A stretch of 64,000 bases of DNA from NCBI GenBank assembly GCA_963745035.1, contig CAVUVW010000013.1:1088001-1152000 (forward strand). Direction: 5' to 3'. Positions 1 to 64,000 of the stretch are shown piece after piece (the stretch's first letter is position 1; the number at the start of each line of letters is the position of its first letter). The translations under genes were made by a program, and so were the position numbers. The stretch comes from an uncultured delta proteobacterium. GTDB lineage: Bacteria > Desulfobacterota > Binatia > UBA9968. The notes under the pieces were generated by a model that saw nothing but the letters and a program-made list of their open reading frames with translations, was not told where the DNA came from and did no database searches.

Positions 1-397
1 CTTTGGGCCAACGCGCCACCTGTTGTGCGACAGTGCGGTTGATGTTGCGCTGGGCGAATACGTCGCAGAGGTAAACCGCCGTCTGCGCCTGATACTTTAG
101 ATCGTTCAGCGGCGGAATGTATTGCCGGAGCCTCTCGCGTCCCATGTCGTTGAGCGCGGTGGCGGTATAGCTAACGCCCGGCTTGGGATGAAAGCCGCGC
201 ACCAACTCGTCGATGTCCGCCATCTGCGGCACCCAGCGCGGGCTCACGAACGAGCCGACGGCGATTTCTTTGAGACCCGTTTCGGACAATGCGTCGAGCA
301 AACGGATCTTGTCGGCGACTGGAATTCCCGCGCGTTCGATCTGCAGCCCGTCGCGCATTCCTTCTTCGGTGAGGATGACTCTTGGATAATTACTCAT
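1..397 (-). CDS. HMG-CoA lyase-like DRE-TIM metallolyase, N-terminal part (runs off the window edge)
   Basis: Minus strand reads MSNYPRVILTEEGMRDGLQIE...LLDALSETGLKEIAVGSFVSPRWVPQMAD (RDGLQ and SFVSP.WVPQMAD motifs); GGAGGA RBS upstream; not in the ORF track. Confidence 0.8.
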   Translation of the reverse strand, partial: MSNYPRVILTEEGMRDGLQIERAGIPVADKIRLLDALSETGLKEIAVGSFVSPRWVPQMADIDELVRGFHPKPGVSYTATALNDMGRERLRQYIPPLNDLKYQAQTAVYLCDVFAQRNINRTVAQQVARWPK

Positions 398-440
398 CGA
401 TTCCTCCTGCATGAATTCCAAGCGTTGCGGTCGTCGAGGT

Positions 441-558
441 TGTCATTTCGAGGCGCAGCCGAGAAATCTTTCCGGGTCGTACGACAAGAGCGCTGAGATA
501 TAAGAAAGACTCTCTCACGGAGTTTATCCTGAACATAGCCGAAGGGTTCGAGATGACA
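441..558. repeat. Intergenic palindromic REP-like element, TGTCAT...ATGACA family
   Basis: TGTCATTTCGAGG...GAGAAATCTTT at the left end, AAAGACTCTCTC...TTCGAGATGACA at the right end; related copies at 16123, 28067, 60330 and 60571. Confidence 0.7.
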
Positions 559-610
559 ACTCGAATACTCAGGCTTAGGAAAAACCGCAAGCAGTCTTTC
601 GAAGACTCGT

Positions 611-1399
611 TCAATCGCCCTTAAAAGCCGCATCGCGCTTCTCGGCGAAAGCTTTGGCGCCCTCGCGCGCATCCTGGCTTTCATAAGGACTTGGGCCCGG
701 CGCCATCTTAAGCGCCAAGAAGAGCGGCGCGCCGATGGACTTCACCGACAGCTCTTTGATCCGACGCAGCGACACGGGCGCGTTCTCGGCGATTTTCTCC
801 GCCAACGCAATCGCCGTCGGCAAAAGCTCCGGCAGCGGCACAACACGATTCACTAGTCCGAAGCGGAGAGCATCCTGCGCCGAAATCTGATCGCCGGTGA
901 AAAGCATTTCCATGGCGATGCCCCGCGGAATCAAGTATTGCAGCATCACCGTCGCGAAGTTGGCGCCACGCCCGCGCTTCGCTTCCGGCAAACCGAACCG
1001 GGCATTTTCCGAGGCGATGCGAATGTCACACGCCAGGGTCAGCTCACAGCCGCCGGCGAGCGCATAGCCGTTCACCGCCGCGATCAGAGGCTTGTAAGTT
1101 TCGATCGCGATGATGCTCGAATGCGGCGGCTCGTCGAGCGCGCCGTAGTCCGGGCCGACGCGGTATGGTTTTTTCTGAAAAATCTCGTTGTGCTCCTTCA
1201 GATCCGCGCCCGCCGAAAAAGCTTTGTCCCCCGCGCCGGTGATGATTGCGACGCGAATCGATGGCTCATGGCGGATTTTGAGGAAGGCGTCGATCAAACC
1301 GTTACGCACTTCGTGACCAAGCGCATTCATGCGGTCCGGTCGGTTAATGGTCACGATCGCAACACGATTTCGCTGCTCGAACAGGACGTAATCGGACAT
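611..1399 (-). CDS. Enoyl-CoA hydratase/isomerase family protein
   Basis: INRPDRMNAL, AFSAGADLKE, AVNGYALAGGCEL and FGLPE crotonase motifs; start placed at MSDYVLFEQ. Confidence 0.92.
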   Translation of the reverse strand: MSDYVLFEQRNRVAIVTINRPDRMNALGHEVRNGLIDAFLKIRHEPSIRVAIITGAGDKAFSAGADLKEHNEIFQKKPYRVGPDYGALDEPPHSSIIAIETYKPLIAAVNGYALAGGCELTLACDIRIASENARFGLPEAKRGRGANFATVMLQYLIPRGIAMEMLFTGDQISAQDALRFGLVNRVVPLPELLPTAIALAEKIAENAPVSLRRIKELSVKSIGAPLFLALKMAPGPSPYESQDAREGAKAFAEKRDAAFKGD

Positions 1400-1674
1400 A
1401 TTTTTCCCTTTGTAAAGATCCTGCGTTGAGCGAGAAGTATCATCGCCTGTGAGCAACTTCAAACCGCACGACGCTCACGCGGCCGTCAGCGAACTTCTCA
1501 TCAAGCCCGGTTTTTGATGCGAATAAATCCGGGCAACGCGATCGAGCGGTATCGTAAAAAATGGATCGGCGTAGAGGAAAGATCCCGCTGCGGCAGTTGG
1601 AGCAATCGAAACTCGGCAGGCTTCTATCTGTCTGAGGAGTGGGTATCTCAGGCCTGACTCGTCGGAGCGGTCTA

Positions 1675-1765
1675 AATCCTCCCGGCACGCTAGTCGATGG
1701 CCCATCTTCGAATCGCGGTACGCTCCCACGAACAGACCACGGGAGGTGAAGCCATGCAGGCTGGC
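1675..1765 (-). pseudogene. Degenerate duplicate of the 3' end of the 2255-2641 gene
   Basis: Reads GFTSRGLFVGAYRDSKM.. versus GLASRGIAVRAYRDSKIAIDWLAG; DNA AGTCGATGGCCCATCTTCGAATCGCG versus AGTCGATGGCTATCTTCGAATCGCG. Confidence 0.7.
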
Positions 1766-2254
1766 GTTTTTATTCATTCATGAAGCCTGCCCGTCAAGCC
1801 AATAGCGCTGTGGTCTAGCGCCTTTCCCTGCGCCGAGACTTACCTTCGCAGCGACGGCAGAGAGAGCCGGTGATTGGGAGATGTTCTGAGGATTCATATT
1901 CGTCGGTCGGCCAAAATCTGCGACTCTTGTAGCAAAGCCTAGACTCGACGGGTTTTCTTTTTTGCGCTATTCGATTTCCATTTCAACCCTGTAACCCGAG
2001 ACGATATACCCGCGTCATGGATTTTTGCTATACAAGCATATTCCACAGGACGAAACTGACAAAAACGACGCTGACGAAAATTGCAATTAAGCCGATCCAT
2101 TCTCGACGGTCCATCTCGTTACTCTCTCCCTGCGTATCTTTGCTCGATTAAAAACACCCTGGGCACGATCCAAAACGACCCAGCTACGCTCTGATACTTA
2201 CTAAGTTCGGCAAGCCCCCCTTCGCGCGATTTGTAGTTGGAGCGATCGGACGGG

Positions 2255-2641
2255 TCAAATTTTCCCGGCAAGCCAGTCGATGGCTATCTTCGAATCGCGA
2301 TACGCTCTGACAGCAATACCGCGAGAGGCGAGGCCGGCACGCAGGAGATAGATTTGATAAGGATCGTTGCGCTCGGCTCCCGAGACCAGCGCAAGTTTGT
2401 TACCTTCGGGCCAGGAGTCAAAGGGAAGCTGTTCCAGCAAACCTTCGACCTCGGATAGTTCCAGGACGCACGTGGCGTCAGAAAGATCCACCAGCACCTT
2501 GCATTCATTAAGCGGTCGCGTGGTTGCGGTAATCTCGTTGAAGAGCCGTTTGAATTCCGCACTATTCAAGACCCCGCGGACGATGACGATCAAATGATTG
2601 CCGGCATCTGACCAGGTGAACAGCTTGACGTGGGAATCCAT
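2255..2641 (-). CDS. Small SpoIIAA/STAS-like domain protein
   Basis: 128 aa with LIVIVRG..CKVLVDLS..KLALV and a C-terminal AIDWL, typical of STAS/SEC14-like proteins; divergent from the AraC regulator. Confidence 0.6.
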   Translation of the reverse strand: MDSHVKLFTWSDAGNHLIVIVRGVLNSAEFKRLFNEITATTRPLNECKVLVDLSDATCVLELSEVEGLLEQLPFDSWPEGNKLALVSGAERNDPYQIYLLRAGLASRGIAVRAYRDSKIAIDWLAGKI

Positions 2642-2747
2642 GGAGAGTAGTGAATAAGGCTTTCCACGGATATTTTCTTGACAATCCGCGCCATCCCATT
2701 GACATCTGAACCGGATTCGACGCATTAATTCGCTGAGGATAGGACTC

Positions 2748-3770
2748 ATGCGCGCGCCGCCGATGATTGCAGTGTCAGCGACGAACGGCTTACTGGACGC
2801 GATCGCGTCCGCCGGTGCGGAACCAGCCCGACTTCTCACGCGCCTTAATTTGAACGGCAGAGTGTTCTCTCAGGAGGAGCGCTATCTTCCGTGCACGGAT
2901 TTTGCCCGTTTATTGGAAGAAGCTGCGGTGGAAACCGGTGACGCCGCCTTCGGACTACATTTCGGCGCACGCAGAGATCCGCGCGATATCGGTCCGCTCA
3001 TCTATGCGGCTTTGAATGCTCCGACGATTGCGACCGCGTTCGACGTTGCCGTACGGTATCTGCACGTGCACAATGAAGCCGTAGAGGTTTCAATCAGCAG
3101 CACCTCACCATCTCTCGTATCTCTGTGTTATTTGCACGCGAATATCAGATTGAACCGTCCGCGCCAGTTCAATGAGTACAGCATGTCCGTAGCCATCAAT
3201 ATGCTCCGCATGATGGCAGGAAGCCGCTGGTCGCCGCGGGAGGTGCAGTTCTCGCACGCGCGGCCCGACGATGTATCCGAGCATCTCGCGATGTTTAGGG
3301 CACCGCTTCTGTTTGACTGCCCGACCAATGCGATCGTTGTGGAGCGTGAGTTCTACGAATCCAGCGTTCCGGCTGCAGATCCGCGGCTCTACCAAATCAT
3401 GCGCCAGTACATAGACGATGTGCTCAGCAAAATGCCCCGGCTAGACGATCGACTGTCCGCCATCCGCAAAGCGATCGCCGAAGCCATGCGCGAGAGGAGT
3501 CCGAGCCTGCAGGCGGTGGCGCGAACACTGGCGACGAGTCCCCGCACGTTGCAACGGGAGCTGAAACCGTATCATCTCAGCTTCAAAAATCTTTTAGACG
3601 ATACTCGACGGCAGTTCGCACTCGAGTACCTGAAAGACCCGAGTAACACGCTCACCCAGGTCGCTTTCCTCCTGGGCTATTCTGAAGTGAGCGCGTTCAA
3701 TCGAGCTTTCCGAAAGTGGACTGGCAACACTCCGCTACAGTACCGGCGTAGCTTCGATGAACGCGCTTAA
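2748..3770 (+). CDS. AraC family transcriptional regulator
   Basis: C-terminal SPRTLQREL...VAFLLGYSEVSAFNRAFRKWTG.TP HTH; N-terminal TGDAAFGLHFG ligand-binding domain. Confidence 0.95.
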   Translation: MRAPPMIAVSATNGLLDAIASAGAEPARLLTRLNLNGRVFSQEERYLPCTDFARLLEEAAVETGDAAFGLHFGARRDPRDIGPLIYAALNAPTIATAFDVAVRYLHVHNEAVEVSISSTSPSLVSLCYLHANIRLNRPRQFNEYSMSVAINMLRMMAGSRWSPREVQFSHARPDDVSEHLAMFRAPLLFDCPTNAIVVEREFYESSVPAADPRLYQIMRQYIDDVLSKMPRLDDRLSAIRKAIAEAMRERSPSLQAVARTLATSPRTLQRELKPYHLSFKNLLDDTRRQFALEYLKDPSNTLTQVAFLLGYSEVSAFNRAFRKWTGNTPLQYRRSFDERA

Positions 3771-4019
3771 AGCTCCACTCGCTGGCACCACTTGGGTGAC
3801 AGGGAAATCGATCCTTGTTGTCCGCGCGCTGCAGTGAGGCCGCGTTCAGCGGCGTTTCCATGGACCGCTCGGCACAGCAAAATCTCCTGTTCCTTAAACA
3901 AACGCAGCTAAAGTCGCCCGCATACTCGGAGATTCTGTGGATGACGATTATTCGTTACAATGCTGGGATTCAACGCGCCAAGGGATTAATGGAGGTGGCC
4001 GCCGCCTGCATCGCGTCAC

Positions 4020-5006
4020 CTACCGTTTATCGATCTCTTTCAGCGCCTCGCGCAGATAACTCTGATCAACGTATTTGCCGACTTCAGGCAGAGGCCCCTT
4101 CGCGCCGGTTTGTTCCGCGTAGATCCGAATGTTCGTCTTCAATCCCTCGATGGTGACGTCGCCGTCGGGCGGCCAAAAGCGATTCTGTGTGTAAAACTCC
4201 CAGCCCTTCTGCGCGTGGGCCGGCTTGAGCTTCATCTCCTTCGATAAAAAATCGACGGCAGCGTCTCTGTTTTCGAACATCCAGCGAAACGTCAGGGCCA
4301 TCGCTTTCATGAAGCGCACCATCAGCGGCCGATTCTTTTCCGCCCACGAGCGTCGCGTCACGAAGGCGTTGGTTTGAAAATGCGGGATGCCTTCACTCAG
4401 CCGGCCGATGACGTTGAGCCCGGACTCTTCGGCTGCATAGTTGAGCGGCACGGCCACCGTGGTGGCGGCGATCTGGCCGGATTGCAGCGCCGCGAGATTC
4501 GCCGAAGAACCGCCGGCGATGATCAGAAGCTTGTAGTCGCGCGGGTATTCCAGGCCCTTGAGCTTGAGCGCCTCGCGCAGCGCCGTGATTGTGCCGCCGG
4601 TCAGCGACGCGGTGCCGAACGTCGCACCGCGCAGATCCTCGTAGGTTTTGTAATTTTTTGCGGCGATGAGAAATTGCGCGATACCGTTGATGATGCCGCC
4701 GGTGACGACGAAGTCGAGGCCGCGTTCCGAAGCTTCGATATACGGCTCCGGCCCGCCTGAGCCGAAGTGAAGCGAGTTCGCCGCCAGCGCCTGCACGGTC
4801 ATCGGCACGCCGCGCAGGAGCACGAGCTGAACATCGAGCCCCTGCTGGTCAAAAAAGCCTTTCTTCGTAGCAACCCAAAGCGGGCTGTAGCCTAGAGTCT
4901 TACTCGACGCGCCAAGGTAAATCTTGGCTCTATCCTGCGCCACCGCCGGAAGCAAAAATAGGAGAACAAAAGAAAGAACAACCGCAATTTGCGAAAGGAC
5001 GATCAT
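4020..5006 (-). CDS. ABC transporter substrate-binding protein (NMT1/THI5/SsuA-like)
   Basis: Signal peptide; PLWVATKKGFFDQQGLDVQLV and YVDQSYLREA; close paralogue of 13849-14832. Confidence 0.9.
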   Translation of the reverse strand: MIVLSQIAVVLSFVLLFLLPAVAQDRAKIYLGASSKTLGYSPLWVATKKGFFDQQGLDVQLVLLRGVPMTVQALAANSLHFGSGGPEPYIEASERGLDFVVTGGIINGIAQFLIAAKNYKTYEDLRGATFGTASLTGGTITALREALKLKGLEYPRDYKLLIIAGGSSANLAALQSGQIAATTVAVPLNYAAEESGLNVIGRLSEGIPHFQTNAFVTRRSWAEKNRPLMVRFMKAMALTFRWMFENRDAAVDFLSKEMKLKPAHAQKGWEFYTQNRFWPPDGDVTIEGLKTNIRIYAEQTGAKGPLPEVGKYVDQSYLREALKEIDKR

Positions 5007-5259
5007 GACACCCTCCTGTTTCAGCGCTCTTCGTGTCGGCGCTCTGTCAGGCATGCGGCACAGCCTTATAACGATAAAGCCATCGGGTTCAAGGATTGTC
5101 TACGCCGGCGGACGAAGAGAGCCGCGGCGGCGCGCAGGCGCTCACGGCATCGACAAAAGCAGCGAAGATTCTACGCGCATGTCAGTAAGATTTACCGCCC
5201 GAGTTTTCACGTTATTCGACAATATGCACACAATCAGCGGCTTAGCGTTCCCCGGCGGA

Positions 5260-5275
5260 TGGCATGTTGGTTGCT
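5260..5275 (+). promoter_or_regulatory. Putative sigma54 (-24/-12) promoter
   Basis: TGGCATGTTGGTTGCT = GG-N10-GC, ~40 bp upstream of ATG 5315. Confidence 0.6.
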
Positions 5276-5314
5276 CCAGGTGAGTGCGCAAGAAATGGGA
5301 GATTCGGAGGTTCG

Positions 5315-5653
5315 ATGAAAATTGCAGGCACGATTCAAATCACCGTTCTGGCATTGACCGTCGCATCTTCAGTCGGATGCGCCGGCGGGCCGATGACGAC
5401 GCGGGAAAAAGGCGCGGGTGTCGGCGCGCTCGGCGGCGCCGCCGCAGGCGGATTGATCGGCACGGCGTTCGGCCGTCCGGGAACCGGCGCGGCGATAGGC
5501 GCGGGCGTCGGTTTGGGAGCAGGCGCGCTGGTCGGCGATTACATGCAAGGTCAGGAGTATTCGCAGCACAACCAGCAGCAGATCCAGCAGAATCAACAGA
5601 CCATCGAACAGAACCATCAAACGATTCAACGTCGCTCGTCCACCGAATACTGA
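5315..5653 (+). CDS. Glycine-zipper lipoprotein
   Basis: GGAGG RBS; lipobox-like SVGC; GAGVGALGGAAAGGLIG..GAAIGAGVG zipper; Gln-rich tail. Confidence 0.85.
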   Translation: MKIAGTIQITVLALTVASSVGCAGGPMTTREKGAGVGALGGAAAGGLIGTAFGRPGTGAAIGAGVGLGAGALVGDYMQGQEYSQHNQQQIQQNQQTIEQNHQTIQRRSSTEY

Positions 5654-5676
5654 GGATCGGGAATCGGAGGAAAAAA

Positions 5677-6270
5677 ATGATGCAGTTATCGACTACTTTT
5701 ATTCTAGCCGGCGTGCTTGCCAGCGCGTTGACCGTGGCGGGTCCGATTGGAAAGGCCGCGGCCGATGATGACGATGACGGTCGGAAACGCCGGAGCAAAC
5801 ATCACTTTTGCTACGACAAGCATGGTCACCGACGCTCGCACCCTCACTGTCCGCCCCGGCATCCCCACTACTCGCGCTACCATCGCCCGGGGGAGCACTA
5901 TCACGGACGCCCGCACGGATATCGCTATTCCAGAGACCGCCATCCTCGTCGTCCGCAAGTAACTTATGTCCGAAAAGGCAGTCCTTACGACTATCGCGGC
6001 CGCTACAGCGAACCGACCGCTCGCAATGACGTTCGCCACGCGCGCAAGGAAGTGCAGCAAAGCCGTGAGCAATTACGTAAAGACTACTCGGAACTGCAAA
6101 AGGATCGCGCCGAGCTACGCCGTGATATCCGCAACGGCGCCAGCAGGGAAGAAATCCGCAAAGACCGGCAGGAAATTCGCACCGATTTACAAAAAATCAA
6201 AACTACTCGCAGGGATCTGCGAAACGATCGAGCCAATCTAGACGATGCGCGCCGCGAACAGCGAAGGTAG
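5677..6270 (+). CDS. Secreted His/Arg-rich protein with C-terminal charged coiled-coil repeats
   Basis: GGAGG RBS; signal peptide MMQLSTTFILAGVLASALTVAG; H/R/Y-rich middle; DR.E(L/I)R.D repeats. Confidence 0.7.
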   Translation: MMQLSTTFILAGVLASALTVAGPIGKAAADDDDDGRKRRSKHHFCYDKHGHRRSHPHCPPRHPHYSRYHRPGEHYHGRPHGYRYSRDRHPRRPQVTYVRKGSPYDYRGRYSEPTARNDVRHARKEVQQSREQLRKDYSELQKDRAELRRDIRNGASREEIRKDRQEIRTDLQKIKTTRRDLRNDRANLDDARREQRR

Positions 6271-6384
6271 TGACAACAAAGTAACCGGCGACGCGCGCGC
6301 GGAGAGATCGCCGCATAAACGCCGGCCGCGAGTGAGCCCGCGGCTTCGCGCTCGACCCCTCACTTCAAAATAACTCCCAGCATC

Positions 6385-6426
6385 GCGCGTGCCGCTTCCT
6401 AAGGCGGCACGCGCTCGTCTGTTTTT
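6385..6426 (+). terminator. Putative intrinsic terminator hairpin
   Basis: Perfect 11-bp stem GCGCGTGCCGC/GCGGCACGCGC with a T-run shortly downstream. Confidence 0.4.
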
Positions 6427-6602
6427 GGCTGCGAATTCCATTCAAAGCGAACTCGAGCCAAGGACAAAAACGCAGACCGCCTTATTCATCGCCTCCGCCC
6501 AGTCGATTGCCGCAGGGCGGCAATTTATAGTAGAAACTTAGCGACGAGCGAGCGCATGTACTCCCTCGGGCAAGCGATGCTTTCAGCCATTCGGAGGCGA
6601 AG

Positions 6603-8159
6603 ATGACCGCGCCAGCCGCCACGCAGAATCGCTACAATGCGGCAGAGGACTTGCTCGAACGCAACCTCGCCGCGCGTCCGGGTAAGACCGCTTACATCGA
6701 CGAGCGCGGCACCTACACCTACGCCGATCTCGCCGAGCGCGTAAACCGGTGCGCCAACGCGCTGAGCAATCTCGGGCTCGGCATGGAGGCGCGCGCGCTG
6801 GTGTGCTTGCTCGACACCATCGACTTCCCGGCCGCTTTCCTTGGCGCAATCAAGGCCGGTATCGTGCCGGTCGCCGTCAACACGCTGCTCACGACGAGCG
6901 ATTTCGATTTCATGCTGCGCGACAGCCGGGCGCAGGCTTTGATCGTATCCGACGCGCTCTTGTCCGTGTTCGAGCCGATCCTTGCAGATCAGCCGTTCTT
7001 GAAACACGTGGTTGTATCGGGAACAAAGACCTCCGGCCGGCAAAGTTTGGCGGAGTTGATGATGAAGGCGAGCGGCGATTTTACGACCGCGCCCACGAGC
7101 CCCGACGACGCCTGCTTCTGGCTTTACTCATCGGGCTCCACCGGAACGCCGAAGGGCGTGGTTCACGTGCAGACCAGCATGGCGCGCACGGCCGAGCTTT
7201 ACGCCCGACCGGTTCTTGGCATCCAGGAAGGCGACGTGGTTTTCTCCGCCGCGAAATTGTTCTTCGCATACGGCCTCGGCAACGCGCTCAGTTTTCCGCT
7301 TTCCGTCGGCGCGACCACGGTCCTGCTCGGTGACCGGCCCACTCCCACGGCGGTCTGCCGCATTCTACGCGAGCACCATCCAACAATATTCTACGGCGTG
7401 CCGACGCTCTACAGCGCGCTTCTCGCCGGCGCCGAGCTGCCGAAGCGTGAAGAGCTCCGTCTGCGCCGCTGCACATCGGCCGGCGAAGCGCTGCCGCCTG
7501 AAGTAGGGCGGCGCTGGCGCGAGCACACCGGTGTCGACATACTCGACGGCTTGGGTTCGACCGAGATGCTGCATATCTTTTTGTCCAACCGCCCCGGCGA
7601 CGTGCGCTACGGCACGACCGGCAAACCGGTGCCCGGCTACGACATTCGCCTGGTCGACGAAGACGGTAAGCCGGTCGCAAAAGGCGAGATCGGCGAGCTG
7701 CAGGTCGCCGGGCCGACCGGCGCCGCCTATTATTGGAATAACCGGGAAAAAAGCCGCGCCACTTTTTTGGGGCCGTGGACCCGCAGCGGCGACAAGTACA
7801 CCGAAGATGAAGAAGGTTACTTCACGTATGCGGGCCGCAACGACGATATGCTCAAAGTGAGCGGCATTTGGGTCTCGCCCTTCGAAGTGGAATCCGCCAT
7901 CGCTTCCCATCCCGCGGTGCTGGAAGCTGCCGTGGTCGGCAAAGCCGATGAAAATGGCCTGATCAAGCCGAAAGCTTACGTCGTGCTTCGCGCCGACGCT
8001 GCGCAAACACCCGAGCTTGCCGCCCAGCTCCAGCAACACGTGAAATCGCGGCTGGCGCCCTACAAATATCCGCGCTGGATCGAGTTCATCGCCGAGCTGC
8101 CCAAGACGGCCACGGGAAAGATCCAGCGCTTCAAGCTGCGCGCAGAGAGGACAGAATAA
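6603..8159 (+). CDS. Benzoate-CoA ligase family protein
   Basis: FWLYSSGSTGTPKG, SAAKLFFAYGLGN, DGLGSTEMLHIFLSN and LPKTATGKIQRFKLR. Confidence 0.93.
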   Translation: MTAPAATQNRYNAAEDLLERNLAARPGKTAYIDERGTYTYADLAERVNRCANALSNLGLGMEARALVCLLDTIDFPAAFLGAIKAGIVPVAVNTLLTTSDFDFMLRDSRAQALIVSDALLSVFEPILADQPFLKHVVVSGTKTSGRQSLAELMMKASGDFTTAPTSPDDACFWLYSSGSTGTPKGVVHVQTSMARTAELYARPVLGIQEGDVVFSAAKLFFAYGLGNALSFPLSVGATTVLLGDRPTPTAVCRILREHHPTIFYGVPTLYSALLAGAELPKREELRLRRCTSAGEALPPEVGRRWREHTGVDILDGLGSTEMLHIFLSNRPGDVRYGTTGKPVPGYDIRLVDEDGKPVAKGEIGELQVAGPTGAAYYWNNREKSRATFLGPWTRSGDKYTEDEEGYFTYAGRNDDMLKVSGIWVSPFEVESAIASHPAVLEAAVVGKADENGLIKPKAYVVLRADAAQTPELAAQLQQHVKSRLAPYKYPRWIEFIAELPKTATGKIQRFKLRAERTE

Positions 8160-8240
8160 CTGGAGTGATGGAGTACTGGAGTGGTGGAGTGTTGACTCTC
8201 GGATTCCCGACTCCATACTCCAATACTCCAATCACTCCAT
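8160..8240. repeat. Hairpin built from tandem ~8-bp TGGAGTnn units
   Basis: TGGAGTGA TGGAGTAC TGGAGTGG TGGAGT ... ACTCCAT ACTCCAAT ACTCCAATC ACTCCA. Confidence 0.85.
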
Positions 8241-8258
8241 GCATCCAGATGACGGAGG

Positions 8259-9455
8259 ATGACAGTGAAGCTTATAGCAACGATCAACCCGAAGACATTT
8301 TCTGACCTCCGCCGGCCTGTTCGGCGCCGGCGCGCTGTTGCCGAATGTTTGCCCTCGCCCAGGCGCGCAAGCTCCGCGTCGGTTTGATGCTGCCTTACAC
8401 CGGGACCTACGCGCAGCTCGGCGCGGCCATTACCAACGGTTTCAAGCTCGCGGTAAACGAGCGCGGTGGCAAGCTCGGCGGGCGCGAGCTCGAATACTTC
8501 ACCGTGGACGACGAGGCTGAGCCGGCCAAGGCGCCGGAGAATACCAACAAGCTCGTGCAGCGCGACAAAGTCGACGTGCTCGTCGGCACGGTGCACAGCG
8601 GCGTGCAGATGGGCATGGTCAAGATCGCCAAGGAAACCAACACGCTTTTGATTATTCCCAACGCCGGCCTCGACGCCGCCACCGGCGCGCTGTGCGCGCC
8701 GAATATTTTCCGCACGTCGTTTTCCAACTGGCAGCCGTCTTTCCCGATGGGCAAGGTGCTCGCCGACCGCGGCATCAGAAACGTCGTGTCGCTCGCCTGG
8801 AAATACGGCGCCGGCGAAGAGGCGGTGGCCGGCTTCACCGAAGGCTTCATCAAGGCCGGCGGCAAATCGGTGCGCGGCTTGTGGATTCCTTTTCCCAACG
8901 TCGAATTTCAAGCGCTCCTCACCGAGATCGCTTCGCTCAAGCCCGATGCCGTGTTCGTCTTTTTCGCCGGCGGCGGCGCGGCGAAGTTCATCAAAGACTA
9001 CGCCGCAGCGGGGTTGCGCAAAACCATTCCGCTGTTCGGCTCCGGTTTCCTCACCGACGGCGTGCTCGACGCCGTCGACAATGCCGCCGAAGGGCTGGAG
9101 ACCACCCTGCATTACGCCGACGGGCTCAACACCAAACGCGACAAAGCGTTCCGCGCCGCCTACGTCAAGACGCACAAAATCGAGCCCGACGTTTACGCGG
9201 TGCAGGGCTACGACGCCGGGCTGCTCCTCGCTGCCGGCCTGGACGCGGTGAAGGGCGACATCACGAAGCGAAAGGAAATGATCGCGGCGATGGAAACCGC
9301 CAAGAATCGACAGCCCGCGCGGCGCCTGGACAATGTCCAAAGCGCACAATCCGATCCAGGATTTCTATCTGCGCAAAGTAGTCGGCCGGGAAAACCGCTT
9401 CGTCAGCATCGCCCACAAGGCACTCGCCGACCCCGCGCGGGGATGCAAAATGTAG
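8259..9455 (+). CDS. Branched-chain/aromatic-acid ABC substrate-binding protein with Tat signal (frameshifted in this assembly)
   Basis: VGLMLPYTGTYAQLG and GTVHSGV; removing single bases restores INRRHFLTSAGLFGAGALL (Tat) and the C-terminus IDSPRGAWTMSKAHNPIQDFYLR..DPARGCKM*. Confidence 0.88.
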
Positions 9456-9472
9456 CGGCGGCTGAACCGCCG

Positions 9473-9568
9473 CGTTCAAAACGTTCCAATAGTTCAAGTC
9501 GTTCAAATCGTCTAGAGCTTCGAACTCTGACGGCTTGAACGTTTTGAACGACTTGAACGGCTTAAACG
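9473..9568. repeat. Hairpin built from tandem ~9-bp CGTTCAA units
   Basis: CGTTCAAAA CGTTCCAAT AGTTCAAGT CGTTCAAAT ... TTGAACGTT TTGAACGAC TTGAACGGC TTAAACG. Confidence 0.85.
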
Positions 9569-10428
9569 ATGTTCTACTTGATTCAATTATTAAACGCGGT
9601 CCAATACGGCCTACTGCTATTCCTCTTGTCGAGCGGCTTGACCTTGATCTTCGGCATCATGGGCGTGATCAATCTGGCGCACGGCAGCTTTTACATGGTC
9701 GGCGCCTATCTCGCCTTTTGGCTCGCCAAGCTGACCGGCAGCCTGTGGCTCGCACTGCCGCTCGCCGTCGTGATCGCCTTTGCCGTCGGCTTGCTGCTCG
9801 AGACGGCGATTTTCAGCCGGCTTTACCGGCGCGATCATCTCTATCAAGTCCTGCTCACCTTCGGACTGATTTTGATCTTCGAGGAGCTGCGCAGCATTTT
9901 GTTCGGCGACGACGTCCACGGAGTGGCGGTGCCGGCGCTGCTCGATTTTTCCATCCCGCTGACCGACACGCTTTCCTATCCGGTGTACCGTTTGTTCGTT
10001 ACCTTAGTTTGTTTGGTCATCGCCGGCCTGATGTATTTCGTGATCCATAGAACGCGAATCGGCATGATGCATTCGCGCCGGCAACAGCAATCGCGAGATG
10101 GCGGCAGTCGCTCGGCGTCAATTTGCCGCTGCTGTTCGCCTTGGTCTTCGCCTCCGGCGTGGCGCTCGCCGCCTTCGCCGGCGCGGTCGCCGCGCCGATC
10201 TCCTCGGTGTTTCCCGGCATGGGCAATCAGATCCTGATCCTCTGCTTCGTCGTCGTGGTCATCGGCGGCATCGGCTCGATCAACGGCGCGCTGATCGCGT
10301 CGCTCGCCGTCGGCCTTGCCGACACCCTCGGCAAAGTGATCGCCGCGGAGTACTCGGCCATCGCCGTCTATCTGGTGATGGCCATCATACTTTTGTGGCG
10401 GCCCCAAGGTATCGCCAACCGAGCCTGA
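9569..10428 (+). CDS. livH: LivH-like ABC permease (frameshifted near 10070-10110)
   Basis: GLTLIFGIMGVINLAHGSFYMVGAY; C-terminal VVVVIGGIGS..LLWRPQG in a second frame. Confidence 0.88.
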
Positions 10429-10433
10429 CTGCC

Positions 10434-11432
10434 GTGCCGAATATCTCGCTCCCGCGCGCCCCTCTGCTCGTTGCGCTCGCGCTGCTCGTCCTTTTTCCCC
10501 TCATAGGCAGTACGTTCTACCTGCAGCTCGGCGCCAAGATCATGATCATGGCGATCTTCGCGCTCAGTCTCGATCTCCTCGTCGGCCATGCCGGGATGGT
10601 GAGTCTCGGCCACGCCGCCTACTTCGGCGTGGCGGCGTACACCTTGGCGCTGCTTTCGCCGAAGTACGAAGCCGCCGCTCTATGGATCACGCTGCCGGCG
10701 GCCATGGCCGTCGCCGCGCTCGCGGCGTTGGTCGTCGGCTTCTTGGTCGTGCGCACCGCCGGCGTCTATTTCATCATGGTGACCCTCGCCTTCGCGCAGA
10801 TGATCTATGCGGTTTTTCACGACACGAAAATCGCCGGCGGCTCGGACGGCATCTACATCATGGTCCGTCCCGAGTTGAACATGATGGGATTCAAGCCGCT
10901 CAATTTGGAAAATTCTGCCGAGTTCTATTATCTCGCGCTGCTGTTCTTGGCGCTGGTATTTTGGTTTCTCGACCGCCTGCTGCGCGCGCCGTTTGGCCGC
11001 GCCCTCGCCGGCATCCGGATCAACGAACAGCGCATGCGCTCCATCGGCTATCCGGTCTTCGCCTACAAGCTCGGCGCCTTCGTGCTTGCGGGCGCGCTGG
11101 CGGGCCTTTCCGGATACCTCGCGGCTTGCCAGTTCGGCTTTGTCAATCCCGACATTCTCGCCTGGCACCAGTCGGGCATCGTGCTGATGATGATCATCCT
11201 GGGCGGCATGGGCCGCCTCCATGGCGCGGTGCTTGGCGCCTTCGCCTACGTGTTCTTGCAGGAAATATTTTCCGCGCCGGCGCTCCTCGGCGCCTATGCC
11301 AAACATTGGCAGCTCGCGATGGGCACCTTGCTCGTCGTGATCGTGGTGGCGCTGCCGCACGGCGTCGGCGGCTTTGTCGATATTTTCTTGCGCTCCGCCG
11401 TTCGACGCCACGGCGATGTGGCTGGAGGCTGA
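10434..11432 (+). CDS. livM: LivM-like ABC permease
   Basis: SLDLLVGHAGMVSLGHAAYFG, YFIMVTLAFAQ and MIILGGMG. Confidence 0.9.
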   Translation: MPNISLPRAPLLVALALLVLFPLIGSTFYLQLGAKIMIMAIFALSLDLLVGHAGMVSLGHAAYFGVAAYTLALLSPKYEAAALWITLPAAMAVAALAALVVGFLVVRTAGVYFIMVTLAFAQMIYAVFHDTKIAGGSDGIYIMVRPELNMMGFKPLNLENSAEFYYLALLFLALVFWFLDRLLRAPFGRALAGIRINEQRMRSIGYPVFAYKLGAFVLAGALAGLSGYLAACQFGFVNPDILAWHQSGIVLMMIILGGMGRLHGAVLGAFAYVFLQEIFSAPALLGAYAKHWQLAMGTLLVVIVVALPHGVGGFVDIFLRSAVRRHGDVAGG

Positions 11433-12193
11433 TGAGCGACGCGATCCTGCAAGTCGAAAAACTCTGCAAAACTTTCAGCGGCCTTGCCGCCGTCGACGGA
11501 GTCTCGCTCGAAGTCAGAAGCGCCGAGCTGCACGCGATCATCGGACCCAACGGCGCCGGCAAAACGACCTTGATCAATCTCCTGTCCGGCGATCTGCCAG
11601 CAAGCTCCGGCACGATCTTGTTTCGCGGCGACGAGATCTCCGGTTTGCCGCCGGAGCGCCGCTCGCGCCTGGGCATCGGCCGCAGTTACCAGAAGACCAA
11701 TATCTTTCCGGCCTTCAGCGCGTTGGAAAACTGCCGCCTTGCGGCCCAGTCGCGCTCGCCCCGAGCGCTCAATTGGCTGCGCGATGCGCGCTCCTACGAA
11801 GACATCATGATCCAGGCTCGCGGCGCGCTCGAAGCCGTCGGTCTGGCGGATCGCGCCGGCGAGCCGGCACTGGCGCTGAGCCACGGCGAGCAGCGCCAAC
11901 TCGAGATCGCCATGTGTCTGGCTACCGAGCCGCAACTCCTGCTGCTCGACGAGCCGCTTGCCGGGATGGGCGCGGAAGAGTCTGCGAAAATGATCGAGCT
12001 CATCGCCAAGCTCGCCGCGAGCCACGCGGTTCTGCTCGTCGAGCACGACATGGACGCGGTGTTTCAATTGGCGAAGGTGCTCACCGTCATGGCCAACGGC
12101 AAGGTGTTGGCGAGCGGTACGCCCGAAGAGATTCGCGCCAACCGCGAAGTTCAGGTAGCCTATCTCGGCGCCGTCGAAGACTTGCCGCCATGA
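11432..12193 (+). CDS. livG: LivG-like ABC ATP-binding protein
   Basis: GPNGAGKTT, LSHGEQRQLE, LLLDEP and VEHDMD. Confidence 0.92.
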   Translation: MSDAILQVEKLCKTFSGLAAVDGVSLEVRSAELHAIIGPNGAGKTTLINLLSGDLPASSGTILFRGDEISGLPPERRSRLGIGRSYQKTNIFPAFSALENCRLAAQSRSPRALNWLRDARSYEDIMIQARGALEAVGLADRAGEPALALSHGEQRQLEIAMCLATEPQLLLLDEPLAGMGAEESAKMIELIAKLAASHAVLLVEHDMDAVFQLAKVLTVMANGKVLASGTPEEIRANREVQVAYLGAVEDLPP

Positions 12194-12903
12194 CCACGCC
12201 GATCATCGAAGCGCGCGGGCTGCACGCCTATTACGGCGCCAGTCATGTTTTGCAGGGCATCGATTTGACGGTCCATGCCGGCGAAGCCATCGGCTTGATG
12301 GGCCGAAACGGCATGGGCAAGACCACCTTGCTCCGCACCATGCTCGGCCAAGTGCCGGCGCGCCGCGGCGACGTGAAGATCAACGGTAAAAACTTGACGA
12401 ATTCGGCGCCGCACCGCATCGTCCGCGAGGGCATCGGCTACGTGCCGGAGGGACGCGGGATTTTTCCCAATCTCACGGTGAGAGAAAATCTCGTAATGGC
12501 GGCGCGCTCAAGCCGCGACGGAAAGCAGGCGTGGACGTACGAGCGCGTACTGGAAATTTTCCCGCGGCTAGCCGAACGGCTTTCCCATGGCGGGCACCAG
12601 CTCTCCGGCGGCGAGCAGCAAATGCTCGCCATCGGCCGCGCGCTGATGACCAATCCCGACCTGCTCATTCTCGACGAGGCGACCGAGGGACTGGCGCCGC
12701 TGATCGCCCGGGAAATCTGGCGCATTCTCCGCGCCGTCCGCGAATCCGGCATCGCCGCCATCATCGTCGACAAGAACTTCAACGCTGTCTCCGCCCTTAC
12801 CGACCGCAATTTGATTTTGGTCAAGGGTAGCGTCGTGTTCGAAGGAAGCTGCGACGAATTGCGCGCCAGACCCGAGATCCTGCAACAGCACTTGGGGATT
12901 TAA
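12190..12903 (+). CDS. livF: LivF-like ABC ATP-binding protein
   Basis: GRNGMGKTT, VPEGRGIFPNLTV, LSGGEQQML and LDEATEGLAP. Confidence 0.92.
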   Translation: MTTPIIEARGLHAYYGASHVLQGIDLTVHAGEAIGLMGRNGMGKTTLLRTMLGQVPARRGDVKINGKNLTNSAPHRIVREGIGYVPEGRGIFPNLTVRENLVMAARSSRDGKQAWTYERVLEIFPRLAERLSHGGHQLSGGEQQMLAIGRALMTNPDLLILDEATEGLAPLIAREIWRILRAVRESGIAAIIVDKNFNAVSALTDRNLILVKGSVVFEGSCDELRARPEILQQHLGI

Positions 12904-12995
12904 ACAAAACGCAACGCCACCGTGCATAGATGCATCAGCCGAGCGCAACCCCTCGCCGGTTGCGCTCGGCTAATGACATCGTGTCCAAACGGGCC

Positions 12996-13652
12996 TCAGT
13001 CTTTCGGTTGAGAAACAACCCGCAGGTACGGTTTGAGCGTCTTAAATCCCTGCGGGTATTTCTTCTTTGCGTCTTCGTCGGAAACCGATGTCGGGATGAT
13101 CACATCCTGACCGGGTTTCCAGTTGACGGGTGTTGCGACCGTATGCTTCGTGGTAAGCTGCAACGAGTCGAGCAGCCGCAACACTTCGTCGAAGTTACGG
13201 CCGGTGCTCATTGGATATACGAGCATGGCTTTGATCTTTTTGTCCGGCCCGATGAGAAATACGGAGCGGCACGTTTGATTATCCATTGCCGTGCGCTTTC
13301 CGGGATTCTCGCTGGCCGGGAGCATGTCGTAGAGCTTCGCCACCGTTAGATCGGCATCGCCAATGATCGGGTAATTCGGCGCGTGTCCCTGAGTCTCCTG
13401 AATATCCTTCGCCCATCCTTTATGATCGGTCACAGGATCCACGCTCAGCCCGATGATTTTGCAGTTGCGCTTGTCGAATTCCGGTTTGAGGCCGGCCATG
13501 TAACCGAGCTCGGTAGTGCAAACCGGCGTATAGTCCTTGGGGTGCGAGAACAAAATTCCCCAGCTATTGCCGAGCCAGTCGTGAAAGTTAATTTTCCCTT
13601 CGCTGGTATCCGCCGAAAAATCCGGCGCGACGTCGCCTAATCTGATAGCCAT
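12996..13652 (-). CDS. 1-Cys peroxiredoxin (Prx6 subfamily)
   Basis: FSHPKDYTPVCTTE, YPMSTGRNFDE and ATPVNWKPG. Confidence 0.96.
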   Translation of the reverse strand: MAIRLGDVAPDFSADTSEGKINFHDWLGNSWGILFSHPKDYTPVCTTELGYMAGLKPEFDKRNCKIIGLSVDPVTDHKGWAKDIQETQGHAPNYPIIGDADLTVAKLYDMLPASENPGKRTAMDNQTCRSVFLIGPDKKIKAMLVYPMSTGRNFDEVLRLLDSLQLTTKHTVATPVNWKPGQDVIIPTSVSDEDAKKKYPQGFKTLKPYLRVVSQPKD

Positions 13653-13848
13653 ACCATTCTCCTTTCAGCACATCATACTACTTGCAGGGGTAGCGCGAAT
13701 AGTAACTTCGGTCAACACACCAAACGCGCTTAATCGCAGTTTAACTTTGACCGCGGGCCGGTCATTCGGAACCGTTCCACGCTCGTATCTGCCCTACATC
13801 CACGGTGCAAATGACAGCGAATTGCGTGGAAGCGCTTAACTCGTGGCG

Positions 13849-14832
13849 CTATCGTTTGGGCAGGTCCTTGATGGCTTCATTCAAATAACTTTGGTCGACG
13901 TATTTCGACAGGCTCGTGAGCGGTCCCTTGGCGCCGACCTGCTCCATGTAAATCCGAATCGCATAGTCGGTGCCCCTTAGACTTAGGTCGGCGTCAGGAT
14001 GCCAGATTTGATGCTGGGTGTAATATTCCCATCCACGGCGCGCGTGAGCCGGCTTGAGCTGCATTTCTCGAGCGAGAAAATCAACGGCGGCATCCTTGTT
14101 TTCGTAAATCCAGCGATGAGTAAGCGCGAGGGCTTTCATAAAGCGCACCGCCAGAGAGCGGTTCTTTTCCGCCCACGATTTCTTCATAGCCAAGGCACCC
14201 AGCTCGTACTCCGGAATCGCATCGATGAGCCGCCCAACGACATTGAAACCCGCCTCCTCCGCGGCATAGTTGAGCGGGATCGCCACTGTGGTCGCCGCAA
14301 TCTGGCCGGACTGCAACGCCGCCAGATTGGCGGATGAACCTCCGGCGATGACGAGAATTTTGTAATCGCGAGGATACTCCAGGCCCTTGAGCCGGAGGGC
14401 CTGCTTCAATGCCGTGACCGTGCCGCTCGTCAACGAAGAAGATCCGAATACGGCGCCGCGCAGATCCTCGATGCTCTTGTACTTCTTAGCGGCGATAATG
14501 TCGTGAGTGAGACCATTGATGACCCCGCCGGTCATGACCAAATCAAGGCCGCGCTCGGTCGCTTCGTAAAACGCTTCGGGGCCACCCGAGCCGACTTGCA
14601 AAGATCCAGCGGCAAGTGCTTGAACGTTCATCGGCGTGCCGCGGAGTAGCACGAGCTGGCCATCCAAACCCTGCTGCTCGAGAAAGCCGCGCTTCACTGC
14701 GGCCCACAACGGACCGTATCCAAGCGTTTTGCTCGATGAACCAAAATATATCTTGGGCTTGTCTTGTGCCCCCGCTGAAGAAGATGCCAACGCGAAAAGT
14801 AGAACCGGCAGCACGACTCGAAGAAAACTCAT
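13849..14832 (-). CDS. ABC transporter substrate-binding protein (NMT1/THI5-like)
   Basis: Signal peptide; shares SSKTLGY, LKGLEYPRDYK and GGSSANLAALQSGQIAATTVA with 4020-5006. Confidence 0.9.
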   Translation of the reverse strand: MSFLRVVLPVLLFALASSSAGAQDKPKIYFGSSSKTLGYGPLWAAVKRGFLEQQGLDGQLVLLRGTPMNVQALAAGSLQVGSGGPEAFYEATERGLDLVMTGGVINGLTHDIIAAKKYKSIEDLRGAVFGSSSLTSGTVTALKQALRLKGLEYPRDYKILVIAGGSSANLAALQSGQIAATTVAIPLNYAAEEAGFNVVGRLIDAIPEYELGALAMKKSWAEKNRSLAVRFMKALALTHRWIYENKDAAVDFLAREMQLKPAHARRGWEYYTQHQIWHPDADLSLRGTDYAIRIYMEQVGAKGPLTSLSKYVDQSYLNEAIKDLPKR

Positions 14833-14912
14833 CCCTGTCCTCCTGTTCGGAATCCTGGCTGGGGCACGCGGCATCGAGCGGTGCGACCGAGGGCTAATTG
14901 AGGTCGTCGTGC

Positions 14913-16016
14913 TTACGGATGCACGCTTTCGAGAAACCAGTCGGTGGGAATTTCCCGTCCAGCGCCCTTTGCCCTGGCTTGCTGCAACACAGCGGCGCCG
15001 ACGGCGGCGAACTGCAGGCCGATGCCGATGTTATTGAGAAAGCAGGTCGATTCCTGAGCGTCGGCGCGGCCCTGCGCCTTGCCGGTCACCAAGTCTTTGA
15101 GCTCCGGCGCCGACAGCCAGAACGGGTGCTCGACCTTGACCTCGTGCGCGCGGGCCGGACCCTTGCCGATCACATCGATGGCATCATGCGCTTCGATGCC
15201 TTCTTCGCCGAAGCCGGCGATGTAATTTTTCGGCGCATGCTGGTGCGCGTGAATCACCAGCCGGTCGATGCGACGAATCGTTTCATCGCCGAGCTCCGGC
15301 ACGCGCACGCAGGTGAGATGAAGCCCCGGCTTTACCCAGTCGGCGCTCACCACCTGCGTGAGAGAATTCGTCGTCGCGGCGATGATGTCGGCGTCCCTGA
15401 TCGCCTCTTCCGGCGTTTCCACGGCGCGCACCTCGGCTTCGACTTTGGGCTGCATTTCTTTGACGAACGCCTCGAGATTGGCCCGGGTCGGGCTGAACAC
15501 GTTGATCCGCTTGATCGGGCGCACGGCGCACATCGCCGGCAAGTGGCTGCCGGCCTGCCAACCCGAGCCGAACAGCGCCAAGGTGCTCGCGTCCTCGCGC
15601 GCCAGGTAGCGCGCCGCCAAGGCGCTGCTCGACGCCACGCGCATTCTTTGCACGACACCGTCGGGAAAAATCGCCAGCGGCTCGCCCGTCGTCGTGGAAA
15701 ACAACATGACGAGGCCGACGTATTTATCGCCGGGCGCCGAGGGAATCTTGGTTTTGATCACGCGACTCCCCTGCCGGTTCCAGCGAATGATGTCCGAGTT
15801 GATGCGCATGGCGACGATCGGCGGATCGTAAAGTCCCGCTTCCATCGATTTGAACGCGTACACGCCGGACTCCGTCGCCGAGGGCATGACCAGATCGGTG
15901 CGCGGCCGGTTGATCGCCGTGCCCTTCTCCCAGCTCCGGTACGCGCCTTCAAGCGCGTCGATGCATGTGCGGATGGTCAAGAACGACTCGATGTCTTCAT
16001 TGCTGAGAATAAGCAT
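14913..16016 (-). CDS. Ornithine cyclodeaminase/mu-crystallin family protein
   Basis: LFSTTTGEPLA, MRVASSSALAARYLAREDA, FGSGWQA and GIGLQFAA. Confidence 0.9.
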   Translation of the reverse strand: MLILSNEDIESFLTIRTCIDALEGAYRSWEKGTAINRPRTDLVMPSATESGVYAFKSMEAGLYDPPIVAMRINSDIIRWNRQGSRVIKTKIPSAPGDKYVGLVMLFSTTTGEPLAIFPDGVVQRMRVASSSALAARYLAREDASTLALFGSGWQAGSHLPAMCAVRPIKRINVFSPTRANLEAFVKEMQPKVEAEVRAVETPEEAIRDADIIAATTNSLTQVVSADWVKPGLHLTCVRVPELGDETIRRIDRLVIHAHQHAPKNYIAGFGEEGIEAHDAIDVIGKGPARAHEVKVEHPFWLSAPELKDLVTGKAQGRADAQESTCFLNNIGIGLQFAAVGAAVLQQARAKGAGREIPTDWFLESVHP

Positions 16017-16122
16017 GCTGCTGGCATATCAACGCGCCACAGACTCGTCAAGAAAGCTGCGGCGGTAGTGGCTCATTGAGTGAAACCGCGCCGGTTTTTA
16101 AAGGCTGGCACTTGATTTGAAC

Positions 16123-16151
16123 TGTCATCCTGAGCGCCGGCGAAGGATCTG
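16123..16151 (+). repeat. Half copy of the TGTCAT-family REP-like element
   Basis: TGTCATCCTGAGCGCCGGCGAAGGATCTG. Confidence 0.6.
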
Positions 16152-16235
16152 TTTTTGAGTTGAATCACCAACGCGCCGGCGCTTTCTTGACTCGCGCGCT
16201 CGTCTTCGTCTAGTTTACGGCAGGAGGGCACGGTC

Positions 16236-17088
16236 ATGGCGGAACAAGATAGAGCAACCGTCGCGCTGCTTCATCCCGGCAACATGGGCGTCACCATCGG
16301 CGCGGCGGCCGCCGCCGGCGGCGCGCGCGTTCTGTGGGCGTCGAAAGACCGCGGCGCCGCCACTCGCCGCCGCGCCGAAGGAGCGAAGCTTATCGACGCG
16401 GGCGATCTGCCCGCGGCCGTAAGCCAGGCGCAGGTGGTCTTATCGGTCTGCCCGCCGCACGCCGCTCTCGATGTCGCGCGCGCGGTCGCGGCGGAGAAAT
16501 TCTCCGGCTTGTACGTCGATGCCAATGCCGTGTCGCGCGACACGGCGGAGGAAATCGGCAGGATCGTCGACGGCGCGGGAGCAAGCTTCGTCGACGGCGG
16601 CATCATCGGCTCGCCGGTCAAACAAGCGGGCACCACGCGGCTTTATCTCTCGGGAGCACGCGCCGCCGAAGTCGCCGCGCTGTTCCACGGCAGCATGCTC
16701 GACGCGCGCGCCATCGGCGCCGAACCCGGCGCCGCCTCGGCGTTGAAAGTCGCCTACGCCGCCTGGACCAAAGGCACCGATGCTTTGATTCTCGCGATCC
16801 GCGGCCTTCGCGGCTCATGAAGGGGTCGACAAAGCGCTGCTCGAAGAGTGGTCGATGTCCCAGCCGGCGCTGGAAAAAAAATGCGACCGGGCAGCGGCGG
16901 TCGCCGTGCCGAAGATGTGGCGCTACGTCGGCGAGATGCGCGAGATCGCGGAAGCTTTCGAGAGCGCGGGTCTGCCACCCGGCTTTCACCAGGCGGCGGC
17001 TGAAATCTGTGAACGGTTCGCCGCCTTCAAGGACCAGACCGAACCGGCACTTACGGTCGCCGAGGTCTTGCAGGCCTTGCAAGATTGA
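16236..17088 (+). CDS. NAD(P)-dependent oxidoreductase, 6PGDH/DUF1932-type (frameshift near 16800)
   Basis: LLHPGNMG, VDANAVS, FVDGGIIG and ASALKVAYAAWTKG; C-terminal PKMWRYVGEMREIA in the next frame. Confidence 0.88.
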
Positions 17089-17227
17089 TCGCATTTCAAT
17101 ATACCGGCGCAGGAAAAAAATTCCGTGCCTCTTCTACCGGCCGTGTTTTTTTGCCAAGCTTTAGGTAGAGGAAGACAGCGTTTGAATTAACTTCAAAGGA
17201 GATGCTGCCACCGAGCGCACTGACATC

Positions 17228-17555
17228 ATGGAAGACTTCGGCTACATCCTCTCGGAAGCTCCGCTTTTTGTTCTGATCATCTGGTCCGCCGTCAAGCTCA
17301 TCCGCTGGCGCCGTTCCCGCGAAAATCGACCTGGGTTTAGCGACAACGATAAGCACGTACTATTTCACGCCGCTCAGCATGCCCCCGAGCGACTGGCAAT
17401 TCTATCTGCGATTTTTCTTTGTCGTGATTGCGGGAACGGCTCTCGGATCGCTGCTCATTGTCCTCTTGGCTCCGTTCGGAGCGGCGATCTTGGCCGGAGT
17501 CCTTATTCTGACCAGCGCGGCCCTCGTGTATGGAATCATGCTAACCGACCGCTGA
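17228..17555 (+). CDS. Small hypothetical membrane protein (frameshift near 17335)
   Basis: Hydrophobic PLFVLIIWSAVKLI; another frame continues FFFVVIAGTALGSLLIVLLAPFGAAILAGVLILTSAALVYGIMLTDR*. Confidence 0.5.
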
Positions 17556-17602
17556 CTCCGGGCCAAAATGTCCTCAACGCATGGAGTTCTACAAGAGTCG
17601 AA

Positions 17603-18064
17603 CTAGTCTCGCACCTGCACGGTAATCTCATTTTCCACCGGGGCGTCCTGGCTGAGCGACGCGACGCCCACCGCGGCCCGCGTGTGCTGGCCGCGCTCGC
17701 CCCACAGCTGCACCAATAAATCGGATTCGCCGTTCGCCACCTTGGGCATATCGGTAAAGCCCGGCGCGACGTTCACATAGCTCAGCACTTTGACGATGCG
17801 CTCGACCTTATCGAGATCTCCCAAAGCCGCTTTCATCGTGGCGAGGTGGTTGAGCGCGCAATTGCGCGCCGCTTCATAGGCTTGTTCCAGGGTCACCGCC
17901 TCGCCGACCTTGCCGCGATATTTGAGCGCGCCGTTGATGCGGCCGATGTTTCCGCCGATAAACAACAGGTTGCCCACGCGCACGCAGCCGATGTAATTTG
18001 CCGCCGGCACCGGCGGATTCGGCAGCTCGTATCCCAGTTCCTTGAGCTTCTTCTCGATTTCCAT
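17603..18064 (-). CDS. RidA/YjgF/YER057c family protein
   Basis: PVPAANYIGCVRVGNLLF, VANGESDLL and GQHTRAAVGVASL; GGAGGAG RBS. Confidence 0.92.
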   Translation of the reverse strand: MEIEKKLKELGYELPNPPVPAANYIGCVRVGNLLFIGGNIGRINGALKYRGKVGEAVTLEQAYEAARNCALNHLATMKAALGDLDKVERIVKVLSYVNVAPGFTDMPKVANGESDLLVQLWGERGQHTRAAVGVASLSQDAPVENEITVQVRD

Positions 18065-18428
18065 GACTCCTCCTTCCTGCTTGAAACGAATGCCAACTCT
18101 AGTGGACTCTCGCGCATGGATGCAAGTTGAGGGGCGCGGGATATCCAGACTCGAAAATCTTGAGCGTAGAGTGCGGCCCCGGTCGTAACGCCTTGGCGAT
18201 AATCCCGGTTCCGGGACATCGTTCCGGCGGGAGTTTTTGTCATATTGACTATTAAGGAACGGAGCAATATCAAATAGCCATGACCTCCGGCCACGCCCGA
18301 AGCGCGCTCGATCGATGGCGGCGTCCTGGCGACGTTCTCCCTTCGAGCACGGCGGATCGAGGGTATCGGCGCGGCCCAATCGACGCACCCTCGGGCCCAT
18401 TCTCCGAGCCTGTAACGGTGCTTCATCA

Positions 18429-18444
18429 CGGCACGTCTAATGCG
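18429..18444 (+). promoter_or_regulatory. Putative sigma54 promoter
   Basis: CGGCACGTCTAATGCG = GG-N10-GC, ~65 bp upstream of ATG 18510. Confidence 0.5.
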
Positions 18445-18509
18445 GAAAGATCGCCAGGGATACCTCAGTTACCGACACAAACCTAAAGGGAAAAAAGGAG
18501 GAACAGCAG

Positions 18510-18716
18510 ATGAACACGTGGGAAGCCATTTTCAGTCAGAGCCCGGTCAACAATGGTTATTACAACGGCGAGAAGCTGCCGCAGGTCCATTGGGAGTGGC
18601 CGAAACGCACGTGGTTTCAGGCGCGCTTAAATCAGGTCCGCGAACTTGATCGTCCCTGGTCGGTGAAAAGCGCCAGGGAAGAGTTCCCGTCCGCGCGCCC
18701 GCTGCGCACGATGTAA
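18510..18716 (+). CDS. Small Trp-rich hypothetical protein (68 aa)
   Basis: Strong AGGAGG RBS before the ATG; isolated ORF with an upstream sigma54-like site. Confidence 0.65.
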   Translation: MNTWEAIFSQSPVNNGYYNGEKLPQVHWEWPKRTWFQARLNQVRELDRPWSVKSAREEFPSARPLRTM

Positions 18717-18996
18717 CCAGTTCGGATGAAAATCGTTTGAGGCCGGCGTCGGCGCCGGCATCCCGGCCGCTGCTCTGCATGAAAAGAGCAAGACGGACGG
18801 GTGTAATCGGCGCCGTGCCGGGAATAGCGGTTTCGAAGTTGGCGCCGCGTCGCCATTGTCGATCGGCACCGTTTGAATATCCCGCGAACCTTGAAAAATT
18901 GCATCCGTGATCTCTTTATTTGCAATCGCCTGCATTACCGGCGCACTCAGCGTCTAAAATACAGCAGCAAGGATCAGGGGCTGCGCCGCGGCGTTT

Positions 18997-19500
18997 TACG
19001 TCGCCTGCCAATTTGCCGGCGCGCTGCTGGGCGCGGCGGTCGCGGCGTTTCTTCTCTCATCTTGGATTTCTCACCCCGCGGTAAATTACGCCGTGACGGC
19101 GCCCGGCGCCGCCGGGATCTGGCCGGCGTTTTTTGCTGAAGTCGCGATCACGTTCCTGCTGATGACGGTGATCTTGCAGATCTCGAATCGCCCGCGGCTG
19201 CACAGGTTCACGGGCTTATGCGCCGGTTTGCTGGTGGCCGCCTACATCACCTTCGAAGCGCCGATTTCCGGTATGAGCATGAACCCAGCGCGCACCTTCG
19301 CTTCGGCCGTGCCCGCGCGCCAATGGTCCGATTTATGGATCTACTTCACTGCGCCCGTCATCGGCATGCTTGCGGCGCGGGAACTTTATATGCGAACTTG
19401 GGGCGCTTCACAGCCGGGCTGCGCCAAGCTACATCACGAAAATCCCATGCGCTGCATTTTTTGCGGCAAGCCCGGACGGAGCTTCCAGGAATCGCGGGCA
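18997..19500 (+). pseudogene. Aquaporin/MIP family, C-terminal half only
   Basis: YVACQFAGALLG...EAPISGMSMNPARTF...WIYFTAPVIG...CAKLHH..RCIFC; first NPA box and start codon not seen. Confidence 0.8.
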
Positions 19501-19513
19501 AGAAAGGATCCCC

Positions 19514-20131
19514 ATGAACCTGACGATCAACACAGTGGCAATCGGCCTATCGGCGGCGATTTACTTTTCCGGCTGCGCGGGTCTCCAAGTCGCCCGGCAG
19601 GTGCAAGCCGGACGCAACGCGCTGCAGACGGGAAGGCCGCAGGACGCCGTCGCCTTTCTGGCGCCGGCGGCGGAGAGCGATCCCGGTTATCGGATTCCTT
19701 ACCGCGTCGGCGTAGGCGTGTTGACCTATCTCGGCAGAGCCTACTACGAGAGTGGCAGAGACAAAGACGCTCAAGTCGCTTTGGAGAAGGCGCTGGGCCG
19801 CGATCCAAACGATCACTTGGCCCGCGTTTACCTCGGTCTTGCCCGCTTGCGCAGCGGCGAAACGACGCCGGGACGCAAGGATGTGGAAGCCGGCCTCAAA
19901 GGTCTTCATGAAACATTGGATTATCTTGCCGCGGACAGCATCTCCGGCCCTTTCTGGGATCCGGCCGGCACTCTCCGTTCTGAAATCAGGACGGCTCTCG
20001 CCGCCAAGGCCGCCGACGAGCTTTGGGTCGCCTCGGTCGAGCGGATCGGCCGCGAATTCGATGAAGAGATCGACGAGGCTCGGCGGGACGAGTCCCGGTC
20101 GCGCGAGCGCGGCAGCGGCGGCGGCGAATAA
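19514..20131 (+). CDS. TPR-containing lipoprotein
   Basis: Lipobox FSGC; YLGRAYYESG...ALEKALGRDPNDHLARVYLGLA TPR pattern; AAGGA RBS. Confidence 0.8.
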   Translation: MNLTINTVAIGLSAAIYFSGCAGLQVARQVQAGRNALQTGRPQDAVAFLAPAAESDPGYRIPYRVGVGVLTYLGRAYYESGRDKDAQVALEKALGRDPNDHLARVYLGLARLRSGETTPGRKDVEAGLKGLHETLDYLAADSISGPFWDPAGTLRSEIRTALAAKAADELWVASVERIGREFDEEIDEARRDESRSRERGSGGGE

Positions 20132-20344
20132 CGCCTATTTCGTGTAACCAAACTAAACGGCGGGAATTTACGCGAGCTGAACGTTGCGCGGCATGCTTGC
20201 GCCATTGGCCCGGCCTGAAAAGGACATGCCCTCTTCCGCCGCTCGATCAGGGATGTGGTGACCGCCGCGTTTCTCGCTCACAGCGCCACGCCATCTCCGA
20301 CCAATTCACGCAGGCTGATGCGCAATGATGAATCCTTATTCCGT

Positions 20345-20689
20345 CATGAGACGACCATCTCGGGCATGCCGGGCGACCGGTTGTCGATCACGTTGATGAT
20401 GGGACAATCGAACGACTGGTTCTACGCTCCGGCCGAATCCGGCATCCACCTGTTCCAAAACGGCAAAGCGATGAGCGGCGACATTTCCGCGCAGCTCTAT
20501 CTGTAGAATGCCGGCACCGAAGTGGATCAGGAAGCGGGCATCGGCTCGCAACAAGGACCGCGCCAGAAGGGGCCGAACACCGGCAAAGCCGAGAACGGCG
20601 TCGTGCAGAAAGTCCAAGACGGCAAACCTTACTCGAACGCTTCCAGCGTGCTGCGCGTCACCATCACGCCGGCAATCCCTGCGATGTAA
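20345..20689 (+). pseudogene. Spondin-domain protein, C-terminal remnant with an in-frame TAG
   Basis: PGDRLSITLMMGQSNDWFYAP...LYL*NAGTEVDQE..G..QGPRQ.GPNTG..ENGVV..LRVTITP; N-terminus not seen. Confidence 0.75.
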
Positions 20690-20721
20690 TATCGCGTATC
20701 TCGCGATCCTGCCCACAGCAT

Positions 20722-20770
20722 CGGCGGCCTGGTCGGATTCTGATAAATCCGGCCAGGCCGCCGCTTTTGT
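20722..20770 (+). terminator. Intrinsic terminator
   Basis: Long stem CGGCGGCCTGGTCGGATT/AATCCGGCCAGGCCGCCG followed by CTTTTGT. Confidence 0.7.
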
Positions 20771-20884
20771 ATTCGCTCATTTGGTCAAGCGATTGACTTA
20801 GGGTTCCGGGCGGGGACACTGCTTTGAATCCCTGTTCCGCGGCTGGCCATTTTTCGTCGGCAACGGCGTGCTAGAATTGAATCG

Positions 20885-22474
20885 ATGAACTTTTCCGACT
20901 TCGCCGCGCTGTGCTACGAGCTGGAGAAAACTCCGGGCCGCCTGGCGAAAGTCGCCGCGGCGGCCGACTACCTGCGCCGTCTTGAACCGCACGAAATCCG
21001 CCCGGGAGTGGCATTTTTGTCCGGCCGACCCTTTCCGGTTTCCGATCCGCGCACCCTCGACATCGGACCCGGAGTCGTTCACCCATGTCGCTGAAGTGCC
21101 GCAAGCCGAGGCCTCCGTCCTGCCTGCGCTGAAGCTCGTCGACGTCGCAAACAGCTTCGCCCAAATCGCCGAAGCATCCGGTAAAGGCTCGCGCGAGCTA
21201 AAGCATGCGCGGCTTCGAGAGCTCGTCGAAATGACTTCCGCGGAGGAGCGGCCGATTTTGTTTCGACTGCTCCACAACGAGCTGCGCATCGGACTCCACG
21301 ACGGGCTCATTCTGGAGGCGATAGCGCGCGCGTCCGGCGGCGAGCTCAAGGCCGCCCGCCGCGCCGCGCTCTTTCTTTCCGACCTCGCCGAAGTCGCTGT
21401 CGATCGCTTTGACTGAAAGCGCCGCCGGACTGCGCCGAAGTCGATATCAAACTTTTCGTCCCGCTCCTGCCGATGCTTTCCGAGCTTTCGCAGGATTTCG
21501 AGCAGATCCTCAAAGCGCACGATGGAAGGACCGCGCTCGAGTACAAATACGACGGCGCGCGCGTGCAGATCCACCGGGAGCGCGAGCAGGTTCGGATCTG
21601 GAGCCGGCGCCTGACCGAAGTTACGGCGAGCGTGCCGGAGATCGTCGAGATCGCGCGCAACGAACTGCAAGGAGAATCATTTATCCTCGACGCCGAAGTC
21701 GTAGCGACGGGGAATGACGGCCGCCCCTTTCCTTTTCAAGAACTGATGCGGCGTTTTCGGCGCGTTCACGACATCGAAACGGCGGCTGGGGAAATTCCGC
21801 TTTCCTTGCACCTGTTCGATTGCCTCTATTTGAACGGCCGCTCGCTCATCGACGAGACCTACGAGGCGCGCTGGCGCACGCTCGCAAAAATTTCACACGA
21901 CAAATATCTCGCGGCGCGAAAGATCGTCGGCGACAAAAGCGCAGCCGAGATCTTTCTCAGCCAATCCATCGCCGCGGGCCACGAAGGACTCATGGCCAAG
22001 GCGCTGAACAGCGCCTACATGCCGGGCAACCGCGGCAAGCTCTGGTTCAAAGTGAAACCGGCCGAGACCGTCGATTGCGTGATCCTCGCGGCCGATCGCG
22101 GCTCGGGAAGGCGGCGGGGTTGGCTTTCCAACTATCATCTGGCGGTGGCGAATGACGATGGCAGCTTCGCTCCCGTGGGCAAAACATTTAAGGGCCTCAC
22201 CGACAAGCAGTTCGACGAAATGACCGCGAGGCTGCAGGCGATACAATCGAGCGACGACGGCTATACCGTGACCGTCCGGCCCGAAGTCGTCGTCGAAGTC
22301 GCTTATAATGAAATCCAACACAGCCCGCAGTACAGCTCGGGTTTCGCCTTGAGATTCGCGCGCATCAAGAGAATTCGCGAGGACAAAGCGCCGGGACAAA
22401 TTACGACGCTTGCCGAGCTTCAATCGCTCTATGATCGCCAGTTCCAAACCAAGAGCCGCCGGCAGTCCGAGTAA
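20885..22474 (+). CDS. ATP-dependent DNA ligase (frameshifted in the 5' third)
   Basis: EYKYDGARVQIH, ILDAEVV, LFDCLYLNG, EGLMAK, WFKVK and OB-fold ALRFARIKRIREDK. Confidence 0.92.
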
Positions 22475-22542
22475 GCGACCTACCGGCGCTGGCTCATCCG
22501 CGTGGTTGACACCGCATCAATTTATCCGATACTTGGCCGCAT

Positions 22543-23935
<1,393 letters not shown>

Positions 23936-23956
23936 TCGCTAGGAAATCGGTTTTGC

Positions 23957-26469
23957 TCACCGCGATCGAGCGGCTGACTTGGCCTTGCGGGTTACGTTCT
24001 GCGGCTTGCCTATCGGTTTTGCCGCTACTACTTCGGTCGGTCGCAGCAAAGCCAGCGAAACCGGAATCAAAGAAAAATAGCACAGCGCGCCCAGCACGAG
24101 CGTCGCGCCGATGCCGAGCGCGAGGCTTAACGTCACGGCGATAATCGACGCAAGCACTCCGGCTGCGCCGTTGATCCCCCAAAACCACGGCGTCGGCTTG
24201 GCGTCGATTGCCGAAACCAGGCGCATGCCGGTGGGAAAGCCGAAGCCGAGCAAGATTCCCGCCGGAGCAATGACCGCCACGCATGCGCCGATTCTCATCC
24301 CAAGCTCGGCGGCGCTCAGCGCTTCGAACAACGGCCCGAGAAAAACCGGCAAGGACACGGCGTAGCCGCCGGTCGCGATACCCCACGCCACCAGCCGGCG
24401 GCCGCTTCCAAGCGCCAATTTTTCTGACATAAAACTGCCGATGCCGGTGGATAGAATCAGCGTCGAAAGCAGCACGCTCAACGAATAGACCGGATGGCCG
24501 AGAAAAATGCTCAAGCGCTGCAAGAGGCCGATCTCGATCAGCATGAAGCCCATGCCGATCAGCGAAAAATAAAGCGTGCCGTAGCTCACCAGCCGGCGAG
24601 CCGACTTGGCGCACCGCGCCGCGCAGCGGGATCAGCAATACGGCGACAACCAGAAGCAGCGCGATCGCGAAAAGCACGAGCAGAGTGGCCGTGGCGACGA
24701 GATTGCCGCGCCGCACGCCGCCCCCTTCCGAGGTGGTTGCGAGTACGCCGCGGACAAAAGCCAATGCGTCCAGCGGCCGCGAGAGCGGCAATTGGTTGAA
24801 GAAGAACGGCCGCTCATCGGTCGGCGGAGTGAGATCGAACGGCAGGTTGCCGGTAAACGATTCGAGCGAACGCCGATCCGGCGCATTGACGATGCGCGCG
24901 AGCACTCTCGAGGCGGGCTCGCGGCTCGGCGTGATGAGGATTTCGTGTTGATAGAACGCGGCCGCGTTTTCGAGCGCTTCGACATCGCCGGGAGACAACG
25001 GCGATCTGGAAAGCACCAACGTCGCGATGCGTCCTTCTGCGCGGCGAGAAAAAGATGGCGCCGCGGCTCGCGGATACCCGTCTCCAGGAGGGTCGCCACC
25101 GCCAAGCTGACGATCCTGCCGGTCTCGTCCGGCGCGCTCGGCTCGTACCAGCGGCTGACCGTGAGAACCCCTTTCGCGCTGAGGCGGCCGATAAACATCT
25201 TCCATGCTTCGACCGTATAAAGACCGTTCTCACTGAGCGTGAATGCGCCCGCGCCGGTCGCCGCCCAGGTGTCGACCAGGCTCATCTGGATCACGTCGAA
25301 GGAATTTCGATTGCGCGCCAGCCAGCTTCGCCCTTCATCGGCGACGAAGCGCACCCCGGGTAGCGCCGCAAGATTGGTAAAGTCCCGCAAGCCGTCGGCG
25401 CGCGTCTGCAGATCGACGAGAATCGGATTCAGCTCCACGGCGGTGATTTCTTTTAATCCGAACAGCGCCGCCGACAAGACATCGCGGCCGCCGCCGGCGC
25501 CGATCACCACGCCGCGTTCGCGGCCCGGCAGAAAGTAACCCAGGTTGGTCACGTCGTATTTGAGAAACTCGACCGTGTTGAAATTACCGTCGAAGCGGTA
25601 CGCCGTAGTGCCGGCGTCGCCGTCGATGAAAAGATCGACCTGCTCGGCGAGCCAGCGCCGCTCGAACATCTTCGGCGAGGGCCCCACATGATCGGCATGC
25701 CGGCGAACACCGGACTCACGTCCACGCGCGAAAAAGAATTCCAGCGCCGCAGTGCATGAGTTCCGGGAAATTCGAATTTGCCCTTGACCGCGATCGGCTG
25801 GAGGCCATGCTCGAGATGGGGATTGATCAGCGCCGCAAGCGGCAGTGCGAGAAAAATCCACCGGCGCTCCCACAGCCAGGTATGCAGTGGCGGTTTGCTT
25901 TCCGGCACGGTGCCGAGCCCGGAAGCGGCAAAGGCCAGCGCTCCCGCCGCGGCGAAAACCGCGACCCAGAGAACCGCGGACGGTCCGTCGGTGAGCTGCA
26001 ATAACAGCAGCGCGCCGACTGCGCCGCTCGCCGCGCCGACGAGGTCGACGCCATAAACGCGCGAGACCGGATAAGGGCTGCGGGTGAGCGCGAGACTGAT
26101 GACCACGCCGGCGAAAAAAAACGGCAGGGCCAAACAAACCGCAAGCTCGGTCCACACCCAAAACGTCGTGGCGAGCCGCGTGATCACCGGCGCCAGCGTC
26201 ATCTGCGCCGCGAGACAGACCGCAGTCGCAAAGGCAAGCAAGCCGCTGAAATACGCGAGATCGTAAGAAAGCGTCTTCGCCGTGAAGCGCTCGCCCTTCA
26301 GATAAACCCACACCGCGCCCGCGGTCAGCCCGAACATCGCCAGGCTGATCACGAAGAAAGCCAGGTGATACCAGACCACTACGGAAAGAATCCGCGTCTG
26401 GACGATCTGCAGCATCAAAGCCGCGAAGCTGACGAGAAATACGCCGATGTAGAAATTGCCCCTGCGCAT
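23957..26469 (-). CDS. Membrane protein with a spermidine-synthase-like SAM-binding domain (split by frameshifts)
   Basis: N-terminal TMs (QTRILSVVVWYHLAFFVISLAMFG); central VIGAGGGRDV..AVELNP..EGRSWL..LSENGLYTVEA; C-terminal TMs (FLGHPVYSL, GFPTGMR, WGING). Confidence 0.82.
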
Positions 26470-26757
26470 GAAAATCGGCTATTCGGCAGTCGCGGCGAGA
26501 AAATGGCGGCGTCGCAAATGCGCGGCGGCGCGCTCTAGGTCTCCCGCTCTGGTCCGGCGCCATCTTGCCCAGCTCTTCAAGGCGTGGCAAGTAAAGCAGA
26601 CAAGAATTTTTCGGCGCATCAGATCGAGCCTTTCTCGTTCGTTTCTCTAACACGCGCAGGGAAAAATTTCGACGCTAAAATTATGTCCGCGCCGGTACTC
26701 CGCGAGAGCTCGCCGCCGGTCGCGATCCGAGCGGTGACGCTCGCGAGCATATTGTCG

Positions 26758-27987
26758 ATGACTGCATTATTGAATCCCAGCCCACTCGCCCGCGGCCTGA
26801 CGACGCTCTACACGAGCGCGCTGCTCGCCGGCATGTGGTCGATGATCGTGCCGGCGATTCCGGTGCTGGCGAAGTCCTTCGGCATCAGCCCCGGCACCGC
26901 CGCGCAGATCATCACCGCGCTCGCCCTCGGCCGGTTCGCCGGCATGCCGATCAGCGGCATCGTGCTCGACCGCATGGGAACGCGCGCCGCGCTCACATCG
27001 GGCCCCGCGCTGGTCACCGCCGCGGCGCTCCTGGCCGGCGTCACGCCCTGGTTCGGCGCGATCCTCGCTTTAGTTTTCTTGATCGGCATCGGCGAAAGCA
27101 TCTGGGTGATCGCGCGCGAAGTGGCGGGCATCGATCTTGCGCGCCAGGACCAGCGCGGCCGGGTTTTGAGCGGCTTTCACGGCATCAACAATCTCGGCCT
27201 TGCCTTGGGCCCGCTCCTCGGCGGATTGCTCACCGAGTCGTTCGGTTTTCGCGCGGTTTTTTTCGCCTACGCCGGCTGCTCCACTGCATCGATTCTGTTG
27301 GCCGCGACCGTCGCCGCCGCGCCGGCGGCGCCGCCCGACAAAGCGATCGCCAAACCGAATTGGAGTTTTGCCGCGCTCAGCGGCCATTTGCGCGGCTTGA
27401 AGGAGTTGTTCCAGCAGATCGATCCCGACCTGCGCGCGACCTATGTCGTCCTCACCTTCGCCACCTTGACCAGCTTCATGCATCGCGTGACGACCCAGAG
27501 CATGCTGCCGCTGCTGGCAAGCGCGGATCTCGGCCTGTCGCCCAAAGACATCGGCATGCTGTTCACGATCTCCGGAGTGTCGGTCTTCGCGATGATCCTG
27601 CCCGCCGGCTTCGTCATCGACAAAGTCGGCAGAAAATGGGCCACGGTGCCGAGCACAGGCATTCCCGCCATCGCTTTTCTGTTCATCCCCTTCGCGCAGA
27701 ATTTTTTTCAGCTCGCCGTGCTGCTCTCTTTTCTCGGCATCGCCAACGGCCTGTCGCTCGGATCGCTCGCGACCTCGACCTTCGACGTGGTTCCCGCGCA
27801 CGCGCGCGGCCGGCTCCAGGCGGCGCGCCGCACCATCGCCGAGACCGGCGGGGTCGCCGCGCCGCTGCTCGGCGGCTGGCTCGCCGACCGCTTCGATCCC
27901 GGCGTGCCGTTTCTCGCCTACGCGCCGCTGCTCGTGCTTTCCGCCCTGCTGCTCGCCCTCGTCGCCCGCGAAACGCTGCAAAAGTGA
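26758..27987 (+). CDS. MFS transporter
   Basis: About 12 hydrophobic segments; GIVLDRMG and GFVIDKVGRK motif A. Confidence 0.9.
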   Translation: MTALLNPSPLARGLTTLYTSALLAGMWSMIVPAIPVLAKSFGISPGTAAQIITALALGRFAGMPISGIVLDRMGTRAALTSGPALVTAAALLAGVTPWFGAILALVFLIGIGESIWVIAREVAGIDLARQDQRGRVLSGFHGINNLGLALGPLLGGLLTESFGFRAVFFAYAGCSTASILLAATVAAAPAAPPDKAIAKPNWSFAALSGHLRGLKELFQQIDPDLRATYVVLTFATLTSFMHRVTTQSMLPLLASADLGLSPKDIGMLFTISGVSVFAMILPAGFVIDKVGRKWATVPSTGIPAIAFLFIPFAQNFFQLAVLLSFLGIANGLSLGSLATSTFDVVPAHARGRLQAARRTIAETGGVAAPLLGGWLADRFDPGVPFLAYAPLLVLSALLLALVARETLQK

Positions 27988-28066
27988 GAGCGCGTCTCAA
28001 GTGCTGGCGTATGCGGCTCGCTGATTTTAATATCCGCCGATTTCAAAATTGCTGCTTGATTCGAGC

Positions 28067-28095
28067 TCTCATCCTGAACGGTAGTGAAGGATCTG
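28067..28095 (+). repeat. Half copy of the TGTCAT-family element
   Basis: TCTCATCCTGAACGGTAGTGAAGGATCTG. Confidence 0.5.
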
Positions 28096-28175
28096 CTTGC
28101 ATTGAGCACCGCTTGTACGCTCGTTCGATTTCAGGGAATTTTTGTCTATAATGGCGGACCGAAGGCGTTGATGAA

Positions 28176-29261
28176 ATGGATATGCAGTATCGAACCGACG
28201 ATCTCAGGATAAAGGAAATCAAAGAGCTGGCCTCGCCGTCGCAGGTGTTGGGCGATTTTCCCATTACCACGAAGGCGGCGCGCACCGTCTATGAAACACG
28301 CCACGCGATCCATCGGATTCTCCACGGCGCCGATGATCGTTTGTTGGTGATCGCCGGCCCGTGCTCGATCCACGACGTGAAGGCGGGCAAGGAATACGCC
28401 GCCAAGCTCGGCGAAGCCAAGGAGCGTTGGGCCGACGATCTTTTGATTGTGATGCGGGTCTATTTCGAAAAGCCGCGCACCACGGTGGGCTGGAAGGGCC
28501 TGATCAACGATCCCAATCTCGACGGCAGTTTTCGTATCAACGAGGGACTGCGCGTGGCGCGCCAGCTCTTGCTCGAATTGAACGAAGCCGGCATGCCCGC
28601 CGGCTCGGAATTTCTCGACATGATCACGCCGCAGTATATCGCCGACCTGGTGTCCTGGGGCGCCATCGGCGCGCGCACAACCGAGAGCCAGGTGCATCGC
28701 GAGTTGGCTTCCGGCCTTTCCTGCCCCGTCGGCTTCAAGAACGGCACCGACGGCAACGTGCGCATCGCCATGGACGCGATCCGCGCCGCCCAGGCGCCGC
28801 ATCATTTTCTTTCGGTCACCAAGGCGGGACATTCGGCCATCGTATCCACCGCCGGCAACGAGGATTGCCATATTATTCTGCGCGGCGGCAACCAGCCGAA
28901 TTACGATGCTGCCAGCGTCGATGCCACGGCGAAAAGTCTCGCCGAAGCGGGAATTCCGGCGCGCATTATGATCGACTGCAGCCACGGTAACAGCGGCAAA
29001 GATCCGGCCAAGCAGGTTGGCGCCGGGCGCAACGTCGCCGAACAAATCGCCGCCGGCGATTCGCGCATTTTCGGCATCATGGTGGAAAGCCATCTCAAAG
29101 CCGGCCGCCAGGATCTCATCCCGGGAAAAACGCTCACCTACGGCCAGAGCATCACCGACGCCTGCGTCGGCTGGGACGACACGCGCATTTTGATCGATGC
29201 GCTGGCTAACGCTGTGCGCCAGCGGCGGGCGAAAGCCGCCGCCAGCGGCGAATCCGAATAG
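28176..29261 (+). CDS. aroG: DAHP synthase, class I-alpha (AroG/F/H type)
   Basis: GPCSIHD, MRVYFEKPRTTVGWKG, IGARTTESQVHRELASGLS, DCSHGNS and YGQSITDAC. Confidence 0.95.
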   Translation: MDMQYRTDDLRIKEIKELASPSQVLGDFPITTKAARTVYETRHAIHRILHGADDRLLVIAGPCSIHDVKAGKEYAAKLGEAKERWADDLLIVMRVYFEKPRTTVGWKGLINDPNLDGSFRINEGLRVARQLLLELNEAGMPAGSEFLDMITPQYIADLVSWGAIGARTTESQVHRELASGLSCPVGFKNGTDGNVRIAMDAIRAAQAPHHFLSVTKAGHSAIVSTAGNEDCHIILRGGNQPNYDAASVDATAKSLAEAGIPARIMIDCSHGNSGKDPAKQVGAGRNVAEQIAAGDSRIFGIMVESHLKAGRQDLIPGKTLTYGQSITDACVGWDDTRILIDALANAVRQRRAKAAASGESE

Positions 29262-29350
29262 CCGATCCAATCCACTCAAGCGATTGGGCTGTCGCCGGAA
29301 AAAATATTATGTCCTTCTTGGAATCGCCTTCGTTTGACAAAGTTAAAGTT

Positions 29351-29436
29351 CGTCATGCCGGCGAATGCCGGCATCCAGGTTCATTTCCGTTCACACTAAA
29401 AATGCGGTCTGGATTCCGGCTTACGCCGGAATGACG
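29351..29436. repeat. REP-like palindrome (CGTCATGCCGGC...GCCGGAATGACG)
   Basis: CGTCATGCCGGCGAATGCCGGCATCCAG ... CTGGATTCCGGCTTACGCCGGAATGACG. Confidence 0.85.
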
Positions 29437-29499
29437 GAAGCGTCTCCCACACTCGCCTCACGCTCTACTGCTGGGGCGGTCTAGGCGCAACATCGATCC

Positions 29500-30761
29500 A
29501 TGCTCACTAAACTCACCGGACTTTTTTACGGCTGGCGCATGGTGGCCGCCTCGGCGGCGGTGCGCCTGCTCGGCGCCGGTCTTCACAGCTACGGCTTTAC
29601 GGTTTTCTTTTTGCCGCTCAGCCAGGAGCTGAATCTTAGCCGGACCGCGACCTCCTTCGCGTTTTCCCTCGCGCGCGCCGAAGGCGCCATCGAAGGTCCC
29701 ATCGTCGGCCACATGCTTCATCGCTACGGCCCCCGTCCGGTGATGCTGGTCGCGGTGGCGCTCATGGGCGTCGGCTATCTCCTGCTTTCTCAAGCGACCA
29801 GCTACGTAACGTTCTTGATCGTCTACACGGGCCTTGATTTCTCTCGCCCACGCCGGCGGCTTCATGCATGCGCCGATGACCTTGACCAATACCTGGTTTA
29901 TTCGCTTGCGCGCCCGCGCCATGACGATCAACAGCGCGGCCTACGGTCTCGGCGGCGTGCTGCTCGCGCCGCTGCTCAGCGTGATCGTGCACTCCTGGGG
30001 CTGGCGCTGGGGCGCCGCGGCGGCGGGCATGGCGTTTCTGCTGATCGGCCTGCCGCTTGTGTCTGACGATTCGCAACTCGCCCGAGAGCATGGGCCTGCT
30101 GCCCGACGGAGAGACTCACCAGGCCGCTGCATCGAGCGGCAAACAAAGTCACCGCCCGGCGGTTGCCGAAGCCGAAGTCACCGCTAGTCAAGCCATACGC
30201 TCATTTGCTTTTTGGGCGCTCGTGTTCGGCGCGGGAGTCCGCAACGCGGCTTATCATGCGATCTCGACGCATTTCATTCCGCTCATGGTTTGGAAAGGCA
30301 TGAGCCAGCAGGAAGCCACTCTAATGCTGAGCGCGTTCGCCTTTCTCGGCTTTGCTTCCACGCTGATTTTCGGCTGGCTCGCCGACTCAATGAATAAGCC
30401 GCGCCTCGTTTCCTTCATTCTCTTCACTGCGGGAGTTTCGATTTGCTTTCTCATATTCGGCGATTCCATCCTGCCTTTGGGGATTTTTATTCTGCTCTTC
30501 ACCACGGTGGAAGCCACGTACCCCGTGGCTTGGGCGATGGTCGGCGATATTTTCGGCCGAAAACACTTCCCCAAAATTCGCGGTTACATGAGCGTATTTT
30601 ATGTTTGGGGAAGCGTTACCGGCCCGGTCATTGCCGGCGCGGTCTGGGACCGCTGGGAAAGTTACGAGCCGATGCTGTGGGGATTGGTGTTGATGTTTTT
30701 TCTTTCAGGAGCCTTCTACACCGTGCTCGGTAAACCTTGGGCGCGGCCGAAAAATACTTAA
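29500..30761 (+). CDS. MFS transporter (two frameshifts)
   Basis: FYGWRMVAA, FTVFFLPL, RYGPR, RNSPESMGLLPDG, GWLAD and DIFGRKHF spread over three frames. Confidence 0.85.
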
Positions 30762-30765
30762 CGCC

Positions 30766-30840
30766 CGTTCAAAGTTCAATGTGCAAAGTCTGGCGATCGG
30801 GCATGAAGAGATCCCGCCTAGATTTGGAACGTTAAACATT
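30766..30840. repeat. GTTCAA-unit hairpin repeat (7-bp period) at the left edge of the island
   Basis: GTTCAAA GTTCAAT GTGCAAA ... TTGGAAC GTTAAAC. Confidence 0.5.
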
Positions 30841-30848
30841 CGTTTTGA

Positions 30849-30874
30849 TTTGAAGCGTCGTTCAGTTCAATCTC
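30849..30874 (+). repeat. 70-bp palindrome family, copy 0 (right half only)
   Basis: TTTGAAGCGTCGTTCAGTTCAATCTC. Confidence 0.85.
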
Positions 30875-31265
30875 GGCAATGATCTGGTTTTTATTGTTCG
30901 CCATACTAACATTATGCTGATCGGCCTTTGACGAAGGGTATGTTTTCACCAGCCTTCGATTTTCATGCTACTAACCCTTTGAGTTCTTCTCCGTTAGGTA
31001 CTTCTTCATAACAAGGCGCTTCTTTTGTCTCTTGCGCCTGTAGGTATTTTTTCGTGCGTCCTGCTTCAGGCTTCTTCTCCTTGTAAGCCGGCATAAACCG
31101 GCGGGTTGTTTGCGGGTGGGAGTCGCACGGCTAAGGGCTTGCGACCCATGCCGGCCTTGAGTCACGCGTGGCTGTCCGCAAGTTCAGCCACGCAGCGTTG
31201 ATAAAGGAACGTGCAGCCGCTTCGTCATCTATTCGTCCAAATGCCGCGACACCAAGACGCAATTG

Positions 31266-31739
31266 TCACTGTACCAACGGTACCGTAGCGGCAAGATCGT
31301 ACTTAATGACGGCTCGGATCTTGTTTTCAATTTGTAGATATCGCGCTACCTTCGTCGCTGGCAACGCCTTGTTTAGCTTCGGAACAGAGGAGCTTTTGAG
31401 CTTGACCTCAGCTTGCTCAATCGATAGGTACTCATCGGTCAGCTTCTTCGCTTTTTCGTCGGTCATCGATTTGTTCTTGTAGTCCGCCGCATAGCTATGC
31501 AGCGCCTGGATGAGGCGCTCGTTGATCTTCTGCAGATCCTTCTGATAGTCCTCGTAAATCGGCCAGAAATTCTTTGCCTCTGACTCTGTCAACTCCATGT
31601 TCGTCGCGACCAGAAGCTTCTTGTCTGCTTTAATCTTCTCGCGCAGAATCTGCATGTTGTCCGCCGGTTTGTCCTGCGTCAGCGCGGGCAATGGCACTAA
31701 GCCCAACAGCAATGCTATAGCTAAAATAGTCTGCCTCAC
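31266..31739 (-). CDS. Secreted alpha-helical protein (Spy/CpxP-like hypothetical)
   Basis: GGGAGG RBS and GTG start; signal peptide; MELTESEAKNFWPIYEDYQKDL and KVARYLQIENKIRA. Confidence 0.75.
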   Translation of the reverse strand: MRQTILAIALLLGLVPLPALTQDKPADNMQILREKIKADKKLLVATNMELTESEAKNFWPIYEDYQKDLQKINERLIQALHSYAADYKNKSMTDEKAKKLTDEYLSIEQAEVKLKSSSVPKLNKALPATKVARYLQIENKIRAVIKYDLAATVPLVQ

Positions 31740-31894
31740 TGATTCGTCCTCCCTTATGCTGTAATTTCGGTATTGAGTTTTTATACTGGAGATTGAGTTG
31801 GATTTCCATATTTCACGTTCGATCGGGTAGAGATTCCTGACCAATTTGGTGTGGAAGCAAAATGTAAACACTTTGAGCCGGAACAGGCTACGGC

Positions 31895-31938
31895 GGAGCC
31901 ACCCGGCGGATTCGAACCGCCGACCTGCTGATTACGAA
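31895..31938 (-). tRNA. tRNA-Thr(CGT) 3' half only (att-site-like fragment, not a complete tRNA)
   Basis: Reverse complement TTCGTAA TCAGCAGGTC GGCGG TTCGAAT CCGCC GGGTGGC TCC = anticodon loop, T-arm and 3' acceptor strand; no D-arm upstream. Confidence 0.85.
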
Positions 31939-32147
31939 AAACAATAAAGAACTTGGCAACATAACTCAACCAGCGAAAAACCAGCAAAACTAGCGAGAAT
32001 CAAGTTATTGGCAAGATGTTACTCTGATCAAACCGTGTTGGCGCGGAAACAATATGGAAACAGGAGCAACGAATAGATTACAACCTGGGGCTCAGCACGA
32101 GCAGGGTTCAGCAGGTCCAGAACCAGAGTTGTGCAGCAGCGAGTCAG

Positions 32148-32285
32148 AAGGGTGCTAAGCCGGCTGATCTGCCTGTGGAGCAGAGGAAGACGTTTGAATT
32201 TGTCGTTAATCTCAAAACCGCCAAAGGGATCGGGCTCGACATTCCGCAGTCGGTGCTGTTCCGAGCCGACAGGGTGATCAAATGA
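32148..32285 (+). pseudogene. Isolated 3' tail of a COG2984-type ABC SBP gene
   Basis: [45 protein letters not shown]. Confidence 0.9.
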
Positions 32286-32289
32286 AGCC

Positions 32290-32361
32290 AGGACTGAATT
32301 GAATTCTCCATCAACGCAATCTCGCGTGGCATCACATTGAAGCGTCGTTCAGTTCAATCCT
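32290..32361 (+). repeat. 70-bp palindrome family, copy 1
   Basis: AGGACTGAATTGAATTCTCCATCAA-var-ATCACATTGAAGCGTCGTTCAGTTCAATCCT. Confidence 0.92.
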
Positions 32362-32467
32362 AGGTTGAAATTAGCCTTTTTCCCCTCGACGAATCCGGTT
32401 TTTGTTCTGCCGTAAACAACCCTTTTTTAAGTCTCCGTGTTCGTGATAAATAAACTCACGAGGTGGG

Positions 32468-32549
32468 CTGGTCAATCTGAAGACGGCCAAGCAGCTCGCC
32501 TAACTATTCCGCCCAATGTCCTGGCCAGAGCGGATGGGTGATGAAGTGA
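32468..32549 (+). pseudogene. Isolated degenerate SBP 3' tail
   Basis: VNLKTAKQL.LTIPPNVLARAD.VMK* with two single-base deletions. Confidence 0.8.
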
Positions 32550-32560
32550 ACATAGCCGAC

Positions 32561-33533
32561 ATGTCGCAACATACAAAGACTACTCATGTGTCCTGCGATA
32601 TACGCTCTGCTTATTGAAACTGGCTTTCTCGCTAATGCCAGCAGCCGAAAGCGGTATTTAAGATCGGAATGCTCTGGAGGCGTCCGGACTCGGGTTATTC
32701 CGTGGAGAGCTGCGTGAGCTTGGCTACGTTGAAGGGAAGAACATAATTTCCGAGTACCGACAGAGTGATGGAAAGCTCGACCGCGTTCCTGCCCTTGTTG
32801 ATGAGCTGATTCGCCAGAAAGTTGACGTGCTCGTCGCTTCCTCGACACCCGGCGCCATGCTGCCAAGAACGCTACTTCTACGATCCCGATTGTTTTTTTA
32901 ACTGTGCCCGATCCTGTCGGAGCTGGGCTGGTCGATAGTCTCGCACAACCAGGCGGAAACATTACGGGAGTCGCAAACATTACCCCCGATATGGCCGGCA
33001 AACGACTGGAGTTGCTAAAAGAAACTATTCCGAAGATTTCCCGTGTTGCAGTGCTTTGGGACCCACAAATCCCAGGCTCCGCCGAATCCTGGAAAGAAAG
33101 CCGCGTGCCGGCGCAGGAACTGGGTCTACTCCTTCATTCCATGGAAATAAGCAGCGCGGACAATCTCGATGCGAAGTTCGAAGAAACGGTTCAGGCGCGT
33201 AGCTCGGCGCTCATGCTAGCGGGTGGCACATTGGCTACCGCCAATCAAAAAACAATCGCGGATCTCGCCATAAAAAATCGTTTGCCAACGATTTCTACGC
33301 GCACAGATTTCGTGGAAGCGGCGTCTTAATGTCGTATGGCTCTGACTTAAAAGAACCTTACAAGCGCGTGGCATCCATCGTTGATAAGATCCTCAAGGGG
33401 ACGAAGCCCGTCGACATCCCCGTCGAACAACCAACAAAGTTTAAGATGTATATTAACCTCAAAACAGCAAAAGCAGATCGGCCTGACGATTCCGCCGAAT
33501 GTGCTGGCGCGGGCGGATAAGGTGATCAAGTAA
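32561..33533 (+). pseudogene. COG2984-type ABC SBP gene with multiple frameshifts
   Basis: LRELGYVEG, TSTIPIVFLTVPDPVGAGLVDSLAQPGGNITG, KRLELLKE, VDKILKGTKP.DIPVEQPTKF and VLARADKVIK*. Confidence 0.85.
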
Positions 33534-33548
33534 CCACCCGGCGACGCT

Positions 33549-33618
33549 AGGATTGAACTGAATTCTCCTACAACCAAATCCTGTGGAATTTGTCCGTTGC
33601 GTCGTTGAGTTCAACCCT
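33549..33618 (+). repeat. 70-bp palindrome family, copy 2
   Basis: AGGATTGAACTGAATTCTCCTACAA-var-GCGTCGTTGAGTTCAACCCT. Confidence 0.9.
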
Positions 33619-33838
33619 ACCGGCTTTTTTGTGATTGTCTAGCCGAACTAAGCCGCCGATTGTTAGGGAGTATGCGGCCCCGCCGGTCAGCTTTTGGCGG
33701 AAGCCGTTGAGCTGGGTGGCTGATGGATATTGCAACCGATTTGGATTTTATTGTCGGAGCCACCGCTGGAGATAAGCGGACCGGCATTTGTCTCCGCTTA
33801 CGGTGGCTCAATTAAAGATACAAGTTAGGACACAAAAT

Positions 33839-34264
33839 ATGCGAAATCTGATTACCCTCTCTCTTATCGTCTTGGTTACGGCTTGTGGGACTATGAGTGC
33901 AGACCGCAGTGGGACTGCGAAACAACAGGTGGCTGAAGCAACTGCCGCCTGGGTTGCGGCGTATAATAGCCGTGATCCGGGACGTATCACCTCGTTGTAT
34001 GACCCCGAAGCTGTGTTCTGGGGAACGTCAGCAAAAACAATTTCTGCAAGCCCAGTTGCGATTGCCGATTATTTTAAGGATGCCGGCAAGACCCCCGACG
34101 CGAGAGTTACTCTCGGCGAACAGCATATTCGCGTCTATGGCGATGTGGCCATAAACACGGGCTACTACACATTCAGGAGTCCTGCTCGTTTCACCGTTGT
34201 CTACCGAAATCGGAACGGAAAATGGTTGATCGTTGATCACCACTCATCACGAGTTCCGGGGTAG
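33839..34264 (+). CDS. NTF2/SnoaL-like (SgcJ/EcaC/DUF4440-type) lipoprotein in an integron-cassette-like setting
   Basis: Lipobox VTAC; WVAAYNSRD, INTGYYTF and ARFTVVYRNRNGKWLIVDHHSS; GTTAGGA at 33824-33830. Confidence 0.85.
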   Translation: MRNLITLSLIVLVTACGTMSADRSGTAKQQVAEATAAWVAAYNSRDPGRITSLYDPEAVFWGTSAKTISASPVAIADYFKDAGKTPDARVTLGEQHIRVYGDVAINTGYYTFRSPARFTVVYRNRNGKWLIVDHHSSRVPG

Positions 34265-34281
34265 TTAGTTGTTATTCTCGA

Positions 34282-34370
34282 GTCCAATTCTTCAGGTGGA
34301 GTGTACGGGCCGCAAGCGTTCTGCAACAGTCGGTGTCTGTGCTGGCCCGCCGCTCACCAAGACGTTAGTG
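34282..34370 (+). other. Degenerate integron attC-like site
   Basis: GGTGGAGTG/CGCTCACC and CGGGCC/GGCCCG pairings; ends CGTTAGTG; lies just downstream of the NTF2 gene. Confidence 0.55.
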
Positions 34371-34372
34371 CC

Positions 34373-34444
34373 AGGATTGAACTGAATTCTCCATCAAACC
34401 AATCTCCGTGATCATCAAATTGAAGCGTCGTTCAGTTCAATCTC
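34373..34444 (+). repeat. 70-bp palindrome family, copy 3
   Basis: AGGATTGAACTGAATTCTCCATCAA-var-ATCAAATTGAAGCGTCGTTCAGTTCAATCTC. Confidence 0.92.
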
Positions 34445-34543
34445 AGGCTAAATTTGGTCTTTTTCACTGGCCGATTCACTGTTGCCTTCGGTCGCAAATC
34501 TTAGTTTCCCTCTGATACAGCCCGCGTGATAAACATGTGGGCA

Positions 34544-35536
34544 ATGAGGAAAGCTGGTGTCTTATCTGTCTTGGTAATGCTTGCTGTTGCAGTCGTAGCC
34601 GAGGCGCAGCAGCCAACAAAAATCCCGCGGATCGGATACGTCTCAGGCACGGGCACTGCGACTAATCAAGGTCCGTACGTCGAAGCTCTGCGCCAAGGGC
34701 TGCGCGAAGTAGGTCACGTCGAGGGGAAAACCTTCGTGATCGAGTATCGCGCCGCGGAGGGACAGATAGAGCGCGTACCAAGCCTCGTCGAGGAACTAGT
34801 ACAACAAAAGGTCGATCTAATGATTGCTCCGGTTCCAAACGCCATCCGAGCCGCTAAACAGGCAACCAAGACGATTCCTATTGTTATGGTGGCCAGCATT
34901 GATCCGGTCGCAACCGGAATGATCGATAGCTTGGCACGTCCTGGTGGAAATTTGACTGGCATCTCCACCCTAAACCAAGACCTAAACGGCAAACGGCTAG
35001 AATTGCTCAAGGAGGTGGTCCCGCAGCTATCACGCGTGGGAATTCTTCTGGATAGGGGAAGTTCGAGCACGAGTTCTACGGTAGTGAATTTGAAGCAGTA
35101 TGAGGACGCGGCCAGGGTTCTCAAGATAGAAATCCAATCGCTTGAAGTCCACGGACCGAAGCCCGACCTGGAACCTATGTTTAATACAGCCGCCAAGTTG
35201 CGCATTGGGGGGCTGGTCACAATCACTAATGCCAACCTCTTTATCCAACAAAAGCGGCTCGCCGAACTCGCGATAAAACATAGGCTGCCTTCAATGTTCC
35301 AGGGAAGCACCTGGGTCGATTCAGGCGGCCTTATGTCCTATGCAACCGACGAACTTGGCGCGTTTCGCCGAGCCGCGACTTATGTGGATAAAATACTCAA
35401 GGGCACAAAGCCTGCTGATTTGCCGGTCGAGCAGACAACAAAGTTTGAATTCGTAGTCAACCTCAAAACCGCTAAACAAATCGGTCTCAACATTCCGGAG
35501 TCGGTGCTATTCCGAGCTGACAGAGTAGTCAAATGA
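34544..35536 (+). CDS. COG2984-type ABC transporter substrate-binding protein (intact, no adjacent permease)
   Basis: Signal peptide then AEAQQPTKIPRIG; TIPIVM..DPV..G...[35 protein letters not shown] and RADRVVK*. Confidence 0.93.
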   Translation: MRKAGVLSVLVMLAVAVVAEAQQPTKIPRIGYVSGTGTATNQGPYVEALRQGLREVGHVEGKTFVIEYRAAEGQIERVPSLVEELVQQKVDLMIAPVPNAIRAAKQATKTIPIVMVASIDPVATGMIDSLARPGGNLTGISTLNQDLNGKRLELLKEVVPQLSRVGILLDRGSSSTSSTVVNLKQYEDAARVLKIEIQSLEVHGPKPDLEPMFNTAAKLRIGGLVTITNANLFIQQKRLAELAIKHRLPSMFQGSTWVDSGGLMSYATDELGAFRRAATYVDKILKGTKPADLPVEQTTKFEFVVNLKTAKQIGLNIPESVLFRADRVVK

Positions 35537-35589
35537 TACTGTTCCGTTGCCGTTGCCAGTGGTCAGCGGTTACCAAGAGCGTCTTCGCC

Positions 35590-35674
35590 ATTCGTTAATC
35601 TTAAAACCGCCAAGCAAATCGGCCTGAAAATTCCGGCTAATGTGCTGGCGAGGGCGAATAAGGTGATCAAATAA
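35590..35674 (+). pseudogene. Isolated SBP 3' tail
   Basis: VNLKTAKQIGLKIPANVLARANKVIK*. Confidence 0.88.
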
Positions 35675-35688
35675 CGAGGCGGCGTCCC

Positions 35689-35725
35689 AGGATTGAACTG
35701 TATTCTCCATCAATTCAATTTCAGG
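35689..35725 (+). repeat. 70-bp palindrome family, copy 4 (internally deleted)
   Basis: AGGATTGAACTGTATTCTCCATCAATTCAATTTCAGG. Confidence 0.8.
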
Positions 35726-35771
35726 TCGATGACCCTGGAGTGCTACGGTCCGTGCTGCCCGGCCCTTTTCC

Positions 35772-35799
35772 TGCGCGGGCGGACAGAGTGATAAAATAA
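35772..35799 (+). repeat. Minimal SBP 3' tail immediately upstream of the TenA-like gene
   Basis: GCGCGGGCGGACAGAGTGATAAAATAA = ARADRVIK*; the stop overlaps the TAAGGAG RBS. Confidence 0.8.
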
Positions 35800-35809
35800 G
35801 GAGCGCATT

Positions 35810-36472
35810 ATGATCGGTGCCAAGGCTCTGTTAGAAGGGATTCGGCAAGATTTGCAGCCCGTCACGGAACAGCTTCTGGGGCATCCTTACGTGAAGGCTC
35901 TGGAGGAAGGGCAGATTGAGCGGGAGAAGCTCCGTCTTTTTGCCGGCGAGCAGTACAGCATCATAGCGAGTGATCTCAAAAGCGTCGCTTATTTGCTTAG
36001 CCGCTTCGGTAGCGCTCCGAGCCGTGATTTCTTTCTCGGAATCCTGCAGGGTGAAAGAGCTGCCTGGGATGGCTTGCTAACGTTCGTCAATGCCCTCGGC
36101 CTAAGCGAAGCTCAACTGAGCAAGCACGAGCCAGCGGCTGGCGCTCATGCCTACACCTGCTACATGGCGTGGCTTGCGCTCTATGCCTCTGACGCCGAGA
36201 TTGCTGCTGCCTACCTGGTCAATTTTCCAGCGTGGGGTCAGAACTGTGGCCGCCTGAGCCGGATTCTGAAAGAGCGTTTCGGTATGGGCGAGAAGGAAGT
36301 CGCTTTTTTTGATCTCTTCGCCTCTCCTCCAACTACATTTGAAGCCGACGCTCTGAAAGTTATTCAGCAGGGACTCGATCGAGGCATCGAGCCGAGCCTG
36401 ATCCAACGGGCGGCTCGGTTACTCCAGGCCTACGAGCTCATGTATTGGGATACCCTCTACGGGGCGTCTTAG
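35810..36472 (+). CDS. TenA/THI-4/PqqC family (heme-oxygenase-like fold) protein
   Basis: HPYVKALEEG..LRLFAGEQY, HAYTCYMAWLA and YELMYWDTL; AAGGAG RBS. Confidence 0.85.
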   Translation: MIGAKALLEGIRQDLQPVTEQLLGHPYVKALEEGQIEREKLRLFAGEQYSIIASDLKSVAYLLSRFGSAPSRDFFLGILQGERAAWDGLLTFVNALGLSEAQLSKHEPAAGAHAYTCYMAWLALYASDAEIAAAYLVNFPAWGQNCGRLSRILKERFGMGEKEVAFFDLFASPPTTFEADALKVIQQGLDRGIEPSLIQRAARLLQAYELMYWDTLYGAS

Positions 36473-36473
36473 C

Positions 36474-36506
36474 CGTGCTGGCAGGGCGGATAAAGTGATC
36501 GAGTGA
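36474..36506 (+). repeat. Minimal SBP 3' tail immediately downstream of the TenA-like gene
   Basis: GTGCTGGC-AGGGCGGATAAAGTGATCGAGTGA = VL..RADKVIE*. Confidence 0.8.
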
Positions 36507-36531
36507 GCGAAGAAAACCAAGCGGCAATGCT

Positions 36532-36598
36532 AGGATTGAACTGAATTGTCCATCAATCTTAAACCACATCAAATTGAAGCGTCGTTCAGTTCAATGCT
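36532..36598 (+). repeat. 70-bp palindrome family, copy 5
   Basis: AGGATTGAACTGAATTGTCCATCAA-var-ATCAAATTGAAGCGTCGTTCAGTTCAATGCT. Confidence 0.92.
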
Positions 36599-36902
36599 GG
36601 AATATAAATTCAGATCAACCCGGACATTTTGCAGACAGCTTAGGAAAAACTAGCGCCACGAAGCTAGAATAGACGGCCTGCTTAAAAGGCAATCAGAGAG
36701 TACTAACAAGTACCACATCATACTAAAACTCCTCGCATGCTTTCCCGCACGGAAATACTACATCGTACAGAGCCGTTTTGGCGGCAGTTCACGCACAAAA
36801 GGCGCACAAAACACGGCAGCGGTTTGGCCAAAATCATGTCCTTGACAGACTTTAGCGATCTAGGCGATATTTTGCGCGGTTAAACCCGCAAGGTCATCCT
36901 CG

Positions 36903-37355
36903 ATGGATCAATCAGTCGTCAGCGCGTTATCAGCGATCTTGGGTTCACTGGTTGGCGGTTCGGCCACCATTGCAACTGCTTGGATTACACAGAAGACGCA
37001 AAGCAGACGCGAGTTAGTCGGCGCCGAGATTCGAAAGCGAGAACTACTCTATACTGAGTTTATTGACGAGTGCTCGAAGCTGGCCATTGACGCTTTGGAC
37101 CACACGCTCGATGACACCACGAAGGTTTTTCGCGTTTACGCACTTTCAAGTCGCATCAGGCTCACATCGTCCGACATGGTGGTTGCGGCCGCAGATCAGA
37201 CCGTAAAGCATATTCTCACGAGCTATTTCAGGCCTAACATGACGAGGGAAGAGATTCGAGATCTGGCCCTTTCCGGAACTGCTGAAAAAGATCCGCTTAC
37301 GCAATTCAGCGAAGCCTGTCGAAACGAGCTTAAAGCATTGCAATCTGGCTTCTGA
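36903..37355 (+). CDS. Hypothetical protein with an N-terminal TM helix
   Basis: 150-aa ORF; VVSALSAILGSLVGGSATIATAWI followed by a helical region; TTGACA at 36842 upstream. Confidence 0.75.
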   Translation: MDQSVVSALSAILGSLVGGSATIATAWITQKTQSRRELVGAEIRKRELLYTEFIDECSKLAIDALDHTLDDTTKVFRVYALSSRIRLTSSDMVVAAADQTVKHILTSYFRPNMTREEIRDLALSGTAEKDPLTQFSEACRNELKALQSGF

Positions 37356-37638
37356 CGAAGCAGCTCGTCCGTCCACAAGGAAGCCTGTTACGGCAATTCG
37401 TATAATTCAAATCCTTATCAGAATCCCCGCCGCCGATAAATAATTTGCCTGAAACGAGGCGATCAATCACCCGTAGGCAGTGCCACTAAAAACATGGTGC
37501 GGAGGCCGCAAATGAAAACTACTTTGAAATTATTCATTTTGGTCGCCAGCATTTTTGTGATGACGACTATGCCTAACCAGTGCGGGAACCGGACCGCCCA
37601 AGTCGCAGCTGAGAGTTTCTTGGCGGAGTGAGGGTGGT

Positions 37639-37708
37639 GGCTAACCCTTCCATCGAGCAGACGGGCTGCCGGTGCGCGTCTCCAGCCGCCGCTCATCAAA
37701 CGTTAGTG
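37639..37708 (+). other. Integron attC-like site
   Basis: GGCTAAC...GTTAGTG ends; internal ATCGAGC/GCTCAT (one extra base) and GGCTG/CAGCC pairings; 70 bp. Confidence 0.7.
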
Positions 37709-37710
37709 TT

Positions 37711-37735
37711 AGAATTGAACTGAATTCTCCTACAA
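37711..37735 (+). repeat. 70-bp palindrome family, copy 6 (left half only)
   Basis: AGAATTGAACTGAATTCTCCTACAA. Confidence 0.85.
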
Positions 37736-37767
37736 AATTAATCCAGAGAATCTGCCTGAGGCATCGT

Positions 37768-38091
37768 TTATTTCAAACGTACGGCGAGCCAAACCGTATT
37801 CGCGCTGGTGCGCGCCACTCGATGGCGCACGCTGCGCGGGATCATTACATAATCGCCTTCGCTCATTTCAACGATTTGACCGTCGGTGAATTCTAGCGCC
37901 GCCGTGCCGCGCAGCACGATCACCCATTCGTCTTCGGCTTGATCGTACCAGAACCCGGCCGGACTGCTGTGCGAGTGCGAGACGATTCGCTCGATCCTGA
38001 CGGCGCCGCTTTCGAACAAGACGAAAAAGTCTTCCGAGCTTGCCGCGTTTCCGGCGGCGTCGAAGATATTTCCCGCATTGGGGCGCGCCAT
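37768..38091 (-). CDS. Cupin domain protein
   Basis: VRIERIVSH..SPAGFWYDQAEDEWVIVLRG..GDYVMIP..RHRV. Confidence 0.88.
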   Translation of the reverse strand: MARPNAGNIFDAAGNAASSEDFFVLFESGAVRIERIVSHSHSSPAGFWYDQAEDEWVIVLRGTAALEFTDGQIVEMSEGDYVMIPRSVRHRVARTSANTVWLAVRLK

Positions 38092-38093
38092 CG

Positions 38094-38757
38094 TTACATC
38101 CGCGCCCGGCGAATCGCCGGCACGTCGACGATGCGGCGCTGGCCCGGCGCCGGCGGGTTTTCCACCGCGCTGACGAGCGCGGTGATCATCTGCTCGATAC
38201 TGATCAGGCCAAGCCGCTCCGCCGTTGCCCGCGTGGCGGGTATCATTTCGGCGAGTCTGTAAAGCGGCTTGATCAGCACCGGCCAGCGACGGCCCGGACC
38301 GAGCACGTACCACGGCCGCAGGATCGTCGCCGCCAAACCGGATTCGCGAATGATCGTTTCTCCGAGAGTGCGCACCCACAAGTAGGCCTGCATGATCGGC
38401 GCCGGCTGGGCGACGCTGACGTAGATCAGATGAGCGGCGCCGATTTTTTTCGCTGCCGCCACGGTGGCGCGAATCGAAACCAGATCGATCTTCTCGAATT
38501 GATCGGCCTTGCTCGGAGTGGGATGGGGCGTGCCGACCAGATGAATCACCGTGTCGTCGGACCGCAACTCCGCCTCGATCGATGTGGCTTCGAGGGCGTC
38601 GCCGATGACCGACGTCGCGCCCGCGGGAACACGGCCCACCGACGCCGCGCGCGCGAGCGCGCGCACCCGATGCCCGCGCGCAAGCAGCACGGGAATCAAT
38701 TGAGCGCCGATGTAGCCGGTGCCGCCGGTGACAAAAATATTGAGTGGTGAGTGCCAT
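38094..38757 (-). CDS. NAD(P)H-binding atypical SDR/epimerase (indel near the start)
   Basis: IFVTGGTGYIG (upstream of the listed ORF, same frame), VIHLVGTPHP and ILRPWYVLGPG. Confidence 0.88.
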
Positions 38758-38897
38758 TTGTTCGTTCAGCGCTGCGAGAAAATACTTCTACGGCGACGGA
38801 GACTGATCATGCCCGACGAATTTCTCTTGCGCCGGGAAAGGACTGAGGTACGGGAGACCGGAAAACTTTCATCTTTCCGCGCCCGCCGCCGATTCGA

Positions 38898-39917
38898 TCA
38901 CTTCAATTTCGCCAAGCCGTTATTCTGCGGCTCGTAGTCGCGGTCTTCCTTGCGCCGGCGCGCAACCGAGTCGTCGACGGTTTCGTTGCCGAAACGGGTG
39001 GCGCCCACCGCGCGGTAGTGCCGGGCATTTTTTCTGGCGTACACCCCGCCTAAAAAGCGCGCGTAGGAATCGGTGGATTCGCCGAGATAATTTTGCGCCC
39101 CGACCGTCACCGGATCGAGCGCCAAGCCGAGCGCCGCGGCCTTGTCCTGCATCCAGCGGAGCGGCATGTCGGAAAGTCTTCGGTCTGTGTAGCCGCCGCC
39201 GACGTCGCAATGGGCGCCCATGAACCAGCGCTGCTCCAGAGCTTGCGCCGGCGCCGACGGCTCCCACAGGCAAACGTCGTAGTCCCGGCGATGCTCGTCG
39301 ACGGCGACGGCGTGGCAGGCGTTTTCGACGAGACCGCACAATTTGGTGTCATGAAACTCGTAGTATTTCATGTTGGCGTCGGCGAGCACGTCCAAGGGAA
39401 TGCCCAGCGCGCCGACCGTGTCCCACACGCCGATAAATTTGATTTTGATCTCGCGGGAAAACGCCCGGCGAAACAACTTCGCCGTCGTGGAATCCGCTTT
39501 GTCGTCGCGCGTCCGGTAGATTCCATAGGCGATCGCCACCCGCAGCGCCAGATGTTTGGGATAGATCAAGCCGCAGTTGCGAATCATGCCGACCAGGCTG
39601 CGCGCCGTGTAGGCGCCGCGGCTGAATCCGAGAATATACACTTCGTCCCCGTCCTCGTACTGGTTGGCGAGATACTCGTAGCCTTGAACGATGTTGCGCT
39701 CCAGGCCGGCGCCGATGGCGCCGCCGATATAGCGATCGTACCAGTGGGCGCCGACGCCTTCGTCGTACCACTTCGCTTGTCGGACGCCGTTCTTGTCGCC
39801 ATCCCGAACCGCCTCGTAGAATCGGCAGACGTTGGTCTCGACCCGCCGGTCCGCCGCCAAGGCTTCATCCGCCGGCTTGTTCCAGGTGCCGTCAAAACAG
39901 ATCACGATGCGCTTCAT
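38898..39917 (-). CDS. DUF2235 (Tle1-like alpha/beta hydrolase) protein
   Basis: CFDGTWN, GFSRGAYTARSL, GVWDTVGALG, HAVAVDEHR and WFMGAHCDVGGG. Confidence 0.93.
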   Translation of the reverse strand: MKRIVICFDGTWNKPADEALAADRRVETNVCRFYEAVRDGDKNGVRQAKWYDEGVGAHWYDRYIGGAIGAGLERNIVQGYEYLANQYEDGDEVYILGFSRGAYTARSLVGMIRNCGLIYPKHLALRVAIAYGIYRTRDDKADSTTAKLFRRAFSREIKIKFIGVWDTVGALGIPLDVLADANMKYYEFHDTKLCGLVENACHAVAVDEHRRDYDVCLWEPSAPAQALEQRWFMGAHCDVGGGYTDRRLSDMPLRWMQDKAAALGLALDPVTVGAQNYLGESTDSYARFLGGVYARKNARHYRAVGATRFGNETVDDSVARRRKEDRDYEPQNNGLAKLK

Positions 39918-40062
39918 CGCCGCTCCTTATCGAATGGAAAATTGCCAGACAGCGCCACCATTGTAGCGCATTGCCGGCCGCGCGGCGCAAATTCCTCCCG
40001 GCAGGCCGCGCAAAGGCGCGCACAACCTTCGTGGTTAAATCTTATCCGCTCTCGCCGCGGAC

Positions 40063-40656
40063 TTACGTGACGGTCGGATCGAATGGCTTAGGCGAGCGCG
40101 CGCGCCAAGCCTGTTGAAAGCGATCGAGCAATTCGGCGGGATCGTCCTCGACGATCATCAAAGCACGATGCTTGGGTTTGATGAAATCTTTGGCGACGGC
40201 CTGATCGAGGAAGGCGATCAACGAATCGTAATAGCCCGCTACGTTCAAGAGCCCGCACGGCTTTTCGTGCAGCCCGAGCTGCGCCCAGCTCAGCACCTCG
40301 AAGAATTCTTCCATCGTGCCGATGCCGCCGGGCATGGCGATGAAGCCATCCGAGAGCTCGGCCATCAAGGCTTTGCGCTCGTGCATCGAGCCCACCACGC
40401 GCAGCTCCGTGAGCCCGCCATGCGCCACTTCCTTACTCACCAGCGAGTTCGGGATGACGCCGACGACCGTACCGTGAAGGTCGAGAACCGTGTTGGCGAC
40501 GACGTTCATCAAACCGACGTTGCCGCCGCCGTAGACGAGACCGTAGCCGCGCGCGACGAGCTCGCGACCAAGCTGTTGCGCCGCCAAAGCGTATTCGGGC
40601 GATGCGCCCTGGCGCGATCCGGTAAAGACGCAAACTTTTCTTATGCCGTCGTTCAT
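40063..40656 (-). CDS. LOG family nucleotide phosphoribohydrolase
   Basis: VYGGGNVGLM, MHERKALM and PGGIGTMEE. Confidence 0.95.
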   Translation of the reverse strand: MNDGIRKVCVFTGSRQGASPEYALAAQQLGRELVARGYGLVYGGGNVGLMNVVANTVLDLHGTVVGVIPNSLVSKEVAHGGLTELRVVGSMHERKALMAELSDGFIAMPGGIGTMEEFFEVLSWAQLGLHEKPCGLLNVAGYYDSLIAFLDQAVAKDFIKPKHRALMIVEDDPAELLDRFQQAWRARSPKPFDPTVT

Positions 40657-40768
40657 CGCTTTCGATCAAACATTCGCGATCTTCATGTGCTTCGCGGTGA
40701 GATCGAAAATCCCTCCGTGGACCTATTCTGGGTCGTTTGCATCACCCGTGTCGCTCGACGCTCTCGCG

Positions 40769-41768
40769 TCACTTCCAAAGTTTCTGGATAAAGCCTTCCT
40801 TTTCCAGCTCCTGGAAAAACCGTGCGTCGATGAACTGCTCGGGCTTGAGATTGGCGACCCGCGGATCGGTCTCGACCATTTGATCCATGACGGTCTTGAG
40901 CGATTCGGGCGACGGGACGCGGGATGCGCGGGATGTTGCGCACGATGTACATCTCGTACAGCTCGTCGAACATGGCCGCGTCGCTGCTGCGCAGATACTT
41001 CTGCATGATTTTGATGGCGGGCCCGCGCTGGGTCTTGGCGTAGTGCACGCCCTCGACGAAGCCGCGGACGAATTTCCGCACGGTGTTCTCGTTGCGCTTG
41101 ATAAACGAGCGCGTGGTGATGACCGACGAAGTCGGAAAATTGATGCCCATCTTGGACATATCGGCGAGCTCGCGGAAGCCGTCGCGCCGCCCGAGAATCG
41201 CCAATTCGGCGTTGATCACCGCCGCGTCCAACGTGCCCGCGCGCAGCGCATGGTACACGTCGGTCACGCCGCCCAATTGCATTACGGCGAAATCGCGCTG
41301 GCGCTTGACCGGCCACTGCTCTTCGACGTAGCGCAGGCCGAAATCGGTCGCCGAGCCGAAGCGCGAGACGCCGATCCTTTTGCCTTTGAGATCCTCCGGC
41401 CGCCGGATCTCCGGACGGGCCATGACGACGAACGTCATCACATTCATCGAGCTGGCAATCACCACCAAGTCGCCGCCGGCAAGATTGGCGTTGATCACCG
41501 CGCCGCCGGTGAACACGCCGATCGGCACTTCGCCCGACTGCACGACCTGTCCGGCGCGCCCGCCGCCCGCGACGTAGACCAGCTCGGCGTCGAGGCCGTG
41601 TTTGCGAAAAATCCCCGCTTCGTAGGGAATCCAGAACGTAGCTTGCGATCCGCCGATGGCGCTGTAGGCGAGACGGATTTTTTCGAGCGGAGCTTGGGCG
41701 CACACACGCGCGGGAAGAAGCAGGAATGCCAACACCAAGAGCGCTAACAAAGGCGCAAATTTTTTCAC
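40769..41768 (-). CDS. ABC substrate-binding protein, NMT1/THI5-like (frameshift near 40910)
   Basis: Signal peptide; EAGIFRKHGLDAELV and DLKGKRIGVSRFGSATD; corrected C-terminus FIQKLWK*. Confidence 0.88.
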
Positions 41769-41860
41769 AGTTCTCCTCTTATTATCTTTTATGGCGAATC
41801 TGCCAGGAAGTGCCAGGTCGAATTGCCTCCAAGTCTATCTGCAGCGGCTGGATGCAACGG

Positions 41861-42535
41861 TTACCCGTTTTTATCCGTCCCGCACGCGCGCGACAAGAGG
41901 CGGCGCAGGGGCTCGTCGGCGAGGGATTTGAGGCACAGATCGGCGTGGTCCAAAGAAAGACACTGAGTCATCGGATTGGGCACGGCGGCGCAGAATATGC
42001 CGGCGGCGCGCGCCGCGGCGACGCCATTGGGCGAATCTTCGAAGGCAACGGCTTCGCCGGGCGCGACGCCGACGGCATCGAGCACGGCGAGGTACGGCTC
42101 GGGATTGGGCTTATGCAGTTCGGTGTCTTCGAAACATTTGGTCGCGTGAAAATAGTCGAACAGCTCGAGCCGTTTGAGATGCCCGCGCACGTAATCGCCG
42201 CCCGAGCTCGACGCCAAGCCGATCTTCAAGCCCATCCCGCGCGCTTCGTGCAGATACTCTCGCACGCCGGGCAGCACCGGCTGGCCGAGCACAAGCTCGA
42301 CGACCCGGGCGCGGCGGTCCCGGCGCAGCGCCTCGATATCGGTGCGCGGCCCGTTCAATTCTTTGAAGTGCGCGTACATGTCGAAATAGGCGCGCGGCCG
42401 GCCGATCAGATCCGCCCACAGCTCCGCGCGCAATTCATGGCCATGGGCGGCAAATACCTCCTGCCAGACTTGAAACTCCGGACTTTCGGTGTCGAGAATC
42501 AAACCGTCGAAGTCGAAAATCAGCGCTTTGATCAT
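41861..42535 (-). CDS. HAD family hydrolase (subfamily IA)
   Basis: IFDFDGLILDTE, KPNPEPY and FEDSPNG. Confidence 0.95.
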   Translation of the reverse strand: MIKALIFDFDGLILDTESPEFQVWQEVFAAHGHELRAELWADLIGRPRAYFDMYAHFKELNGPRTDIEALRRDRRARVVELVLGQPVLPGVREYLHEARGMGLKIGLASSSGGDYVRGHLKRLELFDYFHATKCFEDTELHKPNPEPYLAVLDAVGVAPGEAVAFEDSPNGVAAARAAGIFCAAVPNPMTQCLSLDHADLCLKSLADEPLRRLLSRACGTDKNG

Positions 42536-42641
42536 CCTGCTGCCACGTTTACCAAGGTGAGCGACGACGGCGGGCTGCTGCGCGCTGTTTCCTATTCAGC
42601 GCGCGGGGAAGATGCAAGCCGCCACGCGTATTCCGCAAGCA

Positions 42642-43031
42642 TCATCGGCCGCCCACCGGCACGCTGGTCCCGCTCTTCTTCCGCGCGACCTTCTCGACCA
42701 GACCGCGAAAGGTCGTCAATTCGTCGCAGTTCACCTCGAAGGCGACCACGAACAGCGTGATCAAATCCTTGGCGTGAATCTGATTTGCCGCCCAGGCGGC
42801 GATTTCGCTCAAGTTATGCTCCGGCTTGAGCTCCTTGATCTTCATGCCGACGACCTCGGCCAGTCCGGCGGCGAGTTGCTGCGCGATCACGCGCTGCTCC
42901 GGCGGAAAATCCAGGCGGATAAACGCCACTTCCAGCGCCCAATCGATGCCCTTCGGCGCGGCGCGAAACGCCGTCCGGCCCAGAACCATGAGCAGGAGGA
43001 TCGCCGCGAGCAGCAAATAAAACGCCGTCAT
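42642..43031 (-). CDS. Hypothetical membrane-anchored protein
   Basis: N-terminal TM helix; C-terminus loosely resembles an acyl-carrier fold (AEVVGM....LKPEH.L, TTFRGLVE.V). Confidence 0.6.
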   Translation of the reverse strand: MTAFYLLLAAILLLMVLGRTAFRAAPKGIDWALEVAFIRLDFPPEQRVIAQQLAAGLAEVVGMKIKELKPEHNLSEIAAWAANQIHAKDLITLFVVAFEVNCDELTTFRGLVEKVARKKSGTSVPVGGR

Positions 43032-43034
43032 CGT

Positions 43035-43362
43035 CTAGCTCCGAAAGTTCCCATCGTTGACCAGAACGGCGCGGTAGCGGACGCGATTCTCCCGCAGCCG
43101 TTGCAGCACGTCGTTGATCGCGCTCATGGAGTAAGATTCGATCATCGGCTGAACCGCATGGGCCGCGGCAAATTCCAGCATCGCCCTCATTTCCGCATTC
43201 GATCCGATGGCGCTGCCGCCGATGCTTTTTTGGCCTTCCAGCAGTCCGAACACGGGAACTCTGAGCTCGCCCGGCGAAGCGCCGACGATGCCCAACGCGC
43301 CGTTGGGCTTGAGAACGTTAATGTACTCCGCCCACGGCAAGTCGACCGGAACGGTCGCGTGA
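43035..43362 (-). pseudogene. C-terminal remnant of a Zn/NADP alcohol dehydrogenase (CAD/Ahr-like)
   Basis: TVPVDLPW..Y...LKPNG.L.IVG..SIGGSAIGS..EML EFAA.H.V.P.IE..VRYRAVL; N-terminal catalytic part absent. Confidence 0.8.
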
Positions 43363-43516
43363 CCGCGGTATCGACTTCGCAAAAGCGCTCCGAGGGAGTA
43401 ACGGTGCGGCTGCAATGCGCCGCCCGCGCGCGGCGCGGCGAATGCGTCAATAGACAAATTTTCCGTCGATAAGGCGGCCACGGCTGTTCTCTCCGATCAC
43501 ACCCCGCGCCGCGCTC

Positions 43517-44155
43517 TTACGACCGGGATTTGTCTTTCACCCACCGGGCGATCGCCGCCGATTCGGCATCGCCGCGCTCGGTCAATCCTTGAACGACGCC
43601 GGCGCGATCGTCGAGAGACCGGTTCTGGCTCACCTTCCATTTGCCGGTCAATTTTGTCAGCGCGATCTCGAGGCCGACAATCGCGCCCAACTGTTTGTCG
43701 ATGAACGGCGCCGGCGCGTCGGTCACATGCCAACGAGCGGCATGGCCGGCCTCAAAGCGCTCGGTGAGCCGCGTGACCAAGCCGCGCAGCCACTCGCGAT
43801 CGTGCACGATCTTTATCGCGCCGTAGCCGTGGACAACCAGATAATTGTACGTCGGCACCACCTCGCCGGTGATTTTTTTCGACGGATACCACGATGGCGA
43901 CACATAGGCCTGCGGTCCCTGAAAAATAACCAGCGCTTCGACGTCCAGCGAAAAATCGCGCCATACGGGATTTGCCTTGGCGACGTGGCCGCGCAGAGTT
44001 CCCAGCGGTGCCGGCGCGGCGTCAAGCTCGAACGGGATATGATTGGCGTTCAGCCCCGCGGCGCTCAGCACAACCAGCGAACCGAGGGGCCGCTCGCGAA
44101 TCAGCTCATGGAGCCGTTCCACCCGTGGCTCATGAAAATGTGCGGGCAAATACAC
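43517..44155 (-). CDS. PaiB-family FMN-binding negative transcriptional regulator
   Basis: MYLPAHF, GHVAKANP, YVSPSWYPSK, VPTYNY and GKWKVSQNR. Confidence 0.93.
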   Translation of the reverse strand: MYLPAHFHEPRVERLHELIRERPLGSLVVLSAAGLNANHIPFELDAAPAPLGTLRGHVAKANPVWRDFSLDVEALVIFQGPQAYVSPSWYPSKKITGEVVPTYNYLVVHGYGAIKIVHDREWLRGLVTRLTERFEAGHAARWHVTDAPAPFIDKQLGAIVGLEIALTKLTGKWKVSQNRSLDDRAGVVQGLTERGDAESAAIARWVKDKSRS

Positions 44156-44372
44156 CTTGGCTTACTCTCGGTAACCTGGCGGATACTGGCGCTGGATGAT
44201 GGAAACTGTCGCTCGACAATAATCGCCCTCACCCAACCGTGTGTCAAGCAGATCGGACGATAGCGGAATCGGTCCGGCGGGCGGAGAATTGCTTTTGTGC
44301 CCACCCGTTGCAAAGAACGCGCAAATCTTTATGATGCAACCGCTGCGGCGCGCCCGCGGCAGAGGAGGAAAA

Positions 44373-45419
44373 ATGAAGATGAGAGCAACCTTTGCAACCG
44401 CGGCCTTGTTTCTGGGCTTTTTCCAGGCGGCCGGCGCTGCTGTTTATGCCCAGGATCAGTTTTTCAAAGGCAAACAGATACGCATCATCGTCGGCCTGAG
44501 CAGCGGCGGCGGCTACGACCGGGCCGCGCGCATGATCGCGCGCCACATCGGGAAATATATCCCCGGTAGTCCCGATCTCGTCGTGCAGAACATGCCCGGC
44601 GCGGGTTCCGTGACAGCGGCCAATTACGTTTGGGGCGTGGCCAAGCCTGACGGTTTGACGCTTCTCGCGCCGCATAACAATTTCTATTTGAGCCAGCTCT
44701 CGGGGCAAAAAGAAGTGCAGTTCGATTTACCGAAGTTTCAGTGGATCGGCTCGTTGGAGAACGACGACATGATGATGTTCTCCCGCGCCGACGCGCCGTT
44801 TAAGTCGATGAGCGAGATCGTGCGGCAAAAGATATCGCCCAAGTGCGGTTCGACGGGGGTGGGCAGCTCCGACTACGTCATGTCGAAGATCTTGGAGGAA
44901 ACCATCGACGCGCAGATCCAACACGTTGTCGGCTATCCCGGCAGCAGCGAAATCGCCATCGCGCTCGAGCGCGGCGAGGTCCAATGCATGGGGCTGACGA
45001 TCTCGACTTATTATGGGCGCGAACCGTTTCTGACATGGCTCAAGAGCAAGTTTGTCCGGTTCCTGGCGCAGAGCGGGCGCAAAAGAGACCCGCGGGTGGG
45101 CGACGCGCCGACCATCTACGAGCTGATGGAGGAATTCAAAACTCCGGCGACCAAGCGTCGCGTCGCGGAAGCCATGCTGCTCGGCGGCGAGTGGGCGCGG
45201 CCATTGATGGCGTCGCCGGGAACGCCGGCCGATCGGGTTGCGGTCCTGCGCGCCGCTTACGAGAAAGTGGTCAAAGACCCCGAGCTCCTTGCCGAGGCCA
45301 AGAAGATGCGCATCGACGTCGTGCCCGTCAGCGGCGAAAAACTCCAGGGCATGGCCAAGGAAGTCATGAACCAGCCGCCCGAGGTCACCGCGCAGATCAA
45401 AAAACTCTTTACGCAATGA
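44373..45419 (+). CDS. Bug/TctC tripartite tricarboxylate transporter substrate-binding protein
   Basis: FFKGKQIRIIVG..GGGYD..AR, VVQNMPGAGS, AKPDGLT and GYPG..EI..ALERGEV. Confidence 0.92.
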   Translation: MKMRATFATAALFLGFFQAAGAAVYAQDQFFKGKQIRIIVGLSSGGGYDRAARMIARHIGKYIPGSPDLVVQNMPGAGSVTAANYVWGVAKPDGLTLLAPHNNFYLSQLSGQKEVQFDLPKFQWIGSLENDDMMMFSRADAPFKSMSEIVRQKISPKCGSTGVGSSDYVMSKILEETIDAQIQHVVGYPGSSEIAIALERGEVQCMGLTISTYYGREPFLTWLKSKFVRFLAQSGRKRDPRVGDAPTIYELMEEFKTPATKRRVAEAMLLGGEWARPLMASPGTPADRVAVLRAAYEKVVKDPELLAEAKKMRIDVVPVSGEKLQGMAKEVMNQPPEVTAQIKKLFTQ

Positions 45420-45493
45420 CCGGCAGATTTTTTCCGGTGTAAGAGACTGTGTCAGAATGTCATTGCGCCGGCTTAAAACGAGCCGGCCGCTTT

Positions 45494-45916
45494 TTATTTG
45501 GCGCCCTGCTCCAACTCGGCGATGCGCCGGCGCAACTCCCGCTCTTCGTTCCAGCGCGCGGTCTCGTCGCGCGCGATGGCGGCAATAACTCGACCGTCAG
45601 GCCCATCGAGCAAGCTCACGGTAAATGCAATCGACAACGCCCGCCCGTCTTTATGGGTCGCCGGGACGCGCAGCACGTCTGTGCCGTATTTGGTTTTTCC
45701 TGTGGCCATGACCTGGCGATAGCCGTCCCAGTGGCGCGCGCGAAAGCGTTCCGGAATAATCAGATCGAGGGATTGACCGAGAGCCTCGGCGGCGCTAAAG
45801 CCGAAAATCCGCTCCGCCGCCGGATTCCAGAAAACGATCGCGCCGTCGGCGCGCGCGGCGATGATCGCGTCCGCCGCCGCCTGCGCAAAAATTTCCAGAT
45901 CGAATGACTGGCCCAT
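45494..45916 (-). CDS. Stand-alone PAS domain protein
   Basis: WNPAAERIFGFSAAEALGQSLDLIIPERFRARHW; HKDG; AIARDET. Confidence 0.9.
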   Translation of the reverse strand: MGQSFDLEIFAQAAADAIIAARADGAIVFWNPAAERIFGFSAAEALGQSLDLIIPERFRARHWDGYRQVMATGKTKYGTDVLRVPATHKDGRALSIAFTVSLLDGPDGRVIAAIARDETARWNEERELRRRIAELEQGAK

Positions 45917-46059
45917 GGGATGTCGAGCTCCTTCCAAATTCGATGGAGAGTTGCGCCGCGATTGCGGCGGGATCGAATCAATTTTTTCTAGCGCCCGCCC
46001 ATGCCTCGGTCAACACCGGGACGAAATAGAGCGGCAATGCTCTTCGACGATTTCGCGCG

Positions 46060-47265
46060 CTACCAGCGGCCGCGGCCCGCGCCGTAGCGCCGGCTTGACG
46101 AGCGTCCGCCGAAGATCGGCTTGGGATTGGGATCGAGGAGACGGCTGTAGGCGTAGTTGAAGCCTTCGAGCTTGATGCGCGGGATCTTTTGGCCGATGAA
46201 GTGTTCGACGGACGCCACTTCCTGAAGCTCCTCGGCGGTCATGATCGTGAAGGCGTCGCCGACGCTCTGCGCCCTGCCGGTGCGGCCGATGCGGTGGACG
46301 TAGTCTTCCGGATGATGCGGCACGTCGAAATTGATCACGTGGCTGATCTGCTCCACGTCGATGCCGCGCGCGGCGATGTCGGTGGCGACCATCACTTCAT
46401 AGCGGCCGTTGCGAAAGCCGTTGAGCGCGTTTTCCCGCTCGCGCTGGGTTCGGCTCGAATGCAGCACCGCGACCGCGTGGCCCTGCTGCTGGAGCCGGCG
46501 TGCGACGCGATCGGCGCCGTTCTTGGTGCGGCAGAAAATCAGCACCTGATCGTACTCGGTGCGCCGCAGCAGCTCTTCGAGCAGTTCCTGCTTCTGGCCG
46601 ATATCGACCGGATACAACGCATGAGTTACGGTCTCCGCGGGCGAGCGGCGCTGGCCGATCTCGACGGTCTCGGGATTGCGCAAGGCCCATTTGCAAAGCT
46701 GCTCGATCTCCGGCGGGATCGTCGCCGAGAAGAGCATGGTCTGGCGCGTGCGCGGGCAGCGCTCGACGATCTTGCGCACATCGGGCATGAAGCCCATGTC
46801 GAGCATGCGATCGGCTTCATCGAGAACCAGCGTCTCGATCTGATCGAGGCGCAGCATGCGCCGTTGGAGCTGGTCAAGCAGCCGCCCCGGCGTCGCCACC
46901 ACGATATCGGCGCCCTGGCGCAGCGCCTGATCCTGGCGGCCGTAACCCGTGCCGCCGTACAGGACGACCGTGCGCAAGTCGGTGAAGCGCCCATAATCGC
47001 GAATCGCCGTTTCGACCTGCGCCGCCAGCTCGCGCGTGGGCTCGAGCACCAGAGCGCGCAAACGCCCGCGCTGGCCGAGCCGCGAAATCAGCGGCAACGC
47101 GAAGGCCGCGGTTTTGCCCGTGCCGGTCTGCGCCGAGCCGATCACATCCCGGCCCGCGAGAATCAGCGGGATCGCGCGCAGTTGAATCGCCGTGGGTTCG
47201 GCGTAGCCGGCGGCGCGCACGCCTTCGACAGCTTTGGGCGAGAGTCCGAGTTTCGAGAAGGGCAC
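46060..47265 (-). CDS. rhlE: DEAD-box RNA helicase (RhlE-like)
   Basis: AQTGTGKT, PTRELA, TPGRL, LDEAD, SAT, ARGID and HRIGRTGR. Confidence 0.92.
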   Translation of the reverse strand: MPFSKLGLSPKAVEGVRAAGYAEPTAIQLRAIPLILAGRDVIGSAQTGTGKTAAFALPLISRLGQRGRLRALVLEPTRELAAQVETAIRDYGRFTDLRTVVLYGGTGYGRQDQALRQGADIVVATPGRLLDQLQRRMLRLDQIETLVLDEADRMLDMGFMPDVRKIVERCPRTRQTMLFSATIPPEIEQLCKWALRNPETVEIGQRRSPAETVTHALYPVDIGQKQELLEELLRRTEYDQVLIFCRTKNGADRVARRLQQQGHAVAVLHSSRTQRERENALNGFRNGRYEVMVATDIAARGIDVEQISHVINFDVPHHPEDYVHRIGRTGRAQSVGDAFTIMTAEELQEVASVEHFIGQKIPRIKLEGFNYAYSRLLDPNPKPIFGGRSSSRRYGAGRGRW

Positions 47266-47361
47266 AAATTTTTATTGCACAACCGGCGGGGATTCACAAA
47301 CGTCGTGGATTGTTCACGCGGCGAGGAACCAGGTGGCACTCTGAGGATCGACGGCCGCCGG

Positions 47362-47979
47362 TCAATCCGGCGCGACGTTGCCGAGCGCGCGGCGAATAAA
47401 CACTCCTTTGGCGTTCGAGTATTCCGCGCTCCGTGTGATGCCGCGCGCCAGGATCGCGCGCTTTTCCGCTTCGTAGGCGCGCCGCAGGTCGATGTGGCGG
47501 CGCAGGAGATCGCGAAATCGCACCAAGTCGCGCGCCTCCGCGCAGCCGGCCGCGACCACGTGCGCGTGGATTCTGTAGGTGCGGCCGAAATACTCCACGC
47601 TGCCGACGCGCATCGGGCGCGACTCGGGAAACGGATCTTCTCCGCCTTGCCGCTGAAAGCCGATGCGGTCGAGAGCCTTGCGCGCCGCGTCCAGACGATT
47701 GGGCGCGTAAAGCGCGAGCAGGTCGATGATCCCTTTTCCCCAACACCCGGGAACGGCCGTGCTGCCGATGTGCTCGATTTGCAAGCTGCCGTCGGCGCGC
47801 AGAATGATTTCAGCAACCCACGCCGCCACCCGGCGGCACTGGGAGTCGTAGGGCAGATACTCGACGGCGGAAAATCTGTAGTTGCCGATCGGCATGCGCG
47901 CTATGAATTCGTGGGGAATCGGCAGTTGGGCTCTCGATTCAAAAGATCGATAGGTCATTGGGTCTAAATCGTCGGTCAC
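47362..47979 (-). CDS. GrpB family nucleotidyltransferase-like protein
   Basis: IEHIGSTAVPG..GKGIIDL, FRD.LR, Y..EK and Y.NAK..FI. Confidence 0.88.
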   Translation of the reverse strand: MTDDLDPMTYRSFESRAQLPIPHEFIARMPIGNYRFSAVEYLPYDSQCRRVAAWVAEIILRADGSLQIEHIGSTAVPGCWGKGIIDLLALYAPNRLDAARKALDRIGFQRQGGEDPFPESRPMRVGSVEYFGRTYRIHAHVVAAGCAEARDLVRFRDLLRRHIDLRRAYEAEKRAILARGITRSAEYSNAKGVFIRRALGNVAPD

Positions 47980-48407
47980 GGTGTCTCCTGTGATCTTTCA
48001 TTTCCTCGAGCGAATTTGCCGAATTCATCGCCGCGCTTTTCTTTGCAAGAGATACTTCGCAATATGAATACCACGCGTATCGTCGCACCGCCTTCGAATA
48101 ATGTGCTGGATTTTCCGCCGATATTATCGCGGCGGAGCGCGGGCGGATCGTCCGCAGCGCCTTTGGTTTACATCGGCTGTAACCGATGGTTGCAGCGGTT
48201 GCCGCGCGGCGCTGGGCTGGAGGTGAAACAGGCAGGCGAAAAGACGAGAATGAGAGCTGCGGCTGCTGATGTCGAGGCGGTTCTTTCGAGAGCGAGCTCC
48301 AACCGCCGCAACGCCCGTCACTACCGCGGTCGATCAAAAACCAAACTTTCGAGCGAGCTACGGGATCGAAAAGCGCACGCCACGCCGGATCGCGGCATGC
48401 GCGTCCT

Positions 48408-49623
48408 TCATGCCGGCACGGCGACGCGCTCGACGCGCGGCTCTCGAATCGGCAGATTGAGCAGCGCCGCGACCAGCGCAAACAGCGCATCGGCCCACCA
48501 CATCCACAGGTAATTGCCGGAATAACTGAACGCCAGCCCGCCCAGCCAGGCGCCGAAGAAGCCGCCGATCTGGTGCGACAGCATGGTCATGCCGTAGAGC
48601 GTTGCGAGATAGCGCATGCCGAAAAGCTTGCCGACGACGCCGGCGGTGGGCGGCGCGGTGCCGAGCCAGGAAAAGCCCAAGCCGACGGCGAGCAGATAAA
48701 AGGTCCACTCGGTTTTCGGCGCGACGAGGTAGATTAAAATCAGCAGCGTGCGCGAGCCGTACATCCAAAACAGCACGTCCTTGCCGCGAAAGCGCCCGAG
48801 CAGCCAGCCGGCGGTAAAGCTACCCGCAATGTTGGCCAGGCCGATGATCGCCAGCGACCAGCTCGCCACCGCTGCCGGTAAGCCGCACAGATCGACTTCG
48901 CCGGGCAAATGAGTGATCAGAAACGCGATGTGAAAGCCGCAGGTCAAAAAACTCCCGTGTAAAAGCAAGTAGCTGCGGTCGCGGAAAGCATTGCGCAATG
49001 CCGCGCCCATGCCGCCGTCGTCGTTCGACGCCAGCGTAAGCGCAGCCGCCGCGCGCCCGCCGATCGGTCGCACGAGCGGCAGAGCGAAAAGGGTCATCGC
49101 CGCCAAGGACCACATGGCGCCGGCCCAGCCCCAACTGGTGATCAACCGCTGCGCGACGGGAGCGAAGACGAACTGCCCGAACGAGCCGCCCGCGGTGATG
49201 ATCCCCGCCGCCGTGCCGCGCTGCGCCGCCGGCATGGCGCGGGCCAAAGAGCCGATCAGCACCGAAAAACTGCCGGCCCCCGAGCCTGCCGCCGTGAAAA
49301 TACCGAGAGTGAGCACGAGGCCCGCGCTCGAAGTCAAAAGCGGCGTGAACGCGCTCCCCAGGGCGAGAATCAGCACGCCGCGCGGTGAGCACCCGTGCAG
49401 CGCCGAAGCGGTCCGCCATTGCGCCGGCAATCGGCTGCGCCGCGCCCCAGATAAATTGCCCGACGGCCATGGCGAAGCTAATCGTGACAACGCCGACTCC
49501 GGTGGAACCTGCGATCGGCAGTAAAAACAGCCCCTGCGTCTGCCGAATTCCCATCGTCACCATCAACATCGCCGCCGCTGCGAGCGTCAGAAAGAGCCAG
49601 GAATTGGTTTTGTCTGGAGGCAT
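48408..49623 (-). CDS. MFS transporter (frameshift near 49385)
   Basis: GAMADRFG, FLTCGFHIAFLITHLP and HQIGGFFGAWLGG. Confidence 0.9.
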
Positions 49624-49721
49624 GAAGATCGTTCAATCTATCTGCAACTGCGCTGGACAGCATTGCACCGGGACGCGGCGACGCCGTCTTTCTTCAGGCC
49701 GGCTCCGCAACCGCAAACTCG

Positions 49722-50066
49722 TTACTTTCTCGGCTGCGACTTTCCCTCGTCGTCGACGAAATCCGAGAAATCGGACTTGGTGGAAATACTGACCGGAACT
49801 TTGTGCTCGACGATCATCTTGAATACTTCGATCGCTTCCGCCGGCGGCTCCAACCCGCCGCTCTCCCGATAATACCAAACGGTTCGCCTTTTGGTCTTGG
49901 CATTTTCCAATGCTCGCTGCACATCCGCGGGCGTCGCTGCTTTACCGTCTACGATAATTTTTCCGGTCACCAGCACGCTGATTCGCATGATCCGCGAATG
50001 CGGCGCATGCTCCTCGACGGCGTAGCCCAGGAGCCGAGCGATCACGGTTTGCAGCGCTCGTACCAT
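49722..50066 (-). CDS. Small hypothetical protein (loosely like the ExbD C-terminal domain)
   Basis: ISVLVTGKIIVDG..VWYYRE..STKSDFSDFVD; start uncertain. Confidence 0.55.
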   Translation of the reverse strand: MVRALQTVIARLLGYAVEEHAPHSRIMRISVLVTGKIIVDGKAATPADVQRALENAKTKRRTVWYYRESGGLEPPAEAIEVFKMIVEHKVPVSISTKSDFSDFVDDEGKSQPRK

Positions 50067-50082
50067 TTGCCCCGCGCCCGCT

Positions 50083-51135
50083 TTAGATCCGCGCCACCAC
50101 TCTGCCGACAATGCCGCCGTCCTTTAACTCATCCAACGTGCGGCTCACCGCCGCAAGCTCCCGCGTCTCGATCGGCAGCGGCCTGATCTCGCCGGCGCGC
50201 GCCAGCGCCACGACTTCCCGCAGCTCGCCGACGCTGCCGAGGTGCGAGCCCCGCACCGTGAGCGCGCGCAGGATCGTCGCGCCGATCGACAGCCCAAGCT
50301 CGCCGCCGAATAGGCCGACCAGGATGAGCTTGCCGCCTTTGCGCAGCGCGCCGAGCGCCAGTTGTGAGGTCGCCGCGGCGCCGACGAAATCGACCGCCCC
50401 ATAAAGCGCGCCCGCGGTGATGGCTTGCAACTTTTTTGCCGCATCGGCAGCGCGTCCGTCGAGCGCCGCCGCCGCGCCCGCGGCGAGCGCCGCCGCCAAT
50501 TTCCGCTCTTCGATATCGACGGCGACGATGTTCTCGTGTCCCAGCGCCCGCACCATGCCGATAGCGGACAACCCGAGCCCGCCGGCGCCGATCACCATGA
50601 CCCACTCCGGGCGCGGAATCGGCTGCAGCTTCGCCACCGCGGAATAGGTGGACAGCCCCGAGCAGGCGAGCGTTGCCGCCCACGCCGGATCGAGACCGCC
50701 GGCGTCAATGAGATAGCGAGGATGGGGCACGATCAAATGGTCGGCATAGCCGCCAGGGCGCTGGATGCCGAGCATGCTCGGCGCCATGCAGTAATTGTCC
50801 AACCCCTCGCGGCAGCGCGCGCAGACGCCGCAGCCGGTCCACGGATAGACCAGCCTGTCGGCGCCGATGACTACATTCGTCGTATCCGGCCCCGCCGCGA
50901 TCACCGTGCCCAACGCTTCGTGGCCGAGAGTCGCCGGCAGCCGCATGCCGCGCTCGCTCATCTGCAAACGTTTGCCGCCGCCGAGATCGAAATAGCCGTC
51001 GCGAATATGCGTGTCGCTGTGGCACACGCCGCAGTATTTGACCTTGACCAGCACTTCCGTGCCACGCGGCTGGGGCGTCTCGCGCTCGATTTTCTGGAGC
51101 GGTGCTCCCCACTCGACGACATCGAAGCTCAGCAT
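50083..51135 (-). CDS. Zn-dependent alcohol dehydrogenase
   Basis: CGVCHSD, GHE, C..C..C.......C and GAGGLG. Confidence 0.95.
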   Translation of the reverse strand: MLSFDVVEWGAPLQKIERETPQPRGTEVLVKVKYCGVCHSDTHIRDGYFDLGGGKRLQMSERGMRLPATLGHEALGTVIAAGPDTTNVVIGADRLVYPWTGCGVCARCREGLDNYCMAPSMLGIQRPGGYADHLIVPHPRYLIDAGGLDPAWAATLACSGLSTYSAVAKLQPIPRPEWVMVIGAGGLGLSAIGMVRALGHENIVAVDIEERKLAAALAAGAAAALDGRAADAAKKLQAITAGALYGAVDFVGAAATSQLALGALRKGGKLILVGLFGGELGLSIGATILRALTVRGSHLGSVGELREVVALARAGEIRPLPIETRELAAVSRTLDELKDGGIVGRVVARI

Positions 51136-51245
51136 GGCTCTACTTGTCGAAAAAGTTCATCATAAAGGCCGGAAAATTTGATTTCAACGGGCAACCAAGC
51201 TAGACAGGTAGGTCGCTTTCGGCCTCGGACCGCCGCGAATCGCCC

Positions 51246-51366
51246 ATGGAAGAAGAACAAAGAGTCAACGAACAGCTCGCCAGTGCTGGCCGATCATCTA
51301 TTCGGACGGCGCAACGCGATCTTGGAAAATTGGCGCTGCGCGGTCGAAGGAGACCCGGCGCTCGCT
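51246..51366 (+). pseudogene. Short N-terminal remnant resembling an RsbRD-N-type sensor kinase domain
   Basis: ATG 51246 then, across a frameshift, LADHLFGRRNAILENWRCAVEGDPAL; cut off by the convergent gene. Confidence 0.45.
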
Positions 51367-51368
51367 TA

Positions 51369-51833
51369 TCAGCGAATCGCACCGCGTTCCTGCAGCGCTT
51401 CGCGCAAGTTTTCCACCCGCCGGCGATTGACACCGAAGTCACTATAACCGAGGCGCGCCGCCGAGCGCACCGCGATCGCATGTTTTTCCGGCCGCAAGTG
51501 CAGCTCGAGATCATCGACAAAGCCAAAAACCGCGCTGCTGCATTCGGCATGAAGATAGTCAGCGGTCTGCGTGATGATTTTGGTGCGCGGCAGAGCCGAC
51601 ACAGCTGACTGCGCCATCCGCCACGCATCGGCGACCGGCACCGCAAGCTGGAACGGCGCGACCGCATGGTCGCCGGCATCATCGCTCGACACGCAATTGG
51701 GCGACGACGGGCACGCGGCAAGCCGACCATTTTTTACGCCGAGTCCATCCGGGCGGACCCCGGCGCAAGAAAAAAGCGCCATGAGAACTGCGCTCGCGCT
51801 GATGATTCGGGATGAAACGATGAAACCGGGCAA
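51369..51833 (-). CDS. DUF1499 domain protein
   Basis: LAACPSSPNCVSS, FGFVDDLE and VRSAARLGYSDFGVNRRRVE. Confidence 0.93.
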   Translation of the reverse strand: MPGFIVSSRIISASAVLMALFSCAGVRPDGLGVKNGRLAACPSSPNCVSSDDAGDHAVAPFQLAVPVADAWRMAQSAVSALPRTKIITQTADYLHAECSSAVFGFVDDLELHLRPEKHAIAVRSAARLGYSDFGVNRRRVENLREALQERGAIR

Positions 51834-52184
51834 CTATTCTTTCTTAGGCTCACCCTGCTGGTCGAAAAATTTGAGCGCCATGGTGCCGTGGGTGGCGGCC
51901 GCTCCGGCGCGTAGCGCGGCGGCAATCAGCGACGCTTCGACGACCTCTTCGCGCGAGGCGCCGGCGGCGTGGGCCGCTTTGGCGTGCGATTCCATGCAGT
52001 ACGGACATTGGGTGGTGGCGGAAACCGCAATGGCGATCAGCTCGCGGTACTTCTTTGGGATTGCGCCGTTCTCTCGGCCGACGGTCTTCTCCAGTGCCAG
52101 CCAGGCGTTGAAATCATCGGGCGCCAGCTTGCGCATGTCGCGCATCAACTTGATATCGTTCTCGTCATGAAAATGTTCCGACAT
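51834..52184 (-). CDS. Carboxymuconolactone decarboxylase/AhpD family protein
   Basis: KYRELIAIAVSATTQCPYCMESH and GASREEVVE; GGAGG RBS. Confidence 0.93.
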   Translation of the reverse strand: MSEHFHDENDIKLMRDMRKLAPDDFNAWLALEKTVGRENGAIPKKYRELIAIAVSATTQCPYCMESHAKAAHAAGASREEVVEASLIAAALRAGAAATHGTMALKFFDQQGEPKKE

Positions 52185-52283
52185 ATCGACAAAACCTCCT
52201 GCGGTGGCCGCATTATTCCTGCATTTAAAATAGGAATGCAATCAAATTGACAGCGCGACCGGCGCTACGCTACTGCTAGGTTC

Positions 52284-53396
52284 ATGCACGCTTCGGTGTC
52301 TTCTCATCTGGCCGCCCAGTGCGGCATCTGCGGCACGATTCTCTCCGGCGCGGCCAGTGTCGTCTATCGCACTTTCGGCATTCGTCGCAGCCCGCGCAAC
52401 CCGAATATCTGCACGCGCTGCAGCACCCACGTCGAAGAGGGCCGCGTGGTCGAAATCACCGTGCTCTTCGCCGACCTGTCGTCTTTCACCGAGCTGACCC
52501 AAGAGCTTGGCGCCGAGAAAACCCACGAAGTGGTCGATGCGTACTTGCGCATGGCCACCGACGTGCTGGTGAAGCATGGCGCCTTCATCGACAAGTACGT
52601 CGGCGACGCGGTAATGGCTCTCTTCAACGTGGCGCTCCGCCACGAGGATCACGCCCGGCGCGCCATCGCGGCGGCGATGGAGTTGGAAAGCGAAATCAAA
52701 AATCTAGGAAACCATTTTGGATTGCCTCTGCAGATTTCGGTGGGGATCGCCACAGGCCATGCGCGGGTGGGTCGGTTGGGGTCCGACGATAGCAAAGATT
52801 TCACCGCGATCGGCGATGTGGTGAATCTCGCGGCTCGCCTGCAAGGGAAGGCCGGCACGGGTGAAATTTTGGTGAGTCGGGAAAGCTATGCGAAGCACGC
52901 CGCCGATTTCCCCGACGCGCGATCGGAATCGGTCATCCTCAAGGGCTTCCGCGAACCGGTGACCGCCTATCGATTGCAAGGCGCGGGAACCCATCGTTTG
53001 GTGAACGACGTTGCCGACGGAAGCGGCCGGCAGAGCACGAGCTTGGGAGCGATCGTCTTCGGGATACTCGGCGCGCCGTGTGCGGTGGCGACGCTCATCG
53101 GCCCGCTGGCGGTGGCTTTAGGTGCAGGAAGTCTCTTCGGTCTCGCCGGCGCGTTGACGTTTCTCGATCAGAGCGCGCTGCGCATTCCGATTCTAGTGCT
53201 CGCCGCGCTTGCGGCGCTGGCAAATCTTTACACGCTTTGGCGCGCCCGGAAGCTCCGAGCGGAATCGAAGATCCCCGAACATCTCAAGACCATGACGAGC
53301 CTGGAGAAGCGCCAGACCATATTCGTGCTCAGCGCAGCGATCGCCACCCTGGGCATCGTAGTTTTCGAAGTCGTCGCCCACGCGCTCATGCATTAA
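52284..53396 (+). CDS. Class III adenylate/guanylate cyclase with N-terminal CxxC..CxxC and C-terminal TM domain
   Basis: TVLFADLSSFT, DKYVGDAVMALF and FTAIGDVVNLAARLQ; CGIC/CTRC; three or more C-terminal hydrophobic helices. Confidence 0.9.
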   Translation: MHASVSSHLAAQCGICGTILSGAASVVYRTFGIRRSPRNPNICTRCSTHVEEGRVVEITVLFADLSSFTELTQELGAEKTHEVVDAYLRMATDVLVKHGAFIDKYVGDAVMALFNVALRHEDHARRAIAAAMELESEIKNLGNHFGLPLQISVGIATGHARVGRLGSDDSKDFTAIGDVVNLAARLQGKAGTGEILVSRESYAKHAADFPDARSESVILKGFREPVTAYRLQGAGTHRLVNDVADGSGRQSTSLGAIVFGILGAPCAVATLIGPLAVALGAGSLFGLAGALTFLDQSALRIPILVLAALAALANLYTLWRARKLRAESKIPEHLKTMTSLEKRQTIFVLSAAIATLGIVVFEVVAHALMH

Positions 53397-53453
53397 CCGG
53401 TCGGGGATTCAACGCCCACTTCTTTCAATGCGAGCACGTTTCGGCGCGGCCGA

Positions 53454-53858
53454 TCAATCCGTGCACGGCAGCTCGGATTCGTCGATCTCCACCCAGCTCA
53501 CCCGGCTGCTCCAGTGGCCGTGCGCCGACGGTTTACCCGGCGGTAGATCGTCGAGAGTTCCCGCCGGCACGATCGCCCGCGTGCCGTCGCGCGAGGCGTG
53601 CGGCACCGGGCAGTTGCAAGTGCCGCAGATCTGCCGCGCGAAGCTTTTTGCCTCCGGTAAATCGTAGCGCTTGATCAGTTCTTCGCCCCGGGTCCAGCGA
53701 AACTGTCCGATCGGCACCGCGATATTGGTCGAGCGCACGCCGCCGGTCGCCTTGCGGCAACGGGAACAATAGCAATGACCGAAGCGCATGAACGGCGTGC
53801 TCACTTCGTAGCCTACCGACTTGCAGAGGCAGCTTCCATGCAGAGTCTGTTCGGACAT
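53454..53858 (-). CDS. GFA (glutathione-dependent formaldehyde-activating/CENP-V) family protein
   Basis: GSCLC, HCYCSRCRKATG, CGTC and AGTLD. Confidence 0.92.
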   Translation of the reverse strand: MSEQTLHGSCLCKSVGYEVSTPFMRFGHCYCSRCRKATGGVRSTNIAVPIGQFRWTRGEELIKRYDLPEAKSFARQICGTCNCPVPHASRDGTRAIVPAGTLDDLPPGKPSAHGHWSSRVSWVEIDESELPCTD

Positions 53859-54110
53859 GAGTTCCTCCGTAGATCGCTGTAGTTTCGCCGCGCTGGCGCG
53901 ATCACGACGCGAGTCTATTTTGAAACCACAGCTATGGCAAGAAGAACCGGGCGCCGGCTTTCCTGCGCCGCCGCAATTTCAGGGAGGAAGGCCGCCGGCT
54001 TGCCTCAATCCGTGCGGGTCGGCGGACATTCGCCGAAGACTTCCGCCACCGTTGACAAAACTCGGGCGGCTCTTCTAGAGTCGCGTAATCAAAATTCGGA
54101 GGAACTTCCC

Positions 54111-54839
54111 ATGGCGGATGCGGTGCTCCTGCAAAAAGACGGCGAGATCACGACCATCACATTGAACCGGCCCGAAGCCGGGAACCGGCAGACCGACGCC
54201 ACTTGGGCGCAGGTGACGGAGATGCTCAACCAGGCGGGAAAATCGTCGCGGGCAATTCTTTTCAAAGGCGCGGGAGAAGATTTCTGCCTCGGCCGGGAGG
54301 CGATGGGCCAGCAGCCGACGACGCCGCTCGAGGCCTACAGCGTGCGCGATCGCAGCGAAACGATTTTCAATCTCTACGGGGCGTTTCGTAATTCGGCCGC
54401 GCCGATCATCGGCGTCGTGCAGGGACGCGCCGTGGGACTCGGCTGCGCCCTCGCTGCGCTGTGCGACATCACCATCGCAGCCGACAAGGCACGCTTTCAG
54501 TTTCCCGAGACCGCGCACCGCATCATGCCGACCATCGCCTTTTCTGCGCTGGTCGATCGCGTGCCGCGCAAGGCGGCCACTTTCCTAATTTACTCGGCCC
54601 AGGAAATCGACGCGCAGAAGGCATTGACTTTCGGACTGGCGAGCGACGTCGTGCCCGCGCACGAGCTCGACGCCGCGGTCGACAAATTGGTCGAGCATTT
54701 CAATAAAATGCCGCTCGCCGCCGTGCTCGCGGTCAAAGAATATTCGCGCGCCGCCTTCGGCATCGGTACGCAGGCGGCCACCGATTTCGCGCGCAACCTG
54801 CACGCCACCGTGAACAGCTTCTCGGGCATGCGCTCCTGA
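54111..54839 (+). CDS. Enoyl-CoA hydratase/isomerase family protein
   Basis: ITLNRPEAGN, DFCLG, VQGRAVGLGCALAALCDI and FQFPE. Confidence 0.9.
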   Translation: MADAVLLQKDGEITTITLNRPEAGNRQTDATWAQVTEMLNQAGKSSRAILFKGAGEDFCLGREAMGQQPTTPLEAYSVRDRSETIFNLYGAFRNSAAPIIGVVQGRAVGLGCALAALCDITIAADKARFQFPETAHRIMPTIAFSALVDRVPRKAATFLIYSAQEIDAQKALTFGLASDVVPAHELDAAVDKLVEHFNKMPLAAVLAVKEYSRAAFGIGTQAATDFARNLHATVNSFSGMRS

Positions 54840-54890
54840 TGGGATGAAACCAAACGGCGCGGCGAGCGCATCCGCCGTTCGTGGGGAAAG

Positions 54891-55208
54891 CTACCGGCGC
54901 GCCGGGGCGGCTTTTTTGCGATAGAGGCGGCGCAGCTCGCTCTTCGCCGCTTCGAGGCGGTCGCGGCGGCGCCGCGGCAGTTTGCGGCCGGCCCGGTTGA
55001 TGTAGAAATTCAGCATCGACATCGCCGAGCGAAACGGATCGGCCTTGCGCCGGCGGCTGCGCTCCGCCGAGCGCTTGAGCGACAAGGCGATCCGGCGCGG
55101 GCTGTCGAGCGAAAACACTCCCTTGTCGAGATCCAAAGCGTCGCTCGTCTCGGTCACCCGGCGCGACCAGCGCTTGGGCTTTCTTGAGGTCCTTTTTGCT
55201 TTCGCCAT
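54891..55208 (-). CDS. DUF3175 domain protein
   Basis: WSRRVTETSDALDL..GVF, SLKRSAERSRRRKA.PFRSAMSMLNFYINRAG. Confidence 0.88.
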   Translation of the reverse strand: MAKAKRTSRKPKRWSRRVTETSDALDLDKGVFSLDSPRRIALSLKRSAERSRRRKADPFRSAMSMLNFYINRAGRKLPRRRRDRLEAAKSELRRLYRKKAAPARR

Positions 55209-55248
55209 TGCAGACTCATTGCGATTTCTTGCGCAATCGTTGCGCGAT

Positions 55249-55863
55249 TCACGGATTGCCCAATAACTGCGCATCGCGCCCAATCGCGGCTTGTGGCGGA
55301 GCGCGATGCGCAGCCGATAAATCTCTTTTAAGAATCTCAAGCTCACGCAACCAGTCGGGCTGCCCGTTCAAGCCGGACTCCGCCACCTCGAGAAAGCGCA
55401 GCGAGCGTTGATAGTCGGCAAGCTCGTAGTGGGCGCGCGCGAGATAAAAATGCATGAACGGGCCGGCGTCGACCCCCAGCGCTTTTTCCAGGTAGTAAAC
55501 GGCCCGTTGATGCTCTCCGCTTTGCAGCGAGGTGCGGCCGGTCTCCGCCAGGCGCAAGGCCGCCGCTCGGCGCGGCGGCGTGGCTCGGTTGATCGCCGTC
55601 AAAAGCGAACGGTGGGGCTTGGTGTCGTTCCAGCGCTCCTCGGTGCTGCGCGCCATCGCGTCGCCGCCGGGCGACGTTTTATCCACTGCGCCTCTGCCAG
55701 GCACCCACGTCCGGCCGAACCGGCGATCCAGAAAATCATTGTCCCAGACGACGACTTTGCCGTTTTGATCGCGGCCGACCTTAAACGCACCGACCGGCGT
55801 CGCGGGCATGACCAAGCATGCGACGAATGCGATCGAATAAATGAGTTGTCCGGATCGTGACAT
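55249..55863 (-). CDS. Secreted TPR protein
   Basis: Signal peptide; AVYYLEKALGVD..HFYLARAHYEL..SLRFLEVAE. Confidence 0.75.
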   Translation of the reverse strand: MSRSGQLIYSIAFVACLVMPATPVGAFKVGRDQNGKVVVWDNDFLDRRFGRTWVPGRGAVDKTSPGGDAMARSTEERWNDTKPHRSLLTAINRATPPRRAAALRLAETGRTSLQSGEHQRAVYYLEKALGVDAGPFMHFYLARAHYELADYQRSLRFLEVAESGLNGQPDWLRELEILKRDLSAAHRAPPQAAIGRDAQLLGNP

Positions 55864-55929
55864 GGTTGCCGGCCAATGCGCGCGACTAACTGTTGCGCGC
55901 GCTTGAGATTTCCCACGGCGAGTTATTTG

Positions 55930-55945
55930 CGCAAAACAGATGCCA
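55930..55945 (-). promoter_or_regulatory. Putative sigma54 promoter
   Basis: Reverse complement TGGCATCTGTTTTGCG = GG-N10-GC, ~67 bp upstream of ATG 55863. Confidence 0.55.
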
Positions 55946-55978
55946 GCACACGGCGTCGTTGATAGAGATTTCTCGAAC

Positions 55979-56275
55979 TCAGGAGTCGGGCGGGCGCCAA
56001 TTTCGTCGTGATGCAGCCGGAGTAATCAAGACTCTCGAATCCGCCTCGAGATCATTTTTCTTAGCGCCGCGAATATTTAGCGCCGCGAGACATACCTGAA
56101 GAATGATCAAAGCGTAGGCTCGGGCATACCATCCCCAGACGACCCAGAGGAGATTACTGACAAGAAAAACCCAAAAACCTAGATTGCGCTTGCGCGGCGA
56201 GCGAGAACCGACCAGCCAGGCGGCTGCGACGGTCAGGAGCATCGCGGGCCACTGAGTCAAATTGAGATAATCCAT
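55979..56275 (-). CDS. Small three-TM hypothetical membrane protein
   Basis: QWPAMLLTVAAAWLVGS..GFWVFLVSNLLWVVWG..YALIILQVCLAALNIRG. Confidence 0.8.
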   Translation of the reverse strand: MDYLNLTQWPAMLLTVAAAWLVGSRSPRKRNLGFWVFLVSNLLWVVWGWYARAYALIILQVCLAALNIRGAKKNDLEADSRVLITPAASRRNWRPPDS

Positions 56276-56385
56276 ACCATGGTCCGACGAACTGTCTTGA
56301 CTATGTGACAAGGCGTCTCAGAAACGCGACGGCTTCTCATCACAATCGCTTGGTTTGCATCGCCGATCGAAGCGACCTGCAATGT

Positions 56386-57120
56386 CTACGGCAGCGGATG
56401 GCGCGCCGCCGCCGCCGCGAGCTCCTTCTCGTTGGTCAAATCCAGGCGCAACGGCGTCATGGAAACATAACCCTGCTCTACCGCCCAGCGATCGGTGCCC
56501 TCTTCCGTGCCTTCGATGGGAAAAACGGCGAACCAGAAATGCTTGCGTCCCATCGGGTCCTCGCCCGGCACGACCTTGCCGTCGTAATGGCGCACCGACT
56601 GCCGCGCCCAGCGCAGGCCCTTCGGCTTGCAGCTTGGAAAATTGACGTTGACGAGCGTTAGCTTTTCATCTTTGAGCAGGATTTCCAGAACCTGGGACAC
56701 AGAAGGCTTCAAAGTCTCGAAATCCGGCTCGCCGGCGGACGACGGCACGCTCAGCGCAACGCCGCGCAGACCGAGCAAGGTTGCCTGCTTCGCCGCCGCG
56801 ACGGTGCCCGAATGCCACATCGAGTTTCCCAGGTTCGAGCCGAGATTGATGCCGGAGAGAACGATGTCCACCTTCTCCCAGTTGTGCGCGCCCAGCGCGA
56901 CGCAATCCGCCGGCGTGCCGTTCACCCGGTAGGCGTCGAAGCCGGCCACCACGGTGCGCTTGTAGGAGAGCGGGCGCAGAGCGGTGATCGAATGCCCCGC
57001 CGAGGAGCGCTCCACGTCAGGCGCGACGATCTGCACGTCGCCGAAGCTTGCCGCCACTTCGGCAAGCGAGAGAATGCCCGGACTGTAAATGCCGTCATCG
57101 TTGGTAATTAAAATGCGCAT
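56386..57120 (-). CDS. surE: 5'/3'-nucleotidase SurE
   Basis: [33 protein letters not shown] and SMTPL. Confidence 0.96.
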
Positions 57121-57208
57121 CGCTCAAAACCTCCTTGAATCGAGGTGTCACCGCTGCCACTATCTAGTATTTCATATTCGAACGGCTGCTTCAGCGGCAG
57201 GGACAAAA

Positions 57209-58126
57209 ATGAAAGTCACCCTCATCCACAACCCCGCGGCGGGAAGCGAAGAGCAAGCGTCCGGCGAGGATCTGGCGCGGCTGGTTCGCGCCGCCGGACA
57301 TTCGGTGCGCTATCAATCCTCCAAACGCGCCGGTTGGCAAGAAGCGCTCGCCGAGCCCGCCGATCTCGTAGCGGTGGCGGGAGGCGACGGTATTGTCGGC
57401 AACGTGCTCAAAAAGCTGGTCGGTCGCGGGCTTGCCGCAACCATTCTGCCCATGGGCACCGCCAACAACATCGCCGGCGCGCTGGACTTAAGCGGCCGCG
57501 AGCTGAAGGGTTTGATCGCCGGCTGGACGAGCGCGCGCCGGATGAAATTCGACGTCAGTACCGCCAAGGGTCCCTGGGGCTCCAAGTATATCGTCGAAGG
57601 AATCGGCATCGGCGCCTTTGCCGACACCATGTCGAAACTCGACGCGCGAAAAAACATCGATCTGGCGCATCACGACGTGCCCGACAAAAAACTCGAATCG
57701 GTGTTGCACATCATGAGTATTCGCCTGGAAGGTGCTCGATCGCTGCCGCTAAAAATCACTCTCGATGGCGCCGATCTCACCGGCGAATACGTCCTTTTGG
57801 AGGCGATGAATATCCGCTCGATCGGGCCGAATCTGCAGTTGGCAGCGGACGCCGATCCCGGCGACGGGCTCATCGATCTTGTGCTGGTCGCGGATCACGA
57901 GCGGGAAAAGCTCAGTAGGTATCTAGCCGAGCGGATCGCCGGTAAGTCAGGCGTGCCGCAGCTCTCGGTCCGCCGCGGCCGGCATTTGCGTATCGAATCG
58001 GACGAGGTCCGCCTGCACATCGACGACGACATCTGGCCCGAGCACGGCGAGCACCCGCCCTACTCCCCGATGATCATCGACGTGGAGCTCCATTCGGAAA
58101 GTCTGGCGATCCTGGTCCCGTCCTGA
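57209..58126 (+). CDS. Diacylglycerol/lipid kinase family protein
   Basis: IHNPAAG, VAGGDG, LPMGTANN and ADPGDGLIDLV. Confidence 0.92.
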   Translation: MKVTLIHNPAAGSEEQASGEDLARLVRAAGHSVRYQSSKRAGWQEALAEPADLVAVAGGDGIVGNVLKKLVGRGLAATILPMGTANNIAGALDLSGRELKGLIAGWTSARRMKFDVSTAKGPWGSKYIVEGIGIGAFADTMSKLDARKNIDLAHHDVPDKKLESVLHIMSIRLEGARSLPLKITLDGADLTGEYVLLEAMNIRSIGPNLQLAADADPGDGLIDLVLVADHEREKLSRYLAERIAGKSGVPQLSVRRGRHLRIESDEVRLHIDDDIWPEHGEHPPYSPMIIDVELHSESLAILVPS

Positions 58127-58141
58127 GCAAAGCTCCCGGTT

Positions 58142-59119
58142 TTACTTCGAACTGAGATCGATGCCGAGCAGCCGCGCCGCGTTGCCCGACTCAATCGCCT
58201 CGCGATCGCCCACGCCGAGCTGCAGATCGTCCAAATCCTTCAATTGCAGATCGATGTCTTCGCGGAACGGTATGTCGGTGCCGAAAAGAATATGATCGAC
58301 GCCGAACATCGAGAGCGCCATGCGCAGCGCGGGGACGTTGCGGCACACCGTGTCATAGTAAAAGCGCTTGAAGTAGGCTTCCGGCGGCGCGCTTAGATTT
58401 TCGCTACACGGGGGAAAGCGCTCGTAGCCCCATTGGATCCGGCCCATGAGATACGGCGCCAGACCGCCCAGGTGCGGAAAAATCATTTGCAGGCGCGGAT
58501 GGCGCTCGAAGACGCCGGCAAACACCAGGCGGGTCGCCGCCAGGGTGGTTTCGAACATGAAACCGACCACGTTCGCCAGATTCATCTCCAGCATGCAGTC
58601 GAGCCCGGGCGGCGAGATCGGATGCAGCAAGAACGGCAGGCCGCGCCGCTCGAGCTCGGCGTAGACGGGCAGAAACGCGGCGTCGTTCAACGGCCGCCCG
58701 CCCGCCGTGCCCATGAGCGCGGCGCCGACGACGCTCGGCTCTTCCGCGAAGCGGTCGAGCACCTCGACCGCCGAGTCGGGAAACTGCAGCGGCAAGGTAA
58801 GCAGCACGCGAAATTTCTCCGGGTGCGCGCGCGCCGGCTCTACGATCATGTCGTTGGCCATCGCGGTCAAATCTGCCGCCGCCTGCTTGTCCCGCACCAG
58901 CGCGCCGTGAAACGGCACGGACAGCACCTGCATGCCGACGCCCCATTTGTCCATTTCCTCCAGCCGTCCATCGACCTCGGTCATGCGCGGGTCGGCGCTC
59001 ATCCACTTGATCAAACGCTGCGCGTCCTGCCCGGCCGGGGAGTTGTCGTTGCCGAAAACCCGCCGCAGCCCCTCGATGTAAGGTTTGGAAAAAATATGAG
59101 CGTGCACGTCGATCCGCAT
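58142..59119 (-). CDS. Amidohydrolase family 2 (ACMSD-like decarboxylase)
   Basis: IDVHAH, LLHP, PHLGG..PY...R, FYYDT and ILFGTD.PF. Confidence 0.92.
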   Translation of the reverse strand: MRIDVHAHIFSKPYIEGLRRVFGNDNSPAGQDAQRLIKWMSADPRMTEVDGRLEEMDKWGVGMQVLSVPFHGALVRDKQAAADLTAMANDMIVEPARAHPEKFRVLLTLPLQFPDSAVEVLDRFAEEPSVVGAALMGTAGGRPLNDAAFLPVYAELERRGLPFLLHPISPPGLDCMLEMNLANVVGFMFETTLAATRLVFAGVFERHPRLQMIFPHLGGLAPYLMGRIQWGYERFPPCSENLSAPPEAYFKRFYYDTVCRNVPALRMALSMFGVDHILFGTDIPFREDIDLQLKDLDDLQLGVGDREAIESGNAARLLGIDLSSK

Positions 59120-59368
59120 AATTACCTCCGAAGTCCCGTGGTCGCGCATCATTGCGCCGTCAAGCCAACGATCCTCCAATTTGTGCCTCGAGATCAAGAT
59201 CCTGAAAGTTGGTCCTATTTGGTTCCATACCCAAACACCCGCCCATCTGCCATACGCATCCTTTACACTAGCGCGCGCATCTAATCAGCCAGATTCTTCC
59301 CTATTCAGCGGAAGACTGTCCGTGATATCGATTTTCAATCGACGAAATTATTTACGGAGGTTTCATCC

Positions 59369-59917
59369 ATGTCTAAGCGCAATATCGTTATCGGCGCGGG
59401 CGTTCTCGCCTTGGCTGTCGGCTGGTACGCGTTTCGGCCGGAGTTGCTGTTTATCAACAAGACGGTCAACGAGGAGTTTCCCGGCGGGGCGGCGATGGCC
59501 CCGATCGAAAAGGGGCCAATGGCAATCACGAAGGGTAATTTCAAATCGTTGGCGCATGAGACCAAAGGGACGGCGTCCATTTATCAGCTCGGCGACGGCA
59601 AGCGCGCTCTGCGCCTGACCGAGTTCGAGACTTCCAACGGGCCGGACGTTCACGTCTACTTGACCGCGGCCGAAGTGGAAAAAGGCAGCGATGCAATCAA
59701 GGAAGCCGGCTTCATCGACCTCGGTTCGATGAAAGGCAACAAAGGCGATCAGAACTACGACCTTCCGGCGGACGTGGACTTGAATAAGTATAAAAACGTC
59801 ACGATCTGGTGCGCACGGTTCGGCGTGAACTTCGGCGAGGCGGCTTTGGCTGCGCCGGTTTCGATGCCGGCCAAAGTCGCTGAAGGTAGCTTCCACGGCG
59901 TGGCCCATGAAACCAAG
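59369..59917 (+). CDS. DM13 domain protein, 5' part (domain 1 and start of domain 2; interrupted by an inversion)
   Basis: GGAGG RBS; HETKG.A.IY, FETSNGPDVHVYL, KGN.GDQNY and TIWCARFGVNFG; then GSFHGVAHETK; as assembled the ORF runs on to a stop at 59959. Confidence 0.88.
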
Positions 59918-59990
59918 CCGAAGGAGCGCACCAAGGACACGAAAAATGAAATAACTTGAGTCTTCCCGTTCTTCGCGTTCCTTCGTGGTG
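59915..59990. repeat. CACCACGAAG/CTTCGTGGTG-family palindromic repeat
   Basis: CACCAAGGACACGAA ... TTCGCGTTCCTTCGTGGTG; related motifs at 40673-40700 and 60441-60450. Confidence 0.6.
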
Positions 59991-60006
59991 GAGATTTCTT
60001 ATCTCC

Positions 60007-60307
60007 TCAGCTCCTCGCCGAGGAGAGCGGAGCGGTGGCGAAGTTGACGCCGAAGCGGCAGCACCAGATCGTTACGGCGCGATATTTCTTGAGATCAACG
60101 CCGGCGGGGCAGGTGGTAGTTCTGATCGCCCATGTTGCCTTTCAAGTCGGCGACGCTGATGAAGCCGGCCTTGGTCACCGTCTCGTTGTCTTTCGCATCG
60201 GCCGCGGCGATGAGGTAGACCTGCACGTCGGGACCGTTGGAGGTTTCGAAGCCGCTGAAGCGCAGCATCTGTTTGCCGTCGCCGAACCGGTAAATGGCCG
60301 CCACGCC
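60007..60307 (-). pseudogene. Inverted second DM13 domain of the 59369 gene
   Basis: GVAAIYRFGDGKQMLRFSGFETSNGPDVQVYL..LKGNMGDQNY..YRAVTIWC.RFGVNFATAPLSSARS* (one indel). Confidence 0.88.
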
Positions 60308-60329
60308 CTTTATGGAAACCACGCAGTTG

Positions 60330-60409
60330 AAGAAAGATCTCTCACTTCGTTCGAGATGACAGATGCGTTTATCTGATTGTCATTCCGAGCGGATGCGAGG
60401 AATCTTTCT
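60330..60409. repeat. TGTCAT-family REP-like palindrome (halves back to back)
   Basis: AAGAAAGATCTCTCACTTCGTTCGAGATGACA ... TGTCATTCCGAGCGGATGCGAGGAATCTTTCT. Confidence 0.75.
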
Positions 60410-60501
60410 CCTCTGTGGGTGTGCGTAAGCTCATGAATCACTTCGTGGTGAAGCTCTTATCACGATAATCAGGCGATCAGTCCCTACACCAACGGACGCA
60501 C

Positions 60502-60561
60502 ATGTCTGAACAAATCAAAATCCTCATCCTCGGCGGCGGCTTTGGCGGGCTCTACACCGCT
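60502..60561 (+). pseudogene. N-terminal remnant of an NDH-2-type FAD oxidoreductase
   Basis: MSEQIKILILGGGFGGLYTA, then runs into the repeat at 60571. Confidence 0.75.
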
Positions 60562-60570
60562 CCACCGCCA

Positions 60571-60658
60571 TGTCATTCTGAGGAGCCTCGCGACAAAGAA
60601 TCTGCTTTAGCTTCCCTGCTGGAAAAAGTAGATCTTTCGCCGTTGGCTCAAGATGACA
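60571..60658. repeat. TGTCAT-family REP-like palindrome
   Basis: TGTCATTCTGAG..AAAGAATCT ... AGATCTTT..CTCAAGATGACA. Confidence 0.75.
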
Positions 60659-60716
60659 CGCGACAAACATCCGCACCGATTCGAATCGAATCGGCATCTA
60701 ATCTTGGAGCACGGTC

Positions 60717-61362
60717 ATGAAAATCATATCCGTCAACGCCGGCCTGCCGCGGGAGATCTTTCACGAAGGCAGAATGATCCGCACCGGGATTTTCAAAGCG
60801 CCGATCGGCGACCGGGTCCGGGTGAACGCGCTCAACATCGAAGGCGATCAGCAAGCCGACTTGACCGTCCACGGCGGCGTCAGCAAGGCGATTTACGTCT
60901 ACCCGCGGAGCACTATGAATTCTGGCGCAAGGAGCTGCCCGGCATGGAACTTCCCTGGGGAAGCTTCGGCGAAAACCTCACTATAGAGGGAATCGTCGAA
61001 AAAGAAATCCACATCGGCGATCGCCTCTGCGCCGGCTCCGTCGAGCTGATCGTTACCGAGCCGCGCCTGCCGTGCTACAAGCTCAACGCGAAGTTTGCCG
61101 CGACGACATGGTGAAGCGCTTTCTACACAGCCGCCGTACCGGCTTCTATCTGTCCGTGGCGCGCGAAGGCGAGATCGGCGCCGGCGACGCGATCCATTTT
61201 TTGAGCCGCGACGAAAGCCGCGTGAGCGTCGCTGAGATCACCCGCTTGTACGCTTTTGATAGGAACGACTTGGTCGGCATGCGGCGCGCCGCGGCGGTTA
61301 CGGCGTTGCCGGAGAGCTGGCGAGCTTATTTTACCGAGCGCGCCGCCAACAGGAGCGAATGA
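60717..61362 (+). CDS. MOSC domain protein (YiiM-like; two frameshifts)
   Basis: TGIFKAP, GDQQADLTVHGG..KA, FGENLT, EPRLPCYKL and TGFYLSV..EG. Confidence 0.9.
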
Positions 61363-61386
61363 GTCCAAGCTCCAGGATGTGCTACA

Positions 61387-64000
61387 ATGGCGAGAGAAAA
61401 ATCTCCCACTCCAATTAGACCCGTGAACGAAGAAGAACTGAGACTTCAGGCCGACCGCGCGCGCAAAGCCAACTGGAAGCGCTGGGGGCCTTACTTGTCC
61501 GAGCGCCAGTGGGGCACCGTGCGTGAGGATTACAGCAGCTACGGTACCGCTTGGGAATATTTTCCCCACGACCACGCGCGCAGCCGCGCTTACCGCTGGG
61601 GTGAAGACGGCATCGGCGGCATTTCCGACCGCCATCAATTCATTTGCTTCGCTCTTGCGCTGTGGAACGGCAAAGATCCGATCTTGAAGGAGCGCCTGTT
61701 CGGGCTCACCGGTAACGAAGGCAATCACGGGGAGGACGTCAAGGAATACTATTTTTATCTCGACTCGACGCCAACCCACTCCTACATGAAGTTTCTCTAC
61801 AAGTACCCGCAGCGGGAATTTCCCTACGCGAAGCTCCTCGAGGAGAACCGCCGGCGCGGCCGGCGCGATCTCGAGTTCGAGCTGATCAACACCGGTATCT
61901 TCGATGAAGATCGCTACTTCGACGTTTTCATCGAATACGCCAAGGCCGGACCGGACGACATCCTCGTTCGTGTCGAGGCGGTCAATCGCGGCCCGGACCC
62001 GGCGCCGCTTCATCTGCTGCCCACCGTGTGGTTTCGCAACACCTGGTCATGGGGTCTCGACGAGCGCAAGCCGAAACTTCGGCGCGATGCCATCGGCGGA
62101 AGTCGCGGCGATCAAGCTGGATCATCATTATTACGGCGCGCGCTGGCTGTACTGCGAGGGCGCACCGTATCTCTTGTTCACCGAGAACGAGACCAACAAC
62201 CGTCGCCTGTTCGACGTCGGAAAATGCATCGCCGTACGTCAAGGACGGCGTCAACGACTTTATCGTTCACGGCGTGAAGAGCGCGGTCAATCCCAATGAT
62301 CAAGGCACCAAGGCGTCGGCGCATTATGAATTCGCGGTGCCGCCGGGAAAATCGGTGGAGACCCGCCTGCGGCTTTCGCCTGCCGCACCGGGCCAGCCGG
62401 GGATTCTCAACGGCGACTTCGACGCACAGATCGCGCAGCGGCGCGATGAAGCGGACGAGTTCTATCGCAACATCATCCCGCAGGGCATCGCCGCGGATCG
62501 CCAGGACGTCATGCGCCAAGCGCTCGGCGGTCTGCTCTGGAGCAAGCAGTTCTATTCCTACGATCTCAGTCGCTGGATCCAGGGCGATCCCGCCGGACCG
62601 CAACCGCCGCGCCAGCGCCTCCAGGGCCGCAACAAAGACTGGCGTCATCTCTACAATGCCGACGTGATCTCGATGCCGGACAAATGGGAATACCCCTGGT
62701 ATGCGGCGTGGGATCTCGCCTTTCACTGCGTCGCGCTCGCCATCGTCGACGCCGACTTTGCCAAAGAGCAGCTCTTGCTCATGACCCGCGAGTGGTACAT
62801 GCATCCGAACGGCCAATTGCCGGCCTACGAATGGGCGTTCGGCGACGTCAATCCGCCGGTGCACGCCTGGGCCGCCTGGCGCGTTTACAAGGTGGAGCAA
62901 AAGCGCCAGGGCGCTGGCGATCGAAAATTTCTCGAACGGATCTTCCAAAAGCTTTTGCTCAACTTCACCTGGTGGGTGAATCGCAAGGACACCGACGGGC
63001 GAAACGTTTTTCAGGGCGGATTTCTCGGGCTCGACAATATCGGCGTGTTCGATCGCAGCGCCCCGCTGCCGACCGGCGGGCACATCGAGCAGTCCGATGC
63101 CACCAGTTGGATGGGCATGTACTGTCTGAACATGCTCGCCATCGCTCTCGAGCTTGCCAGGGAAAATTCCGCCTACGAAGACGTCGCCAGCAAGTTTTTC
63201 GAGCACTTCGTCTACATCTGCGAAGCGATGAATAACCTTGGCGGCGAACGCATCGAGTTATGGGATGCCAAGGACGGCTTTTACTACGACGTGCTGCATA
63301 TGCCGGACGGCCGGCAGGTGCCGCTCAAGGTGCGCTCGATGGTCGGACTCATCCCGCTCTTCGCGGTCGAAACCCTCGACTCCGAGGTCGGTCGATCACC
63401 TGCCGGGATTCAAGCGCCGCATGCAGTGGTTCATCGAAAATCGCCCCGGCTTGGGCGAGCACATCGAAACACAAGTCCACCGACGATGGCCCGCGGCGTT
63501 TCCTGTCGCTGGTCAATCGGCATCGGCTCAAGCGAGTTCTGAGTTACATGCTCGATGAGAACGAATTTTTGTCGGCCTACGGCATTCGCGCGCTCTCACG
63601 CTATCATCTGGACCATCCTTACACTCTGCCGGTGAATGACATGAATTACCGCGTGGACTACGAGCCGGCCGAGTCGAGCACGGGCCTGTTCGGCGGCAAT
63701 TCGAACTGGCGCGGCCCGATCTGGTTTCCAGTGAATTATCTGCTGATCGAGTCGCTGCAAAAGTTTCATTTCTTTCTCGGCGATAATTACAAAGTGGAGT
63801 TTCCCACCGGCTCGGGCGCGAGCTTGGATCTGTGGCAAATCGCCGGCGAAATCTCTCAACGGCTCACGCGGATATTCTTGCGCGACGAACATGGTCGCCG
63901 GCCGGTTTTCGGCGGCACGGAAAAATTTCAGAAGGACCCGCTGTGGCGCGACCTCATTCCGTTTCATGAATACTTTCACGGCGACAACGGCGCCGGCATC
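61387..64000 (+). CDS. MGH1-like (GH63-type) glucosidase, frameshifted, runs off the window edge
   Basis: [69 protein letters not shown] and [12 protein letters not shown]. Confidence 0.92.

Follow-up and report, generated by a model that had tools for sequence, protein, structure and literature searches.

The DNA analysed here, a 64-kb stretch from an uncultured soil bacterium of the Binatia (the window), carries a 7-kb island that resembles a gene-cassette system peculiar to the lineage, with ordinary integron cassettes woven in. The island (51% GC against about 61% alongside) is divided into gene modules by co-oriented copies of a palindrome of about 75 bp, termed P. The anatomy of P, the insertion of the island, the sharing of modules and the spread of P through the lineage were observed directly in scans and alignments. 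The reading we favour, to which we give an even chance, is that P is an attP-like junction, with a crossover core in its right half, through which small and mostly one-gene modules can circularise, and that Binatia of the genus share a pool of such modules.

Copies of P and the genes between them

The first-pass annotation had placed seven co-oriented copies of P in the island and none elsewhere in the window, and the searches agreed on both counts. Allowing up to three mismatches, a 19-mer of the left arm matched six times (32291, 33550, 34374, 35690, 36533 and 37712), and a 23-mer of the right half matched four times (30850, 32337, 34420 and 36574), all on the + strand, with 0.01 matches expected by chance in each case; neither probe, nor the R1 model of P, found a further copy in the 64-kb window. 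The copies, all on the + strand, are spaced 824–1487 bp apart. Full copies are P2 (32290..32361; 93.1 bits), lying 4 nt past the stop codon of a binding-protein gene 3' fragment, P3 (33549..33618; 71.6 bits), which follows a broken PF04392 gene, P4 (34373..34444; 93.4 bits), 2 nt behind an attC-like 3' end, and P6 (36532..36598; 78.1 bits), which has a shorter centre. P5 (35689..35737), previously described as internally deleted, is actually a left half and centre fused to a binding-protein gene 3'-end fragment, a junction that recurs at C11:147186. P1 (30849..30874; right half only) and P7 (37711..37759; left half and centre; 46.4 bits) do contain one half each, as had been noted, but they are junction hybrids with the native chromosome rather than simple truncations: the left side of P1 is fused to a native REP-like spacer, giving an attL-like junction, and the junction at P7 is attR-like. 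The 20 nt after P7 (37760–37779) resemble a P right half, yet align with native DNA of relatives.

Cargo families were assigned with Pfam at an E-value of 0.01. Binding proteins of PF04392 are represented by a broken gene (32696..33533, +; ORFs 32904–33329 and 33329–33520) and an intact one of 336 aa (34526..35536, +), with an orphan second binding-protein 3' end at 35590–35674; the other assigned genes encode a DUF4440/SnoaL (NTF2-like) protein (33788..34264, +) and a TENA/THI-4 family protein (35810..36472, +), the latter with binding-protein 3' remnants on both sides. The ORFs earlier labelled 'Spy-like' (201 aa; 31266..31871, −) and 'TM' (150 aa; 36903..37355, +) belong to no Pfam family.

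Three candidate attC-like sites, all on the + strand, were recognised by inspection; with no IntI in the window, the island is a candidate CALIN. The canonical-looking candidate at 37639..37708 has a left box ending in AAC, a right box starting with GTT and an inner stem with one extra top-strand C, and a homologue without P lies at C12:77285-77205. A short site (34321..34370) follows the NTF2-like gene, and a long non-coding element (33690..33830, start approximate) begins about 60 nt behind P3, with homologues behind P right halves on contigs C10, C14, C17 and C26 and at C11:148206. The window was said to lack a recombinase, and it indeed holds no match to PF00589 or TIGR02249, the two families scanned.

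Anatomy and conservation of P

The unit is 72–78 bp long and ends in 14-bp terminal inverted repeats. The description of inverted arms around a variable centre stands in part, but conservation extends through the interior and the variable part is limited to about 8–10 central nt. Across several genomes, 73 distinct copies conserve ATTGAA.TGAATTCTCC, TG, GCGTCGTT and CAGTTCAAT at 0.9 or more, asymmetric inner parts included. P is at least 90% conserved between genomes whose core genes are 71–76% identical. The consensus fold comprises the outer 11 pairs only, with no compensatory changes and a z-score from −1 to −2. Within this stem, about 45 nt of conserved sequence remain unpaired, and a second stem occurs in one subfamily only, on the bottom strand. 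The conserved feature of P is its sequence rather than its fold. The TA/CA flanks are part of an extended palindrome, and target-site duplication is absent. A terminator and promoter scan called neither at P, a search with Rfam covariance models (which include no attC family) matched no P copy at E up to 1 between 30000 and 38500, and no plasmid or phage match to P was found.

The island as an insertion

The island is flanked by core-genome genes, identified from Pfam and relatives: the 3' part of an MFS transporter gene on the left (30057..30761, +) and a cupin-domain gene on the right (37768..38757, −). The flanks matched in 27 of 41 genomes (the genome of the window, G000, included), of which the five most contiguous congeners were compared; in all five the two genes adjoin, the island is absent and the gap between them measures 80–115 bp. 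This empty site bears out the view of the island as an insertion. At the left edge native DNA passes into a P right half, and at the right edge a P left half passes into native DNA; aligned with the empty site, the sequence is native up to TTTGAA on the left and again from GGCATCGTTTATTT on the right. These native/foreign boundaries at both edges therefore place the exchange inside a shared core, and the edges are what would be left by a circle integrating through P.

The window island gave the one clean empty site, and four other arrays gave none. The C13b, C2 and C19 arrays had no empty site, conserved flanks not being present on both sides, and the breakpoints of the C14b island do not lie at P. 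The P-bearing DNA is unconserved wherever its flanks were checked against relatives, namely in the window, C19, C13b and part each of C14b and C10.

Spread of P and sharing of modules

The clustering and co-orientation predicted for P were confirmed in G000 by a profile-HMM scan: nhmmer returned 48 matches, corresponding to 45 loci on 12 contigs, and the roughly 45 copies form 11 co-oriented clusters, each with a single orientation. The arrays occupy at least 10 loci within accessory low-GC islands. P is present in 22 of 30 congeners, a count that takes in the unpublished G005 with one match, and its occurrence is almost confined to Binatia bins.

The geometry proposed for a unit, cargo between a right and a left half, holds beyond the window. 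From a reading of the listed copies, six of the 11 multi-copy clusters in G000 open without a left arm and close without a right half, so that reciprocal half-sites stand at their ends; two further multi-copy clusters open without a left arm, and the large arrays G000:C11 and G043:C54 have full copies at both ends. On visual inspection, 8 of the 12 left-only copies break off at the TG directly before AAGCGTCG, and all right-only copies retain at least TGAAGCGTCG or GATGCGTCG, keeping at least 25 nt of P. About half of the left-only copies show no core-like or arm-like resemblance after the break, and partner sites are therefore loosely defined. Each half keeps its company: a right half travels together with the leader downstream of it, a left half with the binding-protein tail. 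Among 34 left arms in G000, 12 sit 2–3 nt behind an attC-type 3' end and 14 directly after a PF04392 stop codon or an orphan PF04392 3' end.

The modules behave as units, as had been supposed, recurring in other arrays and genomes with an identity between arrays of 96–98%. The TenA module shares 96.6% identity with C11:147168-148115 and 90.6% with its counterpart in G045 (L043), against 71–76% for core genes; the module of the 150-aa ORF (36573–37509) is 98% identical to C6:4013-4951; and C11 133.6–134.8 kb matches C26 82.3–83.5 kb at 96.9%, with P at both ends. Of 51 distinct ends of homology blocks, 28 fall no further than 40 nt from P, compared with 5.5% of bases. Block ends at P are partly expected of any repeat.

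Proposed mechanism

A module would consist of a P right half, leader, gene, 3' tail and P left half, and closure of the circle would rebuild a full P. A recombinase supplied in trans would carry out the strand exchange within a short core, TGAA-GCGTCG-TT, which lies at the right half's inner edge and is flanked by the inverted heptad pieces TTGAA and TTCA. Integration into another P would give a tandem array with full P between modules, and integration into a look-alike chromosomal site an array opening with a right half and closing with a left half. The window island would have landed in a REP-like palindrome native to the MFS–cupin gap; this palindrome is built from the GTTCAA/TTGAAC heptad of P and has a similar core. 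True integron cassettes would also visit the arrays, ending 2–3 nt before P left arms. Our inferences concern the circles as intermediates, the precise point of crossover and the enzyme, which may be IntI in double-strand mode or a Xer-like host recombinase. A more specific version, put forward tentatively and considered less likely than not, would make this a second, IntI-independent cassette system of Binatia, with a housekeeping, Xer-type recombinase cutting the dif-like core of P, one-gene circles in tandem, heptad REPs as landing pads and integron cassettes nested at G|TT upstream of P.

Comparison with integrons

The island is not independent of integrons, a layer missing from the first-pass annotation: attC-like sites lie inside it, G000 has one intact IntI outside the window (TIGR02249, 445 bits against a cut-off of 265), and the C10 array differs from that of the 96%-identical relative G015 by an integron-type cassette swap at G|TTCGGC. 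The mapped breakpoint of this indel, the best recent one, is the attC G|TT and does not lie in P. Neither a repeat family nor P was found within the 20 kb examined beside the G000 intI.

The attC consensus has an invariant AAC in the left box and GTT in the right box. In the arms of P, GTT is conserved at 0.92–0.99, and the C of AAC is kept in just 66% of the 73 distinct copies. Sites of the attC type have R- and L-box stems, an unpaired central spacer, extrahelical bases and a variable terminal structure (PMC4889954), whereas P has a single outer stem of 11 pairs and no extrahelical-base pattern. Using nhmmer at E up to 10, no P match was obtained in the IntI-proximal regions of G014 and G015 (two regions, 37.2 kb), where a regular expression for canonical attC-like sites (50–112 nt) found seven on the + strand beside the two intI genes of G014 and two per strand in the G015 region. 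Genomes without IntI carry 57 P matches (G018, 80% complete) and 8 (G044, 99% complete); G005 and G006, with 2–3 IntI, have one P match each. The crossover proposed for P would leave halves of 25–45 nt, unlike the 6 nt of integron cassettes. That the site differs from attC, as first suggested, thus agrees with these feature tests.

The arrays nevertheless resemble integron arrays and CALINs, defined as two or more attC sites on one strand, under 4 kb from one another, without an integrase (PMC4889954). The co-oriented imperfect palindromes of the island lie 0.8–1.4 kb apart behind mostly single same-strand genes, the spacing of P in the window and other clusters falls within the attC limit, and P arrays are scattered, with attC-like sites inside them, in a genome with one IntI. 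A further parallel is the attG route, in which cassettes enter non-att genomic sites that need no more than G|WT, recombine as double-stranded DNA, are cleaved centrally and are described as 'closer to dif-like core sites' (bioRxiv 10.1101/2022.09.11.507474). G|TT is present in the P core (GCGTCG|TT) and in the native landing site, whereas attG sites are not conserved 75-bp elements and bound no modules.

Comparison with Xer/dif sites

Sites of the pdif type alternate in orientation, whereas P sites are co-oriented, 75 bp long and carry an extra conserved left half. A dif or pdif site spans 28 bp, with a 6-bp centre between two 11-bp arms that contain inner inverted repeats and of which one is better conserved (PMC6449649). 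The right half of P can be read as 11-6-11, ATCA.ATTGAA-GCGTCG-TTCAGTTCAAT, with inner inverted repeats and a right arm (0.86–0.99) that is better conserved than the left, but its inner repeat is only 4–5 bp and its centre invariant rather than variable. Xer-dependent pdif modules of Acinetobacter plasmids and IMEX likewise comprise one to a few genes bounded by short sites, with a host recombinase acting in trans (PMC6449649, PMC7399989, PMC12907356). IMEX are placed at the single dif, unlike the P arrays with their many loci. No convincing host dif was found in G000, the sole candidate lying on a contig whose GC skew is monotonic; in this draft assembly the switches of skew are scattered.

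Alternative explanations

It seems unlikely to us that P is an unusual lineage-specific attC family, its arrays being ordinary CALINs that IntI builds and shuffles in its classical manner, acting on a folded single strand and crossing over at the right arm's outer G|TT. Large chromosomal integrons, with their homogeneous repeats, offer a parallel, and the intact IntI, the canonical attC-like sites in the same arrays, the one-strand spacing below 4 kb, the length of P with AAC...GTT in its arms, the G|TTCGGC swap and cassettes behind P that begin with TTCAAT, the complement of the left arm of the next P, all fit; CALINs without IntI are moreover common (PMC4889954). Against this stand the poorly kept C of AAC, the missing L-box stem and extrahelical bases, the absence of P from the two IntI-proximal regions examined, where attC-like sites occur, right-only copies that retain at least 25 nt rather than 6, and P counts that do not track IntI.

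We likewise give a low probability to P being a structural palindrome between genes (REP-like or terminator-like, possibly stabilising mRNA 3' ends) that belongs to a binding-protein gene subfamily, with arrays that arose by tandem duplication and homologous recombination, were later invaded by genes, integron cassettes and IS, and involve no site-specific step. The 14 left arms directly behind PF04392 3' ends suit this account, as do the richness of the genus in tandem PF04392 arrays with other intergenic repeats, its large REP-like family sharing the GTTCAA heptad and the fact that any repeat delimits homology blocks. It sits poorly with the weak fold and lack of a called terminator or promoter, with asymmetric inner motifs conserved as strongly as the arms, and with P-bearing DNA that is unconserved beside its flanks while P itself outlasts core-gene divergence. 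Duplication is also not expected to give reciprocal half-sites at array ends or an island edge in a 10–13-nt shared core, and a core of that length is too short for RecA-type homology. Very improbable is a non-autonomous transposable palindrome (MITE or REPIN) inserting itself behind attC sites and binding-protein stop codons. Its terminal inverted repeats, the fixed position that 12 of 34 copies take behind attC-type 3' ends and the RAYT genes and IS91 elements of the genus would agree with this, but strict orientation without target-site duplication, halves that keep their specific flank even when the other half is missing, two RAYT genes carrying unrelated REPs, a G000 without Y2 transposase and the lack of a filled/empty pair differing by P alone argue against it. 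The MITE alternative, as originally framed, was accordingly disfavoured.

Other repeats and recombinases of the genus

The REP-like family built from the GTTCAA heptad comprises 300 tandem pairs in one orientation, 303 in the other and 43 strict palindromes. P shares with REP/REPIN-RAYT systems its position as a short extragenic palindrome behind genes, and its heptad is that of this family; it differs in being clustered in a single orientation, in accessory low-GC islands and not beside RAYT genes. RAYT genes occur in the genus (NF047646, 84.8 bits against a cut-off of 80), and P was rejected as their REP/REPIN: two of three RAYT-like genes examined are flanked by other, unrelated inverted repeats and the third by none. 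P was rejected as a MITE on its clustered, co-oriented copies, the missing duplication and halves that stay with their own flanks, and as an IS91-family end on the absence of PF04986 from G000 (31 R1 matches) and G044 (8) and on IS copies in G018 that are not bounded by P; G044, too, has no Y2 transposase. A recombinase co-occurring with P had been thought worth seeking, and none was linked to it. IS91-type elements with a tyrosine recombinase lie inside arrays of G018 and G043, and the recombinase found within the C11 array occurs in G000 alone.

Structure and distribution of the palindrome

Seven co-oriented copies of a ~75-bp palindrome (P) lie at 30849-37735, and both their existence and their positions, reported in the first-pass annotation together with their confinement to this region, were confirmed. 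Within the window, the 19-mer of the left arm gave six matches, all on the + strand, and the 23-mer of the right half gave four, against 0.01 expected in either case, with no match to P in the rest of the window. The GC content is 50-52% at 30.8-37.8 kb, compared with ~61% on both flanks. When 17 full copies in the genome carrying the window (G000) were aligned, they defined a unit of 72-78 bp, with an outer stem of 11-14 pairs and an asymmetric yet sequence-conserved interior, only the central ~8-10 nt being variable. Near-invariant blocks among 73 distinct copies comprise ATTGAA.TGAATTCTCC for the left half and, for the right half, TG, GCGTCGTT, and CAGTTCAAT. Pfam backed four of the six cargo labels proposed earlier, namely two PF04392 binding proteins (one gene being broken), DUF4440/SnoaL, and TENA/THI-4, while the ORFs labelled 'Spy-like' and 'TM' were left without a family.

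The window corresponds to G000:C13:1088001-1152000, in a draft of 7.43 Mb and 28 contigs. With a profile made from four copies of the window, 48 matches were obtained in G000, resolving into 45 P loci on 12 contigs; every cluster has a single orientation, the largest being that of C11 (128.5-149.4 kb, 12 loci). A covariance model (R1) detected P at E 0.001 or better in 23 of the 31 genomes of the genus, with 1 to 57 matches per genome among those with any, these tallies including G000 and the single match of the unpublished G005. Co-oriented arrays recur in G018, G043, G017, G024, and G023. In the species-representative collection, 35 stretches carry an exact 20-mer from the right half; the label is Binatia or 'uncultured delta proteobacterium' for nearly all of them, and three are short contigs binned elsewhere. 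No match to P was found in the plasmid and phage collections or in Rfam.

Array polarity and half-site copies

In the printed sequences, six of the 11 multi-copy clusters of G000 (C1, C2, C6, the window, C13b, and C26a) open with a copy without left arm and close with one without right half, and two more (C10 and C14b) open with a copy without left arm. Full copies stand at both ends of the C11 array and of C54 in the relative G043. A short TGAA-GCGTCG-TT segment at the inner edge of the right half, termed the core, is retained in all right-only copies. The left-only copies break in eight of 12 cases at the TG preceding AAGCGTCG, and five of these eight run into a second palindrome, Q, whose first bases are again core-like. 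When the right arm was compared by eye with the left arm of the next copy for complementarity, few variable sites were seen.

Q lies beside left-only copies at C17:2840-2910, C13:1956351-1956425, and C11:139337-139402 of G000, and at 35733-35775 of the window; it is also joined ahead of the P right half in metagenome contigs. Abutting five left-only copies, it is only ~70 bp long with no gene attached, and was set aside. Q may be an insertion into the centre of P, or a long form of that centre.

Insertion of the island at a heptad palindrome

The right-flank genes of the island were matched in 27 of 41 genomes (G000 included), the long matches showing 68-77% identity. The five relatives with the most contiguous assemblies were compared, and each has 80-115 bp between the MFS gene (window 29500-30751) and the cupin gene (37767-38757), this spacer forming a short palindrome built of GTTCAA / TTGAAC heptads. 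Native DNA extends up to TTTGAA on the left side of the island and is followed by GCGTCGTTCAGTTCAATC, which belongs to P; on the right side, the left half and centre of P run up to CCTGA and are followed by GGCATCGTTTATTTCAAACG, for which the alignment partner is the native spacer in the relatives. Both edges carry a copy of a 10-13-nt core, and the exchange is placed inside it. Judged from the sequences, this is the pattern that a P-bearing circle would leave on integrating into a look-alike site.

The look-alike belongs to a REP-like family of the host, which comprises 2-4 tandem GTTCAA heptads, a loop, and TTGAAC heptads (e.g., C13:1097492-1097549, window 9492-9549), and is positioned between convergent genes. 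Tandem heptad pairs in G000 number 300 and 303 in the two orientations, and strict palindromes are arranged as GTTCAA...TTGAAC in 43 cases versus two in the reverse arrangement, the latter being that of P. The island landed at a member of this heptad REP-like family.

The G000 arrays C2, C19, and C13b had no conserved flanks on both sides in five relatives and yielded no further empty site; the breakpoints of C14b are not at P. Public-read contigs covered both island junctions in four runs from four studies, these contigs being short and rich in other P copies. Contig joints such as that from 35708 to 36573, present in three runs, represent other P copies rather than excisions, and no empty-site joint was among those listed from the short contigs of the four runs; these contigs speak neither for nor against excision.

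Modules as the unit of sharing

Each module reads as a P right half, its cargo, and a P left half, and individual modules recur elsewhere: the TenA module (35646-36598) shares 96.6% identity with C11:147168-148115, and the module at 36573-37509 shares 98% with C6:4013-4951. In relatives, the TenA module is found in G045 at 90.6% identity over 1033 bp, and its gene in G018 at 88%. Seventeen array loci were compared all-against-all for blocks of at least 300 bp and at least 85% identity, ends at locus edges being dropped; 28 of the 51 distinct block ends are no more than 40 nt away from P, versus 5.5% of bases, although part of this enrichment would be expected of any repeat. The right half stays with a leader of 90-200 nt, and the left half with the final 30-140 nt of a PF04392 gene, including cases in which all other parts of that gene have been lost.

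Short remnants of binding-protein last codons lie on either side of the TENA-family gene (35773-35799 and 36480-36506). This gene seems to have taken the place of a binding-protein gene body within a pre-existing module, which could be a clue to the origin of new cassettes. Very large PF04392 tandem arrays without P, with ~1.05-kb spacing, occur in G000 at C17:177-204 kb, C14:387-414 kb, C2:1-26 kb, and C24:46.6-52.3 kb; their spacers hold short G/C-A-rich unit runs (C14, C17) or the GTTCAA heptad palindrome (C24).

An integron layer within the arrays

The first-pass annotation overlooked an integron layer, consisting of attC-like sites in the island and an intact integron integrase in G000 (C6:42038-43168; TIGR02249, 445 bits versus a cut-off of 265), beside which no repeat family was found. 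By inspection, attC-like sites lie at 37639-37708, which has a P-free homologue on C12, at 34321-34370, and at about 33690-33830. Of the 34 left-armed P copies of G000, 12 sit 2-3 nt after an attC-type 3' end (GTTAG/GTTAA 7-mer), 14 follow a PF04392 stop codon or orphan 3' end, and eight follow something else; the left arms of the relatives show the same upstream mix. Between G000:C10 and G015:C5, flanks of 96% identity surround a swap, with 1.6 kb (including a right-only P) in G000 and ~95 nt in G015, and its right breakpoint falls exactly at attC G|TTCGGC, indicating that integron-type exchange occurs in P arrays.

Nature of the palindrome and candidate recombinases

In its own features, P does not conform to an attC: the C of the left AAC is retained in only 66% of the 73 distinct copies, the P consensus has neither a second stem nor a pattern of extrahelical bases, and folding is weak (z between -1 and -2). 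A regular expression for canonical 50-112-nt attC-like sites found seven on the + strand of the IntI-proximal region of G014 and two per strand in that of G015, and neither region contained P, even at nhmmer E 10 (a G014 locus, L065, spans G014:C15:184001-203200). IntI exceeded the cut-off in nine of 31 genomes, which are related and not independent, and P counts do not track it. An aberrant attC family is an unlikely identity for P. For attC, the rule of clustering within 4 kb and the R/L/UCS/VTS scheme were taken from PMC4889954. It is similarly doubtful that P is a REP or terminator-like palindrome of a binding-protein subfamily, with arrays grown by duplication and homologous exchange, as neither a promoter nor a terminator was called on it, and a self-mobile MITE appears very improbable.

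We give about even credence to P being an attP-like junction whose right half contains a core-type crossover site, the enzyme being supplied in trans. Module circles would be the intermediates, and in this main reading their junction would be a rebuilt full P, at TGAAGCGTCG|TT. An integron integrase acting in double-strand mode is a plausible enzyme, because G|TT is present in both the core and the landing site; the attG preprint describes insertion at G|WT sites with a central cleavage, as in dif. A host recombinase of the Xer type is also plausible: the right half allows an 11-6-11 reading, with inner inverted repeats and better conservation of one arm, a layout resembling that of dif/pdif in PMC6449649. 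A XerD-arm motif gave one weak match; the host dif was not found, so the Xer-type idea remains a lead. The one non-P match to a P-core-like pattern, on C21, was dismissed as a dif candidate, lying in monotonic skew, and the skew signs of the G000 draft are too patchy for placing the terminus.

Other enzymes were set aside. The truncated tyrosine recombinase of the C11 array is unique to G000 (0/30 relatives at E 1e-30), the 278-aa recombinases found within arrays of G018 and G043 are part of IS91-family elements, and a RAYT link to P was rejected. The IS91-family elements (Zn_Tnp_IS91 and Y2_Tnp, with the 278-aa tyrosine recombinase gene upstream) occur at L059:2567-5093 (G018:C5) and L057:7064-9363 (G043:C54), and in the loci L058 and L060. 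They are multi-copy in G018 and G043, often within P arrays, and absent from G000 and G044, where no Y2 transposase was found; their boundaries are not at P.

Novelty and implications

Integrons, Xer-dependent modules, and other gene-cassette systems are a main route of accessory-gene sampling in bacteria, and to our knowledge they are known almost only from Proteobacteria and clinical settings. Arrays of cassettes bounded by recombination sites are a known kind; the searchable literature contains no description of the P site, its half-site polarity, its kinship with host heptads, or its nesting with integron cassettes, and a search joining Binatia or Binatota with integron retrieved nothing. 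The present case, from a soil lineage not yet in culture, is well delimited: the empty site is clean, the junction sequence is defined, and there are dozens of arrays. The 75-bp P is a concrete substrate for tests with cloned recombinases. If P is independent, it would represent a new cassette platform and link genome-wide REP-like palindromes to the landing sites of mobile DNA; if it is an aberrant attC, the accepted attC structure would be widened, showing what integron finders may miss. The orphan binding-protein 3' ends kept beside P, ahead of unrelated cargo, bear on cassette birth.

Additional features

Canonical attC-like sites also occur far from P in G000, at C23:88611-88679 (+) and at C21:134092 and 135189 (-). 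The C23 site resembles the short 60-70-nt type of mobile integrons, and could be bin contamination (5.8%). In the window, a group II intron D1-D4 match at 31119-31260 (+) (RF02005, 62 bits versus a gathering score of 49, E 8e-16) lies inside the first module, directly after a short GC hairpin, and resembles the remnant of an ORF-less intron, of the type targeting hairpins or attC sites. An 84-nt stretch at 31895-31978 (-) is 83-91% identical to C13:516078, C13:540276, and C14:771513; it resembles by eye the 3' part of a tRNA gene, ARAGORN calling no tRNA in the window, and may be the relic of an older att site.
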